In this document: one piece after another, positions 1-64,000 of the stretch | Layout: the number at the start of each line of letters is the position of its first letter | How positions within the stretch are numbered: the stretch's first letter is position 1 | Origin: a virus | Lineage: Duplodnaviria > Caudoviricetes | DNA: 64,000 nt | Direction: 5' to 3' (one strand) | Virus record (IMG/VR): IMGVR_UViG_3300028048_000040 | Location: 32,001 to 96,000 of that record | Made by a program: the position numbers and the translations under genes | Notes under the pieces: model-generated | Database searches by the model: none | Told to the model about the DNA's origin: nothing | The model's input: only the letters and a program-made list of their open reading frames with translations

Positions 1-1454
1 AGTAGATAGTTGTAGTAATAGTAGTAAGTCATAATATTCTTATTATCTGGAATATTGTCATAAAGAACACCATTCTCACCAGTATTCACAATAATATGAG
101 CAGGATCTGTAGCATTAGGATCTGTATAGAATGCATCTGTTAATGGCTGAATGAATAACCAATATAGGTCTTGATGTTTACCAAAGTTATTATTAACCAT
201 ATCTACACTCATGAATAGATCTCCAAGAGTATATATATCTATCTTATTATTAGCTAGATCAAATACCATTCCCCATTCATCTGGCTGTATAGGAATAGAT
301 GGATTTAATACTGTACCAGCATCATACTCAAACTCTACATTATATATATTAGAGTGTTTCTTATATGGAACATGTTTCTTATGAGCCATATCTATCCAGA
401 ATACTTTCTGATTAGTAGTGGTATTGATAGCACTAGTTAATCCTATCTTTACTGGAACACCATTATATAACATATGACCTTGACTATCTACTTGCATTAG
501 AGCATTCTTAACTACAAATTCTAGATATATCTTTTGGTCTGTAGGAATAGGCCAAGCAAGGGTAGATATATCATTAGAATCAGGAGATCTTAAAATCATT
601 CCTAATGGATTAGTTCCATAAGCCATATTAACAGGATTAGAATGAATCAGATATGGATTTCTATGAGTTTCTATTGGAAAGTTTATAGGTGCTATATCAT
701 TTTGAGCTTCTACTTCTACAATACAGTTTTGTTCTACTGGAGGTTTAGTATATACTTCTCCAGCTTGTATAGTAGTATAAATATCCCATATAGCAGCTTT
801 CTTGTAATACCAGCATTGATACAGACTCCAATATCCTTCTGGTAGATATTCACATTTATATCTACCAAAGTTTACAGATCCAGATACTAGTTCATCTTCT
901 TGACAAGTTATACAAAAATAAAATAAATCTGGTTCTGAATTAATATCAAATTCAGTAGGTTTAAAGGAATACATTCTATTCCCTTCTACATAGATAGTTA
1001 TAGTATTAATAGTAGTATCTACACCAATACCAATAACATGATTTACCATAGGAACTCTAGACCCAAGTTTCTGTGTATTCTTGGTTATGGTAACATTAGC
1101 ATTATATTTATATCTTTCTACTGATTGAAAACTAGTAGGATGAGTCCAATCTTTTGGATCAGAATAATAATATGGATTGCAATAAAAAATAGAACCTAAA
1201 CACATATCTGCTGCTAATATACCAACAGATGGTTCTTTATGTATTCCTACATGTATAGGAAGGTGTCTCATCTTTGCATTAGACGGGTGTTGTTTAATAG
1301 TAAATTCCATATAAGCCTTAGAATATTTAGGAATAGGCTTACTGGATAGAATAGTAAATTTCTTTTTACAAGTGAACTTCTCTCCACTAACAATGGAATT
1401 AGATTGCACTGAATCTCCATCATAAGCAACAGGAAGAATTCTATTCGCACTCAA
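1..1454 (-). CDS. Tandem SPRY/B30.2-like domain virion protein, runs off the left edge (>484 aa; absent from the ORF track)
   Basis: TTG start at 1454 after AAGGAGG; frame read by hand is open to position 1. SPRY-type motifs VIGIGVDTTINTITIYVEG...GSVNFGRYKCEYLPEGY, with a second copy WGMVFDLANNKIDIY...IVNTG. Confidence 0.75.
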   Translation of the reverse strand, partial: MSANRILPVAYDGDSVQSNSIVSGEKFTCKKKFTILSSKPIPKYSKAYMEFTIKQHPSNAKMRHLPIHVGIHKEPSVGILAADMCLGSIFYCNPYYYSDPKDWTHPTSFQSVERYKYNANVTITKNTQKLGSRVPMVNHVIGIGVDTTINTITIYVEGNRMYSFKPTEFDINSEPDLFYFCITCQEDELVSGSVNFGRYKCEYLPEGYWSLYQCWYYKKAAIWDIYTTIQAGEVYTKPPVEQNCIVEVEAQNDIAPINFPIETHRNPYLIHSNPVNMAYGTNPLGMILRSPDSNDISTLAWPIPTDQKIYLEFVVKNALMQVDSQGHMLYNGVPVKIGLTSAINTTTNQKVFWIDMAHKKHVPYKKHSNIYNVEFEYDAGTVLNPSIPIQPDEWGMVFDLANNKIDIYTLGDLFMSVDMVNNNFGKHQDLYWLFIQPLTDAFYTDPNATDPAHIIVNTGENGVLYDNIPDNKNIMTYYYYYNYL

Positions 1455-1479
1455 GTTATATTCCTCCTTATAGTCATAT

Positions 1480-1491
1480 TAACCAAATGTC
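1480..1491 (-). promoter_or_regulatory. Putative late-class promoter GACA-N6-TA
   Basis: GACA-tttggt-TA just upstream of the SD of the SPRY gene; one of 17 RACW-N6-TR sites. Confidence 0.55.
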
Positions 1492-1528
1492 GTGCCACTA
1501 GGGAAATTAATCCCTAGTGACAAATTTA

Positions 1529-2176
1529 TTATTTTCTCATCATTGATAATATATCATCAATTCCATTTAGTTTCATGAATCTATATTTAGTATTTCCATA
1601 GCTATTACCGCATAATACTTCACAATCTTTAATACGTTCAGAATCAAATGTAAAGTACACTAAATAGAAATGGGTTTTATCTATATAAAGTTTATGGTAA
1701 GTAGTGCAATTGGTCATACCATTAAAACCACTTTCACCACTAGCTTTACCATGTAAAGACTCTTGTCCTCTGGTGACTGTTTCATATTCTACATCATGAG
1801 AATAAGTAGAACTAGAAGAAGCATAATTGGTGTTAGAATTATTCTTACCATATCCAGGATTGTTATAAGTGTTAGAAATAGTTTGTTTATGTTTTTCTAC
1901 ATGCTCAGAATTGAACAAAGAATCTAGTTTATAGTTATCTAAAACTACAGCTTCTTTAGTTCTAGATTGTATAATCTGAACAAGTCTTTTTCTAGCAGTA
2001 TCATTTAGAGTATAGAACTTTCTAAAGTATTGTAATTTCTTTTCATACTTATCCCCACCACTAAATGCTGCTTTAATTTGAGCCCACATTGTAGATAGAG
2101 ATTCATTTAAAGGTCTTCCTGTATCTGCTACAGCTTCTGTTAAAGTATATTGTCCATCAATTAATAAATAACCCAA
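1529..2176 (-). CDS. Hypothetical protein, possibly an internal head protein
   Basis: 215-aa ORF with SD. N-terminal LTEA/LNES resemble L-x-E prohead-protease sites (weak inference). Confidence 0.6.
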   Translation of the reverse strand: MGYLLIDGQYTLTEAVADTGRPLNESLSTMWAQIKAAFSGGDKYEKKLQYFRKFYTLNDTARKRLVQIIQSRTKEAVVLDNYKLDSLFNSEHVEKHKQTISNTYNNPGYGKNNSNTNYASSSSTYSHDVEYETVTRGQESLHGKASGESGFNGMTNCTTYHKLYIDKTHFYLVYFTFDSERIKDCEVLCGNSYGNTKYRFMKLNGIDDILSMMRK

Positions 2177-2183
2177 TCTCTCC

Positions 2184-2966
2184 TCATCCTTTCTGATCTT
2201 CTTTAATTTTATTTAAGAATTGATCTTTATCTTCTAGAGTATATTGTTCCGACACGATTCCTCTATCCATCTCATTTATTTTAGTTGAGAGTGTTTCTTG
2301 CAATTCTTGAATGTTTGGGAACTCATATGCTCCAGAAGGATCTATATAAACAGGGCTTACTTCAAGTATTCTGCATTGAGATTTATAATCATAGACTTCA
2401 GATACTTTTTCAGCCTTGATAAGTATATTTTTTAGATCTGGTTCCATATACATACCATAGAGTTCAACAAACCTTTTATACATTCCATATACTCTAGTAG
2501 TAGGAATGAATAATTGACCTCTATGAACTATAGCGTGTACAGTTTCAGATAATGGGATTAATCCAACCATTAAATTATAATGACACCACATTACTTCTTT
2601 AGCAACCATCAATTCAGATATAGGTTCTCTATTTAATAATCTCTTAGCATATACTGTAGTTACTATATCATATAACGTTAATGGACTGTGGTGAATATGA
2701 ATCTTGATAGAGTAAGTATCTATATTGTTTACGTTCTTGTAAAAGGAACATTTGTTCATATCAACATGCTCTCTTAAGAAGTCTATTAACTTCTTATAAG
2801 AACGAGAGTTTCTACATATTTTTTCAATTGACTTGAAATAAGCAGTCAATTCTTTAGGGTTGGTTAAATCATAATCTTCTATATCAAATTCAGGGAGAGA
2901 TTTAATAACAATGGATTCTTTCTTCTCTGGTAATTCTATTTCTGTATATTCTCTCATTATAATCAT
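2184..2966 (-). CDS. Jumbo-phage protein with HNH-like His motifs
   Basis: KCSF...IHIHHSP...LIPLSETVHAIVH spacing resembles a degenerate HNH fold. Confidence 0.5.
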   Translation of the reverse strand: MIIMREYTEIELPEKKESIVIKSLPEFDIEDYDLTNPKELTAYFKSIEKICRNSRSYKKLIDFLREHVDMNKCSFYKNVNNIDTYSIKIHIHHSPLTLYDIVTTVYAKRLLNREPISELMVAKEVMWCHYNLMVGLIPLSETVHAIVHRGQLFIPTTRVYGMYKRFVELYGMYMEPDLKNILIKAEKVSEVYDYKSQCRILEVSPVYIDPSGAYEFPNIQELQETLSTKINEMDRGIVSEQYTLEDKDQFLNKIKEDQKG

Positions 2967-2996
2967 CTCCTTTCTTAGGAGTTACGTTACTTTCTT

Positions 2997-3050
2997 TACT
3001 CTATTGTTCCCACTATCGGTGACAATAGGTAGTTCTAAAACATTCATATA
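2997..3050. promoter_or_regulatory. Divergent pair of late-class promoters (AACA-N6-TA on each strand)
   Basis: Minus strand AACA-atagag-TA at 2997-3008; plus strand AACA-ttcata-TA at 3039-3050. Confidence 0.55.
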
Positions 3051-3077
3051 ATAGAAAATATATAGGAGGTGGACAGT

Positions 3078-3416
3078 ATGTTTCAGAAATTTCTTGATTA
3101 TTTAGATATGCTCTTTAGAGGAATGATGTTTGAAAATGACACACTTTCTCTTACTAGAGTTATATCAGTTGGTGGTTATTTGGCATTTCTTATTGGTTCA
3201 CTATATCTCATGATCAATAATATAGCATGGGATGGATATGCTACATTTGCTGGTTATACTGGTGGTGGTGGCGCAGCACTTCAGTTAGGTAATAAACTGG
3301 TAAATAGTAAATATAATTCTGTTGTGGGAAGTTATGAGCCAAAAGAAGAAATAGAAGTAATGAAAATGAGAGAAATTAAAAGAGAAGAACAAGGAAGACC
3401 AGTAGATAGAAAATAA
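3078..3416 (+). CDS. Holin-like small membrane protein
   Basis: SLTRVISV then hydrophobic segments and a charged C-tail; ATG at 3078 follows AGGAGG. Confidence 0.5.
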   Translation: MFQKFLDYLDMLFRGMMFENDTLSLTRVISVGGYLAFLIGSLYLMINNIAWDGYATFAGYTGGGGAALQLGNKLVNSKYNSVVGSYEPKEEIEVMKMREIKREEQGRPVDRK

Positions 3417-3437
3417 ACTTAAGACTTCATATAGGGG

Positions 3438-4148
3438 ATGAAGTATATGGATTTAACATTAGAGACTTTAGGTATCACAAGTATAGAATTGATCTTGATT
3501 GTTCTTATATCAACTATAGCAGCTTTAATGCACGAATATATGATAACTATCAAAAGATTTCATGTAGATAATAAATTAGATATAATCCGTAATATAATCA
3601 TGACTGTTCTTGTTGACACTATTATTTGCATTGCTATTGATCCATTTGTTGCAATGATTTCTCATAGATTGATTCTTATTCCACCTCTTATACTAGGACT
3701 GATAGGACCACAGTTGTTGTATTATTTTTCTGGTATCAGTAGTACTGCTAAACTTATTAGGTATATCTTATCTACACTTGGAATAAAGAAATATGATGAA
3801 AAAGTTGATATAGATGATTTAGAACAACAAGTAGAAGAAAAGAAAAAGAAAGAAGAAAAAGAAGCTGAGAGATTAGAGAAAGAAAGGAAAGATCAGCTAG
3901 ATGCTGATCTTCTTTTGAAAAGAATAGATAGTTTAATATTAGCTTATGTAAATGAGAAAATCACCAAAAGTCAATTCGTTATAGAATATAGATCTATAGA
4001 TACGAGTGTAACTTGTTTTAAACAAAATGTGACTGGAAAAGATGTTCCTATACATACAGCTATGAAACTAGCTGAGATAATAAGAAACAAAGAGTTCTTA
4101 GATAAGACTTTTAACCAGATAATAAGTCAAGTATCTAGTCCGACATAA
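3438..4148 (+). CDS. Membrane protein (3 TM helices plus coiled-coil C-terminus), possible lysis accessory
   Basis: Three hydrophobic stretches followed by an E/K-rich helix; adjacent to the holin-like gene. Confidence 0.55.
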   Translation: MKYMDLTLETLGITSIELILIVLISTIAALMHEYMITIKRFHVDNKLDIIRNIIMTVLVDTIICIAIDPFVAMISHRLILIPPLILGLIGPQLLYYFSGISSTAKLIRYILSTLGIKKYDEKVDIDDLEQQVEEKKKKEEKEAERLEKERKDQLDADLLLKRIDSLILAYVNEKITKSQFVIEYRSIDTSVTCFKQNVTGKDVPIHTAMKLAEIIRNKEFLDKTFNQIISQVSSPT

Positions 4149-4194
4149 AGTTAAGGTATTTCCTAAATAATTTGAATAATAGGAGGTAAAAACA

Positions 4195-5796
4195 ATGGCT
4201 TTTCCTAATGATTTATACGTCGCCAGCACTTATTCTGGAAATCTGTATAAATATGTTGATGATGAACTAGTAAGTTCTGCAACTATTGGTCTTGGTTCTA
4301 GTGCTAAACCACAAGCTGTTTTTGTTGCTCAGGATCAAAGATCTGTATACACTGCTAATAGAGAAAATAATACTATTAGTTACATTAAAGATGGTGTTAA
4401 TGAGGGGTATGTTACTGTAGGTAAACAGCCTTATTCTATCTGTGAAGATGGTTTTGGTGCTATCTATGTAACTTGCTATGGTGATTCTACAGTATATAAG
4501 ATTGAAAAAACTGTATCTGATCCAACTACTATTACTGCAGTTATTAATGTAGATTCTGGTCCTACTGGTATCTGTTGTGATAGTGATAATACAGTATGGG
4601 TAGCTTGCGCTAACAAAGGTACTGTATGTAAGATTGTTAATAATAAAGTTGTTCTTAAGATTCCTTGCGCTGATGCTACAGTAGATAACTCTGTATGTCG
4701 TCCAATGGGTATCTGCTGTGACAGACTTGATAATATTTATGTTGCTTGCTATGGTACAAGCTCTGTTATCAAGATTAGAAAATCTGTTAAGATTCAGACT
4801 CTTACTTGCAGCAATACTCCATTTGATGTTATTACAGATTCTAATAACAATCTGTATGTATGTTCTTATCTTGCTGATACTGTTACATACTATCCACTTT
4901 CTGATATGAATAACCCAACAGTAATTCAGCTACCTGCTGGTACTGGTGCTACTGCAATGGGTATTAATAAAACAAATGAGCTTTATGTAATTGGTTCTCT
5001 TTCCAATCAGATTATCAAGATTAAGAATTCTGAGATTGTAATGACTAAAACAACTCAGACTATTACTCCTGCTGGTTTTGGTGATCCAACTGGTTGTAAA
5101 GCATATAACATTTACAACAGATCAAATGAGTCTGGTGAAGCTCTAACTCCTGCAGCATCTGCAATTCAGCTTATGGCTGCTATGAAGCTAACTTTCAGAG
5201 TAGATGAAATGACTGAAAGCACTACAGCAACCACATTTACTGTATCTAGTGATACTGTTAAACTTAATGGTTTTGATCATCTTAAACTTAATGATGTTGC
5301 TTGTAATCTGCTTGGATCTACTGGTCAAGCTCAGGCTTCTTTAGCACTTCCAATTGTAGATGATAAACTTAAATTAGTTGGGTATTTTGATGCAGGCGAA
5401 TCTGAATATGCTGAGTTTAATCCAATTGATTATAACGACGTATATAAAATTGTTGTTGGTTCTATGGATAATGATGGTGCTGGTAACTTCTCCTTCACTC
5501 CTGCAGCTGTTAAACCTGTTACTGTAGCTAATCCAAGCGATCAGATCAATACAGTTATTGTAGAAACTGTAGCTGATGGCAATCTTTGTGTACTAATTCC
5601 TAGTCGTGTAGCTGCTGCTGTTGAACAAGGTCTAGTTGTTAATGGTATGCAGATTTATAAAGATTGGGAAGTCGATCCAGCTGATCAGATTGCTATTAGT
5701 TCTGCAACTGCAGCATATCCAAATTATAAAGCATATGTAAATCCATATCCTGCTTATGCTGGTACTTCAGTTATTATGAATCGTTATAAACTTTAA
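4195..5796 (+). CDS. NHL/YVTN-like beta-propeller virion protein
   Basis: About 7 repeats of P-x-G-I-C-x-D-x3-(V/I)(Y/W)V(A/T)C-x4-V-x-K-I; GACA-N6-TA at 4142-4153. Confidence 0.75.
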   Translation: MAFPNDLYVASTYSGNLYKYVDDELVSSATIGLGSSAKPQAVFVAQDQRSVYTANRENNTISYIKDGVNEGYVTVGKQPYSICEDGFGAIYVTCYGDSTVYKIEKTVSDPTTITAVINVDSGPTGICCDSDNTVWVACANKGTVCKIVNNKVVLKIPCADATVDNSVCRPMGICCDRLDNIYVACYGTSSVIKIRKSVKIQTLTCSNTPFDVITDSNNNLYVCSYLADTVTYYPLSDMNNPTVIQLPAGTGATAMGINKTNELYVIGSLSNQIIKIKNSEIVMTKTTQTITPAGFGDPTGCKAYNIYNRSNESGEALTPAASAIQLMAAMKLTFRVDEMTESTTATTFTVSSDTVKLNGFDHLKLNDVACNLLGSTGQAQASLALPIVDDKLKLVGYFDAGESEYAEFNPIDYNDVYKIVVGSMDNDGAGNFSFTPAAVKPVTVANPSDQINTVIVETVADGNLCVLIPSRVAAAVEQGLVVNGMQIYKDWEVDPADQIAISSATAAYPNYKAYVNPYPAYAGTSVIMNRYKL

Positions 5797-5814
5797 AATA
5801 AAGAGATCATATAT

Positions 5815-5842
5815 CCAGGAAAGATCATATGATCTTTCCTGG
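5815..5842. repeat. Perfect 28-bp palindrome CCAGGAAAGATCAT-ATGATCTTTCCTGG (intergenic hairpin)
   Basis: Seen directly between two structural genes. Confidence 0.8.
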
Positions 5843-5867
5843 TTCTTTATGTTAAGAGGTGAGATTA

Positions 5868-6980
5868 ATGGCAGCAAATAAAGGGTTTAAAGTACCTATG
5901 ACAGTTGTTACACAGGATGATAGAGATAAATATCCTGTGGTGAATACTAATGATGTTGCTGGTGGTCTTCATTCAGTTGATACTATAGGTGATATGTTAT
6001 CTATACCTTATCTTAGAAGAAGATTGGGTATGAGATGTTACGTTACTAGTCTGGAGAAAGAATATAAACTTATCTCTCATACTGATGCAGATATTACTAT
6101 TATAGCTAACTGGGAAGAAGTTAAAAAAGGTGTAATGCCAGAAGAGTTAGATAGTTATACTAAGAAATCTGAATTTGATACTGTAAAGAATACAGTTGAT
6201 TCTCTTCCAGATTTAACCAAGATGGCTACACTTGGAGATTTACAAGCACTTCAAAATCAGATTCCTAATATGGATGAATATGTAAAGAAATCTGACATTT
6301 CTATTCCTGATTCTGGTAGTGGTGAAGGTGGCGGAGAATCTGGTGGTGGTGGAACTATGGTTCTACCAGATTTTACTAAATTTGCTACTAAAGATGAAGT
6401 ACAGCAAGTACAAGTTCAGATTCCTGATATGAGTCAATATGTAAAGAAATCTGATATTGGAACTCCTACAACTGGTGGCGAAGGTGAAGAACCCACTATA
6501 GAATTACCAGACTTCACTAAATTTGCTACTAAAGATGAAGTACAAGTAGTAGATAATAAAGCTACTACTAATAAGACTAATCTAGCAAACCATATTATCT
6601 ATACTCAAGAGGAATTAGATAAACTTCAATGGCAACAAAAAGAGTTTACAGTAGAAGCATCTGAAGTTCCTAAAGAGGTTACTATTGATATTAAGAATGC
6701 TCAATCTAATTATAAATATCCACCAATAGAAGTATTAAAATATGATAAACTTACTACTGCAATTACTGAAACAGTAACGCTTGCTGATTTCACAGCAAAC
6801 GAAGCTAGTAGATATGAGACTAATGATAAAGTTACATTTGATGGTAGTTTGCATATATCTCCAGATGTGACTATTAATATGAGTACTCCTACTTTATTTA
6901 GTAATGGTGTATATGTATCTATAAGTGATCCTATATCTTATGATAGAATTCAAAATGCTGCATCTATTACTATCGAGTAA
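5868..6980 (+). CDS. Tail/fiber-associated protein with shared N-terminal domain and internal duplication
   Basis: N-terminus paralogous to 12347 and 13019; repeated QIP(N/D)M..YVKKSDI...LPDFTKFATKDEVQ. Confidence 0.65.
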   Translation: MAANKGFKVPMTVVTQDDRDKYPVVNTNDVAGGLHSVDTIGDMLSIPYLRRRLGMRCYVTSLEKEYKLISHTDADITIIANWEEVKKGVMPEELDSYTKKSEFDTVKNTVDSLPDLTKMATLGDLQALQNQIPNMDEYVKKSDISIPDSGSGEGGGESGGGGTMVLPDFTKFATKDEVQQVQVQIPDMSQYVKKSDIGTPTTGGEGEEPTIELPDFTKFATKDEVQVVDNKATTNKTNLANHIIYTQEELDKLQWQQKEFTVEASEVPKEVTIDIKNAQSNYKYPPIEVLKYDKLTTAITETVTLADFTANEASRYETNDKVTFDGSLHISPDVTINMSTPTLFSNGVYVSISDPISYDRIQNAASITIE

Positions 6981-6992
6981 GAGGTGATATAG

Positions 6993-8840
6993 ATGGCAGG
7001 ATATGTTGTTGATTCAAATACTATAGCATTCTATAAATTTAGTGATAAAACAGACCCTACACGTAATTCAATTATAGGAAATCAGAATTCGCTGTCACTT
7101 AATAATGATTTGTGGAAATATGGTGATGAGCATTATTCACACAATACTTTATCATATACAGCAGGATCTGTAATTTCTTCTGATAAATACTTTAGTAAAA
7201 AATCGTCACTAACTATTAGATATAATGAAGAAGAAAAAATTCATTCAGCCAATTTGTTTAAAATGGATGATTTAAAATTTGATACGTATATTGGAAAAAG
7301 TTATAATAATAATTATGTAATACAATCAATGACTAAGAATGAATGGACATTAGATTTTTGGTTATATCCAAATTTTATAAGAAATGGAGAAGATTCTATA
7401 AAATTTAGTTCATTTTTATATATATATACAAAGTCTGGATATTCCGAACATGTTAAATTTATGAACGGTTATGCTAGTTCTTTACATACCTTAGGAGTAG
7501 AAAAGTTTGTTTTTGATATAAGGCAAATGAGAATATTTTATTCAGAAAATGATAATTTACCGTATAATCATTATATCTCTACGGCAATAAAAACAAATTA
7601 CTATTTGTATGTTGATATGCTTATTGCTGTAGATTATGGAGCTAGTAGTATGGGTGGTACAACCATGAATAGAGGTATTTTGATACCTTTAAATATACAC
7701 ACAAATTCATGGAATCATATATCAATTATAAGATCAATCGAAAAAGGACCATTAATATCAATAAATGGGCTAATAACTCCGATAATAAAAGATTACAATA
7801 AATCTATCTCAGAAAATGTTATATGTTATTCTACAGGAACTATAATACACATTGGTTCTTTGACAGGGTACATAAATAAGACAAATTTATTAACTACAAG
7901 AGACATAAATAAAGAATATAATATTAATCTAACCAAATCTGGATACACTGAAACTTATTTTTATCCAAATGATCCATATGACACAATACAACTTATACCA
8001 GCTAATGAAGTACAGAAATTTACATGTGATTCATATATTGACAATTTGCGTTTTTCGCAAGCTGCTTTATGGACATCAAACTTCACTCCTCCAGGATTAA
8101 TAGGAAGACAATTTTTTATATATGATGGGTATGCATATTACAATAATGAAAATAATGAGATTGTAAAACTTTCATTTGCTAAATGGGAAGATATATCAGA
8201 AACTGATAAACTAATTTTATTAGAAAAAGTGTCGTATAATAATTTTCCATCTGCAGAACAAATCAAACTTATTCAAACAGACCCATCTAAAGATATTATT
8301 TGTTTAAATTATCAAACTGATACTGTTAGACCAAAATTGACAATAGAAAAGATAGACCAGTCTAGATCAGAAATAGTATATCCAACTAAATTCTTAGATT
8401 ATGGAGCAATACAAGATTATATAAAAAATATCAAAGCAACCGGATCTACTAATGCCACTTCTAATATACGTTTAGCTATTACTAGAGATGGAGAAACTTA
8501 TTATACTTATAATGCCACTAATGTTGCTTGGGTTCCATTAGATAATAGATCTGATGTTCGTACTAGTGGAATATTATTAGATTCGCTAGATGATATTCCA
8601 GCATCATCTTGGAAACAATTTGGATTAGATAAGTTTGCCTTCTCTATATCTCTATCTAAGATGAATGAGGATGATCCTTGTCAAATTAACGATATAACTT
8701 TGAGTATATCATTAGATGAGAAATGGGTTAAAGCAAACAAATCTACTCAAGTTAAATATAAATATATAGGTCCTACTCTTCTAAAGATAAATCTATTAGA
8801 AGAGGGTAAGTATAAAATAAACTATAATGATAGGGGGTGA
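6993..8840 (+). CDS. LamG/concanavalin-like receptor-binding protein, paralog 1
   Basis: WTLDFW...WNHI...YIDNLRFS...NFTPP; C-terminus GKYKINYND shared with the next two genes. Confidence 0.65.
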   Translation: MAGYVVDSNTIAFYKFSDKTDPTRNSIIGNQNSLSLNNDLWKYGDEHYSHNTLSYTAGSVISSDKYFSKKSSLTIRYNEEEKIHSANLFKMDDLKFDTYIGKSYNNNYVIQSMTKNEWTLDFWLYPNFIRNGEDSIKFSSFLYIYTKSGYSEHVKFMNGYASSLHTLGVEKFVFDIRQMRIFYSENDNLPYNHYISTAIKTNYYLYVDMLIAVDYGASSMGGTTMNRGILIPLNIHTNSWNHISIIRSIEKGPLISINGLITPIIKDYNKSISENVICYSTGTIIHIGSLTGYINKTNLLTTRDINKEYNINLTKSGYTETYFYPNDPYDTIQLIPANEVQKFTCDSYIDNLRFSQAALWTSNFTPPGLIGRQFFIYDGYAYYNNENNEIVKLSFAKWEDISETDKLILLEKVSYNNFPSAEQIKLIQTDPSKDIICLNYQTDTVRPKLTIEKIDQSRSEIVYPTKFLDYGAIQDYIKNIKATGSTNATSNIRLAITRDGETYYTYNATNVAWVPLDNRSDVRTSGILLDSLDDIPASSWKQFGLDKFAFSISLSKMNEDDPCQINDITLSISLDEKWVKANKSTQVKYKYIGPTLLKINLLEEGKYKINYNDRG

Positions 8841-10581
8841 AGATGTGGATTATGAAATGAATGGAATAACAAAACCTTATCAAATTTATAAATATGATGA
8901 AAATAAAAATCCAATAAATAAAAATGGATTTCAAACAGATGTAGTACATTTATCAGATATTTCAATAAGTCAAAATGATGCTAAAATTGGAACTGGTTGT
9001 CTTGAGATAAAACCAAATAAATGCATATATTCCTTAGACACATGCTTTTCTGAAGAAGACTATGATGATAGTTTCCATAATATATATTATATATCAAATA
9101 AAGAGTTTACTATAGATTTTTGGTTTAGATTTGATAAATCTTATGATACACTAGAACCATCTACTGATTTAGAAGAATATGATGAATATAGTGTAAATTG
9201 TACCAATCCATATTTATTCATATATGGAATATTAAAATCGAATCCTAATGAGCTACAAGATAAACTATTAGAGGTGTTAAAACAAGATCAAAATCAATAT
9301 TACTATGTTCCCGTAGAGACTGCTGTAGGATATAATGCCAATACAGAGAAATTATATGTAGAACAAGTGTATGTAGAAGTTAAACAAAAGCAAGAAGGAG
9401 CAATATATCCAGAAGACACTAAATTCTTTGCCATTGGTAATGGTGAGTATTATTTAAGCTATGTAAATGATGAAATCAATAATATAGTTAATGGAAAAAG
9501 AATATTTGAAATTCCTATATCTGCTAATACATGGCATCACTTATCTTTATCATATAATAAATCTAAAGATGCTACTCTAAGAATAGACTTTGGTTCGGAT
9601 AAAGGAAATGGATATTCTATAGATTACAATGTAACCACATCTTATCCTCCTAATAAACAAGGTCCTATATCATTTGGTCAATATGGAAGAACTTTCTTTA
9701 GAGGACTAAATCCTTGTTTCTTTATAGGAAATCAATATATTCAGAGTGAACAAGAATGGTTACATTGGAAATTATCCATAACTGGTCAAGGAAAGACTTT
9801 TGGTAACTTATATATAGATAATCTTAGAATTGTAGATGGTTATATTGATATAGTACCAGATAAAATGGTTGCTATAATAAACAATGATGCTTATGGAGTT
9901 ATTAAAGGAGTTACTACGCAATTAGCTGTAAACTGGTCTTTATTATCAGCAGATCAAATAATGCAATGTATTAAACTATTAGATCAGGATGCTTATCCAG
10001 ATTTAGATGAAATTAGAGAGTATGTTACAGACCCTACTAAATCTGTAACAATCGAGTCTTATACTGCTAATTATACTAATACTGTATTGAAACTAGTATC
10101 AGATGAAGACCATAGAGCTATAGTAGAACCTAAGAATCTATGGGATATTGGAATCTATGGTGAGATAGAACAAGTTACAGCTGATTATAATATAGAAAAT
10201 AATGGTAAAATCATGATAGCTCCTACCATAGATTTGGTTAATGGAGTATACTTTGGATATGATTTTGTTTTAAATCAATGGAAACCTATAACTGCAGAAG
10301 GAATAGCAGATGGAGGAATAAGGGTAGATCAATTAGGTGCTATTCCTACATTTGCTTGGGCTTCATTAGGAACTAATCTAGCATTTGGATACTATATAGA
10401 AGCATTAGAGCAAGGGGTAGATGTTGCTGAACTAAATGCTATAAATGCTATTTGTGAGATGGATGAGGCACAAGAAGAAGTAGAAGTAGACTACGCTTAT
10501 CTAAATCCAAGCAAACTGCTTATCAAATTCCCAATAGATGGAAAGTTTAAAGTAAATTACTTTGATAAGGAGGGAATATGA
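8827..10581 (+). CDS. LamG-like receptor-binding protein, paralog 2 (start likely GTG 8845)
   Basis: FTIDFW...WHHL...YIDNLRI; C-terminus GKFKVNYFD. Confidence 0.65.
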   Translation: MIGGEDVDYEMNGITKPYQIYKYDENKNPINKNGFQTDVVHLSDISISQNDAKIGTGCLEIKPNKCIYSLDTCFSEEDYDDSFHNIYYISNKEFTIDFWFRFDKSYDTLEPSTDLEEYDEYSVNCTNPYLFIYGILKSNPNELQDKLLEVLKQDQNQYYYVPVETAVGYNANTEKLYVEQVYVEVKQKQEGAIYPEDTKFFAIGNGEYYLSYVNDEINNIVNGKRIFEIPISANTWHHLSLSYNKSKDATLRIDFGSDKGNGYSIDYNVTTSYPPNKQGPISFGQYGRTFFRGLNPCFFIGNQYIQSEQEWLHWKLSITGQGKTFGNLYIDNLRIVDGYIDIVPDKMVAIINNDAYGVIKGVTTQLAVNWSLLSADQIMQCIKLLDQDAYPDLDEIREYVTDPTKSVTIESYTANYTNTVLKLVSDEDHRAIVEPKNLWDIGIYGEIEQVTADYNIENNGKIMIAPTIDLVNGVYFGYDFVLNQWKPITAEGIADGGIRVDQLGAIPTFAWASLGTNLAFGYYIEALEQGVDVAELNAINAICEMDEAQEEVEVDYAYLNPSKLLIKFPIDGKFKVNYFDKEGI

Positions 10582-10582
10582 T

Positions 10583-12331
10583 ATGGCAGATTATATAAAT
10601 ACTACTAATACTATTGGATTTTATAAGTTTAGCAATTCTACTGATTGGGCAAAAAATTCAATCTTAAATCCTTCTATTTATCTTCCACTTCAAGGTTTTA
10701 AAAGAGTTAATACATCTAATAATCAGTGGGGAGATACTGTATTTGGTATAAATCCAACTTTTACAAAAGGTAAATATAAATCTAGACCTTTTGCTATAAA
10801 TTTAACAGAATCAACAGGTATTACGATCAATAATATTAATTTAATAGCTAATTGTATGACAACTGAATTCTGGTTTTATCCAGAAAGAGGATCAAATTTA
10901 ACAGATCCAAATCAATATCATAATGTATATCCAAATGCAATATATCAATTCACTGCTGATGCAAGTAATCCATTTTTATTTGTTTTAAATATTACACAAA
11001 ATTATTCTGATAGAAATAGATATTATACTGGTGATTATTGTTATAGAGTTGACACTGGAGGAACAAGTAGTAATACTTCTATCCATAGAGATATACCCAT
11101 ATATTTAAATTTAGGGTACTGTTGCTATAAAGAGAGATTTGAATTTCAAGCTGTTTATCAAGGATCGGATGGAGCTTCATCTCCACAAGTTAGAATACTG
11201 ACTGCAACTAAAAATTATTGTCCGTCTAACAGATGGTATCATGTAGCAATAACTCAACAACAACTTTCAGAAAGAACTGCAAAAATTTGCTTATTTATCA
11301 ATGGTTCTAAAGTTACAGAAATGAATATAGATTCTGGGTCTACTGCTTATTCCACTAGTAAAGGAGTAAAGTACAAGTATTATCACTATAATAAATTAAA
11401 AATGGGACTCTGTGATCATATATCTATAGGAAATAGATGTTATAGAAATAATGGTATATACGCATATCAATATTATGGACCTAATAATCCTAGTTCTAAT
11501 AATAACAATGCTATGCTATATCCTGGATTTCAAAATATAATAATAGACGATCTTAGAATATCTAATTCTATAGTATATACTGAGAATTTTACTCCACCTG
11601 GTATATCAGGATATCAATTAGTATATATAAATGGTGATGTGTATGGGTATGATGATACATATCAATTTGTCAAGATTGCTTCTGATTGGGATAATAAAAC
11701 TTCAATACAAAAACAATCTATAATTAATACTATGGGATTTGTAGATCTTTCAATAGAAGATATAAAAACTATATCAACAAACCCTTCTGATAATATTCAT
11801 ATAGAGGTCTATGCAACAGACTCTTTACAAAAAACATGTGAAATACCAGAATCTTCTTATGAAACTATAGTTAAACCATCTGAATTATTGCCTAATCCCC
11901 TTCCAGGATCTGATATCAAGAAAATAGATTTTACTTATTCAATATCAACTAGCACAAATTCTGCAATCAAAGTTCTATTAACTACAGATCTTGAAACTTA
12001 TAAAACTTACAATTTTGAACTTAATTCTTGGGTAAATACTCCGTTAGAAGACATATCTTCTTATGGTATACCAATAGATCAAGTTAAGAATATTCCAGAA
12101 GCAGATGTTATGTCATTAGGAGATAATTTTGCCTTTGCTTACTTCTTACATCTGGAACCATATGAAGCAGATTGTAATATAAATAAGTTGGCATTAGATG
12201 TGTCTCTTACATATGCACAAAAACATTGCAATCAATCTATAGCAAACTATGAATATCCTATGTTTAATAAACTTAAAGTAATCTTCTATGAAGATGGTGA
12301 GTTTAAAGTAAATTACATGGACAAACCATAA
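10583..12331 (+). CDS. LamG-like receptor-binding protein, paralog 3
   Basis: ATG at 10583 after AAGGAGG; NTIGFYKFS; TTEFW...WYHVA...IDDLRIS...NFTPP; C-terminus GEFKVNYMD. Confidence 0.65.
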   Translation: MADYINTTNTIGFYKFSNSTDWAKNSILNPSIYLPLQGFKRVNTSNNQWGDTVFGINPTFTKGKYKSRPFAINLTESTGITINNINLIANCMTTEFWFYPERGSNLTDPNQYHNVYPNAIYQFTADASNPFLFVLNITQNYSDRNRYYTGDYCYRVDTGGTSSNTSIHRDIPIYLNLGYCCYKERFEFQAVYQGSDGASSPQVRILTATKNYCPSNRWYHVAITQQQLSERTAKICLFINGSKVTEMNIDSGSTAYSTSKGVKYKYYHYNKLKMGLCDHISIGNRCYRNNGIYAYQYYGPNNPSSNNNNAMLYPGFQNIIIDDLRISNSIVYTENFTPPGISGYQLVYINGDVYGYDDTYQFVKIASDWDNKTSIQKQSIINTMGFVDLSIEDIKTISTNPSDNIHIEVYATDSLQKTCEIPESSYETIVKPSELLPNPLPGSDIKKIDFTYSISTSTNSAIKVLLTTDLETYKTYNFELNSWVNTPLEDISSYGIPIDQVKNIPEADVMSLGDNFAFAYFLHLEPYEADCNINKLALDVSLTYAQKHCNQSIANYEYPMFNKLKVIFYEDGEFKVNYMDKP

Positions 12332-12346
12332 GAGAGGAGGAATAGC

Positions 12347-12931
12347 ATGGCATCTGAAATTAAGAAAGGATATAGAATACCTGCACCATTGACTACAATG
12401 AATTCTTCTCAAGAATATCCTGTAGCAGATATGGAAGACATTGCAGGAGGTTATCACATAACAAGAAATGTAAATGAAATGTATAATATTCCTCGCTTAC
12501 ATAGAAGAGTAGGAATGGTTTGTTATGTAAGAGATGAGGATCAAGAGTATCGTCTGATTATTAATGCTAGCACACCAACAACTACTAGTGTTAATTGGTT
12601 AAAGATTACAACTCCTGGAGGATCTGGTGGTGGTGGAGGAACCCCAGTAGACATGTCTAACTATGTTACAAAAGCTCTATTTGAGCCAGTTAAACAGAAA
12701 GTAGACAATCTTCCAGATATGACTATGATGGCTACTAAGGTTGATGTACAAATAGTCAAAAATAGTATGCAAACTTATGTTGATAATAAGACTGCTAATA
12801 TGGCTACAATGGATGATTTACCAGATATTTCTCCATTTTTAACTCAACCTCAAATAGAAGATCTAATAGACGAATCAGATAATGATGATGATGTTACTCA
12901 AAGTGAAATAGACGCTCTATTCAGCACATAA
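12347..12931 (+). CDS. Short fiber/adaptor protein with shared N-terminal domain
   Basis: YPVADMEDIAGGYH...IPRLHRRVGMVCYV...EYRL...NW. Confidence 0.65.
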   Translation: MASEIKKGYRIPAPLTTMNSSQEYPVADMEDIAGGYHITRNVNEMYNIPRLHRRVGMVCYVRDEDQEYRLIINASTPTTTSVNWLKITTPGGSGGGGGTPVDMSNYVTKALFEPVKQKVDNLPDMTMMATKVDVQIVKNSMQTYVDNKTANMATMDDLPDISPFLTQPQIEDLIDESDNDDDVTQSEIDALFST

Positions 12932-13018
12932 AATAATAAGTCCGGAGTATAACACTCCGGACTTATAAATAAGTGATTCTAGAAAAATCCTTAAATTAGA
13001 AGAAAGGATGATATTTTA

Positions 13019-16000
13019 ATGGCTAGAAATAAAGGCTATTTAGTTCCAGGCACAGTCAAAACATTAGATGATAGAGATAAATATCCTGTCGTTGATGTGA
13101 ATGACATTGCCGGTGCACGACATATTGTGCAATCAGATAATGCCAGACTAAATATTCCTAAACTCCGTCGTAAAGTCGGTATGGAATGTCTTGTTGTTGA
13201 CACCAATACTTTAGATGGTTCAGTGGCATTTAGGCTGTATAAACTTAAAAACAATCCAAACACAGAAGCAACTACTGCAAGTGATTGGGAAGAAATGGCT
13301 GATCTCACTGCAGCTGAGATTGCTAATTTTATTACTGATAGTAATTTAACTACTAAACTTTCTAACTATGTTCAAAAGAGTGATCTGCCTAATATAACAG
13401 ATTATCTTAAAACTGCTGATGCAGAAACTACATATGCTAAGAAAGATGAAGTATACAGTAAGACAGATGCAGATAGTACATTTGCTAAGAAGGCAGATCT
13501 TCCTGAATTCGATAAAATCGTAGTAGACGTAGTAACACCAGATGTATTGAATGTAGCATTCAATACAGATATCAATACCGCAAATGTGTTACCAACTCAA
13601 GTTGATGTAACATATGAAGATGGTACTAGTGGTAAGGTTGATGTAAACTGGAATACTACTACTTACGATAAAGAAAAATCTGAATTACAAGTTGTGCTTG
13701 GTACCCTGGACTTATCAACAGGCACCAAGAATGCTATCGTCACTGCAGTTCAGCATATTATCGTAGGTGCAGATATTCATATTCTTGATGAGATTGTTAG
13801 CACCAATCCTGTTGTGTTAACCGATCTCTATAATACTCCATTTGATAATCTTGAACTTCCTGAGAAGATGAAGGTTAAATATACTGATGGTACTACTGGT
13901 TTCCTTAATATTGATTGGAGTGCAGCTTCTTCAGTATATAATCCTCAGTCATTGACTGAACAAACTCTTGTCGGTGAATTTATCTTAACTGAAAAAGACA
14001 AACAGCCAGTTGTACCTATTGATCCCCCTTCAGCAAAAGTAACCCTATTCCAACAGAAGAAGATTGTTTCTCAGGCAGCGATCAATGATGTTTCTGTTCT
14101 TCAGGAAACTGCATTTGCTGATGCTGGATTCCCAACTAAGAATACAGTAACTCTTGATGATGGTTCTACTGTTGAACTTGATATTGTTTGGAATAAGGGT
14201 TCTTATAACCCACTTACTGTTTCTCATCAATCTCTAACTGGTGAATATGTACTTCCAAAGAATATTACTAATGAGGATGATATTACTCCAATCATTGCTT
14301 TTGAAGTATGTGCTAAACCAGATATTTGTGATGCAGAAGATCCTACTATGGCTCCTGTAAATCTTGGAGTATCTATTAATGATCTTCCACTTCCAGCATC
14401 TACAAATGTAACTATCTTACCTCATGATTATGATGGCGTAAACGTATTGATGACTCAGGGTACAGCCAATATTAACTGGGATTTAACAGAAACTGATTAT
14501 GACCCAACTACTCCTGGCGATTATTACATTACTGGTGAACTTGTTCCTCCTGCAGGAGTAACCAATAAGACAAATATTACTGTTGAAGTAAAAGTAACTG
14601 TATTAGCAGCTACTGGTCCTTCTTATTGGGTAAAAAATGTTCCTATCATTAATCATGCTGATTTGGCAAATGGTTCCAAAATTATTGATGTAGTAGAACC
14701 TGCAACTGTTGATATTACTATTGGTACTAATAGCGGTCCTGACTTTACAGATACTGCTACAGTTGTTTGGACTCCAGATCCTACATTTGATGGTTCTCCT
14801 GCTACAGAAACTACATATGTATGGACTGGTGTGATTACTCCATCTGATCCATCTTATGTTGTTAATGGTAAGAAAGCACAGATGTATGTTAAGGTTCTAG
14901 CTCCTGTGGTGGAAACATATACTTTAGTATCTATTGATGATCCTGTTGGTTCTGCAACAGTTACTGAAGGAGATACATTTGCTGATCAAGATGCTCTTGA
15001 AGCAGCCCTTGGTTTACCAACTCAAGTACAGGTAACTGTACTCAAAGCGCCAGATAATACTCAAACTCAGTATACTGCTGATATCTCTGTATGGAATCTA
15101 ACTAATATTGATAATGATGGAGATAGTGTAATTGATAATGTTGCTTCTCTTAGCCAGCCAATCAAAGTATATGGTACTATTCTCCCAACATCAATGATTC
15201 CTGGTGTAAGTGTAAATACTAATGGCTTAGCAGTTGAGTTCAATGTAACAGTAAATGCAAAACCAGTTGTTCCTGCTACTCGTAGAACAATTAAGAGTGT
15301 AAGCACTACTATTAATCCAATTGATGTAGAATTTGGTTCTAATGTAAATGATGTTAAGACTGAACTGAATACCAATTTCCCAACAGTAGATATTGTTATT
15401 GATGATCCTACTAATGGTGATACTCCAATGACTGGTGTTGCTGTAACTTGGGAAATACCATCAACTGCCGACAATACTCAGGCTAATAGCACATGGTATG
15501 CTATAGGTACACTTGATACTGCTTCTCTTGAAGCTCTTGCTGATCCAGTATATGATGATAATAATATTAGCCCAATTAAAGTAGCTGTAAATGTTGGTGC
15601 TGCTCCTGTTGTTAAGACCATTGATAGCTATGCAATTAAAGGACCTAACACTTCTTTCACTGTAGAAAATGGTACTGCTGAAGCAGATATCCCATTCACA
15701 GAAAATACACTGGATATAGTTGTTGCTAATTGCTTAGTCAATGGTAATGCTGAAACTCATGATTTAGCAGTCACTGCATGGCAACCAGTAACCACTTATG
15801 ATGGTACTACTGCTGGTAACTATGACTTCACTCCAGTATTTGATAATAGTAGCTTGACTACTAATGGTTATACTGGTAACCCAACAATTCCTATAGTTAA
15901 AGTAACTGTAAAAGCTGCTGAAAGTACTGATCCATCAGCTCCTGATCCTGATGTATATGGCCCATCTGCTCCAGTATCTGCTTTAACCAATAAGATTGGT

Positions 16001-16474
16001 ATGTCTGAATTTAGTGATGAGTGCTTCTTAAAATTAGTAGCTCTTGGTGATAATTTAGAAACTGCTTGGATGGGCGAATTTGATGAAAATGATGAAGATG
16101 AACATGTAGATCCAGATACAAGAAGTGTAGATATTAGATACATGGGTACTCCAGTGTATAATATTCCTGGTGGTATTAGAATTCCTGCAAGCTTTGCAGA
16201 TGAATTAGAAACTCCAGAAACTTATACTGCATATCAAGCTAAGCTTGCTGAACTTGGTATTCCTGATGGTACATTTGGAACTGATGGTGCTCCAGTTACC
16301 ATAGTATCTATTAATATCATTCCTCCAGCAAGTAATTCTGCTGCAGATATTGCTTCTGCTAAAACTGCATCTGATATTCAGTTCAGTGCACCTATTCAGA
16401 ATGCTATATTTACAATTCGTATTGCTAAACCTGGCTACGTTATCAAAGCATCTGCTGGACCTAATGCGTATTAA
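13019..16474 (+). CDS. Large Ig-like (Big_4-type) repeat fiber protein
   Basis: Shared N-terminal domain, then about 8 repeats of LP-x2-V-x-V-x-Y-x-DG-x4-V-x-W-x4-Y...G; GACT-N6-TA at 12960-12971. Confidence 0.75.
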   Translation: MARNKGYLVPGTVKTLDDRDKYPVVDVNDIAGARHIVQSDNARLNIPKLRRKVGMECLVVDTNTLDGSVAFRLYKLKNNPNTEATTASDWEEMADLTAAEIANFITDSNLTTKLSNYVQKSDLPNITDYLKTADAETTYAKKDEVYSKTDADSTFAKKADLPEFDKIVVDVVTPDVLNVAFNTDINTANVLPTQVDVTYEDGTSGKVDVNWNTTTYDKEKSELQVVLGTLDLSTGTKNAIVTAVQHIIVGADIHILDEIVSTNPVVLTDLYNTPFDNLELPEKMKVKYTDGTTGFLNIDWSAASSVYNPQSLTEQTLVGEFILTEKDKQPVVPIDPPSAKVTLFQQKKIVSQAAINDVSVLQETAFADAGFPTKNTVTLDDGSTVELDIVWNKGSYNPLTVSHQSLTGEYVLPKNITNEDDITPIIAFEVCAKPDICDAEDPTMAPVNLGVSINDLPLPASTNVTILPHDYDGVNVLMTQGTANINWDLTETDYDPTTPGDYYITGELVPPAGVTNKTNITVEVKVTVLAATGPSYWVKNVPIINHADLANGSKIIDVVEPATVDITIGTNSGPDFTDTATVVWTPDPTFDGSPATETTYVWTGVITPSDPSYVVNGKKAQMYVKVLAPVVETYTLVSIDDPVGSATVTEGDTFADQDALEAALGLPTQVQVTVLKAPDNTQTQYTADISVWNLTNIDNDGDSVIDNVASLSQPIKVYGTILPTSMIPGVSVNTNGLAVEFNVTVNAKPVVPATRRTIKSVSTTINPIDVEFGSNVNDVKTELNTNFPTVDIVIDDPTNGDTPMTGVAVTWEIPSTADNTQANSTWYAIGTLDTASLEALADPVYDDNNISPIKVAVNVGAAPVVKTIDSYAIKGPNTSFTVENGTAEADIPFTENTLDIVVANCLVNGNAETHDLAVTAWQPVTTYDGTTAGNYDFTPVFDNSSLTTNGYTGNPTIPIVKVTVKAAESTDPSAPDPDVYGPSAPVSALTNKIGMSEFSDECFLKLVALGDNLETAWMGEFDENDEDEHVDPDTRSVDIRYMGTPVYNIPGGIRIPASFADELETPETYTAYQAKLAELGIPDGTFGTDGAPVTIVSINIIPPASNSAADIASAKTASDIQFSAPIQNAIFTIRIAKPGYVIKASAGPNAY

Positions 16475-16587
16475 TAATTATTCACTAAGAGGTGTCTATT
16501 ATAAAGATGCCTCTTAGTTTTATATAAATTCATATCTAAAAGAAAGGAGGGTATCCCTTTCTTTTAAATTGAAAGGGAGATTGAGAT

Positions 16588-17313
16588 ATGTTTGCAACTC
16601 CAGAAAGTCAGTTATATAAAAATCAGTATGATTCTTTATTTGAAGACACTGAAAAAAATCCTTACCTCAAATCTAGTAAAGTGGCTTCTAAGAATAAAGC
16701 ATTAAAGTTTAAAGATGATACTGGTAAGAAAGTTAAAAATGTAGTAAATGCTATTAATGCTAATAAAGAAGCGATTGATGCTTTAACCAATACTACTGTA
16801 ACCCAACTTGCTAGTCAGAATACTAAAATTGGTAACCTAGATGGTGATCCAGAATTATATGAGGCATTCCAGGCTACAGGTTATTCTAACTTAGCTGAAG
16901 GTATTATTAATCTTCATGAAAAGACAACTACAGATGTAAAGAACATTGTATTTGTATTTCCAAAAGTAAATACATCTACTATCTTTCCTGAACTTTATAT
17001 TCCATTTGATATGCATTTAGAAAATGTTACGGTACGATTCTCTGTAGAAGATAATCAAGAAATGGAAACATTTACAAACAATATAAAAGTCGTCCTACAA
17101 CATACAAGTAATGACAATCCAACTGAATTTACTACTTTTAAAGAAGTAGTAATGGAAAACACTAATCAAAATTCTTTTATTAGTGTGAATTTTACAGAAG
17201 ACGACGAGATTAGAGATTTGCCTGCTGGAATTATGAAAGCTAGAATTACAGAATTCCCAGACAATATCAAAAATGTTAATATCGTCGTATCAGCAACTAA
17301 AGCTAATATTTAA
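16588..17313 (+). CDS. Hypothetical structural protein
   Basis: 241-aa ORF with SD inside the structural cluster. Confidence 0.6.
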   Translation: MFATPESQLYKNQYDSLFEDTEKNPYLKSSKVASKNKALKFKDDTGKKVKNVVNAINANKEAIDALTNTTVTQLASQNTKIGNLDGDPELYEAFQATGYSNLAEGIINLHEKTTTDVKNIVFVFPKVNTSTIFPELYIPFDMHLENVTVRFSVEDNQEMETFTNNIKVVLQHTSNDNPTEFTTFKEVVMENTNQNSFISVNFTEDDEIRDLPAGIMKARITEFPDNIKNVNIVVSATKANI

Positions 17314-17334
17314 TTATAAAGGAGAATGATTAAC

Positions 17335-17916
17335 ATGGCAGTAGCTCCAATTGTCGAATATTATCGTTTAGAAGGCACAACTGGTTCATATCAGTTTGTT
17401 GATGCTAACAATCCATCTACTCAGCTTGATTTTGGTACTGTAGATGCTGGCACTTCTACTCATGAAGGAACTATTACAAATATTACTTCTAGCCTTGCTG
17501 GCTGTCAAGTATTTGCTATTTTCAATAACAAAAGTGCTACTGGTGGTCCTGTATCTGATATGCAGAATGCTGTACTTAGCGTAGTAGATGATACTGGTAG
17601 CTCTGCTGGTACAGTTTATGAAGGTCGTTGGATTAATGTAGTCCTGAATGATGGTGATGAAAACGATCCTGTTAAACTTGGTAAATATAAAGCAACTACA
17701 GATCATCCAGCTGATACAGAAGAAACTAAACTAGATCTTACTGCTGCTGGTCTTGATGCTGTAAATGATAAAGGCACTATCAAAGGTACTACTAATGGCG
17801 GTACTCTTGCCGATACAACCAACTATGCTATCATTAAGACTTGGGTACATCCTGAAGCTAATGCAGATGCTGGTTCTCATAACTTCCGTCTGCGTACCAC
17901 TTACTCTTATACTTAA
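17335..17916 (+). CDS. Structural protein, paralog of 28448 and 28945
   Basis: DFGTVDAG...IFNNK...SDMQNAVLSVVD..G...WINV...IKGTTNGG...FRLR; ATG at 17335 fits the SD spacing. Confidence 0.65.
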   Translation: MAVAPIVEYYRLEGTTGSYQFVDANNPSTQLDFGTVDAGTSTHEGTITNITSSLAGCQVFAIFNNKSATGGPVSDMQNAVLSVVDDTGSSAGTVYEGRWINVVLNDGDENDPVKLGKYKATTDHPADTEETKLDLTAAGLDAVNDKGTIKGTTNGGTLADTTNYAIIKTWVHPEANADAGSHNFRLRTTYSYT

Positions 17917-18008
17917 TAGAAATTAAGACCTTCTACTTATAGTTAAACTTAAATAAACAATAGGTAGGGTGATTTTCATCCTACCTATAAATTTTAAGGA
18001 GGGTCATT

Positions 18009-18626
18009 ATGACAACAACAAGTTTAATAGAAAAGCTAAGATCACCGGAACATGATCAGGCTTATATTTATTATGCTGAATACTATGATGGAACTAAACT
18101 ATATGAATATGATAATAGTCATATTCATACAGATTTTAAAGACATTGATCAATCCAAAGTAAAATACTTTGGATTAATTGGTAATGGAATGAAAATCTAT
18201 TGGGATATTCCTACTGGTATTCTCCATATTGGTAAAAAAGAGTTTATGATTAGATTATCATCCAATGCATCTGTATTGCCCATGATTGGAGTTAAGAAAG
18301 ATCTTATTACTTTTAAGATGGCTCATACTGATAGTGTTATTAGTGGTGGAGTTATTCAAAAGAGTGAAAAGGGTAATGTTATAGATTCATATTTTATTGG
18401 ATTTAAGATGAATCTAGATTCTGTCTATACTCAGATTCTATTTGGTATTCCTATGACAGGACCAGATAGAAAACCATTCTTTGGCGTAAGAATCTCTAAT
18501 AAGAATAATGAGAATTATACTGCAGAATTGGTTGGATTAACTGGAGAAGACAAATCTGGATTTACTAAAAAAGAAATCAAACTTAAAGATGGTAAATCAT
18601 CTGCAATTGAGTTATATTTTAATTAA
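18009..18626 (+). CDS. Hypothetical protein, paralog of 29504
   Basis: SPE...YIYYAE..DG..LYEYD...DF....FGLIGNG...ID.Y.IG..PFF. Confidence 0.6.
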   Translation: MTTTSLIEKLRSPEHDQAYIYYAEYYDGTKLYEYDNSHIHTDFKDIDQSKVKYFGLIGNGMKIYWDIPTGILHIGKKEFMIRLSSNASVLPMIGVKKDLITFKMAHTDSVISGGVIQKSEKGNVIDSYFIGFKMNLDSVYTQILFGIPMTGPDRKPFFGVRISNKNNENYTAELVGLTGEDKSGFTKKEIKLKDGKSSAIELYFN

Positions 18627-18642
18627 TACGAGGTGAATATTA

Positions 18643-19971
18643 ATGGCAGCACCTGTTACAACTGGCAAATATGTCAGTGGTCTGAGTGGAATGAGCATTG
18701 ATGACTATATCAAATGCGTCTATGAAGCACCATTTGACAATGTTGCTGGATATTTTTCTCAGTTAGGTAATAAAGAACCATGGATAGAGATGCATACTAC
18801 TACTAATGGTGGAGCTGAAGTAGTAAGTAAAGAACCGTATAGTGAACTTCCTACTACTCCAACATCAAACAATATCTCTGGTTTCTTTTATCTGATTAAA
18901 GTAGATAATGGTATGCTTATTGCTGATCGTATGGTTCAGCAAGCTATCTCATGGGAATCTCTTAATAAGAAAAACTACATCTATGGTGGTGTATTTGATA
19001 CTGTTAATAGTAGAACTGTGTGCTATAAAGACATTCAGTCCAGAGAATATAATTCTGAAACTGATACCACTACAGAAGTTACTAAATATTATAATCCAGA
19101 TAATGGTGAAGAGATTACTGCTGCTCAGGCACAGAATTACTTTAATGATTATGATAAGAAGATTATTAAAAAATCTGTAACCTCAGTAGATAATACATCT
19201 ACTCCTACTATAATTACAACTGTAACTACTACAACTCATTATGCCTATATTCCAGATGAGCTACCAGATAGAATTCAGAATGCTGTAATTGATTATGATA
19301 GTTATGAGGACTATCTTGATTTTGATGAAGAGAAGAATATACCAGTTATAAAGATTCCTTATAATTCTGAAATCAGTGCAATCTCTGATAGACTCAATTC
19401 TGTTACTCAGGCTAAATGCACTATACTGAAAGATGATGGCAGTACTGAGCAAGTCAATATTGATGTTACTTGGGATTATAATCTAAGAGATAAAGATGAT
19501 AACATTGTTGATCCTGTATATAAGAAGGGTGACGTAGACAATGTAATTATCTATGGTGATCTTGCTGATATGGATATTGATCCAGAACATCCAATTCAGA
19601 ATCCAAATGATATCAAAGCATCTTGTGTTGTTATGATTCAAACTGATGAAATCGTAGGAGTTAAAACACAAATTGCTGATATTACAGTAAATACTGAAAC
19701 TGGTGCAGTTGATCTTTCAGATCAGCTTGCTAATACATATCCTTCTTGTACTGTATATTGCCAGAGATATGGTGCTGCAGAAGATGAAGAACCATATGAA
19801 CAACCAAATGTTGCTATCGTATGGGATGCAAGCAACTATACTCCTGGTGTAGTTGGTACAACTACAATTGTTGGTGAACTTAGTGGATATAAGAGCTATG
19901 GTTTAAGCAATACTGCTGGTATTAGAGTAGAAGTTACTGTAATTACTGAACCTGTAGTTTCTGGTTCTTAA
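18643..19971 (+). CDS. Tail-associated protein (ADR..Q..ISW..LN domain plus two Ig-like repeats)
   Basis: N-terminal domain related to the repeats of 20962; C-terminal Big_4-like units. Confidence 0.6.
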   Translation: MAAPVTTGKYVSGLSGMSIDDYIKCVYEAPFDNVAGYFSQLGNKEPWIEMHTTTNGGAEVVSKEPYSELPTTPTSNNISGFFYLIKVDNGMLIADRMVQQAISWESLNKKNYIYGGVFDTVNSRTVCYKDIQSREYNSETDTTTEVTKYYNPDNGEEITAAQAQNYFNDYDKKIIKKSVTSVDNTSTPTIITTVTTTTHYAYIPDELPDRIQNAVIDYDSYEDYLDFDEEKNIPVIKIPYNSEISAISDRLNSVTQAKCTILKDDGSTEQVNIDVTWDYNLRDKDDNIVDPVYKKGDVDNVIIYGDLADMDIDPEHPIQNPNDIKASCVVMIQTDEIVGVKTQIADITVNTETGAVDLSDQLANTYPSCTVYCQRYGAAEDEEPYEQPNVAIVWDASNYTPGVVGTTTIVGELSGYKSYGLSNTAGIRVEVTVITEPVVSGS

Positions 19972-20115
19972 TACAGAGAGTAATAAAAGAATAACTTATA
20001 AACTTAGAATAGAATAGGCTAAATAAGCCTATTCTTTTCTTATTCTAGACAATAGTGTAACGGGATATTATAACCCCATTATACATTTACAATGCAATGT
20101 AAAGGAGGCCCTTTT

Positions 20116-20922
20116 ATGGCAACTACATTAAGTTACCTAGACACTAAAAATCATAGACTCTATGATAGAACTAAAGCTTCTATTACTCAAGGTTTAGTTA
20201 CTATCACTAATGAGTTTGGTAAATTTGATGGTTCTTGTATCGACTTTACTAATCCATCTCATACTGGTATTCTGTTTCCTAATGGAGTAAATTACTCTAA
20301 CGAAGCATTTACTATTTCTGCTTGGATTAGACTAACTGATACAATTGATAACTTTGTTTTCATTGGCAATGCTGATGATGTAACAGATATTGATGCTTGG
20401 GAGACTGGTAATGATACTGCATTATCTGCAGAGACTTTAGATCATACTACTCCTACCGAGTTTGTTGTTTCTACTGATGCCCAGCATCTAGTAAACGCTA
20501 GTATTATTGCCTTAGAAGATTATTCTTGGCATCATTTTGTATTAACTCGTATTAAAGGATCTCCAAATGATTCTCTGATTCAGTTTGTTGATGGTGTTAA
20601 GATTTCTGAAACTACTTTAGAGACAGCTAAGAATATTGACTTCTCTAAACTAGTAATTGGTTGTAGTGGTGGAGAAAATCCATTGATTGGTTATATGGAT
20701 GATTTCTGCTTAATTAAAGGAGCTAATCTTTGGACTGCAGCATTTACTCCTCCAGCAGTTCCTATTAGAGAAGCAACTGGACTGACTGCTCAGTCAGATA
20801 TTGCTTCTCAGACTGCTAGAACATGGAATGGTAGTACTGATATTATTGATTGCTCTACTAACCCAAATATTGCTACTTGGGAATTACTAGAACTGAATAA
20901 AAGTTTCGCTCTTAAGCTATAA
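20116..20922 (+). CDS. LamG-like domain protein
   Basis: FTISAW...WHHF...FVDG...GYMDDF...FTPP; ATG at 20116 after AAGGAGG; GACA-N6-TA at 20048-20059. Confidence 0.75.
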   Translation: MATTLSYLDTKNHRLYDRTKASITQGLVTITNEFGKFDGSCIDFTNPSHTGILFPNGVNYSNEAFTISAWIRLTDTIDNFVFIGNADDVTDIDAWETGNDTALSAETLDHTTPTEFVVSTDAQHLVNASIIALEDYSWHHFVLTRIKGSPNDSLIQFVDGVKISETTLETAKNIDFSKLVIGCSGGENPLIGYMDDFCLIKGANLWTAAFTPPAVPIREATGLTAQSDIASQTARTWNGSTDIIDCSTNPNIATWELLELNKSFALKL

Positions 20923-20961
20923 GCTTTTCTATTAATACAATAATGGAAAGGGGATTTAAAT

Positions 20962-23900
20962 ATGGCAGTAGGCCAAGTATATTCCACTCCTGAAGAAGGA
21001 TGGAAACAAGTAAATTGTAACTTAAATCCTAATTTATATACCTTTGTTAATATGAACTATGGTGGCGATGGTAATGCTGCTAGTGGTGGTTTATGGTATC
21101 CTTCTCCTGGTGGAATGAATAAACTTAATTACCAGACTCCTCATAACCATGCATTTATGTTTTGTAACTTCACTGGTACTAAAATTAGAATCATTGGTTA
21201 CTCAACAAATACCAGTTCAACTTCAGAAATTGCATCTATTTATATTGATGGTAATTATGCTGGTAAATGGTATGTACCATCTGATAGATCTGTTGGTAAT
21301 ATTTACAGATTCTGTGGATATGAAAATACAAATCTGACTGATAAAGAACATACCTTGCTTATCGTTGTAGAACCAGAATCTGGTAGATGGCATTTCGATT
21401 GTCTTCACATTGGTGAAAATGCTAGTGTAATTAAATCTATTACATCTACACAGAATCCTTTTTCATTAACAGATGCTAATAAATGTATTTATGAATTAAA
21501 TAAAAATCAATTCAGAGCATTTACTGGTATGGATGATAAAGAAGCCAAGAAGATAAAAAATGGTACTATCATCACTGCTAAATATCTTGAAATCAATCCA
21601 ACTGTGTTTGGTATATTATCAGATATTAGAATTTCTAGCTCTCCAGTAGATAATGATGTCAGATCTGGTGAAGGTATTAATCTAGAGACTAAACCATATT
21701 TTGATTTCTATACAACTCCAGAAGATCCTGATGTATATGAGCTTAAAGGTACTAATGTAGTATTTAAGACTACTAGAGGTCTTAAAGAGACAAATGGTGT
21801 TACAGAAACTATTGATCCTTCTAAATATCAAGAAGTGATTGACGTAGATTATACTAATAAGAAACTTTCAGTAGTTCCTAAGAATGCAGTATTGAAGACT
21901 AAACAATTGATTCCAGTAGATGATACTTTCTCTGGTATTAAATGTACATTTACTCATAGTGATATGAGTATTAAGTATCTCATATCTTTAGATAATGAAA
22001 ACTTCTTCACTTATGATGCTACGGAAGCTACATGGATGGCTGCTTCTATTGATGAAATTGACGAAAAAGGCATTACCGATTTTTATACAATTCCATATGC
22101 AGATATGGTTACATTCTTTGGTGGATATGATAAAGTTGGTATAGTAATGAAGCTATATGTGGAAGATCCAAATGATGTTGCATTCTATAGTATGACAGAT
22201 AGAAAATTCTCAGGATTTAAATTCACTACAGGAGATCCTGCTCTCTGTAGAGTAGAATCCTGTGTAAGGGATGTAAACTTCTATGTCAATGATATAGGAG
22301 GATCTTATAATGGGAATGAGAAATCTCTTATCTGTGATACTGTATTGAGCAAAGGTATCAACTGGACTAAAGTTAATGACTTAAATAGATCTTACTCTGA
22401 ATATAGTGATTCTGACGTTATCACCACTATTGGTTATGATGTAACCTATTCAGATTATGATGTTCAGGCGGCTCTTAGATTGCTTACTACTGAAGATTAT
22501 AATACTTATGTATTAGATCCAGCAAATGCTGCTAAGCTCAATCCATCAAAAGATGTAGCTACTTGGGTAGATAATGGGGCTAATCTGACTAATAATGAAG
22601 ATTTCAATGCTCTTGGCGATTCTACTCTTACTATTACTCATGCTACTGCAGATAAAAATACAGTATATGATAATATTGGTATTCGTCCTCAGCTGTTCTT
22701 TAACACCAGATCTAAGGTATATCATAGATTCGATTCTGAAACTTATCTACCAGTAGTAAGAAAGGTTAAAGATCTTGAACCTGGTAAAGCAATTGCTTGC
22801 TCTTATACTGCTACCACTTCTGGTGTAGCTGCAGGAGCTGAAGGATTTGCTATTGGTAAGAATGGTAAATCTCTATTACCAGACTATGGTCTTACTACTC
22901 CAGATGGATACTTCTATTTCATCTGTGTAGGTTATGCTCCTTCTGGTGCATTAAAATGTATTGCAGATAGAAATATTCAGACCAATATCTCTTGGGAAGC
23001 ATTGAATGATAAAGGTTACTGTGTAACTTCTGGTGTACCTCTCAAATTTGGTTCTGCTAAGAACTGCTTACTGAGACTTCCAAACACTGTATCTGAAAAT
23101 ACATCTGGCTGGGATAATCTTGGTGAATGGGATGCTTGTATTTCTTATTATGGTCAGCATGGTATTAATCCATCTTCCAATGCAGTATGGAATGCATCCT
23201 CAAGATATTCTTGGACTCTTGTAACTCCACAAGGAGCAATGGCTAATCGTATTGTTCGTGGTTATCAAGATGAGAGTACTGTTGCAAATACATATGCTCA
23301 GAATGCTACTATGGTAGAAACATATGGTGGTGGTACTGATAGAGTATCTACTTATGTTGGTGCTGATGTTGGTTTCCGTCCAGTTATTGAAATTCAGACT
23401 TATGTAGATGAATCTCAGATTACTACATATCCTGAATGCTATCTTGATATTGCTCCTTCTATTGGTGCTTGTAAACCTGGTCAAGCAATAGTATGTGAAT
23501 ATAGACAAGATACTGCTAATGTGGCTGGTGCTGCTAATGCATTCAGCTTTAATCCAGATTCTTCTAAAGATCCTATTGCTGATCCTGCTCCAGATACACC
23601 AAATGGTAAATTCTATTTCGTATGTGTAGGATATGCTCCATCTGGTGCTAAGAAGTTTGTTGCTGATAGAAATATCCAGACAAATGTATCTTGGGAAGAT
23701 CTTAATGACAAAGGATACTGTGTAACTTCTGGTGTTGATGTATCAGAACAGACTGGATTTGAAAAGTCTCTTATGAGATTAATGGTATCTGATGTTACCA
23801 ATTATAATATGCGTCTTGAATCTTCTGAATGGGATGCTATTATAATGAGAGAGAACATTGGTAATACCGATGTATCTGCTGCTGGTTGCAATTACTGGAA

Positions 23901-24645
23901 TATGAAGAAATCCTTAAGCTGGATGCTCAATACTCCTCATGACGTAAACGCTTCTGGTAACGTAGGTAAAATGAGTGATCGTGTTGTTCGTGGTAAAGAA
24001 ACTATTGATTATGGTGATGAACCAAACATGATGTCTGATTCTCAAGTAAGATCTGCATCTATTGGTTTCCGTCCTGTACTTGAAGTAAGAATCGAAGGTA
24101 AAACTGCATACCATAATTGCAAGATTAATACTACTCGTGTATCTGAAAAGAACCCAGAAAATCTATTCATTGGTATTGATGGTTCTTATGAATTCTTTGA
24201 TGAACGTCAAAGTGCTGCTAATGCGTCTATGACCATGTTTATTAATAATGATTTTGAGAACCCAGACTTCAATCCTGAAATGAGTGATGAAGATCGTACT
24301 TATCATTATGACTTACCAATCTCTATGCTAGAATATGGTGACAACGTAATCAAGATTGTATTAAGCACATTTACTAGAGGGACAGATAAGAGTGGTAATG
24401 AAACCATTGAAGATAAAGTAGATAATGAATTCGAATATCATATCTTCAAAGAATATCTCAAGAAACCAGAATGTCAGACTAAGATGAGAGAACTTGAATC
24501 TTATACTGCTGGTTTTGATATGGGTAATGGTTTAACCATCGAAAGTAATACTGTTGTTAATAATGGTAAAGTAAAATCTACTGAATCTCCAGAAGAGATA
24601 CTGATTCCTGCTAATACCATTAAGATTACATTTAGTGCTGAGTAA
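20962..24645 (+). CDS. Large tail protein with repeated GFRPV-ending (C-type-lectin-like) domains
   Basis: Two close repeats FYF(I/V)CVGYAPSGA.K..ADRNIQTN.SWE.LNDKGYCVTSG...EWDA...W...R(I/V)VRG...GFRPV, plus a degenerate copy ending GIRPQ. Confidence 0.65.
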   Translation: MAVGQVYSTPEEGWKQVNCNLNPNLYTFVNMNYGGDGNAASGGLWYPSPGGMNKLNYQTPHNHAFMFCNFTGTKIRIIGYSTNTSSTSEIASIYIDGNYAGKWYVPSDRSVGNIYRFCGYENTNLTDKEHTLLIVVEPESGRWHFDCLHIGENASVIKSITSTQNPFSLTDANKCIYELNKNQFRAFTGMDDKEAKKIKNGTIITAKYLEINPTVFGILSDIRISSSPVDNDVRSGEGINLETKPYFDFYTTPEDPDVYELKGTNVVFKTTRGLKETNGVTETIDPSKYQEVIDVDYTNKKLSVVPKNAVLKTKQLIPVDDTFSGIKCTFTHSDMSIKYLISLDNENFFTYDATEATWMAASIDEIDEKGITDFYTIPYADMVTFFGGYDKVGIVMKLYVEDPNDVAFYSMTDRKFSGFKFTTGDPALCRVESCVRDVNFYVNDIGGSYNGNEKSLICDTVLSKGINWTKVNDLNRSYSEYSDSDVITTIGYDVTYSDYDVQAALRLLTTEDYNTYVLDPANAAKLNPSKDVATWVDNGANLTNNEDFNALGDSTLTITHATADKNTVYDNIGIRPQLFFNTRSKVYHRFDSETYLPVVRKVKDLEPGKAIACSYTATTSGVAAGAEGFAIGKNGKSLLPDYGLTTPDGYFYFICVGYAPSGALKCIADRNIQTNISWEALNDKGYCVTSGVPLKFGSAKNCLLRLPNTVSENTSGWDNLGEWDACISYYGQHGINPSSNAVWNASSRYSWTLVTPQGAMANRIVRGYQDESTVANTYAQNATMVETYGGGTDRVSTYVGADVGFRPVIEIQTYVDESQITTYPECYLDIAPSIGACKPGQAIVCEYRQDTANVAGAANAFSFNPDSSKDPIADPAPDTPNGKFYFVCVGYAPSGAKKFVADRNIQTNVSWEDLNDKGYCVTSGVDVSEQTGFEKSLMRLMVSDVTNYNMRLESSEWDAIIMRENIGNTDVSAAGCNYWNMKKSLSWMLNTPHDVNASGNVGKMSDRVVRGKETIDYGDEPNMMSDSQVRSASIGFRPVLEVRIEGKTAYHNCKINTTRVSEKNPENLFIGIDGSYEFFDERQSAANASMTMFINNDFENPDFNPEMSDEDRTYHYDLPISMLEYGDNVIKIVLSTFTRGTDKSGNETIEDKVDNEFEYHIFKEYLKKPECQTKMRELESYTAGFDMGNGLTIESNTVVNNGKVKSTESPEEILIPANTIKITFSAE

Positions 24646-24659
24646 GGAGGGGAATTGAA

Positions 24660-26414
24660 ATGAGTAGACTTTGTGCATTTAGATCTTCTTTGGTACCTCA
24701 GTACTATGTATTCAATGATGATAAAACTGCTTTAATTCCTATTAAGTTTAATCCATCTGATCCTATTTATGCTGCTTGGATGGATCCTAATGAACTTAAT
24801 AATCTTACTGAAGAGCAGTGTGTTAAAGTAGCTGGGTACTATCTCGAACTATATTCTGATATAGAAGATGATGTATATAATGTGACTATGGAGAATTATG
24901 ATATTCTCCAAACAACCGATAAATCACATTTTATACTTAGTGGATTCGGTGGAATTCTTGGTATGAAATTTGCTGATACTAGTACAACCTGCCATATTAT
25001 TCTGAGTTTTGACAATAGACAAACTTGGGTATATTATGATTCTGTTACTGGCGAATGGAAGAAAACATTCTTATCTAGAATTCATACTTCTCAATCTAAT
25101 ACTATTCAACAGGTCAATAACTTTGGTGAAGCTATCTTTGCTAAAATATTCAAGAAACATTGTAATTTAGATTATGCAATTGCTATTGAGAATTCAGAGC
25201 ATGTTGGTTCAGTTACTCTATCTCTTCCTGATAACTATGGTCCTACTATCATTGCATTAGATATCACTGGTGATGAAGATGGAGACGACCAAATTTCAAC
25301 TCATGAAAAGAAAGTCAATGTATTTGCCCATATAGATGATCCAGAAGGAGACGACGTCTTTTATGAAATTAGACGTAAATTTAAAGGAAAAGAAATGGAA
25401 GGATTTAATGGAGTTCCTCCAATTGAATCTGGTAAATGTAATCCTTACGCTAATGGCAAATACTATTATACTATCGATCCAAAGAATTTTGAAATAGGTA
25501 TGAATGAGATCATCTTTGTCTTTACTGATGAAAAAGGAGACAGTAACCAAGCTTCTATTTTCATCAATAAGATAAATACCGATGCTGTTATCTCTTTATC
25601 TGTATTTAGAGATAAACTCACCTATTCTATAGTAGATGAAGATTCAGATAAAGGAAAGTATAGAATTCGAATCAATGATGTAGATATCTTGACACCAGGA
25701 TATGTTCCTGCTGAAAAACCAGGTATTGATTCTAATGGGGATGCAGCTGGAACACAAGAAGAACCTATTAAACTTGAAGATGATATGGTCACTGGTTGGT
25801 CAGAAATTATGGATGTTCCTATAGAAGTTACAGACAATAATCCTATGCAGATTCCTTGGGATAAGATCAAATTTGGTGTGATTAATACAATAACCATAGA
25901 ATTCCAAGAAGAGTTCTATAATGCTGTCAAATTAAAATCATCTGTAGACTTTATTGGTACTTACTTTGGTATACTGTTTGTTGATCCAGCAGAACCATTC
26001 TATATCAATAATGATCCTACTAAACCTAATATCAATCATTATTATTCCACATCTCTTGGAGAAGTGCTTAAGAAGATCCAGCTTGGTGGTGTAACTCATA
26101 CTCAGAATTCTAAGACTGTCGAAGTAGGTGTTATTAACCTTAGTGGTGAAAAGATATCTCAGGCAGTTATTAATGGATTCACTAATAAAGATGAAAACTA
26201 TAGAGTATCAGTTTCAACTTCTGAAACATTTAATCCATTGAGTGATAATCTGACTATTCATTTTGATAATATAGATAATTATGATCCAACTGCAGAAAAA
26301 CCTGATATGAGAAGATTCTATGTGAAGTTATTCTCATTAGATACAGTAAATGCAGATGTGGATGACATGATTACTGTAAAAACAAATGAAGAGTCTACGA
26401 GCAATAATAGCTAA
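24660..26414 (+). CDS. Tail/baseplate-associated structural protein
   Basis: SFDNRQTWVYY...W motif shared with the LamG paralog C-termini; DPEGD Ig-like segment. Confidence 0.55.
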   Translation: MSRLCAFRSSLVPQYYVFNDDKTALIPIKFNPSDPIYAAWMDPNELNNLTEEQCVKVAGYYLELYSDIEDDVYNVTMENYDILQTTDKSHFILSGFGGILGMKFADTSTTCHIILSFDNRQTWVYYDSVTGEWKKTFLSRIHTSQSNTIQQVNNFGEAIFAKIFKKHCNLDYAIAIENSEHVGSVTLSLPDNYGPTIIALDITGDEDGDDQISTHEKKVNVFAHIDDPEGDDVFYEIRRKFKGKEMEGFNGVPPIESGKCNPYANGKYYYTIDPKNFEIGMNEIIFVFTDEKGDSNQASIFINKINTDAVISLSVFRDKLTYSIVDEDSDKGKYRIRINDVDILTPGYVPAEKPGIDSNGDAAGTQEEPIKLEDDMVTGWSEIMDVPIEVTDNNPMQIPWDKIKFGVINTITIEFQEEFYNAVKLKSSVDFIGTYFGILFVDPAEPFYINNDPTKPNINHYYSTSLGEVLKKIQLGGVTHTQNSKTVEVGVINLSGEKISQAVINGFTNKDENYRVSVSTSETFNPLSDNLTIHFDNIDNYDPTAEKPDMRRFYVKLFSLDTVNADVDDMITVKTNEESTSNNS

Positions 26415-26447
26415 CCTAAGCAATACAATGCAAAGGAGAGAATAATA

Positions 26448-28322
26448 ATGGCAGTATATACAAATAATCTTGCGGTCGAAGCTTCTATAATTGACCCTAT
26501 TACCAAAGTAGTACCTGTATATCCTGTTAAGGATGCATATCTTTCTCAAGCAGAACCTGTGTTTCCACATGGTATACAGAAATCTTTGATTCTGAATAAC
26601 TCTACAGAGCAAGATTTTGTTGGTAATAAAATCATAATGGCATTTGATGTGCCAAAACTAAAAGACCCTCAATATGAGAATCTAATTTCTGTTACATTGG
26701 AACTCCAATGTATCACTACTCCAAAAAGAGATGTAAATATTGGTATTAAATATCATATTGATAATGACTGGATTGAAGATGGTACTACTTGGTTAGGTCA
26801 ACCTGAAGACGATCCAGAGTATATTCAGATGAAGACTTTATCAGCAAATGAAAAATTACTGGTATATGATCTTACTGATTTATTTACTTCTCATAATAAT
26901 ACAGAGTTCCATTTACCACTTACTATAATGGAGCAAGAATCTAATACAACTCAGCGCAAGGTTCAGTTCTATTCTAGAGAAGCAGGCACTAGATATTCTC
27001 CAGTACTCAAAATAACTTATGCATATTTTGCAGAGATGATGGATGCTAAAAAGATAGATGGTACTGTTAAAATTAGAAGATATGTTCCTGATAACAATGT
27101 ATTTCCACCAGTAAAACCTCCAGAACTTCCAGGTACTCTTGAAATAGAAGGCGGTATATCTAGCAGCTATTTCCCAGCTAAGGATACTATTCCTGGTGTT
27201 ATTGGTATTACAACATTTGATGATCATAAAGATCTAGAAGGTACTTTGGTTGTAAGAAAAAATATTTACAACTTTATGCCTGATATTGATAAACTTCCTG
27301 GTACTGTTACTATTAGACGCTATTCTGACCATAAATTCAAAGGTAAAGTAGACGTTAATATTTATATTACTAGAAAAGGTTTCCCAAAAGTAGATGACCC
27401 ACCAGCTAGATTACCTTCAGATGGTAGATGGGTTCAACCTCTCTCAATTCCATATCTTAAAGGTAAAATAGCCATCACTATATTTGATGGTAATAAAGAT
27501 CTTAATGGTGAAGTTAGAGTTGCTAGACCTGCATATCTCAATGGTCATATACTAACACCTAAATATCATGCTGTCCTTGATTCTTCAGTAGAACTTCCTA
27601 GTGAACTTGATGGATCACCAAAAGATTGGGATAAGTATGTTCATGCTAATGACTTTACTGGTGTAGTTACAGTTAGACGTAATGTTCCTAACGATACTGA
27701 AGACGCTCCAGAAATAACTGATGGTCATGTGTCTATAGCTAAATACTTTGCTATCCTTGATCCTTCAATAGAACTTCCTAGTGAACTTGATGGAAAGCCA
27801 GAAGAACACTTTAGATATGTTCATGCTAATGATTTTGCAGGCACAGTTAATATTAGACGCAATGTTCCTAATGCTAAAGAAGATGCTCCAGAACTTAATG
27901 GTGTAGTAGCAATTACAACCATTAATGATACTAAAGATTTTGAAGGTGTAGTAAGAATAAGAGATTATGATTACTTCCCACCGAAGAAAGATAAAGAAGG
28001 CAATCCAATAGTTCCTGGTAATATTACTATCCATGAATACTTTGTACCTGATCCTGAAGCTGAACCTCCAGTAGAAGCTCCAGAACTTAATGGTCATATT
28101 CTGGTCATTGGTCATAGATATGAAGATCTTGGTGGTCATATTAGTATACCAGATAAGAAAGATTTGAATTGCCATCTCAAAACTAGAGCTAGAAGATTTG
28201 CTGATCTTCCTCCAACTCCTCATAGAGATCCAGTAACAGGTGAAATGGTTCCTGGTGCATTACCTGGTAAGATTACTATAGACAGTGCTTCTAATGGAGC
28301 ATATGCTTTCATTATAGTATAA
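26448..28322 (+). CDS. DNRLRE/CBM96-like domain protein with repeat stalk
   Basis: KDAYL...AFDV...W.E...TW..QP...FYSRE...P.L.ITY, then DL-x-G-x-V-x-I repeats. Confidence 0.65.
   Translation: MAVYTNNLAVEASIIDPITKVVPVYPVKDAYLSQAEPVFPHGIQKSLILNNSTEQDFVGNKIIMAFDVPKLKDPQYENLISVTLELQCITTPKRDVNIGIKYHIDNDWIEDGTTWLGQPEDDPEYIQMKTLSANEKLLVYDLTDLFTSHNNTEFHLPLTIMEQESNTTQRKVQFYSREAGTRYSPVLKITYAYFAEMMDAKKIDGTVKIRRYVPDNNVFPPVKPPELPGTLEIEGGISSSYFPAKDTIPGVIGITTFDDHKDLEGTLVVRKNIYNFMPDIDKLPGTVTIRRYSDHKFKGKVDVNIYITRKGFPKVDDPPARLPSDGRWVQPLSIPYLKGKIAITIFDGNKDLNGEVRVARPAYLNGHILTPKYHAVLDSSVELPSELDGSPKDWDKYVHANDFTGVVTVRRNVPNDTEDAPEITDGHVSIAKYFAILDPSIELPSELDGKPEEHFRYVHANDFAGTVNIRRNVPNAKEDAPELNGVVAITTINDTKDFEGVVRIRDYDYFPPKKDKEGNPIVPGNITIHEYFVPDPEAEPPVEAPELNGHILVIGHRYEDLGGHISIPDKKDLNCHLKTRARRFADLPPTPHRDPVTGEMVPGALPGKITIDSASNGAYAFIIV
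27558..27917 (+). repeat. In-frame tandem duplication, 180-nt (60-aa) period
   Basis: tagaacttcctagtgaacttgatgg and tatgttcatgctaatga recur 180 nt apart. Confidence 0.8.
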
Positions 28323-28447
28323 CTCTGTTCAATTTTATTAACATTCCTAGGGATATATAATCCCTAGGATTGTTTTCTTAGACATGTGAATAAAGAGAGG
28401 TTTCTCTTTATGCATAAATAGAAACAATTATAAGGAGGTAACGTAAT

Positions 28448-28930
28448 ATGGCTGCTCCGTCTATTACAGTTGTTAATGCTGCAACTAATACTACTATACC
28501 TAATTGGTCTGTAGGTGTTGTTAAAGCAAATAATAGTTCTACTGTTCTTTCAATTCAGATTTGGAATAATCGTGGTGGTAGTACTGATCTGGCTGATCTT
28601 AGAGATGCATCTATTACTTCACTTGATATTGATGGTGGTAATTCTTCTGATCCAGTTGCTAATAAATGGTTACATGTAAATGTACCACAGATGGATGGTG
28701 CTTCTTCTTGGACTCCTGTTGGTGGTACTAGTACTAAATTTATTCGTGGTGATACAGTTACTGCTACTGAAGGCAATATTATCAAAGGTACTGCTAATGA
28801 TGGTAATGCTTCTACCACAGCATCTAAAGTAAACTATACTACAGTAAATCTAAGAGTAGATGTTCCTGTGAATGCTACTCCAAATACTTATAACTTTAAG
28901 ACCAGAATTAATGGTTACTATGTTGGTTAA
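28448..28930 (+). CDS. Structural protein (paralog family with 17335 and 28945)
   Basis: WSVGVVKA...IWNNRGG..D..DLR...KW..VNV...WTP.GG...IIKGT.N.G; GACA-N6-TA at 28381-28392. Confidence 0.7.
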   Translation: MAAPSITVVNAATNTTIPNWSVGVVKANNSSTVLSIQIWNNRGGSTDLADLRDASITSLDIDGGNSSDPVANKWLHVNVPQMDGASSWTPVGGTSTKFIRGDTVTATEGNIIKGTANDGNASTTASKVNYTTVNLRVDVPVNATPNTYNFKTRINGYYVG

Positions 28931-28944
28931 TGGAGGTGACTTAA

Positions 28945-29415
28945 ATGGGTCCACTAATCGGCATATATAATGAAGCTAATTCTGCTCTACAGGCTACATG
29001 GGATGTAGGTATTGTTAGAGCACAAATTCCATCTGATGAATTGACTATCAATATTTGGAATAATAGAACTGGTGCTACTGATGTATCTGATTTAAGAGAA
29101 CCTATGCTTGCTGTTTTAGATTCTAATGGTCTAACTTCAGATACAGCAGTTCCTAAAGATAAATGGGTTCAGGTTAATGTAGAATCAGTAGATGGTAATA
29201 CAACTACTTGGACTCCTATTGGCGGTACTGTTACTAAATTACTAAGAGCTAATGATTTAGTAACCGAGGATATTATTAAAGGTACTATGAATAATGGTGA
29301 TCCTCTTCTGTTTCCACAGAATGTATGTACTACTAAGCTTAGAATTGTTGCTCCTCTCAATTCTATTCCTGGTGATTTCTCTTTCAAAATTAGACTTACT
29401 GGTTACTTTACCTAA
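28945..29415 (+). CDS. Structural protein, tandem paralog of 28448
   Basis: Colinear similarity to 28448 over its whole length. Confidence 0.7.
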   Translation: MGPLIGIYNEANSALQATWDVGIVRAQIPSDELTINIWNNRTGATDVSDLREPMLAVLDSNGLTSDTAVPKDKWVQVNVESVDGNTTTWTPIGGTVTKLLRANDLVTEDIIKGTMNNGDPLLFPQNVCTTKLRIVAPLNSIPGDFSFKIRLTGYFT

Positions 29416-29503
29416 TATTATCCTCTACCCATATTGGGTAGAGGATTTTTAATTATCCTATAAACTTCTAAGTAATCATTTATTTATTATAGGGGGTATC
29501 CAT

Positions 29504-30196
29504 ATGTTAGAAGTTTGTAAATCTCCATTGGAAGCAGAAGGTCAGAATTATATTTGGTTTGCCATTAATAAAAATGGTAAAAGTATTTATGAATATAATG
29601 ATAATTGGGATAAGAAAGATTTTACTAAAGACGTATATGAACCTAGATATTTCATGAATACTTTAGGATTGATTGGTAAAGGATCTCTTTATACAATGGA
29701 CTTAGATATTTTAAGTAAAGAAGATATTGAGTCTAATATGTTTGCTCATCATGCTATGTATGGAGAGAAAACAAGTTTAAATTTACCTAAAGTATTTTTA
29801 GCTCATGCTACTTATCCAGTAGAAGTATTTTCTTTATCTACTCCTAATATGACTATTTCTAATCCTAAAGATGATATCTTTGTAAGAAAGTATGTTCATT
29901 GTGATCTTAAAGTAGTAAAAAATAAAGAAAGTACAGCTCATTCAATGATTGACTATTATGCTTTAGGATATTCTAATCATATAGAAATGAATGGGGCTAC
30001 TATTAGATATGCACTGATGCTATGTATTCCTAATGATGATGACAGAGATCCTTTCTATAAGATTCAACTTACTTCTACTAAAGATATTAATGTAGATTTG
30101 TATGCTACTCCACATATATTCTGTATTACAGATCCTCATAAGACTATAGAACTTAAAGCACATCAGAGATCTGAATTTGATTATCGTTTAGGATAA
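29504..30196 (+). CDS. Hypothetical protein, paralog of 18009
   Basis: SPL...YIWFA...G..IYEYN...DF....LGLIGKG...IDYY.LG...PFY. Confidence 0.6.
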   Translation: MLEVCKSPLEAEGQNYIWFAINKNGKSIYEYNDNWDKKDFTKDVYEPRYFMNTLGLIGKGSLYTMDLDILSKEDIESNMFAHHAMYGEKTSLNLPKVFLAHATYPVEVFSLSTPNMTISNPKDDIFVRKYVHCDLKVVKNKESTAHSMIDYYALGYSNHIEMNGATIRYALMLCIPNDDDRDPFYKIQLTSTKDINVDLYATPHIFCITDPHKTIELKAHQRSEFDYRLG

Positions 30197-30514
30197 AAAA
30201 TAAGAGAGGTTTGAGTGGATAGATATAAATTTTGTCTACCGAACCTCTCTTGATTAAGCATCATCCTCCATTTCTTGACAAAGTTTGTCATAAATGTAAT
30301 TATCAATAGTCCAGCTTATAGTGCTATCCACAACACTATGAGGATCTAATGATACTTGAAACAACACCAACCCCTTCTCCACTATGTTATGCTGGGAAAT
30401 TTCGTTATGCACTACCTCGTTAATCGTAGCATTACTCAATTTTTAACTTAGTTTACGATAAATAACACGCTTCTAATATCATCATAAATATTTCCCCTTT
30501 ATCTATCCACTCAT
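30195..30514 (-). ncRNA. Candidate ~320-nt structured early RNA
   Basis: Own promoter at 30519-30526, terminator at 30195-30251, perfect 14-bp 5'/3' complementarity (30500-30513 with 30212-30225), several internal hairpins, no convincing SD-led long ORF. Confidence 0.45.
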
Positions 30515-30563
30515 ATAAATAGTATATGTTTATTTTTTCTTTTACTCAATTTGAGGTGATATA

Positions 30564-31196
30564 ATGGAACAACAAGATACCAGTTATATCGGGAAATTTG
30601 TCAAAGCACATGCAATTGATTTAGTCTTTCTACTAATCTTACTAATAGTATTATACTTCTTATATCAAATGAAATTAGATAATGATAAACTAAGACAAGA
30701 ATTATCTACTAAACCAGTAGTAATGACTCCTCAACAAGCTACCGACTCAAATTATCTAAGAAATAAATTAGATATGGAGAAGAAAGATGCTGAGAAAACT
30801 ACAGTAATCATAGAAAAGGCCCAACAAGGGCAAATACAACCACAGGGTACTGTAGTAGTACAGGCACCCTCTGTTGAGAAGGCTGTAGAGCGGGTTTATG
30901 AAAAAATAGAGAAAAAGGATCCAACTATGGCTCCAGAAGCCCTAGAGAAATCTGACAAAACGATAGTTGCTCCACAACCAGAAAATGAAGATTATAAAGT
31001 AGGAGTTTATAAGATAGATTTACAAAAGAAAAACTCTATTGGTATAGGTGTTGGACAACATGACGGAAAAACATATATTCCAGTATCATATGAAAGAATG
31101 TATGCTAGAAATAAAGCAATAGAAATACAGATTAACTATGATATGAATGATAGAAAAGTAGCTGGTGGACAAGTAATGCACAAATGGTTCTTCTGA
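30564..31196 (+). CDS. Membrane-spanning lysis-type protein (N-terminal TMD, coiled coil, 4 C-terminal amphipathic beta-strands)
   Basis: LVFLLILLIVLYFLY TMD; C-terminus SIGIGVGQH/TYIPVSYER/AIEIQINYD/GGQVMHKWFF. Confidence 0.55.
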   Translation: MEQQDTSYIGKFVKAHAIDLVFLLILLIVLYFLYQMKLDNDKLRQELSTKPVVMTPQQATDSNYLRNKLDMEKKDAEKTTVIIEKAQQGQIQPQGTVVVQAPSVEKAVERVYEKIEKKDPTMAPEALEKSDKTIVAPQPENEDYKVGVYKIDLQKKNSIGIGVGQHDGKTYIPVSYERMYARNKAIEIQINYDMNDRKVAGGQVMHKWFF

Positions 31197-31238
31197 CAAA
31201 GTATATCCCTGATGGTCTAAGACCATCAGGGTGAATTA

Positions 31239-31574
31239 TCATTTATCATATATCTTAATCAAACCTATCTTTGTAACAACATAGTGAATGGCTTTTCTAG
31301 TTTCTAAATTCTTATTGGTTTCTATAGTAATCTTATTACCATTAACAGAAGCACAATAAATATATCTAGGATACTCTTGTTCTAGATATACATTAAAGTT
31401 TCCTTCATGATCTTTATACACTTCTACTTCTTTAGTAAAAGTAGTTTGAGATTTTACATCATATCTAGTTAAAGTTACATGTAAAGTATCTTCTTCTTCA
31501 ATCTTCTTAGATAGATAGATATAGAATACAGATATAATTCCTATAGCTAACATAAGTACTACTATCCCACTCAT
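31239..31574 (-). CDS. Small membrane-anchored hypothetical protein
   Basis: N-terminal TMD; 4-nt overlap with the upstream gene. Confidence 0.6.
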   Translation of the reverse strand: MSGIVVLMLAIGIISVFYIYLSKKIEEEDTLHVTLTRYDVKSQTTFTKEVEVYKDHEGNFNVYLEQEYPRYIYCASVNGNKITIETNKNLETRKAIHYVVTKIGLIKIYDK

Positions 31575-31975
31575 TCTATAACCTCCTCACAATAACCATC
31601 TTCAGTGGTATAAAATATCTTTTTGATTCCATATTTTTTTATCACCTCCATACAAGCATTGCAAGGTCTACAAGGAGCTAGTTTACCCCTCTTATCTTCT
31701 CTATACACATAAATACATGCTCCAGATAAGTTCTCTTTGTCTGCATTGATTATTGCCCTCATCTCAGCATGTAGGTAATGATGGTATTCAGGTTGACAGT
31801 TAAATCTAAGAGAGTTATATTTCTTTTGCATAGGATGAGATTTCTTAACATTGACTCCAGCTGATAAGATTTCTTTCTTATAGACTATAATACAACCAAT
31901 TCTGATTCTGTCAAATGTAGAAGTCTTAGATACTGCTTTAGCTATCTTAAAGTAATGAAAATCTCTCTTAACCAT
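31571..31975 (-). CDS. CMP/dCMP-type zinc deaminase
   Basis: LHAEMRAI and PCRPCNAC motifs; ATG at 31975 after GGGAGG. Confidence 0.85.
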   Translation of the reverse strand: MVKRDFHYFKIAKAVSKTSTFDRIRIGCIIVYKKEILSAGVNVKKSHPMQKKYNSLRFNCQPEYHHYLHAEMRAIINADKENLSGACIYVYREDKRGKLAPCRPCNACMEVIKKYGIKKIFYTTEDGYCEEVIE

Positions 31976-32056
31976 AATAATACCTCCCTTATAGAAAAGT
32001 ATCTTATGGTATAAAAAAATATCCAGGATCAATTAAGATCCTGGATATCCTTGTTG

Positions 32057-32227
32057 TTAAACATTGGATCTGAGAATTTCAATAACACGAGCATATTGAG
32101 CTTCATCAATTTCTTCACCCATCTGCTCTACCTGTTGAAGCATAGCTTGCAACTGTCTCTGCTTCTCAGCAGTAGACATTAGAAAACCTTCTTTAATTGT
32201 ACGAATGACTATATCTTTACTGATCAT
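32057..32227 (-). CDS. 56-aa helical protein below the ORF-track cutoff (MISKDIVIRTIKEG...ILRSNV)
   Basis: AAGGAGG SD, AACA-N6-TA at 32252-32263, hairpin terminator at about 32019-32048. Confidence 0.75.
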   Translation of the reverse strand: MISKDIVIRTIKEGFLMSTAEKQRQLQAMLQQVEQMGEEIDEAQYARVIEILRSNV

Positions 32228-32261
32228 TGTTAAATACCTCCTTAAGTATATTATTTAACTG

Positions 32262-32699
32262 TTAAAGATATTTAATCCGAGAACCATCATCAAGATGTTT
32301 GACATGAATAGAGTCAGGTTCTATCATGATCATACCAAGAGTATTAACTTTCTTATTCTCTTTAATAATATCATTAACATTCATCATCAGACTATATCCT
32401 ATCCAAGCTCCTATAACACAAGCAGCAATAAACAATACACCAAAACCAATCTTAGATTTATGAAAGATTATAAATTCTTTAGCCTGATTTAATCTATCTC
32501 TAAGAGTTAATTTTGTATTTGGATCATTAATAATACTAACTAAATGATTTCCAGAATCTTGTAATTGATGTATAATTCTATCTTCCTTTTCTGTATGAAA
32601 TTTAAACTGAATATTTTGATCTTTTATACAAACAAAGTAGAATACGGTGCTAAGAGCACCAAGAGCTATAGATAGAACTACAATCAAAATCATTTCCAT
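32262..32699 (-). CDS. Two-TM membrane protein
   Basis: Two hydrophobic helices; GGGG SD. Confidence 0.6.
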   Translation of the reverse strand: MEMILIVVLSIALGALSTVFYFVCIKDQNIQFKFHTEKEDRIIHQLQDSGNHLVSIINDPNTKLTLRDRLNQAKEFIIFHKSKIGFGVLFIAACVIGAWIGYSLMMNVNDIIKENKKVNTLGMIMIEPDSIHVKHLDDGSRIKYL

Positions 32700-32721
32700 T
32701 TTCTAAAAATCCCCTTTTGAA

Positions 32722-33267
32722 TTATTTACCAGTGGAACCTATACCACCAGTTCTTACCCCTTTTGCATTGTCATCTTCCATGATGAAATATTTCTGTATA
32801 ATCCCTTGACAGAATTTGCTACCAGCAGGAAGCTTTAAAGGAACACCAACTCTAAATGCTATGAGAATATGTCCTTCATTGTCACTATTGTTGTAGTAGT
32901 CAGCATCAATAATAGGTATAGTATTTGGCATACTAAATCTATATCCAAATCCAAGAGAAGATCTAGGATACAATGCTAAGAATACTTTACTAGATAACTT
33001 TACATCAATAGCATTACTAGCTTCTGGTCTAACAAGATCATCCATATTAGCCTTAATACCAGATGGAAGAACTATAGTCTGATTTGCAGGAACATCAATA
33101 TCAAATGGAAGTTTAAAATCATATCCAGCTGATTTTGATGTAGATCTTTCAGGTTTAGCGATATGCTTATAATTCAATTCATCTGTTCTTGGTAAATACT
33201 CTGTCCCCTCATAATTAAGAGTATTAAATTTCAACCAAGTTTCCAAACTAATTTTTTCAAATGCCAT
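32722..33267 (-). CDS. dut: Trimeric dUTPase
   Basis: All five motifs present: SAGYDF, PRSSLG, IIDADYYNN..NEGHI, CQGI, RTGGIGSTG; ATG at 33267 after GGAGG. Confidence 0.93.
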   Translation of the reverse strand: MAFEKISLETWLKFNTLNYEGTEYLPRTDELNYKHIAKPERSTSKSAGYDFKLPFDIDVPANQTIVLPSGIKANMDDLVRPEASNAIDVKLSSKVFLALYPRSSLGFGYRFSMPNTIPIIDADYYNNSDNEGHILIAFRVGVPLKLPAGSKFCQGIIQKYFIMEDDNAKGVRTGGIGSTGK

Positions 33268-33359
33268 GTTGTTTACCTCCAATTACAAATAATAGCTCTG
33301 AACACTACTAGAGTGTTCAGAGCAATGTATAAAGAGATGTTTAGTTATGAAATCAAGTT

Positions 33360-33434
33360 TGGCCCGCCTACCAAGAATCGAACTTGGATTAAAGGTTTAG
33401 AAGACCCTTGTACTATCCATTATACTATAGGCGG
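33360..33434 (-). tRNA. tRNA-Arg(UCU), 75 nt, CCA encoded
   Basis: Acceptor CCGCCTA/TAGGCGG, anticodon arm AGGGT-CT TCT AA-ACCTT, T arm CCAAG-TTCGATT-CTTGG, then G-CCA. Confidence 0.95.
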
Positions 33435-33478
33435 GAATCTTTTCTAGACTAATATATTGTTAGTGCGCTTGTAATTTA

Positions 33479-35080
33479 TTACTCAGTTATCTTAGAGTGA
33501 CACATGACAGCAAAGATGATAGTAAAAGTTCTAACCAATATATCTATTTCTGGCTCAAATCTTAAATGATAAGATTTCTGCTTAAATTCATATTGATGTT
33601 GAATTTGTTCTTTAATATCATCTAGTGCGAATAAACAATCTACGTTAAATTTATCTAATCCTAATGGTATCTTTGGATTATCATAACCCTCATTAGGATA
33701 GTAATATGGAATTTCACCTACCTCTGTTGGTCTGAATATTGATTCGGTTGCTAATTTAAGCATATCTTTTCTAGATATTCTCATACCAGCAGCACCTGGA
33801 TGCCCTTGACCTAATCCAAATGTTCCAAATACATTATTGATTCCCACATCCTTTATTAATTGATCTGATGTATAACCAGATACAGATAGTATAGCTGGTT
33901 TATTAGTATAACGTATAAGCAAAGTAATCTCATACTCATTATCAGTTTGGTAATGACTCTCTACAAATCTAGAACTATTACCAGTGCCATAGATAGCTCT
34001 AATATGTAATATCTTGCCATTCTCAAATTGAACAGAATACTTATATATATAATCAAACTTATACATCAGTTTCAGTTTCTTTTGGTTAAGATCCCATAGA
34101 ATCTTACCAGCTACTAGCATTCTAGTAATGTATTCAATTTGATATTCTTCCATAAAGGAATCTTTCCAGAATTTTGTAAATACATAGATAGTTTGATAGT
34201 CCCAGTAGAATTGATTCATATATACTGCATTTTGATATGTTTCTGGAAATCTTTCATCCATTTTCATATCATATACACTGACTAATGCTGCAATCTTATA
34301 TCCAGTAATATATTTAGTTTCCTTAACACGTTTTATATATGGATGTAACCATAGCAATGCTAATTGAGTGGCAGACATTCTGGTATCTAACACATAAGAG
34401 AAATCACTAGTAACAAAGTTGGTTTTCATTGACTTTATAAAGTCTCCAGATTCTAATTCATTTACAACTGGAATGGATCCAGCATGATGATCTATCCAAA
34501 CTACTTTGTTAAATGTACTTAACAACATAGTCATATATAGAATCTTTGGAGATAAATCAACTATGAATAGGACGAATTTCTTTTCTGGATTTCTAGCCTT
34601 TTCTACATTTACATCTAAGATTAGTTTATCAAGCACTTCATATTCATAATTGAATCTAGTGATCTTTACATTATCTCCATAGTGTAAAGAGTTGAATACT
34701 AAACTACCAGATGCATCTCCATCCATATCTGTATGGCATATCATATATACCATACACTCTTTAGCTCTTATAGCATTTATATCATTATCTAATAAGATGC
34801 CTTCTTTATTATAAGAATACTGAGCTATAAGATTAGAACTCTTTTTACTATCAAATATTCTTACAATATTAGAATTGGTAAGATTAGATTTTCTTCTGGA
34901 TACATAGGTTTCATCAAAGCCCATGTATCCAGAAAGTTTCTTAGGATACTTATCATTGTCTGAAATAACTAGATCATTTATAGAATTATAGAACAACTTA
35001 TTCTGCTCTTCAGATGAAAAGATAGCAAATCTTCCATCATCTAATTCAGACAATACTTGATCGACATCTATATCTATCAC
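33479..35080 (-). CDS. DHH/DHHA1-family phosphoesterase
   Basis: HTDMDG, IVDLS, WIDHH and GQGHPGAAG motifs. Confidence 0.85.
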   Translation of the reverse strand: MIDIDVDQVLSELDDGRFAIFSSEEQNKLFYNSINDLVISDNDKYPKKLSGYMGFDETYVSRRKSNLTNSNIVRIFDSKKSSNLIAQYSYNKEGILLDNDINAIRAKECMVYMICHTDMDGDASGSLVFNSLHYGDNVKITRFNYEYEVLDKLILDVNVEKARNPEKKFVLFIVDLSPKILYMTMLLSTFNKVVWIDHHAGSIPVVNELESGDFIKSMKTNFVTSDFSYVLDTRMSATQLALLWLHPYIKRVKETKYITGYKIAALVSVYDMKMDERFPETYQNAVYMNQFYWDYQTIYVFTKFWKDSFMEEYQIEYITRMLVAGKILWDLNQKKLKLMYKFDYIYKYSVQFENGKILHIRAIYGTGNSSRFVESHYQTDNEYEITLLIRYTNKPAILSVSGYTSDQLIKDVGINNVFGTFGLGQGHPGAAGMRISRKDMLKLATESIFRPTEVGEIPYYYPNEGYDNPKIPLGLDKFNVDCLFALDDIKEQIQHQYEFKQKSYHLRFEPEIDILVRTFTIIFAVMCHSKITE

Positions 35081-35415
35081 AGATAGTCACTCCTTCTTAA
35101 AGATTCATTCATTTTATTTGCCTCTTCTTGAGTTATTACTCCATTAGCTTCAAAATAGACTACTTGCTTTTTTGGACTTACTTTAGTGTATTTCTCTGCT
35201 TCAGACTTTATACCACTCATATCCACATTGGCACGAATAGGAACACTCTTAAATCTAGTATCCACACTAATAGAATTAGGAATGTTTAATAGCATTTGAG
35301 ATGCTGTTCTCTTCAACTCCTTTTCTGGATGAGTGCATAATCTTCCTATGGTATCAATAGTAGTACCAATTGCAGTCTGCTTGAATGCATCCCATAAGAT
35401 GTTTCCAAAATTCAT
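35077..35415 (-). CDS. Hypothetical protein
   Basis: AAGGAGG SD; early motif at 35447-35454. Confidence 0.7.
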   Translation of the reverse strand: MNFGNILWDAFKQTAIGTTIDTIGRLCTHPEKELKRTASQMLLNIPNSISVDTRFKSVPIRANVDMSGIKSEAEKYTKVSPKKQVVYFEANGVITQEEANKMNESLRRSDYL

Positions 35416-35501
35416 AATATCTCCTCCTTAAAATAGATACATAGTAATAGTATATCATTATTCAAAAATTTAAAGGAGTACCATTTCTGGTACTCCTGTT
35501 T

Positions 35502-36305
35502 TTAGAATTCATATTGTGATATGTCTACACCTTTTAACAAGCTATATTTATCATCATTGACTTTTCTCATCAGCTCTATTTCTTTAGCAATATCTTGAGT
35601 AGTATATCTCAATAGTTTTCTATGAGCTGGATCTAATGTAGATATACCTAATTCTCTTGGATTTAATTCACCTAACCCTTTTGCTCGTTCCATATTCTTT
35701 GGTTCAGCATTTCTTAATTCATGGGTAAGCTCATACAATCCAAGTTTCTTACCATTTACAAGATATCTTTTTTCAGAAGCATCTATATATGGAATAAGAG
35801 AAGTTACATCATTCATGAATTGCTCTGTTAATACTACAGATTGAATACCAGATTCTCCATTATCTGCTAAACCATTCAAGATAGTAACACCTTTCTTTTG
35901 AGATACATTAAGATATGGATATTTCTTATTGAAGTTCTGTTTCATCTTACTGAAACTCAAACCTCTAGAAATCAATACATCTTCTAATAAAACTGGATTG
36001 ATTGCTTTATTGTAAGCTATATGCTCCATAAGCTTATCATAGTCTTTGAATCTATTAACAAATGCATTGAATTCAGAATTGGTAAACTGTTTCTTGGTTC
36101 TCATATGGCATAATTTATGATTCTTTAAGAAATCTTTTCTTACAAAATCTATTACAGCATCCATATCTATGAAATATCTCCAATTCTTTGTACCCATGTC
36201 TACATGATACAATGGAGATAATGCTGTATATACTCTTCCAGCTTCTATAAGAGGACGACAATACAGAAGTAGAAATTTTAATATGAGAACCCTAATATGC
36301 GCACC
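35502..36305 (-). CDS. gyrB: DNA gyrase/topoisomerase II subunit B, exon 2 (267 aa)
   Basis: GAHIRVLILKF...PLIEAGRVY...PLY...RAKGLGELNP...TLDP continues the TOPRIM motif broken at the end of exon 1. Confidence 0.9.
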   Translation of the reverse strand, partial: GAHIRVLILKFLLLYCRPLIEAGRVYTALSPLYHVDMGTKNWRYFIDMDAVIDFVRKDFLKNHKLCHMRTKKQFTNSEFNAFVNRFKDYDKLMEHIAYNKAINPVLLEDVLISRGLSFSKMKQNFNKKYPYLNVSQKKGVTILNGLADNGESGIQSVVLTEQFMNDVTSLIPYIDASEKRYLVNGKKLGLYELTHELRNAEPKNMERAKGLGELNPRELGISTLDPAHRKLLRYTTQDIAKEIELMRKVNDDKYSLLKGVDISQYEF

Positions 36306-36668
36306 CGGCGCGCATAACACCCGATCATATCTTCACCCGTAAATCTACAATCTCCTTTCCGTTATTAGATATAACTATAGGTGGGACGCACTTCGATTTA
36401 AAGGTTTCCCTACCTTTATAAAAAGGCTCTACTCCCATTTCAGGGATGATCTGTGAACTTTAAGATAGGCTATTTTATTCCTCTATCTTCTTAGCTGCTG
36501 ATTATCTATTGTTGAAGCTTTTAGCATTATTTTTTAGCATGAGCCATCCTATAACTTGTTTCTGCTTTCGCAACCATTTAGGTATATAGGCATTAAGACG
36601 TCCCAGCAGTTCACGTCCTGATACTCTTAGGAGTTACCCCCTAAGACGACAGTGCTGTATTTAGCATA
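36306..36668 (-). mobile_element. Group I intron (IA-like), 363 nt, no homing endonuclease ORF
   Basis: P AACTGCTGGGA, Q AATCAGCAGC, R GTTCACAGATCA, S AAGATATGATC; P1 with U-G at the 5' site, P10, P2 GNRA loop, P3, P7; terminal G; removal restores DGDFD-GAHI in frame. Confidence 0.93.
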
Positions 36669-38231
36669 ATCGAAATCACCATCAACGGTGATAATTACTT
36701 TATCAAATGGACACTTACTGATATCAAAGTTTTTACCATAACCTGATCCTAATATAGATAAGATGCCTTTTACTTCTTCATTAGCTAAGAATTTATCTCT
36801 AGATGTGCTAAATGCATTAGGCATTTTACCACGTATAGCATATATAGCTTGATATTTGCAATCTCTTGCAGTTTCACATGGAGAAGATGCTGAAAGACCT
36901 TCAACTATAAATAGCTCTAAGTGATCTTTATTCTCTGCCTTTACATATCCCTTTGGCAACTTAGTAAAGTCTCCATTATTATACTTCTTAGCAACATTTG
37001 CTCTTTCTTTATCAGCTCTGCTTCTAGCAAGTGCTACATCTTTTAAGAATGCACATACTTTCTGAAGGTCATCTGGATTTTGTTTAGACCATTGTTTCAA
37101 TGCTTCTACTACTACATCATGCATGAATGGTTCTAAATCTTCATTCTTACATACATTCTTTGCTTGACCATCAAACATTACTTCCATATGACAAGCAGAT
37201 ACTGCTGCTACTAAACCTGTGGTAACATCTCCATTTGTTGCTTCTAGTTTAGATCTAGTAGTTGCTAGATATATCTTGTTCATATAGTTCTTAAAGAAGT
37301 CTTGTACTCCTCTCATGAATCCTTTAGATGGAGTAGATTCTAATGTATTTACTGGAGTCATATTAGCAAAAGTAATTACATTAGCACTAGCATTAATATC
37401 TTGAGTGAATATCATTGCTATATCTGCTTTCATTACTCCAGTATCTTGGAATATCATAATAGGTTTGATCATTGGTTTCTTAGTCATTCTCATAAGATAT
37501 GTAAGAGTACCATCCACATTAGTAAGCTCTTTATGGATAACTAATTCTTTTCCATTTGGTTTAGGCTTATGACCAATGAAGTCTATCTTAGCACCTTGTT
37601 TGAGTAATGGTACCAAGTTCTCTAAGAACATCAATACATCTTCACATCTTATGGTAATATTACCCATAATAGAGAAGTCTGGAACAAATCTTACTATGGT
37701 TCCATGATCTTGAGATTTATTTGGTCTCTTCTCAGGACCTTTCTTATATTTAGAAAGAGGTTTACCTTCAGAGAATTCGATAACACCTGTAACAAATCCA
37801 TCTTTCTTATTATAGGTATGAGATTCTACTTCAAATACAGATGATACTGCATTAGTACATTTAGCACCAACACCATGAAGACCTGATGGATAGTTTCCTT
37901 TTTCTTTAGTATAGTTAGTAGATGTATGCTCTCTAGAGAATATTCTAACCAAATCATCTACAGGACACCCTCGACCATTATCTCTTACTATACATCCTCT
38001 AGTTCTTTCATCATATTCAACCCATACTTCTGTAGCAAATCCTCTTTGGATTTCATCAGTACCATTTTGAATTACTTCTCGTATACCATTCATCCATCCT
38101 TCATTTCCTATAGAGGATAGATACTCACCTGGATTCTGTCTAACCGAATCTACAAACAATTCAATTGTTTTGATTCCCTTAGTATAGGAATCCATGTTAT
38201 TTAGAAATTCCTTTGATATCTCCTTTTTCAA
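36669..38231 (-). CDS. gyrB: DNA gyrase/topoisomerase II subunit B, exon 1 (521 aa; spliced product 788 aa)
   Basis: EVIQNGTDE, DNGRG, GLHGVG (GHKL); FDGQAK, ELFIVEGLSA, IRGK, VIITVDGDFD; TTG start with AAGGAG. Confidence 0.92.
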
Positions 38232-38383
38232 AACTATTCTCCTTTCTTTAGTCAGAATAACTGAGTCACCAAGATGTTTATCTCTGTTTTAAAATTTTAA
38301 AAAAGAATCACAGAGAGGAATAGATCCTCTCTGTGATAAATGCATGATTCAGATAATTGTTAATAACAGTTAAAGAGATTTAC

Positions 38384-39421
38384 TTAAGCTTTTGCAGGTT
38401 CCTGCAGATTCGGATTCTTCGGTGCTTCAGGCATCGGAGGAGTCTGAGTATTTGCTACAGAGGGACCAGGCATAGCTACATTCTGTACAGTCTGAGCCTG
38501 CTGAGGCTGCTGTACTACACTAGTGAAATCAGGCTGAACAGTCTGATTATTCTGTTCTACATAACCAATGGGATTAGTACCCATCTGAGCTACACCACCA
38601 AGACCATAGGTCTGACCAGCAGGAGCAGTATTAGCTACAGTCTGCTGATTGGGTTGAGGTACATACACACCATTCTGCTGTACAAACTGAGGCTGATTAA
38701 ACTGAGCCATAGCAGGAGCGGCAGGAGCATATACAGGCTGTTGGTTAGCTGCAAAATACGGATTTACACCACCAGTCTGAATACCATTGAACATATTGAA
38801 ATTACCACCCATGCCACCAAGCAGTGCACCAAGAGCACCAAAGGCATTGTCATTACCATACTGCTGATTCGGATTGAGCTGGTAATAATTGGAGGAATTC
38901 TCGAAATACTTCTTTGCAACCTTCCAGAGCTGAGGTACTTTACCAATAAGACCAGCAATGATATAGATCTCTTTGAGAGCCAGAGGCACATTGCCATAAT
39001 AAGTCTTGATGGACTGGAAGAGATCGAGGAAGTCTCCACAAATGCGTTCTACTTCTTCATCAGTCGTGTTAAGATCAAGCAGATTCCACTCTGCACCACA
39101 AATGTTGCACTTTACACGACCACTACCATCTTTTGTTTCTTCAATGGAATAATGACCTTGGGTATCTTTATGAGTGCAGATAGAACGAAGATATTCTTCG
39201 CGAGTTAACCGACCCTGGAAACCTACAGGCTGTTTCTGAAGTTCTGCAATCTGTTCTGCAGACAAGAACTGAACATTCTGAGATTCAGGAGTTACTACTT
39301 GTGCAGGTTGTACAACAGGATTCATCATGGGATTATAAATGGGATTATAACCACCCATAACTTGTGCCTGCTGAGCCTGCTGAACTACCGGGTTTTGAGC
39401 GACATTGTTGTTGTAAAACAT
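38384..39421 (-). CDS. Zn-finger-like protein (CTH...CxxC) flanked by Q/N/P/G/Y-rich low-complexity regions
   Basis: ATG at 39421 after GGAGG; early motif at 39496-39503; distinct, higher-GC codon usage. Confidence 0.8.
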   Translation of the reverse strand: MFYNNNVAQNPVVQQAQQAQVMGGYNPIYNPMMNPVVQPAQVVTPESQNVQFLSAEQIAELQKQPVGFQGRLTREEYLRSICTHKDTQGHYSIEETKDGSGRVKCNICGAEWNLLDLNTTDEEVERICGDFLDLFQSIKTYYGNVPLALKEIYIIAGLIGKVPQLWKVAKKYFENSSNYYQLNPNQQYGNDNAFGALGALLGGMGGNFNMFNGIQTGGVNPYFAANQQPVYAPAAPAMAQFNQPQFVQQNGVYVPQPNQQTVANTAPAGQTYGLGGVAQMGTNPIGYVEQNNQTVQPDFTSVVQQPQQAQTVQNVAMPGPSVANTQTPPMPEAPKNPNLQEPAKA

Positions 39422-39620
39422 AAAAAATACCTCCATATGATAATTGATTATTAATCTGGGTATTCGCTTACGCGAATATCCAGATCTTCACTATAATAGT
39501 ATATAACTGAAATTTCGAACCCTCTGCAAAATATGGATATTTTGTAGAGCTTCCTTTGGGTTCGAAATTCCAGTGACCTAAGTAGGTTACACCTTAGTCT
39601 AACCTGTTGTAAATTATAAT

Positions 39621-40184
39621 TTAGAATGCCATTGGATGAACAGTAGCATTATATTCATGAACATCCTGATAGTGTCTGGTTGCCGGATCCTTACGCTTAT
39701 CAGTCATAGTCATGTAAGATCTATTTCTTGCTTTTGGAATCTGAACTGCATTATCAGTATCAACATACAGAATCTTCTTGATAGCAGCTTTTTGAGTATC
39801 TGGCATACCAATAGCAGTAGCAAAATTATCATATGCTTCTTCTGTAAGCTGAACTCTGATATTCTGAATTTCTCCATAATCTACACAAATACATGTTCCT
39901 GCAATGGTTGGTTTATTACCAAATGACATTGCTGGAGATGCAGCATGAAAAGTAGACTCAGTATTATATACAAATGCATAGAATACTTCGTTACTATCAT
40001 CCCAGAAAACTGTAGGATTATTTGGATTATAAATAACATTCAGAGAGTTATCGCAGACTACATGAATCAAAGACTTAACTGTCTTTGTAGCATCTGCTGG
40101 ATCACAATTCTTATCCTTATTATAAAGGGTAAATGTAGCTTGCTCACATTTCTGTCTTAGCAATTGTACTGTAGCTTTTTCCAT
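39621..40184 (-). CDS. Hypothetical protein
   Basis: AAGGAGG precedes MEKATV (40184); AACA-N6-TA at 40228-40239. Confidence 0.7.
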   Translation of the reverse strand: MEKATVQLLRQKCEQATFTLYNKDKNCDPADATKTVKSLIHVVCDNSLNVIYNPNNPTVFWDDSNEVFYAFVYNTESTFHAASPAMSFGNKPTIAGTCICVDYGEIQNIRVQLTEEAYDNFATAIGMPDTQKAAIKKILYVDTDNAVQIPKARNRSYMTMTDKRKDPATRHYQDVHEYNATVHPMAF

Positions 40185-40261
40185 AAGATTTAAATCCTCC
40201 TTAAGAATGAGAGTATTCATAAATGATTATTAAACTGTTTATGAGATACTCTCTTATTCTA

Positions 40262-40801
40262 TTAAAGGATTAAATTCTTTGCACCCTTCATAAATGGATT
40301 TCCATTAAGCTGAATAGATATAGTGACTAAGAACTGAGGGTTGCACATTTCAGGATGTATAAATCCATCAGGACCCATACCAGAATCTCTATATTTTACT
40401 ATACCTTCCATTATAGTAGAATATGCTATATACTTAAGCTCAGCTTTTTGCATAACAGCACCAAATACAGGATTGGCTAATATAGGTCTAGTATCAGGAT
40501 CTTGTGGTCTATTGGCAGCAAATCTTAATGCATCTCTACATGCTAAAGTTTCCAATACTTTATTTTGAAGATCATTTATAGCTTCTTGAACTATTCTAGG
40601 ATCTCCTATAAAGTATTGATAATATTTATTCTGCTGAAGATTACCAAATGCTAAATCTAAGTATAATACTTTCAACTTAGCTTGTATATCAGCAGTAGAT
40701 GCTTTAGCAGTACATGTAGGACCATTAGCATTTAGAAAATGCTCAAAGAATTTACTAGGCCTAAGTTTCTTGTTTAATGTAGAAGCTTTTAGTGCTCTCA
40801 T
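40262..40801 (-). CDS. Hypothetical protein
   Basis: AAGGAGG SD. Confidence 0.7.
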   Translation of the reverse strand: MRALKASTLNKKLRPSKFFEHFLNANGPTCTAKASTADIQAKLKVLYLDLAFGNLQQNKYYQYFIGDPRIVQEAINDLQNKVLETLACRDALRFAANRPQDPDTRPILANPVFGAVMQKAELKYIAYSTIMEGIVKYRDSGMGPDGFIHPEMCNPQFLVTISIQLNGNPFMKGAKNLIL

Positions 40802-40813
40802 TCTTATTCCTCC

Positions 40814-41026
40814 TTATGGCATACATTTAGCCATTTCTAGAGCTTGCAATTCATCTTGATATTCTTTCTCAAACTGATTCATCTTGGAAATATTCTGGAC
40901 AAATGTTACAACTCCTTCTGGAGAATTATAGAAATCATTATTATTCATCATCAGGGATTTCATTTGATCTCCATATTTAGCAGCAATATTAATTTTTCTA
41001 TCATAGTATTCTTTGTACGTCATCAT
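40814..41026 (-). CDS. Hypothetical protein
   Basis: Operon-like spacing; GGGG SD. Confidence 0.6.
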   Translation of the reverse strand: MMTYKEYYDRKINIAAKYGDQMKSLMMNNNDFYNSPEGVVTFVQNISKMNQFEKEYQDELQALEMAKCMP

Positions 41027-41027
41027 A

Positions 41028-41465
41028 TCACTTTACCCCTACCCCTTTATTGATTTCTTTATTATATATCAGATTCAAATCCAACTCAGGATAGAGATCT
41101 GAAGCATAAGCATCTAAATCATCAACAGTAAAGTTAGTCTGAACTTTCTTAGACTCTATACAATGTCTCATAAAACTATACACACTAACTTCTTCACCAA
41201 GATGGATATGTCCTGTCATAATATAGGAATGAATAATATCAATTCCCATGCATTCTCCTTCAAGATATCCAAATGCTCCATCTCTTCCTCTTATAGAGAT
41301 CCAACGACCTTCATGACATTCATCATCTCCAGGATTATCTACATCAGTCATAAGAATAAGATATGGTTTAGATTCAACCATATCAATATCTTCAAACTGA
41401 TTAGTATTCGGATTAATAAATTGAACAACAGATTTGAAAGCTTCGACTGGTTTGTGTAATGGCAT
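41028..41465 (-). CDS. Hypothetical protein
   Basis: AGGAGG SD; early motif at 41553-41560 with a 5' hairpin leader. Confidence 0.7.
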   Translation of the reverse strand: MPLHKPVEAFKSVVQFINPNTNQFEDIDMVESKPYLILMTDVDNPGDDECHEGRWISIRGRDGAFGYLEGECMGIDIIHSYIMTGHIHLGEEVSVYSFMRHCIESKKVQTNFTVDDLDAYASDLYPELDLNLIYNKEINKGVGVK

Positions 41466-41755
41466 AGTAATTCCTCCTAATAATAAAAAACATTTAATTT
41501 ACCATGAGTTTAATAGTGATGAGCATTAGCTCATCACTAATCACTCATATGTATAGTATATGTTTGAAATTTAGTTTACTTTTACAAACAACCGTACTAA
41601 TATATAATGAAGAATAGGGTTGCCTCCATTAATACGGTTTGCTCATCCGTGGATAGTTGTCCTTTCTGATAATTGATTGTTATATACAGATTTTCATGCT
41701 CGTTTTCCTATTCTTCTCCCATAGGTCATGGATGGCCTATGGGATACTTAATGTC

Positions 41756-43015
41756 TTATACAGATCTACCATTGATAGATACTACAGATTTAAGAATAGG
41801 AACTTGTATACCAAGAGAAGGAATAACATAGATGCACTTCTGTCTAAATCTAGTTATACCAGTATAGTTTAGTCGTTTATTAATATCATATCCACCACCA
41901 AAGTATTCTTGTAGATAGATACCATTAAAATACTGACTACCCTGAGATAGATGAGTAGTAATAGCATACCCAAATTCAAACTTCTCTCCATCTGGTCTAT
42001 ATAATGGATTACCAAACTCTTTCATACATTTCCTAGTTTTATTATCTGCTACGAAATAAGGATAGTCACAATCTATACTTTTAAATGTCACAGATGGAAA
42101 TAAGTCTGGTATAAAATCTAATTTGAATGTGCCTTTCTTAGTAAATGTAGATATACTAGGCATACTAGCAACTGTACCAGATAAACCATTAGTAAGATTT
42201 ACTCCGTCTAACTCTATCTCCCAGTTATTTTTTCTACATATTACTCTTTCTCCTAACTCAGGAAGAATACTATGCTTTCCTAATATATCCTTTCTGATAT
42301 GATAGTTATAATAATCTCTAGTCTTATTTAAACCACAGATTATAATTCTATACTTTGGAATGATATGATCTTCATACTGTTCAAACATATCTCTTGGTAA
42401 TACAATTACATCATTGAAATCTCCTGGAGGTATATCTTCTCCATGTAAAATTCTTTGAGAGAATTCTACTATAGCAGAATACTGTGCTTGTCTCATTATC
42501 TTAGTAAGAAAATGAACCTTATCTGGATTGGTTAGAAATAACTCTTTATCCTTTACTGGAGGAAGCTGATTTAGATCTCCGCATACCAATACTTTAATAC
42601 CAGTTCTAAATATATCCTGGCCCATATGAAAAGGGACCATAGATCCCTCATCAATACAGATCAATTTTACTATATCACTATTTAAACCAGCATAAATATA
42701 TCTAAGTCTTTTTCTAGATTCTCCAGTATAAGGATCAGTTATTGTTTCTTCTATTGGTTTATAGAGAGAAGAATGAATAGTTTTAGCATTTACAAAACCA
42801 TTAATCTTCATAACAGTCGTAGCAGAACCTGTATATGCCATAGCAGCATATTCCCATTCATCTAATCCTAATGCATCTATTATAGCATGCATAACCAAAG
42901 ACTTACCAGCACCAGCAGGACCACTATATTCAAATACTTGATCACTACTATTATAGAACCATGAGACAGCATCTTTAATGATATTCTGTTGTTCATCAGT
43001 AAGTTCTATATTCAT
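41756..43015 (-). CDS. SF1B RecD/Dda-like DNA helicase
   Basis: GPAGAGKS, DEGSMV, GDLNQLPPV, IMRQ, YAITTHLSQGS, YTGITR. Confidence 0.92.
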   Translation of the reverse strand: MNIELTDEQQNIIKDAVSWFYNSSDQVFEYSGPAGAGKSLVMHAIIDALGLDEWEYAAMAYTGSATTVMKINGFVNAKTIHSSLYKPIEETITDPYTGESRKRLRYIYAGLNSDIVKLICIDEGSMVPFHMGQDIFRTGIKVLVCGDLNQLPPVKDKELFLTNPDKVHFLTKIMRQAQYSAIVEFSQRILHGEDIPPGDFNDVIVLPRDMFEQYEDHIIPKYRIIICGLNKTRDYYNYHIRKDILGKHSILPELGERVICRKNNWEIELDGVNLTNGLSGTVASMPSISTFTKKGTFKLDFIPDLFPSVTFKSIDCDYPYFVADNKTRKCMKEFGNPLYRPDGEKFEFGYAITTHLSQGSQYFNGIYLQEYFGGGYDINKRLNYTGITRFRQKCIYVIPSLGIQVPILKSVVSINGRSV

Positions 43016-43566
43016 TTATTTGCCTCAAACCATTCTTTCTCAAATACATCATACTGATTCAACACATCATCTATCATTTTATCAGTCATAGATTCTAATC
43101 TCATAAAAGCTTCAAGATACTTAGTTGAATCCTTATAATGATTCTTAGTAACTATTCTAGCTCCATTACCATAAAGAATAGCTACATATCCATATGTATC
43201 TGTTCTAGGAATCTCTGTAGTAGAAGCAGCAAAGATTTGTGTAGCTACTATCTCTGGATGTACCTCTTCTACATATTTCTTAAACAGTTCTTCCATAATG
43301 ATTGGATTATTATATGGGTCAAATACCAGATCATTAGAATGAACTATACCCATATTAGTATATCTTAATACCTTTCCTTTAATCATTATATAATCAGGTT
43401 CTAATGGATTCTCTTCTGCATCTACTATATATCCTTCAGAATCATATTCTAATCCAGTAACTCTAAGAACATCATTTATGAAATGATCTGATAATTCAGG
43501 ATTAGTACATAACTTAGATTTAATATTGGTAAGGGATTGGATTTTGGGTTTCTTTTGTCTTGGCAT
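43012..43566 (-). CDS. Hypothetical protein
   Basis: AGGAGG SD; 4-nt overlap with the helicase; early-like motif at 43595-43602. Confidence 0.7.
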   Translation of the reverse strand: MPRQKKPKIQSLTNIKSKLCTNPELSDHFINDVLRVTGLEYDSEGYIVDAEENPLEPDYIMIKGKVLRYTNMGIVHSNDLVFDPYNNPIIMEELFKKYVEEVHPEIVATQIFAASTTEIPRTDTYGYVAILYGNGARIVTKNHYKDSTKYLEAFMRLESMTDKMIDDVLNQYDVFEKEWFEANK

Positions 43567-43654
43567 TGTGGAATTCCTCCTAATACTTTTAAATATAATA
43601 TATCTCTACATTTCTTATTCCTAAGACAAAGGGATAATGAAAGGGGAGATATGA

Positions 43655-43999
43655 ATGGCTAATATTGAAAATACTACCACTACAGAGATAGCTATTCTTA
43701 TGGATGATCATGTAGATAAATACCATCCAGGAATTCAAGCTTTTAAATTACAATCTGTAAATGGTTTACAAAATAATACTAGAGAACAGCAAACATTCTC
43801 TATCAATATACCTAATCTTATGAATAAAGATCCTATAAACATTGGTAAGATAAATACCTCTTCCATAATTAAAATTAAACTTCCTAGAGAAGTTACTAGA
43901 GATTATCCTAAGAAATATATTCCAGTAGGTACTAGATTCATAGTAACATTCAACTCTGGAGATATAACCAAACCAGTTATAGTAGGGAGAGAAGAATAA
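43655..43999 (+). CDS. Hypothetical late protein
   Basis: GACA-N6-TA at 43625-43636; GGGGAG SD; coupled to the next gene. Confidence 0.7.
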   Translation: MANIENTTTTEIAILMDDHVDKYHPGIQAFKLQSVNGLQNNTREQQTFSINIPNLMNKDPINIGKINTSSIIKIKLPREVTRDYPKKYIPVGTRFIVTFNSGDITKPVIVGREE

Positions 44000-44481
44000 T
44001 GACAGTATTTCGTGCAGATGTTAGACTGCCTTCAGATACACATACAATATCAGAATTTATAAAAGTTGGTAATCAAAATAAAGCTAAGATTGGATATCCA
44101 GATTTATCTTATATAGAGAAAAGAGATGGGATGGAATATGTGGTAAAGAATACTATTAATGATTATCTTTGGGAGTTTAAGAGATATGCTAAAACTATTG
44201 TTTTAACTAGTGATGAAGTATTAACATACAGATTTAATCCAAAGAAACTAGCATTTGATATATATGGTTCTACAAGATTATACTATATAATCCTTCTTAT
44301 GAATGATATGTGTGATGTACATCAATTCAATCTAAAGAACAAAACTCTTTTACTATTAACTCCAACTCAGTTATCTGATTATCTATCTAGTGTATATAAA
44401 TCTGATATGAACTCTATTGCTAAATTTAATAAAGCTCATGAGAATGATGTAGTTTATAAACCAATACTTCCATTTAAATAA
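43999..44481 (+). CDS. Baseplate wedge-type (T4 gp53/LysM-like) protein
   Basis: YRFNPKKLAFDIYGSTRLYYIILLMN signature. Confidence 0.7.
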   Translation: MTVFRADVRLPSDTHTISEFIKVGNQNKAKIGYPDLSYIEKRDGMEYVVKNTINDYLWEFKRYAKTIVLTSDEVLTYRFNPKKLAFDIYGSTRLYYIILLMNDMCDVHQFNLKNKTLLLLTPTQLSDYLSSVYKSDMNSIAKFNKAHENDVVYKPILPFK

Positions 44482-44513
44482 TATAGTAGTATGGGGAAAC
44501 CCATACTACTATA

Positions 44514-46388
44514 TTATTCGTTATTGTATCCTTGCATCATATGATGTATCACTGCATCTATATACTCATTATATTCTTCATCAGATATATTCTTATATTT
44601 CTGAGGAACATGTTCACATACTACTATACCTTCTGGTTCTTTCTTATCATCTTCTACTATCTGACTAAACTTAATATCAATCTCCTCTTGTTGTGGTGTA
44701 GGTTGAATAGGAATATTTCCTAATCCTGGTTGCTCTACTGGCATTGCTGTATTCTGACTAAGAGCATTCATAGTAGGAACAGTTTGCATTTGAGCAAAAT
44801 TAGAGAACTGATCAATTATATCATCTTCAGATATATCTAGAGAAGTCTTATACACTGGAGATGCTAATCCATAATCTTCCATAAATGCTATCTGAGATGA
44901 GTCATAATATGGTACATAGATACTAGTATCTGTCTTCTTCTCATCTATTGGATATCTATGTTTTACTAACTTCATACCCATAAACTTATGACGTAATCCT
45001 CTAGCATCTACCCATAATTCTGGAATGATGATAATGCTACCATCTAGATTTCTATCTATATTGATAGAATCGCCGAAATCTGCTCTAGTAACATTTTTGA
45101 TTAGATTATGTTTAAGCTTAGATCTAGACTCATCTGTTACTTTTACTGCACCTCTATTCAACTGAGATGCTGTAATAACTGGAATATTCTCTAAAGTACC
45201 AAATGTCTTAAAGTCATTTACTACAGTACCTAAATCTTGATACTGGTCTTTAGTCCATACAGATGGTCTAATACGCATAAGATAATCTTGAATCAAACAA
45301 ATAGGTTCAAATCCTTCATCTTTCAATTCATCACTAAGTTGATATAGATAATCAGTATTTACAGACATAACAGGTTTGAACTTAATTACTATCTCTATAG
45401 GATTATCTTTACCATATTCAAACTGACATCTTGCAAATTCTGCTAATGCCTCATCTGCATTGGCACATTCTTTCAGTTCTTTACCTCTAGTGATTATATG
45501 ATATATAGCACAGATATATTCTATAACAAAGTTTTCCATGGTCAATAAAACTATACAAGGTTTCTTTGTTGGATCCATAGTCTTATAATCTGCGTTATAT
45601 TTCCATATCTGATACAATAGATTTTCTAGAGTGACTGTCTTACCTTCACCTGGTAATCCAAAGAAACAATATACTCTACCTTTTTCAAAACCTCCTCCTA
45701 ACATATTATTCAAACCAACCATACCAGTTTTTAGTTTATAAGATGGAGCTGTAATGAACTTATGCACATCATACAGACTATCCTTAATACTAGATAATCT
45801 GAATAAAGTAGATGCATCATCTGTATCAAACTTATTCTTTCTCATATCATTATTGAAAGATCCTACAAGATTCATTATAGGATTAAACATTTGATTCTTT
45901 ACTCTGAAATCAGAATTTGTATAGTTCTCAAATGTATCTCTCATCTTAATGGCATAGTTGTCCATAGTCATATTATTACATATCTGCTGTATGGTCTGTT
46001 CTATAGAAGATACTGTTTCATCAGATAAGTCTGTTAAGAATGGTTCTATTGGTTTGATATCTATTAAATTATCTATCATAGATAGCATAGTTAATCTACT
46101 AGCTCCATTGTTCTTAACTCTTATACCTAAAGCTACTTTAAGAAATGTAAACTTTAGAAGCATTGTTTGAGTCTTGAAATTAGTTTCATCTAGACAGTCT
46201 ATAACTTCTTTGAGTTTCTTAATTGCTGCTCTATGTATATTAGTATTCTCCGCAATAACATAACTACATAGATTCTCCATAATAGGTTCGGATAATCCAT
46301 AAAGTCTTGCCTCTACAGATTGCATTGGTTTAGATAGATCATTTCCTTTAAATTTCTTTCTTCTTTCTTCTTGTGTGCTTTTAGCCAT
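44514..46388 (-). CDS. dnaB: DnaB-like replicative helicase (624 aa)
   Basis: TG..GLN.MLGGGF, GLPGEGKT, TMEN, DYL, TASQLNR; ATG at 46388 after AAGGGAG; GACA-N6-TA at 46418-46429. Confidence 0.88.
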   Translation of the reverse strand: MAKSTQEERRKKFKGNDLSKPMQSVEARLYGLSEPIMENLCSYVIAENTNIHRAAIKKLKEVIDCLDETNFKTQTMLLKFTFLKVALGIRVKNNGASRLTMLSMIDNLIDIKPIEPFLTDLSDETVSSIEQTIQQICNNMTMDNYAIKMRDTFENYTNSDFRVKNQMFNPIMNLVGSFNNDMRKNKFDTDDASTLFRLSSIKDSLYDVHKFITAPSYKLKTGMVGLNNMLGGGFEKGRVYCFFGLPGEGKTVTLENLLYQIWKYNADYKTMDPTKKPCIVLLTMENFVIEYICAIYHIITRGKELKECANADEALAEFARCQFEYGKDNPIEIVIKFKPVMSVNTDYLYQLSDELKDEGFEPICLIQDYLMRIRPSVWTKDQYQDLGTVVNDFKTFGTLENIPVITASQLNRGAVKVTDESRSKLKHNLIKNVTRADFGDSINIDRNLDGSIIIIPELWVDARGLRHKFMGMKLVKHRYPIDEKKTDTSIYVPYYDSSQIAFMEDYGLASPVYKTSLDISEDDIIDQFSNFAQMQTVPTMNALSQNTAMPVEQPGLGNIPIQPTPQQEEIDIKFSQIVEDDKKEPEGIVVCEHVPQKYKNISDEEYNEYIDAVIHHMMQGYNNE

Positions 46389-46446
46389 AATAATATCTCC
46401 CTTACTTGATTCTCTCGTACTAATCTGTCGAGGATATTTTTGATGT

Positions 46447-47592
46447 TTACAATGCACTGATTTCCTTGATGAATGATTTTAGTAAATCTGTAGTCCAATA
46501 TGATATTCCTTCTTTACTATTTATAAACTGCACTAACTTATCTTCTGGTGTAGAGTTATCAAATAGATAAGAATACTTATCATAATTCATATTCATTTCT
46601 TCTAGTTGCTTTTGTATTCTATGTTTCTCAAAGTTTGTTTCTATCTTGATATCCTTTCTATTAGCAAATACTGTCTTCAATATAGCTATCTTATCTAGAT
46701 CTTCTACAGTAAATCTTACTCGTATATTATCAACTCCTTGAGCTTTAAGATTATTTATATAATCAACCATATATCTAGGATCTGCTTTAAGCATATCATC
46801 TAGATTAATAGTCTTATACACAAATGATTCTATCTCCTCCATATGAACCATATATTGTCTAGTAGCTAGATTGTGTAGCAATACTAAATATCCTTTAGGT
46901 TCTTCTTCACCATGTCTCCAACGTAAAGGAGATCCACAATAATAGAAGTCTTTCTTATAGATATTATGTATATGCACATGACCAGATATGATAGGTCCTC
47001 TACATAAAGCAAAATCATTCATACAGAATACTGGTTCTCTTGGAGAATCTAAATCAGGTTTATTCTTCCCTACTATGGATCCTACAAATGTACCATGCAT
47101 ATAACAAGCATCATACATTCCATTCTCAAATAAGAATCTAGCATAATATTCATATCCCTTACCATATTCTTCTGTAATACAAAGAATCTTTTTCCCCTTA
47201 ACAAAAAGAAATTGAGTATTCAAAACTAACCTTAGATCAACTCCTGACCCCACGAATGGAGTAAAGAGTTTTAATTGATCAGAATCATGAGAACTAGTAC
47301 CGTTTAAGATAATCAATGTAGCATTCTTCTGAATACATATATCTACTAAGTCTTTTACAAACATCATAGCATACATTACAGCATCAGAATTAGCCATTAA
47401 CTTTCTATCAAATATATCTCCATCTATAGATACTATATCCAATACATTCATTTCTCTCAAATGAGACAAAAATTGATCAGAGAGTATTTGATATTCTTTA
47501 AGAGGATCTACTACACCAAAGTGTAGATCCGCTATATGTGCTTCCATAAATACTTCTTGTGGTCTAATAAATTCAACTACGTTCTTTAACAT
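46447..47592 (-). CDS. SbcD/Mre11-like metallophosphoesterase nuclease
   Basis: ADLHFG, GDIFD, GTSSHD, MHG, GHVH, YCGS. Confidence 0.88.
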   Translation of the reverse strand: MLKNVVEFIRPQEVFMEAHIADLHFGVVDPLKEYQILSDQFLSHLREMNVLDIVSIDGDIFDRKLMANSDAVMYAMMFVKDLVDICIQKNATLIILNGTSSHDSDQLKLFTPFVGSGVDLRLVLNTQFLFVKGKKILCITEEYGKGYEYYARFLFENGMYDACYMHGTFVGSIVGKNKPDLDSPREPVFCMNDFALCRGPIISGHVHIHNIYKKDFYYCGSPLRWRHGEEEPKGYLVLLHNLATRQYMVHMEEIESFVYKTINLDDMLKADPRYMVDYINNLKAQGVDNIRVRFTVEDLDKIAILKTVFANRKDIKIETNFEKHRIQKQLEEMNMNYDKYSYLFDNSTPEDKLVQFINSKEGISYWTTDLLKSFIKEISAL

Positions 47593-47650
47593 ATTGACTC
47601 CTCCTTATCTATCATTATAATAGTATATGTCTAAAAATCATATTAAAGAA

Positions 47651-47683
47651 AAAAATACAAGGATGTGGAGTCCTTGTATTTTT
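47651..47683 (-). terminator. Intrinsic terminator (loop CTCCACA)
   Basis: AAAAATACAAGGA/TCCTTGTATTTTT with U-tract; near-twin at 57151-57181. Confidence 0.8.
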
Positions 47684-47691
47684 TGAATGCT

Positions 47692-48138
47692 TTATTTACA
47701 TTCATCATTGTCCGGATCATCCCACTGTACCACGATATACGGAAGTGGATGAGTGGGATTTGCCTTAAACATTGAAACTTTGAAACCAGCAGATGCTTTT
47801 AATTCGTGGACAGCATCTCCAAGTACATCTTTTGTGCACGTGATATCAGGATTGATTTCATTTTCTTTTTCTTTAGAAGATGCAGCAACTTGAGCCATTG
47901 CCTTCATAATGTCATCAGCTGTTGCTTTTTCGTCAGATGCTTCTATTTGCTTGTATAAAATAGTAGCATTGAACTGAGCTTTGTTCATAGCATCTTCGAT
48001 CTTAGAAACAATGACATTGATAACGTCTTGCACATTTTTGTCATGTTTCTCTTGTTTTCTTTTAACAATTTCTGCGTAAACTTTTGCAGAAACCTCAGAT
48101 GCTTTTGCGGCGTTGATAGAAATGTTGAACTTTGCCAT
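47692..48138 (-). CDS. Hypothetical early protein (monocistronic cassette)
   Basis: Has its own promoter, structured leader and terminator. Confidence 0.75.
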   Translation of the reverse strand: MAKFNISINAAKASEVSAKVYAEIVKRKQEKHDKNVQDVINVIVSKIEDAMNKAQFNATILYKQIEASDEKATADDIMKAMAQVAASSKEKENEINPDITCTKDVLGDAVHELKASAGFKVSMFKANPTHPLPYIVVQWDDPDNDECK

Positions 48139-48224
48139 GATAAAAGACTCCTTTCTATATTTACACGTCTACACCTAATCTCCGATGTAGATCTTGTCTT
48201 TATCACGGCTATAATATACATTTG
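48136..48224 (-). promoter_or_regulatory. Early promoter plus AUG-sequestering leader RNA (copy 1)
   Basis: TATATTAT at 48211-48218; GTGATAAAGAC pairs with GTCTTTTATCAT; inner 8-bp hairpin. Confidence 0.65.
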
Positions 48225-48289
48225 AAATATACTAGTTTTACAAAAAAGATAGTAAGGGAGAAATCCCTTACTATCCTATTCAATTTACA

Positions 48290-48994
48290 TTAATCTTCTT
48301 TTTCTAACTTTGTGATATTATAATACATTGTTTTTAAAGAAACTGTATGGAGGTCAACAAACTTAGGAGGAGTATCGTCATAAAGATCATATGGGTCATC
48401 ACGCCTAATATAGCGCATATCAGCTTTGAGTTTATCTGTAAGACTTTTCTTGATTTCCATCATCTTATCATATGCTTCAGAGCATTTAATGTTGATAAAA
48501 TCTTCAGGAATAGAAGAGAAAATCCTGGATAGTGTAATTGAAACATCACAATCTTCAAAGCAACCAATTACACCATTCTCATCAATAGGTGTGCTCATTT
48601 TGACCCATATAGAATCAGTATAAGATGTTTCAATAGTCAAATCCTTTTTGCCTAATAATGTAGCTGCAACTAATGATATTCGTGATTTGGAACTTTTGTG
48701 ATAGTTATCAGATGCACTGCCAAGTATTACATTAAATATACTCGATACAAAATCTTCTACAGCAACATATGCAAAGAATGGAAATTTAACAGTCATATTG
48801 TCTTCCCTGAGTTTACCAGTTTTAATGTCAAGGTTATATGCAGAGTTTACTATAAAATTAGTCTCGAAGACATCTGGATCATGTGCATATGATCCTGTAT
48901 AGACTGAAATGAAATCAGGATCGTTTTTGTCATCCTCTTCTGGTATATCCAGTCCACTGGGAATCCAACTTTTGATGATTTCTTCTTTCGTCAT
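48290..48994 (-). CDS. Hypothetical protein
   Basis: AAGGAG SD; last gene of the telA operon. Confidence 0.7.
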   Translation of the reverse strand: MTKEEIIKSWIPSGLDIPEEDDKNDPDFISVYTGSYAHDPDVFETNFIVNSAYNLDIKTGKLREDNMTVKFPFFAYVAVEDFVSSIFNVILGSASDNYHKSSKSRISLVAATLLGKKDLTIETSYTDSIWVKMSTPIDENGVIGCFEDCDVSITLSRIFSSIPEDFINIKCSEAYDKMMEIKKSLTDKLKADMRYIRRDDPYDLYDDTPPKFVDLHTVSLKTMYYNITKLEKED

Positions 48995-49006
48995 GATATT
49001 TCTCCT

Positions 49007-50173
49007 TTACATAGTTCCTCTGCCTTGAGCTGTAGTGGAATACAGTGTGTCCTTGAGTCTAGACTCAATCTGAACAAGTTCTTGTTCAACTTGCTGTCTC
49101 TTAGCTCTACCTTCCTGCTGGATACGAAGAGTTTCTTCTATAGTAGTAATAAGAGATTCATTTGCTTCTTTAAGACTCTCTATATCTACTATACCTCTTT
49201 CAGACTCTCTAGCAGTTTCAATGCTATTAGTCTTCAGCATCTCAGCATTCTTCTTTATCAACTGATTGGTCATATCAGTAACAGACCGATTCAGTTTTAA
49301 TACTTGAGCCTGTCTATTCAGACCAAGAGATACACATACACTCATCTTCCAAAGAGGAAGTGTATTATTGATAGTGGTCTGTACTCTATCAATCAGCATT
49401 TTATCATTATTCTGAATAAGTCTAATCTGAGGAGCAGTCTGAATAGAAATGGTTTTAGATATCTTCAAATCATGAAGTTTCTTTTCAAATCTATCTACCA
49501 TCTGTTCAAAATCTGCTACAGCCTGATTAGCCATCATATCGCCAGACTCAAGAGCTTGCTGTTTAAGAGATGGCAATGCAACTTCTCTCAATTCTACAAG
49601 CTTCTCTTCACCAGCCTGTATATACAGTTGAAGGTTCTTAAAGTATTCATAATTCTTCTTGTACAGGGTATCATAAATCTTTATATCCTTCATCATCATA
49701 TGCTGAGCCTTATCTAATTCAGATTCGATTCTAGTAACCTGAGTAGATAAAGAATCATATCCTCTAATCATCTTCTTAGAATTATCTACCAATTTACCTA
49801 AGAATGGAATCTTAGAAAGGAAAGTATTATTAGACTTATCAAAGTCTTGTACTTTTCCTACTAAGTCATTCAGCAACTCACCAACATGACCAGAATCTTT
49901 GGTCTTTACATTTTGAAGTATAGAGTCTGAGAAAGTAGTAATGTTTCTCTGTGCTACATTACCAAACGAAATTACTGAATTAGTATCAGTGATATTAATA
50001 GAGTCTTTGATTCTATCAATCTCTTTTCTATCCTCAGGAGAAATCTCTGCTAACTCAAAATCGTTTTTCACAGGCATAGTTTCCTGCACATTCTGAATAG
50101 CTGTTTCAGAATTAGGAACTGCTTTATTAGCAGCTCCAGACATAATATCCTCTAATTTGTACTCTGTTGCCAT
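49007..50173 (-). CDS. telA: TelA/KlaA toxic-anion resistance family protein
   Basis: FG..AQ.....FS..IL..V...D.G.VG..L..L; Q.APQIRLIQ.N....I...I...LPLWK; R..VD.E.L. Confidence 0.9.
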   Translation of the reverse strand: MATEYKLEDIMSGAANKAVPNSETAIQNVQETMPVKNDFELAEISPEDRKEIDRIKDSINITDTNSVISFGNVAQRNITTFSDSILQNVKTKDSGHVGELLNDLVGKVQDFDKSNNTFLSKIPFLGKLVDNSKKMIRGYDSLSTQVTRIESELDKAQHMMMKDIKIYDTLYKKNYEYFKNLQLYIQAGEEKLVELREVALPSLKQQALESGDMMANQAVADFEQMVDRFEKKLHDLKISKTISIQTAPQIRLIQNNDKMLIDRVQTTINNTLPLWKMSVCVSLGLNRQAQVLKLNRSVTDMTNQLIKKNAEMLKTNSIETARESERGIVDIESLKEANESLITTIEETLRIQQEGRAKRQQVEQELVQIESRLKDTLYSTTAQGRGTM

Positions 50174-50200
50174 AATACATGCATCTCCTTATTATATTTA

Positions 50201-51415
50201 TTATTCTATAAAAGTAGAAATACCAGAATAATCAACCTTCTTACCAGATGATATTCTTCTTTTTCTTTTATTGGAATCATACCAAGAGATAATTTTAGCC
50301 CAATCTGCAGAATCAAAGAAAAGATCTAATCCTTCATTGGCTAAGAATTCTTTATCTCCTTTTATCAATACTTTAAATCCTTCTCCAAGAGATATTAAGT
50401 ATGGGATAAAAGTCCAGAATAGAATCATTCGTATTAAGAATGTCTCACTCTGTACCATATGTTTATGGAAAGAGAATATTCCTGTAGGAAGCATAGCAAG
50501 AGCAACATATTTCATCCTAGTCTCATGTATTTTTTCTACATCTTTATTCTTAGCTATATGATCATACCAAAATTTAGCATAATCTGATTCTATTTTACGA
50601 ATCTCAGTTATAGAAAATCTACCATCAATAGCTCTTGATAAGGCCAAACCATACTCAATCAATTCTTCTTCCACCTCTGGGTCTACATACATCCCATACA
50701 TAGGATGCATAGGATCTTTACATACTTCTTGTGTATTACTACTATAATCACTAGATTCTTTTTTCTTAGTGGTTGTTTCTTCCATTTCACTAAGATCTAT
50801 ACTATCAAGTCTATCTTCAATATCATCATAGACTTCTTGAACTTTTTCCCTCCTAGCATTTGCTTTAGTAGTATCAGTTTCATGTAGATTAGATACCTCA
50901 ACGCCTTGCTGTTTCATATCTTCTACTAATACAGCTAATTCTGCATTGATATCAATATGATCAGTATCTGTAATCTTTTTATATTCATTATTGAATATCT
51001 CTACAAAGCTTATCAGTACATTCCGTATATTGGATTTTGTATTGATAAAATCTTCATCTACTACTACTGATGCTGCTTCATCCATAGAAGAATATTTTCG
51101 ACAAAGCATAACTGCTTTGTCTTGATAGTGTTCAATAAACTTTCTAGCAGTAAAAATCTTTTCTTGATTCTTATTAATATGATTGATGATAGTAAAAGAA
51201 ATCTCTGCTAGCTTAAATATAGCTGTAGCTAGTTCTTTATCTTCTTTAGTTCTATCTATATTAGAACTAGCCAACCTAAGGGTATTCTGGTCTTTAACAG
51301 CTTTTTGTAATAATTCTTTCTTGAATACTTCAGAATCATTCTCATCCATTTTGCTTCCTCCTTTGTTAAAATTGACTTCTTTTCCATTAATAAATACTCT
51401 ACATGAAAGCATCAC
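50201..51415 (-). CDS. XpaC-like protein fused to a C-terminal TM2-like membrane domain (alternative start 51349)
   Basis: ARKF..HY.D....L..KY...DINAEL.VL (XpaC-like, upstream of telA); G.FSFHK...ILFWTFIP.LISL.EG (TM2-like). Confidence 0.7.
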   Translation of the reverse strand: MMLSCRVFINGKEVNFNKGGSKMDENDSEVFKKELLQKAVKDQNTLRLASSNIDRTKEDKELATAIFKLAEISFTIINHINKNQEKIFTARKFIEHYQDKAVMLCRKYSSMDEAASVVVDEDFINTKSNIRNVLISFVEIFNNEYKKITDTDHIDINAELAVLVEDMKQQGVEVSNLHETDTTKANARREKVQEVYDDIEDRLDSIDLSEMEETTTKKKESSDYSSNTQEVCKDPMHPMYGMYVDPEVEEELIEYGLALSRAIDGRFSITEIRKIESDYAKFWYDHIAKNKDVEKIHETRMKYVALAMLPTGIFSFHKHMVQSETFLIRMILFWTFIPYLISLGEGFKVLIKGDKEFLANEGLDLFFDSADWAKIISWYDSNKRKRRISSGKKVDYSGISTFIE

Positions 51416-51566
51416 CCAATTCGTCCTTTCTTAAAATTCAGAAAGAGAGTGAGAGAGGAAATACTCCTCTCTCATAAACAAACCATGGAGATGCACACAA
51501 TTATATATAAGTATACACACTATTTGCTTTTAACTCTCTATCCATAATAATAGTATATACTTATTT

Positions 51567-52337
51567 TCATTTTTGAGTTGGTTGATCAAAAAACATACTA
51601 ATACCTAATTCGAGTTCTAATAAAGACAATACCATTACAGATAACATCTTGATCAAATGAAATGTCATATTTGTAAAACTATTACTATCATCTTCCTTAA
51701 TAGCAGAATCTAATAGATAGTTAGGATTGCTTATATTTCCATCTCCATCTATCTTTATATACTTAAATTTTAGTAAATCTGCTGTCTTAGCATGAAATTC
51801 ATCTTCACAGTCATATATTGTTTGTGTAAGTTCACAAGTTCCATCTAATAAGTTTACATTAGCTTTAGTAATCGTATACTTATTCTCAAATGAGTCAAAT
51901 GCCTCTGTTGATCTACATATAACATTGAACCAATCCATTACTACATTCTCATCTGTAGTATCTAAATCTAGATTAGATTGTATAGTGAGTTCATTTTCTT
52001 TAAATACTCTTTTTATAATCTCTTCGGTATCTTTCTCTGCTGTAGCAGCATAAGTTAATAAAAACTCTATAAAGCTTAATAAGACAGGTATTATTCTATT
52101 AGGATACTTTTCTACTGTCTTTAAATATCTACTCATAGAATTCATAGCAAACTTTTGTATTCTAGGATACTTCCAGTTCACAAAATACCATAACTTAATT
52201 TTATTGATAGTTTTTTCAAACCAAGTCTTTTGAGTACTCATTGCCATACCAAGATTAGATAAAGAGTTTAGAAACTTCATGTACATGGTAAACAACCTCA
52301 TTAATTGCCCTTCATCATTTTCTTTGTTCCAAAACAT
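51567..52337 (-). CDS. Hypothetical protein
   Basis: Likely start MFWN at 52337 after AAGGTGA. Confidence 0.6.
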   Translation of the reverse strand: MFWNKENDEGQLMRLFTMYMKFLNSLSNLGMAMSTQKTWFEKTINKIKLWYFVNWKYPRIQKFAMNSMSRYLKTVEKYPNRIIPVLLSFIEFLLTYAATAEKDTEEIIKRVFKENELTIQSNLDLDTTDENVVMDWFNVICRSTEAFDSFENKYTITKANVNLLDGTCELTQTIYDCEDEFHAKTADLLKFKYIKIDGDGNISNPNYLLDSAIKEDDSNSFTNMTFHLIKMLSVMVLSLLELELGISMFFDQPTQK

Positions 52338-53031
52338 GATTAAACTCACCTTCCAAATATTTGATGTGATAATACGAATATAGTAAGGACATAAAAGTTC
52401 TCTCACAAGTATCTATATACTCCTTATGTTGTGGATTCATAAAGTCTAATGTATATTCATTATATGTAGGAGATGATTTAGACAGCTGTAAAATTACAGC
52501 TCCTCTTAAATTAGTATTATGAACTTCTCTAAGAACTTTATTATATGCTGCTAACTGAAGGAAGTATTTATAAGTTATATGATTAGAAGTCTTAAAGTCT
52601 ATTAACCATGGTTCTCCATTGATAGATAATAGTAGATCATAAGTACCACCATAATACTGACAGATTAAAGGAATCTCTTGTCCTAATATCTGTACAGTCT
52701 GATTAGATATAAGATTATTCCACCAGTTAATAAATGCCATCATAGAAAAATAAGGAGCATCTTGTAAAATTCTATTCTCTTTTAGGAATATCTCTATTCC
52801 ATGATGAGTCTTACTACCATAATTACATGCTTCATTTAACACATCTCTATATTTCTGGTGTTTGAATCCTAAGTTATTAGCCCATATAGTTATAGCATCT
52901 GAATGAATCATATCAGATATAATAGATGTTACTCTAGGTACTTTATTTCCATTGAACGAATAGTCTGAAACTGATTCAGATAGTTTAAACTCTAAATCAT
53001 CTATGTCTTTGAACGAGAATTCATATTGCAT
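52315..53031 (-). CDS. PD-(D/E)XK exonuclease-family protein
   Basis: PRVTSI...GSKTH...E...GGTYD...IDFKTS...LQLAAY. Confidence 0.85.
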   Translation of the reverse strand: MQYEFSFKDIDDLEFKLSESVSDYSFNGNKVPRVTSIISDMIHSDAITIWANNLGFKHQKYRDVLNEACNYGSKTHHGIEIFLKENRILQDAPYFSMMAFINWWNNLISNQTVQILGQEIPLICQYYGGTYDLLLSINGEPWLIDFKTSNHITYKYFLQLAAYNKVLREVHNTNLRGAVILQLSKSSPTYNEYTLDFMNPQHKEYIDTCERTFMSLLYSYYHIKYLEGEFNHVLEQRK

Positions 53032-53121
53032 GTTGTTGCCTCCTATATATTTACTTATCTTGAAGTCTTCATTACAATAAAAAACAAGAGGGACTAACCG
53101 GACTAACCCCTCTTGTTAATC

Positions 53122-54015
53122 TTATTTTTTATCCTTTACACGATTTTCAATATACGATTCAATCGCAGTAAATAGACTATTATCTTTAAGCAATACAGAT
53201 TTGGCTAAACCAAGATGATTGATATTATAAATATAAGCATTAACTTCATCAATAGTTATATTGAATTTTTTAGCAATCTCCTTTTTCTTTTCTTCTACCT
53301 TCATTTTTAATAATTTGGTGTTTTTATAATATTCATTTTTTTCATATATTTGTTTAAAGAATTCTTCTTTTGTTTCTGCTTTACTATAGATATTATGTAT
53401 TACACGATTACCTTTAGGAATATAGACATAAACCCTATGTATATCTCTAAAGTTTTTATATGGAGATATATCAAATTTAAACGTATCCCTAATATCACGT
53501 ACTTTACGCTTTGAACCTTCTCTAATTTCATTAATATATTTGGTCCTAACGAAATGATCTATTTCTTTTAGCTCTTCATCAGTAATTTTTGATGTATCTC
53601 GTTTTATACCTTTTGATTCATATAAGTGCCTTCGTATAGCTGCAGTAGTAGCATCATAGTCTAAATTTAATTCTTCGCATAACGCATGTAATTTAGCTGG
53701 GTATTTCTTAGATCTGTTTAAGTTTTGACATTCTAATTCTATTTTTTCAAAATCTTCATCTACTAAAGACGTAAAATTTTTATGCAATTTAGAATAAACA
53801 AAATGTCTTAATGTAGATCGTTCCATATTATATTTACTACTAATAACACTAATCCTTTCTTTAATATTTTTCATAATCGAAGCTTGTTTTAGATATTCTC
53901 TTGTTTTTTCTAAATCTTTATCACACTTTCTATAATATGCAAATTCAATATTATAAATACTAAGATTTGGAAACTCTTTCATTAAAATATTTCGAATTCC
54001 TGGTTTACTACTCAT
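53122..54015 (-). CDS. Basic helical-repeat protein, paralog of 54808
   Basis: Shares KFD(I/L)...T(K/R)EEF.K.I...I.KKFN with 54808; early motif at 54038-54045. Confidence 0.65.
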   Translation of the reverse strand: MSSKPGIRNILMKEFPNLSIYNIEFAYYRKCDKDLEKTREYLKQASIMKNIKERISVISSKYNMERSTLRHFVYSKLHKNFTSLVDEDFEKIELECQNLNRSKKYPAKLHALCEELNLDYDATTAAIRRHLYESKGIKRDTSKITDEELKEIDHFVRTKYINEIREGSKRKVRDIRDTFKFDISPYKNFRDIHRVYVYIPKGNRVIHNIYSKAETKEEFFKQIYEKNEYYKNTKLLKMKVEEKKKEIAKKFNITIDEVNAYIYNINHLGLAKSVLLKDNSLFTAIESYIENRVKDKK

Positions 54016-54120
54016 CTCTTATCAACTCCTCATATAAATAGTATACAACTAAAAAATAATTTGCTCTAAAAATACAAAAAACATAGGGATTGCTCCCTAT
54101 GTTTTGAATAGATTGATTGA

Positions 54121-54345
54121 TTAGATAGTTTCTAACAATGGTTTATCTGGATGAAGAGAATTATACTCTTTAATACAAGCAAACTTTACTTCTGAAAGTT
54201 TGCTTTCATCAAAATGAATAGAACTAACCACTCCAGCTTTAGCAAGACGATAACGGATCTGACTGTAAGTCAATCCACACAAATTTCCCATGTAATTGAA
54301 AAACTTGTGATACTTGGTTTCCATTTCTCTTTCTTCTGTTGTCAT
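54121..54345 (-). CDS. Small HTH-like early protein
   Basis: CGLTYSQIRYRL; own promoter (54393-54400) and terminator. Confidence 0.65.
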   Translation of the reverse strand: MTTEEREMETKYHKFFNYMGNLCGLTYSQIRYRLAKAGVVSSIHFDESKLSEVKFACIKEYNSLHPDKPLLETI

Positions 54346-54458
54346 TTTTAAATACCTCCTAAATCTGAAAACATAATTTTCTTTTCATCTCTATAATATA
54401 TATCTATTTCTAAGTTTGAATAACAAAAAACAAGAGGGGATTCCCTCTTGTTTTATTT

Positions 54459-54758
54459 TTAATGAGCATCTTTAGATTCAAATGACTGTTTAGCTCTATC
54501 AATGATAACATCAGTACAGTGCTTTGTATCGAACATACCATGTTCTTTAAGCTCTCTGTAGCAATCATCATATGATAGATTATATTGATCTACCATATCA
54601 TCAACAAAGTTTTTTACATGAGCTTTGCACTGACGTTCTCTAAGAACATTCAATACCTTCTTTTCATCATACTCACAGGATTCGTATATCCTATCAACAT
54701 CCCTCTTTCTATACCCAAGTTCTGTTTCAATAGAGTAAATCTCATCTTTAATAGCCAT
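54459..54758 (-). CDS. Small helical early protein
   Basis: Own promoter (54792-54799), SD and terminator. Confidence 0.65.
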   Translation of the reverse strand: MAIKDEIYSIETELGYRKRDVDRIYESCEYDEKKVLNVLRERQCKAHVKNFVDDMVDQYNLSYDDCYRELKEHGMFDTKHCTDVIIDRAKQSFESKDAH

Positions 54759-54807
54759 TTTAACTATTCCTCCTTTCTACCTATCAATAAAATAATATAT
54801 AATTATT

Positions 54808-55728
54808 TTAAATTTTATTTATCACCCATTTTCTTTCTGTATTTAATTTTAGTTCTAACTCATTAAGCTTTTCAGTATCAAGAAAGTCTAGCTTACTCAT
54901 ATTTAATCTACTCCAAGCAAAATTAAATACAGTATTTTGTGATAAATTAAATTTTTTACATATAGCATCTATATTAGAATTTATCTGATCAGCATTTATT
55001 TTTGTAGTATTTAGCTTTTGTCTATGTTTAAGGTATTTTTCAATATTTTTATCAAATTCTTCTCTTGTTTTAGAATGTCTATATAATTCTATTGTTCTTG
55101 GAACATTAAATCCTTTGGCATTAGCAAATGCTGTTACTGAGCTATGACCGTCAAGATCAAACTTCAATGGTATCATTCTATAACTTATCTTCTTTGGTTT
55201 TTTATATTTATCTCTAGCATAAATATATATTTTATCTATTTCTTCTTCAGTTAAATCTTCAAGCTTTTTATTTTTATCTTTAATAACTGAACGTTTTATA
55301 GAATACATAGTTTCTTTGTTCATTTCTATACCTAATTCATTTATACGATTATGTAATTCTTTGATTCTCAAACGTGATTTATAAAATTCTTCAAATGAAT
55401 ATCGTAAATAGAAAGGTTTGGTATTATTTTTATTTATATATCTATCATATAACATTCTAACATATTCTCTATCAGTTTCATTATATTTTTTCATAATATA
55501 ATCTATTGAATCATGATTAGCTTTTGTCTTTTTTCTATATTCTAATATACGATTCATTCTAAATTCAAATTCTTTTTCATCATAATTACTTTTTATCAAC
55601 ATTGCTGTTACATTGTTTCTTATTAAAGAAAATTTCACTACAACATCTTTTACAGTATTACAATCTTTAAACATTTCTCCTTTAAATCCTTCAATATAGG
55701 TATCATATTTACTTTTACCTCTACTCAT
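54808..55728 (-). CDS. Basic helical-repeat protein, paralog of 53122
   Basis: Start MSRGK at 55728 after AGGAG. Confidence 0.65.
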   Translation of the reverse strand: MSRGKSKYDTYIEGFKGEMFKDCNTVKDVVVKFSLIRNNVTAMLIKSNYDEKEFEFRMNRILEYRKKTKANHDSIDYIMKKYNETDREYVRMLYDRYINKNNTKPFYLRYSFEEFYKSRLRIKELHNRINELGIEMNKETMYSIKRSVIKDKNKKLEDLTEEEIDKIYIYARDKYKKPKKISYRMIPLKFDLDGHSSVTAFANAKGFNVPRTIELYRHSKTREEFDKNIEKYLKHRQKLNTTKINADQINSNIDAICKKFNLSQNTVFNFAWSRLNMSKLDFLDTEKLNELELKLNTERKWVINKI

Positions 55729-55822
55729 TTTCTTTTCTCCTATTTCTTGACTACTAGAAAAATTATACATTATAAAATTCGAAAAGATAAGTATTAGAGC
55801 CAAAGCTCTAATACCTTAGTTT

Positions 55823-56146
55823 TTATTCAATTACCATAAAACTAGATAAGAACTTATCTCTTTCCAAATTTACTATTACCATATTATCTAATGTAACTTG
55901 AATTCTAGATGAACGTGGATCGTTCCACCAATACCACTGTTGATTAGGATTCAATCTTAATTCCATTACTGGAGTAATAATAGTAGAATTAGTCATAGGT
56001 TGACACAATCCAGGATTGCTCATACTATGAGTTACTGTTACAGTAAATCCATCTTTAACTACTTTCGTTACATTAGTAGGTGGAGGAATAAGACCTAAAT
56101 CAAAATTACTCCTACTCATACTACTAATTGGTTGAACTCCAATCAT
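55823..56146 (-). CDS. Hypothetical protein
   Basis: Start MIGVQ at 56146 after AAGGAG. Confidence 0.6.
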   Translation of the reverse strand: MIGVQPISSMSRSNFDLGLIPPPTNVTKVVKDGFTVTVTHSMSNPGLCQPMTNSTIITPVMELRLNPNQQWYWWNDPRSSRIQVTLDNMVIVNLERDKFLSSFMVIE

Positions 56147-56163
56147 AATAATCACTCCTTTGA

Positions 56164-56778
56164 TTAATCTTCCCAATATACAGCAATTAGTGAATCTTTC
56201 TTAGCCATATAATGATTTATATCTTCGATAACACAATCTTTCCATTCTGAATTACATTTATCCCAATAATACACAGATAACCATTTTCTAAAATACTCTA
56301 TTGCTTCATCTAAGTTATTAGTAACCATTTCTTTTCTTGGGCGATGCCAATAACTATTAATGAACTCTTCGTAAAATGGAAACTTCTTAGTCCATAACAC
56401 ATTAAGTGGAATTATTTTAGATTCATTGTATTTAGGTTTTACTATGGAGCTATATGTTTTTCCAATATAATCTTTCTCAATTTTGTAATACGGGCAAATA
56501 TAATTAGAATATGCTCTCTTTCTCAGATAATATGTATTGATAAAGGAATCATGTCCATAATAAAATTTACGTTTATCCAATGTTTTACGAGAACCTATTT
56601 CCCAAATAGCTGGAAGGGATAAATTATTATCATATTGAGTCCCATCCTTTTTATAGAACTTGTAATCTTTATCAGTATACTTTATCTTATTTCCAACTAT
56701 ATTCCCAATCAATTCATCTCTTGCAAATTCTACTTCTAGTGGTTCATATATTCTTAAGGTTACAGTACACCGCTCCAT
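56164..56778 (-). CDS. Hypothetical protein
   Basis: GAGG SD. Confidence 0.65.
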   Translation of the reverse strand: MERCTVTLRIYEPLEVEFARDELIGNIVGNKIKYTDKDYKFYKKDGTQYDNNLSLPAIWEIGSRKTLDKRKFYYGHDSFINTYYLRKRAYSNYICPYYKIEKDYIGKTYSSIVKPKYNESKIIPLNVLWTKKFPFYEEFINSYWHRPRKEMVTNNLDEAIEYFRKWLSVYYWDKCNSEWKDCVIEDINHYMAKKDSLIAVYWED

Positions 56779-56794
56779 AGTAAATTACCTCTCT

Positions 56795-57088
56795 TTAAAA
56801 TCCTAATTGATCTTTAATATACTTAAAATCTCCCTCCAATTCTTTAGGTAATAGTCCTCTTTTGAATAAGATATTAGATAGATTATTGATTAATCTACCA
56901 GCATCTCTCCTTTTAAAGAAGTTCCTTTGATCTGTATCAGCAGCTATTCCAATATCATATTTGAAATCATTAATAGCAGATGTTAATCTTGCCATTTCAT
57001 TTGCATCTGCAGTATATACTTCTTTCACCTCTTCTGTACCTGGAATAGTTACTTCTTTTAATACTTTCTTTACTTTAGATCTAGGCAT
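56795..57088 (-). CDS. Hypothetical protein
   Basis: Early motif at 57123-57130; AGGAG SD. Confidence 0.7.
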   Translation of the reverse strand: MPRSKVKKVLKEVTIPGTEEVKEVYTADANEMARLTSAINDFKYDIGIAADTDQRNFFKRRDAGRLINNLSNILFKRGLLPKELEGDFKYIKDQLGF

Positions 57089-57150
57089 TTACATTCTCCT
57101 CTCTTAATCTACCTACAATAAAATAGTATATATCTATAAAAAATATTAAA

Positions 57151-57181
57151 AAAGAAACAGGATGTAGAGTCCTGTTTCTTT
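57151..57181 (-). terminator. Intrinsic terminator (loop CTCTACA)
   Basis: AAAGAAACAGGA/TCCTGTTTCTTT with U-tract; near-twin at 47651-47683. Confidence 0.8.
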
Positions 57182-57187
57182 TTGTAT

Positions 57188-57571
57188 TTAAGCATTGAGG
57201 AAAGCATATTTGTATTCGAAATCGAATATATGTTTAACATGCTTGCAGAATTCCTCCTGCTGGTATTTAGAGAAAGACTTTGCTGATACAGTCATTACTG
57301 TATTTTTATCACCTCTCTTTGCTATAATATAGAAATAAGTATTGCCTTCTTCAGTATCATCAACCATGTTAATTTCTTCTAACTCGAATTCACCTCCTTC
57401 TTTTTTGAATAAGTTTAGATCTTTCTTGAGATCTTCCATGAATTCTCCACAGGAGCTATAGACCATTTTCTTGCCACTATCAGTGGTGACAAGACAAGTT
57501 CCACTGTAAATAAACACACCCAGATATTCTTCCAGTTCTGCCATTATTTCTTTGGAAATCTTCTTGCTCAT
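57188..57571 (-). CDS. Hypothetical early protein (monocistronic cassette)
   Basis: Has its own promoter, structured leader and terminator. Confidence 0.75.
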   Translation of the reverse strand: MSKKISKEIMAELEEYLGVFIYSGTCLVTTDSGKKMVYSSCGEFMEDLKKDLNLFKKEGGEFELEEINMVDDTEEGNTYFYIIAKRGDKNTVMTVSAKSFSKYQQEEFCKHVKHIFDFEYKYAFLNA

Positions 57572-57653
57572 GATAAAGTACCTCCTTATTAAATATATGA
57601 ACTAGCTCATCTTGACTAGTTCTTCACTTTATCACTGCTATAGTATACAAGTA
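57569..57653 (-). promoter_or_regulatory. Early promoter plus AUG-sequestering leader RNA (copy 2)
   Basis: TATACTAT at 57640-57647; GTGATAAAGTG pairs with TACTTTATCAT; inner 8-bp hairpin. Confidence 0.65.
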
Positions 57654-57661
57654 AAAAAATT

Positions 57662-57776
57662 AAAAATGACATGATATGGAAGAGAGGAGATCTGGTTCTG
57701 ACTTCAGATCCCATGTGTGTATGTTAAATCAAATTCCCCAACTCAATTTTACTGCTTTTCTTCCACATCACATCAC
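57662..57776 (-). ncRNA. Candidate ~115-nt small RNA
   Basis: Promoter at 57781-57788; 17-18-bp 5'/3' closing helix with G-U pairs only on the minus strand; U-tract; no SD-led ORF. Confidence 0.55.
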
Positions 57777-57803
57777 TATTATAGTATATAACTATAATTT
57801 GGT

Positions 57804-58067
57804 TTACTTTGCAGAATCAAGATACGTTTTTAACTTATTTTCAAATTCTGCTTCAGTTTCACAGGTTTCTCTTATGTACTTAATCTCTTTCCCAATAGTA
57901 TTCAATTCATTCTCTATATTAACTATATGAGGATATGCAAATTTTGCACTTTCAAGAATAGAACCTGTAGATCTAATCATTTTTTCATTAGCTTCAGAAA
58001 GACTAGTAATAATCTTTACTAAGTCCTCTTTATCTAACTTCATTAAAGCTTCTTTAGAAATTTTCAT
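57804..58067 (-). CDS. Small coiled-coil early protein
   Basis: Early motif at 58103-58110; GGAGGTG SD. Confidence 0.7.
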   Translation of the reverse strand: MKISKEALMKLDKEDLVKIITSLSEANEKMIRSTGSILESAKFAYPHIVNIENELNTIGKEIKYIRETCETEAEFENKLKTYLDSAK

Positions 58068-58202
58068 TTGAATTCACCTCCTCTCATCAACCACCCATAA
58101 AAATAGTATATGCCTAAAAATAAGTTTACTAGATAGATTATATACTAACGACATTTACATAAATTGAGATCTTATTATTTCATAAGGGAGGAATATATAC
58201 AG

Positions 58203-59183
58203 ATGAGCAACATCAAAACTTATTCTGATACTTATCTATATCAGAAATATCCTATTTACACAAAGAAACTTACAGATGCTATTATGAGAGATCCTGTAAT
58301 TGAAAAGAATACAGATACATTCTCAGATGTAGAGTATGTAGTTAAGAAAGCAAGAATCTCTGATTCTTTAGTAAACATTCTTAAATCTAGAAATGTTATT
58401 CTATTAGCATGTGAAGATCCTCTTCCTAGAGCATTTAAAGTATTTGCTGCTAGAGATATGAAATCTAAAGATAGAGCACTTAGAATCTTCATAGATTGTA
58501 CTGGTGTAATCACTAAGTCTAAAACTTCTATGGATTATACTGTGAATGAATCTAAACTTCTATCATATCTATTATCTGCTGGTGTTACTATGGCTTATCA
58601 TAAAGATGCTAGTATGATTACTAGAAGAAGTGCATTAGTTACTGGTTCTACAGAAGCATTTGCTAAATGCTTTACTTTCATTATAGATTATCTAACTAAA
58701 GTATCTATTCAGGAATCTAGTAAAGTAAAAGTAATGTATCTATCTTCTATGTATTTCCTAATTGGTCAGTTAGGATTAGATGAGTCTAGAGCACAACCTA
58801 TTGCTAAGAAGATTGCTGGTATTTCTGAAAGAGAAGCTACTATGCTAGATATGCTTCTAGAGAAATATAGTGTACCTAAAGGTGGAAATACTAAAGATCA
58901 TTCTCCATATGAGAATATCAAAGTGTTTGTATCTGCTCTAAGAGAAGTAATGCATTTTAACGCTAAAACTATTAGTGTAGATATTGTAGTAGAAAGATGG
59001 ATGCACTCCTATGGTGTAGGAACAGTATTTGCATTAGAATATTTCCCAGCATTCTCTGCTATGATGACAGATGCTTATATTGGTGGATACTTAAACTCTC
59101 AGAAAACTATAGAGAAAATTTGTGGATCTACTATGGTTCAGTATTCTAAGGATGCAATCGACTTTGTAAGTAGCTTAGCTTAA
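58203..59183 (+). CDS. Jumbo-phage late (probable virion) protein
   Basis: ATG at 58203 after GGGAGG; GACA-N6-TA at 58150-58161. Confidence 0.7.
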   Translation: MSNIKTYSDTYLYQKYPIYTKKLTDAIMRDPVIEKNTDTFSDVEYVVKKARISDSLVNILKSRNVILLACEDPLPRAFKVFAARDMKSKDRALRIFIDCTGVITKSKTSMDYTVNESKLLSYLLSAGVTMAYHKDASMITRRSALVTGSTEAFAKCFTFIIDYLTKVSIQESSKVKVMYLSSMYFLIGQLGLDESRAQPIAKKIAGISEREATMLDMLLEKYSVPKGGNTKDHSPYENIKVFVSALREVMHFNAKTISVDIVVERWMHSYGVGTVFALEYFPAFSAMMTDAYIGGYLNSQKTIEKICGSTMVQYSKDAIDFVSSLA

Positions 59184-59201
59184 TGAGAAAGTAGTGATTA
59201 G

Positions 59202-62200
59202 ATGAGCAGGTTCTTATTAAGACTAAATTTTGATTCAAATGGCTGTACTGATACTAGGATTGCTAATGTTGGTGAAGTAAACTTCGAAACAGAATCTGCT
59301 ATAAAAGAATATCATCAAAGATCTGCATACTTTCCACCATATTCTCATGCAGGATTAAGATTCTATGATTCTAATAGTGAGATAAAAGATCTGTTTGGAG
59401 ATATAGACAATCCTACTACAATATATTTTAAATATAAGATTAAGAGAAAATATATGAGAAGGGATATACTAACACCAATCATTTCCTATAGAGATGGAAA
59501 TGCTGATGATACTAATATCCCATTCTTATATTTTAAAGATAGAAAATGGTTAGTAATAGAGATAGATAGTAATGGAGATAAACTTTATACTAGAGATATA
59601 AGCTATACTTTTGATGATAGATGGCATTGTGTTACTATTACTAGACTAAGAAAGAAAGTATCTATATTTATAGACGGTATAAAGAATACAGAAAAATTAG
59701 TAGACTATCCATTTACATTTGGAGATAATCTATACTTAGGATTATTTCATCCTAATGCTAGTACTACAGCAACATTTAACAATGGTTCTTTAGATGATTT
59801 CTGTATAACAGATAGTGTATTTTATTTTGAGAACTTTGTTCCTCCTACACTATATTGGAATGGTTTAGATTCTAGAGATAACTATTTCCTAAATGATTAT
59901 TTCAATATAGATAATCTGGATCCTGATTTAGCATTTCAAATGGAAAGAAATAGAACCCATACTATTCAATCTATTAATGCTAATCAGATAGGAAATATAC
60001 CATATAGAATGAAGATAGAATGGTATACTGATGATAAGTATTTTATCAATGACGAAGAGCTAGTAAGAGAAATCAATAAGAAAAGAGACTATACTATTCT
60101 TAGAATTTTTATGGTAGAAAATATACATATGTTTGTAGACGGTACAGAAAGATTTGGTGAATGGGAACCATTAACTGAAGTAGCTGCTAAACATACTATG
60201 TATCCATTTGCTCTATTTGTAAATAAGAACTTTATTCCTCTTAGTAGAATTCGTATAATCAAATCTGACTATTGGTATACTTTTATAATTAGAGGATTAG
60301 ATCCCAGTGTAGAAGTTACTGATGTTAAGATGTTATTTATTCCCTTTAGTTGTATATATGAAGAGTATAGAGGAGAAAGACCTGATAAACAGGTTATGTA
60401 TTCATTCAAAGAGAATGGTAAATTTACTACAGATGGAGCAGACTTCTACTATTATTTTGATAATGAAAAATACCCCAACTTAAAAGCTGGAGGTATAAAA
60501 GAAGAATATATCAATCCTGGTTTATTAAGTAATGATCCAGAATCTGATTTGACTATAGATGATACTCAATTAATGCATTATTCTTGGAGATATGGAAACT
60601 TTGAAGTAAAAAGAAATGATGGTACTTCTACATATGTATATTTCATGGCTTGGGATAATGGTTGGATTAAACCAGGAGATGTAGTACTTCTGTATGTAGG
60701 TAATACTCTTATTCCACAAGAGAAATATAGAATTGTAGGATATGATCTAATAGAGATATTTGATTATTATACCATGGGTCTAGATGGTAGATTGATTACA
60801 ATGTGTATAATAACAGATTGTAGAACAGATGGTTGGTTATTTGAAGACTTTACTGATACTAAAGTAGTAGAAGTAGAAGCTACAGAGAATGAACAGTCTG
60901 TATTCAAGATACCAGATGTTGATGATGGAGACACAATTCCATATGACCAATTCTTACTCTTCAAAGGATCTGTATGTTTAGAGAATGAAAAGAGATATAA
61001 GATAAATTATGACAAAGGAACAATAACTTTACTATCTCCTTCTGATTGGATGAGTATAGGAAGACATTTAACATTTGTATTTGTTAGATGCCATAAATCA
61101 GATGAATGGGGTCCAATGTGGATGAAACCTATCTTCTTTGAAAAGAAGATAACTCAAGCTGATCCTACTAATCTGATTACTACTATAGATATACCAAACA
61201 TGTATAATATCAAGTATACCATGAACAATCTCATGGTATATAATCATAATACATTGGTAGTTCCTCAGAGATATAGAATAGAGAACAATCAGCTTATCTT
61301 CGTTCATCCTGGAGATGGTTTACAAGGAAATCCATCATTAATCTTTGTAGTTCTTAAAATGGCATCTCAGATAGAGAAAGATAATCCTAGAAATAAACTA
61401 TTACTAGATCTATATAGAAAAGGAAGAAGATTCCCATTCTACAATCTAGGAATAGATAAGAAGATAAAGCTAACTTTAGAAAATATAACTGCATTTGATC
61501 AAAATGGTGAATATATTGATGATCTTATGGGTTGTATTTATAGTATGAATGTAATCAAACAGCTATACACTTCTGATCCTAATAGAGTTGTAAGATATAT
61601 AACTATTGTATATCATGATTGGTCTGAAGAGAACTATGCTAATATAACCCTTCCAGATAACGATAACTTCATCAAACAATATCTATGTATGTTTACAGAG
61701 TTTGAAGAGTTAGATAAACATTTTGATGAATTCATTTCTGAATATGAGACTAAGTATAGACTTAGAGGAGAATCAGGAATAAGAAAGATTCATTTCCATT
61801 ACGGAGTTAATCTAGCAAAAGAACTAGACTATCAAATCTATTATAATCAATCTAGATTTGATTCTGTATATGAAAAGAAAAGAACTGTAACTAGAAAGAC
61901 TTTTAATACAGATACTCTAAATGATGCATTAAAAGAAGATACAGTTACTGGAAAATTCAATCTTAGTATTCCTCAAAATACTAAATGGTTTATAAATAAT
62001 ATCTATGATACTTATTCTCTCTTCTTTAAGAATGGAGAACTTATAGACCATGAAGAATGTGTATCTTATCTAGGAAACGAGTGTAAACTAAGTTTACCTT
62101 CTAAATTAGGTTCAGATGAATGGATGGAATCTATTGATTGTCATAAACAGTTAAATAAGCTAGAAGAATTACCTATAGCTATTAAGGGATTCAATCCTGA

Positions 62201-62591
62201 TCCTATAACTAACTTTAATCCAGATCCTTATGTACCATCTGGAACCAATGTATATACAGAATTCAATATCAAATTCTATGTAACTGAATATTATGAGAGT
62301 GAAGATGAACTAGTAATTTCTGTTACTACTACATTGCCATCTGATGGTAATATAGCTATCAATGAATTACCTGATGATAGAATAGTAGAAATACCAATTA
62401 CTGTAGATGCTGCAGGAGAGTGGGAAGATGATCTAATTGATATTGAAATAGAAACTTGGACAGATCCTCCTCCATATGTACCACCTGCTGGATGGAAAGG
62501 ACCAGAATATTATGATATCTATTGTAAACTGGTTGCAGTAGCTCCATTTGATGATGACTTTGTATGTTCAGTTGATGTTGTCGCAGAATAA
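59202..62591 (+). CDS. Large virion structural protein with N-terminal LamG-like domain
   Basis: WHCVTITR...FIDG...GSLDDF...NFVPP, then repeated (L/V)Y..N..IP..Y.I units. Confidence 0.7.
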   Translation: MSRFLLRLNFDSNGCTDTRIANVGEVNFETESAIKEYHQRSAYFPPYSHAGLRFYDSNSEIKDLFGDIDNPTTIYFKYKIKRKYMRRDILTPIISYRDGNADDTNIPFLYFKDRKWLVIEIDSNGDKLYTRDISYTFDDRWHCVTITRLRKKVSIFIDGIKNTEKLVDYPFTFGDNLYLGLFHPNASTTATFNNGSLDDFCITDSVFYFENFVPPTLYWNGLDSRDNYFLNDYFNIDNLDPDLAFQMERNRTHTIQSINANQIGNIPYRMKIEWYTDDKYFINDEELVREINKKRDYTILRIFMVENIHMFVDGTERFGEWEPLTEVAAKHTMYPFALFVNKNFIPLSRIRIIKSDYWYTFIIRGLDPSVEVTDVKMLFIPFSCIYEEYRGERPDKQVMYSFKENGKFTTDGADFYYYFDNEKYPNLKAGGIKEEYINPGLLSNDPESDLTIDDTQLMHYSWRYGNFEVKRNDGTSTYVYFMAWDNGWIKPGDVVLLYVGNTLIPQEKYRIVGYDLIEIFDYYTMGLDGRLITMCIITDCRTDGWLFEDFTDTKVVEVEATENEQSVFKIPDVDDGDTIPYDQFLLFKGSVCLENEKRYKINYDKGTITLLSPSDWMSIGRHLTFVFVRCHKSDEWGPMWMKPIFFEKKITQADPTNLITTIDIPNMYNIKYTMNNLMVYNHNTLVVPQRYRIENNQLIFVHPGDGLQGNPSLIFVVLKMASQIEKDNPRNKLLLDLYRKGRRFPFYNLGIDKKIKLTLENITAFDQNGEYIDDLMGCIYSMNVIKQLYTSDPNRVVRYITIVYHDWSEENYANITLPDNDNFIKQYLCMFTEFEELDKHFDEFISEYETKYRLRGESGIRKIHFHYGVNLAKELDYQIYYNQSRFDSVYEKKRTVTRKTFNTDTLNDALKEDTVTGKFNLSIPQNTKWFINNIYDTYSLFFKNGELIDHEECVSYLGNECKLSLPSKLGSDEWMESIDCHKQLNKLEELPIAIKGFNPDPITNFNPDPYVPSGTNVYTEFNIKFYVTEYYESEDELVISVTTTLPSDGNIAINELPDDRIVEIPITVDAAGEWEDDLIDIEIETWTDPPPYVPPAGWKGPEYYDIYCKLVAVAPFDDDFVCSVDVVAE

Positions 62592-62670
62592 ACACATAAA
62601 TGGGATATGGGAATAATCCCATATCCCAAATTTTAGTAAAAGAAACAGAGAAAGGAGAGAAATAATATAT

Positions 62671-64000
62671 ATGGATTCTGAAATAGTAAAATATTATCAA
62701 CAAGGGAAAATTACATTTGAAGATGAAAATGATCTTACAGCTCAAGAAAATGTTAGCACTAATTTAAATCAAAATATATCATTGACTACAATTACAGAAA
62801 TTGAAGACTGCTATTCAGGAATAAAACCATATGTTGGATTATCTAAGATCGGAAAATTAGGATCTGGATATAGTTTACAACAAGATTGCAAATTTATTTG
62901 TAGTAAAGATACTAATGAAAAGTATAACATAGGCTCAACAACTAATGGTGGTAGTCTTAGAATACAATTAGCTCCTCAAATACCAGGAAAATCTAGTAAT
63001 AGTATATATATTGAAAAAGGGACTTCATTTTCAATTTCGTTTAATTTTTTATATGATATTGACGATAATTTCAAAGGCGTAATAGAGATATTAAATGTAT
63101 TAGAAACTGGAACGACAGATTCAAAAATACAAGAAATTATAAATAAATATTCAGATGTATTAGAAAATGGCGTTTTTTGGATTGCAATGCAAGATAATGC
63201 ACTCTATTTATTTATTGATTTAAAATTTTATAAAAGTGTTTTAGAGAATTATTTAGATGAAACTTTTGAAGATAAAGCTCATCTATCTAGTATTTTTGTT
63301 TTTAAGTTAATAGATGATTGTTCAACCAATTTTAAAAAGGGTATAAATCATAATATAAAAATAGAAAAAACGCTTATAGAAAATGGTGGTTTTTTCACAA
63401 TAACAGTAGACAACGATATCAAATTAAAACTAAAAAATCTCTTCAGCTGTGTAGGTTTTTTTAATAGTGATAAGATTTCTTTTTTGACAAATAGTGTTTT
63501 AGAGAGACATATTTTCCCACAGCCTACTAACCCTAATAATAGTATGTATCAAAGCTCCCAATGTTTAAATGCTTGGTTAGAAGACAATAAAGTCATTGGT
63601 ACAGCAGAATATATTGGATATTATGCTTACTCAACACATCCTTTATATTTATCGAATCTTGTGAATAATGGTACTGATAGCGATCCAATATTTGAATATG
63701 GATCTTATCGTTTTAGACACGATTATCATAATTATAAAGATCATATTACGGGTATGAATGAACTAAATGAGTTTATAAATACCAACAAACCATTATATGA
63801 ATCTTCATCATACATTGATAATATTGAATATAACCATATTTTTTATGTAACATTACAACATTACAATTTTTATAAAGATTTTCTTAATCAAATATCCATT
63901 CAAGTAAAAGAAAACACAGAAGATTTTGAAGAAATCATGCTCAATCCAATCACAATTCAAGTTAAAGAAGATATTTCTAAAGATCTACTCAATCCAATAG
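62671..64000 (+). CDS. Structural protein, runs off the right edge (>443 aa; absent from the ORF track)
   Basis: ATG at 62671 after AAGGAG; frame read by hand is open to 64000; YIDNIEY, then L-N-(Q/P)-I-x-I-Q-V-K-E repeats. Confidence 0.75.
   Translation, partial: MDSEIVKYYQQGKITFEDENDLTAQENVSTNLNQNISLTTITEIEDCYSGIKPYVGLSKIGKLGSGYSLQQDCKFICSKDTNEKYNIGSTTNGGSLRIQLAPQIPGKSSNSIYIEKGTSFSISFNFLYDIDDNFKGVIEILNVLETGTTDSKIQEIINKYSDVLENGVFWIAMQDNALYLFIDLKFYKSVLENYLDETFEDKAHLSSIFVFKLIDDCSTNFKKGINHNIKIEKTLIENGGFFTITVDNDIKLKLKNLFSCVGFFNSDKISFLTNSVLERHIFPQPTNPNNSMYQSSQCLNAWLEDNKVIGTAEYIGYYAYSTHPLYLSNLVNNGTDSDPIFEYGSYRFRHDYHNYKDHITGMNELNEFINTNKPLYESSSYIDNIEYNHIFYVTLQHYNFYKDFLNQISIQVKENTEDFEEIMLNPITIQVKEDISKDLLNPI

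Follow-up and report, generated by a model that had tools for sequence, protein, structure and literature searches.

The window analysed here is a stretch of 64,000 nt from IMG/VR virus record IMGVR_UViG_3300028048_000040, a record of 342,328 bp that is rated complete and represents an uncultured phage (342 kb). Positions refer to the window unless another contig is named. Two ORFs on the minus strand were found to encode the parts of a GyrB-like protein. The first was called with 534 codons (38231..36627, minus strand) and encodes a GHKL ATPase, a GyrB transducer and the beginning of Toprim; ...ITVDGDFD is then followed by 13 codons of unrelated sequence, corresponding to read-through into the intron, and a stop. 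The second was called at 36320..35502 and is GyrB-like only from GAHIRVLILKF at 36305. The evidence supports division of the locus into two exons and an ORF-less group I intron of IA type, which follows the third Asp of the DxDxD motif of the phage GyrB-like gene:

36669..38231, minus strand: exon 1 of a GyrB-like topoisomerase II subunit, 521 codons, with ATPase, transducer and Toprim start, ending ...VDGDFD
36306..36668, minus strand: ORF-less group I intron, IA type, 363 nt, assigned from Rfam alignment, absence in the sister contig L003 and covariation in same-site relatives
35502..36305, minus strand: exon 2, 267 codons and a stop, starting GAHIRVLILKF..., with the remaining Toprim and the GyrB C-terminal domain

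Exon 1 was defined by its ORF, by Pfam matches to DNA_gyraseB, HATPase_c and Toprim and by codon-for-codon alignment with L003:4001-5563, and exon 2 by a Pfam match to DNA_gyraseB_C and alignment with L003:5564-6367. The 3' end of exon 1 reads ...GTT GAT GGT GAT TTC GAT, its final base being U36669, and exon 2 opens with the codons GGT GCG CAT ATT AGG from 36305. Removal of 36668..36306 (363 nt) joins the two in frame as VDGDFD-GAHIR and yields 2367 nt, or 788 codons, with a single terminal stop. The predicted spliced junction is GATTTCGAT-GGTGCGCAT. The insertion point is flanked by the third Asp and the Gly of the DxDxDG motif of Toprim. This stretch aligns with the DADVDG acidic cluster of Toprim in solved GyrB chains. 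The Toprim acidic cluster binds the catalytic metal in type IIA topoisomerases.

The host gene encodes a GyrB/ParE-type B subunit, with a GHKL ATPase, a transducer, the Toprim E...DxDxD residues and a C-terminal tail, and its product matched PDB chains of both GyrB and ParE at E 1e-58. A megablast search of the gyrB gene against deposited phages returned no match and the closest deposited phage protein was ~30% identical; the phage is distant from all deposited ones. A GyrA-like partner gene was observed in the same genome, ~155 kb from gyrB (G000:C1:223325-224659), and is intact and uninterrupted with an open frame of 815 aa.

The elements of a group I ribozyme were located within the insert as follows:

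36647..36672, minus strand: P1, exon CGAU (36672-36669) paired with intron guide GUCG (36650-36647), U-G at the 5' splice site
36651..36655, minus strand: P10 guide GCACU, contiguous with the P1 guide, pairing with the exon 2 start GGUGC (36305-36301)
36625..36646, minus strand: P2 hairpin, 9 bp, UCUUAGGGG-GUAA-CUCCUAAGA, GUAA loop
36613..36618, minus strand: P3 5' strand GGACGU, pairing with 36389-36384
36495..36609, minus strand: P4 and P5 region, P4 CUGCUG (36609-36604) with CAGCAG (36500-36495), enclosing P5 and its extension
36458..36494, minus strand: P6 hairpin AAGAUAG/CUAUCUU, from folding
36447..36451, minus strand: P7 5' strand GAUCA, preceded by J6/7 UUCACA
36390..36446, minus strand: P7.1 (UCCC-UGAAAU-GGGA) and P7.2 hairpins between P7 and P3', the signature of subgroup IA
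36384..36389, minus strand: P3 3' strand GCGUCC, located in the sequence and supported by covariation
36334..36383, minus strand: P8 stem-loop, from segment fold and Rfam alignment, inner part poorly defined
36323..36333, minus strand: J8/7 AAGAUA and P7 3' strand UGAUC, from Rfam alignment and P7 pairing
36306..36322, minus strand: short P9 (4-5 bp) and terminal G36306 at the 3' splice site, from sequence and fold

The core helices P3, P4, P6, P7 and P8 are all present in canonical order with the P3/P7 pseudoknot. The loop of P1 holds an inner UGCU/AGCA stem. P5 carries an extension of ~100 nt with a GCGAAAGC hairpin and, as a conserved A-rich element, AUGCUAAAAAAUAAUGCUAA, and P7.1 is followed by one or two hairpins and then by UCGAAGU-P3'. 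The support for P6 and P8 comes from folding only, and inner P8, P7.2 and the P5 extension were modelled from single-sequence folds. The whole intron stretch had a free-energy z-score of -2.8. No ORF of at least 40 aa lies wholly inside the 363-nt insert. P7.1 and P7.2, located between P7 and P3', place it in subgroup IA. More than half of viral group I introns are of the IA2 type (PMC11835236).

A search with group I covariance models, which had been proposed as a check, aligned Rfam RF00028 over all model positions 1-253 with a score of 28.9 bits (E 2.7e-5, 801 nt searched). The score is below the 50-bit gathering cut-off, which is an operational threshold and not a structural feature. At gathering threshold, Rfam reported tRNA only over the window and no group I match. 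The original prediction had described this insert, from the sequence alone, as an ORF-less group IA intron with the in-frame join VDGDFD|GAHIR, exon 1 ending in U, the intron ending in G, extra helices between P7 and P3' and a minimal P9. The join proved exact, the terminal bases are as described, the additional hairpins were found and the absence of an internal ORF, P7.1/P7.2 and the full-length RF00028 alignment bear out the class.

The junction is matched in a sister phage contig of 332 kb, L003, where an unbroken ORF of 788 codons (L003:4001-6367, 2367 nt) corresponds to exon 1 plus exon 2 of the window at 89.3% DNA identity and 94.6% protein identity. It reads DGDSD-GAHIR across the predicted junction with nothing in between. 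At the level of sequence, this allele is independent proof of the predicted junction. A scan of IMG/VR for DGDxD-GAHIR returned the sister contig only, and a degenerate pattern for a spliced or intron-less DGDFD-GAHI gave 0 matches in JGI metagenome contigs. No near-identical full-length protein to exon 2 is on record. As the best full-length match is only 63% identical, neither a spliced cDNA nor a window-like allele lacking the intron has been recorded.

Exon 1, used as a protein query, retrieved a clade of uncultured phage GyrB genes with 49-93% identity. Among the 68 nearest protein clusters, formed at 90% identity, 36 stop within a few codons after DxDxD while 32 are intact and continue G-x-H-I. 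Such truncation was seen in 0/47 of the more distant protein matches. Judged from these sequences, about half of the large uncultured phages of this clade carry a member of the intron family at this one site. Fifteen same-site alleles were collected, comprising the window, six fetched contigs and eight contigs from a pattern scan of JGI metagenomes for the P5 extension of the family; all 8 matches of that scan fall in the same gene. Scans of IMG/VR for the 5' part of the window intron and for the family P5 extension gave 0 matches each. The insert position is identical in all 15 alleles (GAU, an intron ending in G, then GG), and exon 1 ends in U and the intron in G in every one of them. Same-site introns without an ORF are 301-364 nt long. 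The L026-type allele shares the 5' end of the intron, its contig breaking off after 27 nt of intron sequence.

Covariation was evaluated on a plain MAFFT alignment of 7 alleles, using the helices as originally named. Standard pairs filled 92.4% of cells, as opposed to 32-46% when the partners were slid by 1-3 columns, and compensatory changes on both sides were observed at 19 of 32 pairs; none of 500 column shuffles reached the observed values. P1, P2, P3, P5 and P7 were supported by covariation, and P4 pairs but is nearly invariant. Compensatory changes were found at 8 of the 9 pairs of P2 and at all 4 pairs of P5, the sequence of which differs in all seven alleles. P3 occurs as seven different sequences, five of which pair at all six positions and two with a single mismatch. 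P7 reads GAUCA/UGAUC in 3 alleles and GACUA/UAGUC in 4 and is always matched. P7.1 also covaries, as UCCC/GGGA, UCCU/AGGA and UCUC/GAGA, with UCGC/GCGA in Seoulvirus. In P1 the U-G, A-U and G-C pairs do not vary among the 7 alleles; the fourth covaries, with CGAU/GUCG replaced by GGAU/GUCC in L031 and L035. The P10 guides track the second codon of exon 2, with 8 bp in L025 (UGUAAACU/GGUUUACA) and 6 bp in L035 (AAGACU/GGUCUU). Thus the predicted P1, P10, P2, P3 and P7 pairings are all in the sequence; P1, P2, P3 and P7 covary and the P10 guide follows exon 2.

The splicing steps proposed for the locus follow the known group I mechanism. The internal guide GCACU-GUCG would pair with the last four bases of exon 1 (P1) and with the first five bases of exon 2 (P10). 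Free guanosine bound in P7 would attack after U36669 at a site chosen by P1, and the freed 3'-OH of exon 1 would attack after the terminal G36306 while P10 holds exon 2. Ligation would give an mRNA encoding one 788-aa protein that reads ...VDGDFDGAHIR.... What the sequences show is the structure, the covariation and a junction that is exact and in frame; catalysis and splicing in vivo are what we infer. We consider it very probable that the insert is a functional ORF-less IA group I intron in the pre-mRNA of a phage GyrB-like gene and represents a stage of a homing cycle.

The original prediction also held that splicing is obligatory for topoisomerase activity, an inference that needs softening. 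Exon 2 has no ATG and no Shine-Dalgarno sequence, its sole upstream in-frame start being GTG 36320, which lies inside P9 and 5 codons upstream, and the same-site relatives share no conserved exon 2 start; separate translation of exon 2 is therefore unlikely. Against strict obligation, the large topoisomerase subunit of T4 is split within Toprim and works as two polypeptides (bioRxiv 10.1101/2022.08.31.505936). By analogy the halves of the window gene could be translated separately and assemble like T4 gp39 and gp60, the 363 nt being a spacer, and gene callers do report two separate genes on related contigs. Besides the lack of a credible start, however, this spacer holds a complete, covariation-supported group I core and a single metal-binding motif is broken between two of its residues, which makes a split gene without splicing extremely improbable.

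A decayed ribozyme was also considered, in which case gyrB would be a pseudogene and the phage would use the gyrase of its host. The low Rfam score, the lack of an endonuclease in the intron and the fact that splicing is a prediction from sequence would all agree with such decay. Every core helix is nevertheless intact in the window copy, as are the U-G at the 5' site and the terminal G, both exons are open and retain the stated protein identity to the intron-less sister, and the intact GyrA-like partner is kept at genome positions 223325-224659. Furthermore, the low score is a trait of the family with its long P5 extension rather than a sign of decay, since the relatives score as poorly (L027 scored 32.3 bits, E 1.7e-6), and points to an ill-fitting model. 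An RF00028 search by E-value of six related loci together (52 kb) missed the introns, which its filters removed and which scored only when short stretches were searched. We regard a dead intron as very improbable.

The functional-intron reading bears on annotation. The gyrB gene is whole, yet gene callers report it as two genes on each related contig, and as the default Rfam threshold misses the whole intron family, these phages will have their topoisomerase genes filed as fragments. An RF00028 search of the 342-kb genome returned this locus only, although Rfam is weak on this intron type and others are possible. A second intron candidate at 326360-327449, picked by a loose core-motif regex, was not supported by Rfam.

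The window intron encodes no homing endonuclease, and neither an HNH, HNH_3 or GIY-YIG gene nor a relative of the L035 nuclease was found in the 342-kb phage genome. This fits the earlier suggestion that the intron is either stranded or mobilised in trans. Having no nuclease of its own, it would spread only via ordinary recombination or by means of a nuclease from a co-infecting relative. Neighbouring ORFs were considered as free-standing endonucleases and rejected: a 533-aa ORF encodes a DHH phosphoesterase, and a 112-aa ORF belongs to no family and is also found beside the intron-less L003 allele.

A comparison with gyrB of related phages had been recommended in search of intron-less or endonuclease-bearing alleles, and both kinds were found, in L003 and, with an HNH_3 gene, in L035. 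The L035 allele is 1103 nt long and carries an ORF of 244 aa in the P6 loop, the product of which matches HNH_3 in Pfam (E 6e-8), I-HmuI in the PDB (1U3E, E 4.5e-7) and HNH in PHROG (E 5e-25). The endonuclease gene lies at L035:1121-1855 (minus strand) on a JGI metagenome contig and its 3' end overlaps the 3' strand of P6. L031 has the same ribozyme as L035 without the ORF. Three sister phages with ~90% identical exons differ at the site: L003 is empty, the window has the present intron and L025 an intron that is only 64% identical to it, at exon protein identities of 87-90% over the stretches compared between window and L025. Presence/absence polymorphism at one site among close relatives is clear. 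The clade offers a natural series of empty site, ORF-less intron, different ORF-less intron and HNH-bearing intron, which would allow tests of the homing cycle and of whether ORF-less introns may be protective.

Across the alleles, intron similarity did not track exon similarity (Spearman 0.06); intron identities near 0.6 lie not far from what global alignment gives as noise, so that the incongruence rests mainly on a few pairs. In all three sister pairs the lowest exon identity was observed within 45 nt of the site, at 0.62-0.73 as compared to roughly 0.8-0.98 in most other 45-nt windows, while other such windows in the 3' third of the gene also fall to 0.64-0.69. Between the window and L003, 30 differences were counted in the 90 nt around the site against 10.7% gene-wide (binomial 7.5e-9, for a window chosen post hoc), and 14 of the 21 codons changed around the site are synonymous. 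This trough of divergence fits co-conversion but may also be due to mosaic recombination. The pattern is the one expected if introns were repeatedly gained, replaced and lost with co-conversion, but it falls short of proof, as the 3' third of the gene is mosaic elsewhere too. Most likely, the window intron represents the endonuclease-less stage of a homing cycle.

Persistence of the intron may alternatively be owed to immunity, the ORF-less copy being kept because it breaks the HNH nuclease site of co-infecting relatives and not as a neutral relic. An HNH-bearing intron does occupy the same site in L035, the sister alleles diverge most at the site and do so largely synonymously, the 50-nt insert of T4 in the same motif blocks MobA nicking (bioRxiv 10.1101/2022.08.31.505936) and jumbo phages have been described to compete by means of an intron nuclease (PMC11620839). 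The HNH cut site and phage co-infection are assumptions here, however, and a neutral homing cycle of gain, decay and loss gives the same pattern equally; we therefore hold retention through immunity to be rather unlikely. The further claim that the intron is a maintained shield, which renders an essential topoisomerase gene uncuttable by an I-HmuI-like nuclease of related rumen/gut jumbo phages, is more doubtful still. If it were true, the intron polymorphism and the synonymous scrambling of its flanks would record an ongoing phage-versus-phage contest.

The window intron, read as an endonuclease-less stage of homing, has several counterparts among known systems. The original prediction had placed familiar phage introns mostly in td, nrd, DNA/RNA polymerase, terminase and lysin genes, but gyrB is a known home as well: for Staphylococcus jumbo phages, the genes listed as disrupted by introns include DNA gyrase B, and two introns are noted in gyrase A of AR9 (Korn et al.). 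The gyrB CDS of MarsHill is deposited in GenBank as a join. Like the window, MarsHill has a group I-type intron in the GyrB gene of a jumbo phage, in the same DxDxDG motif, with a P1 of CGAU/GUCG and without an ORF. The MarsHill intron is however ~150 nt long and lies two codons upstream (DAD|DDG as opposed to DGDFD|G), and the two GyrB proteins are 26% identical. The window intron differs in its 363 nt, its large P5 extension and its P7.1/P7.2. Introns in gyrB are thus not new in kind and the present one is a familiar sort of selfish element. Our literature search found no paper describing a group I intron in gyrB of this phage clade. Large phages of the gut that carry numerous group I introns are also on record (PMC12880540).

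Among deposited phages, the closest sequence relative is an intron in the RNA polymerase beta gene of Seoulvirus (SPN3US-like, e.g. MN445185). Over 124 nt of the P3-P6 part, with the P5 extension included, identity is 71-74%; the two introns also have J8/7 in common and share a P7.1 hairpin that shows compensatory changes. The Seoulvirus intron differs in host gene, insertion site and phage group, being from an enterobacterial phage group, and scores 69.4 bits, which is above the cut-off, compared to 28.9 bits for the window. In Seoulvirus phages the gap between the CDSs annotated as 'RNA polymerase beta subunit 1' and 'subunit 2' corresponds to this group I intron (L004:2935-3256, MN445185.1 ~20090-20411). 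The first of these CDSs, as annotated, runs into the intron, and several records have no feature there.

T4 td and other IA2 phage introns, namely those in T4 nrdB and nrdD and in the SPO1 DNA polymerase gene with I-HmuI, share the IA architecture with P7.1/P7.2. They resemble the window intron in this architecture and in lying at a catalytic motif of a DNA-metabolism gene, a likeness that for td is established background. They differ in that the window copy has no ORF and that the ORF of L035 sits in P6. The HNH gene of the L035 allele resembles I-HmuI of SPO1 (PDB 1U3E).

The gene 60/mobA cassette of T4 is likewise a selfish insertion in the same motif, gp60 reading ...MTDADHDG before a 50-nt gap that lies one codon downstream of the window site. 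The T4 insert is part of an HNH (MobA) cassette, whose insertions invariably fall in Toprim, and interrupts the target of the linked nuclease (bioRxiv 10.1101/2022.08.31.505936). Unlike in the window, T4 uses ribosome hopping and a split protein instead of RNA splicing. Selfish insertions in the same few Toprim codons are of three independent kinds: the T4 bypass cassette, the mini-introns of Staphylococcus jumbo phages and the window intron.

Further IA-type introns were picked in 15 other IMG/VR viral contigs (L005, L009, L017 and 12 more) by a core motif of P4', J6/7-P7 and P7.1 that the window intron has as well. Many of these contigs have intron ORFs upstream, and L013 has three introns within 2 kb.

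In the neighbourhood of gyrB, the gene directly upstream (window 38384-39436, minus strand) encodes a protein of 350 aa that is Q/N/P-rich, has a CxxC-containing middle part and matches no family in Pfam or PHROG; in every related contig this position is taken by an ORF of about the same size. Two genes downstream lies the 533-aa DHH phosphoesterase-like gene (PHROG 4771, window 33479-35080, minus strand), which is syntenic in the relatives. A tRNA-Arg gene (anticodon TCT, window 33360-33434, minus strand) is located just downstream of it, and tRNAs were observed at the matching place in L025 and L027.
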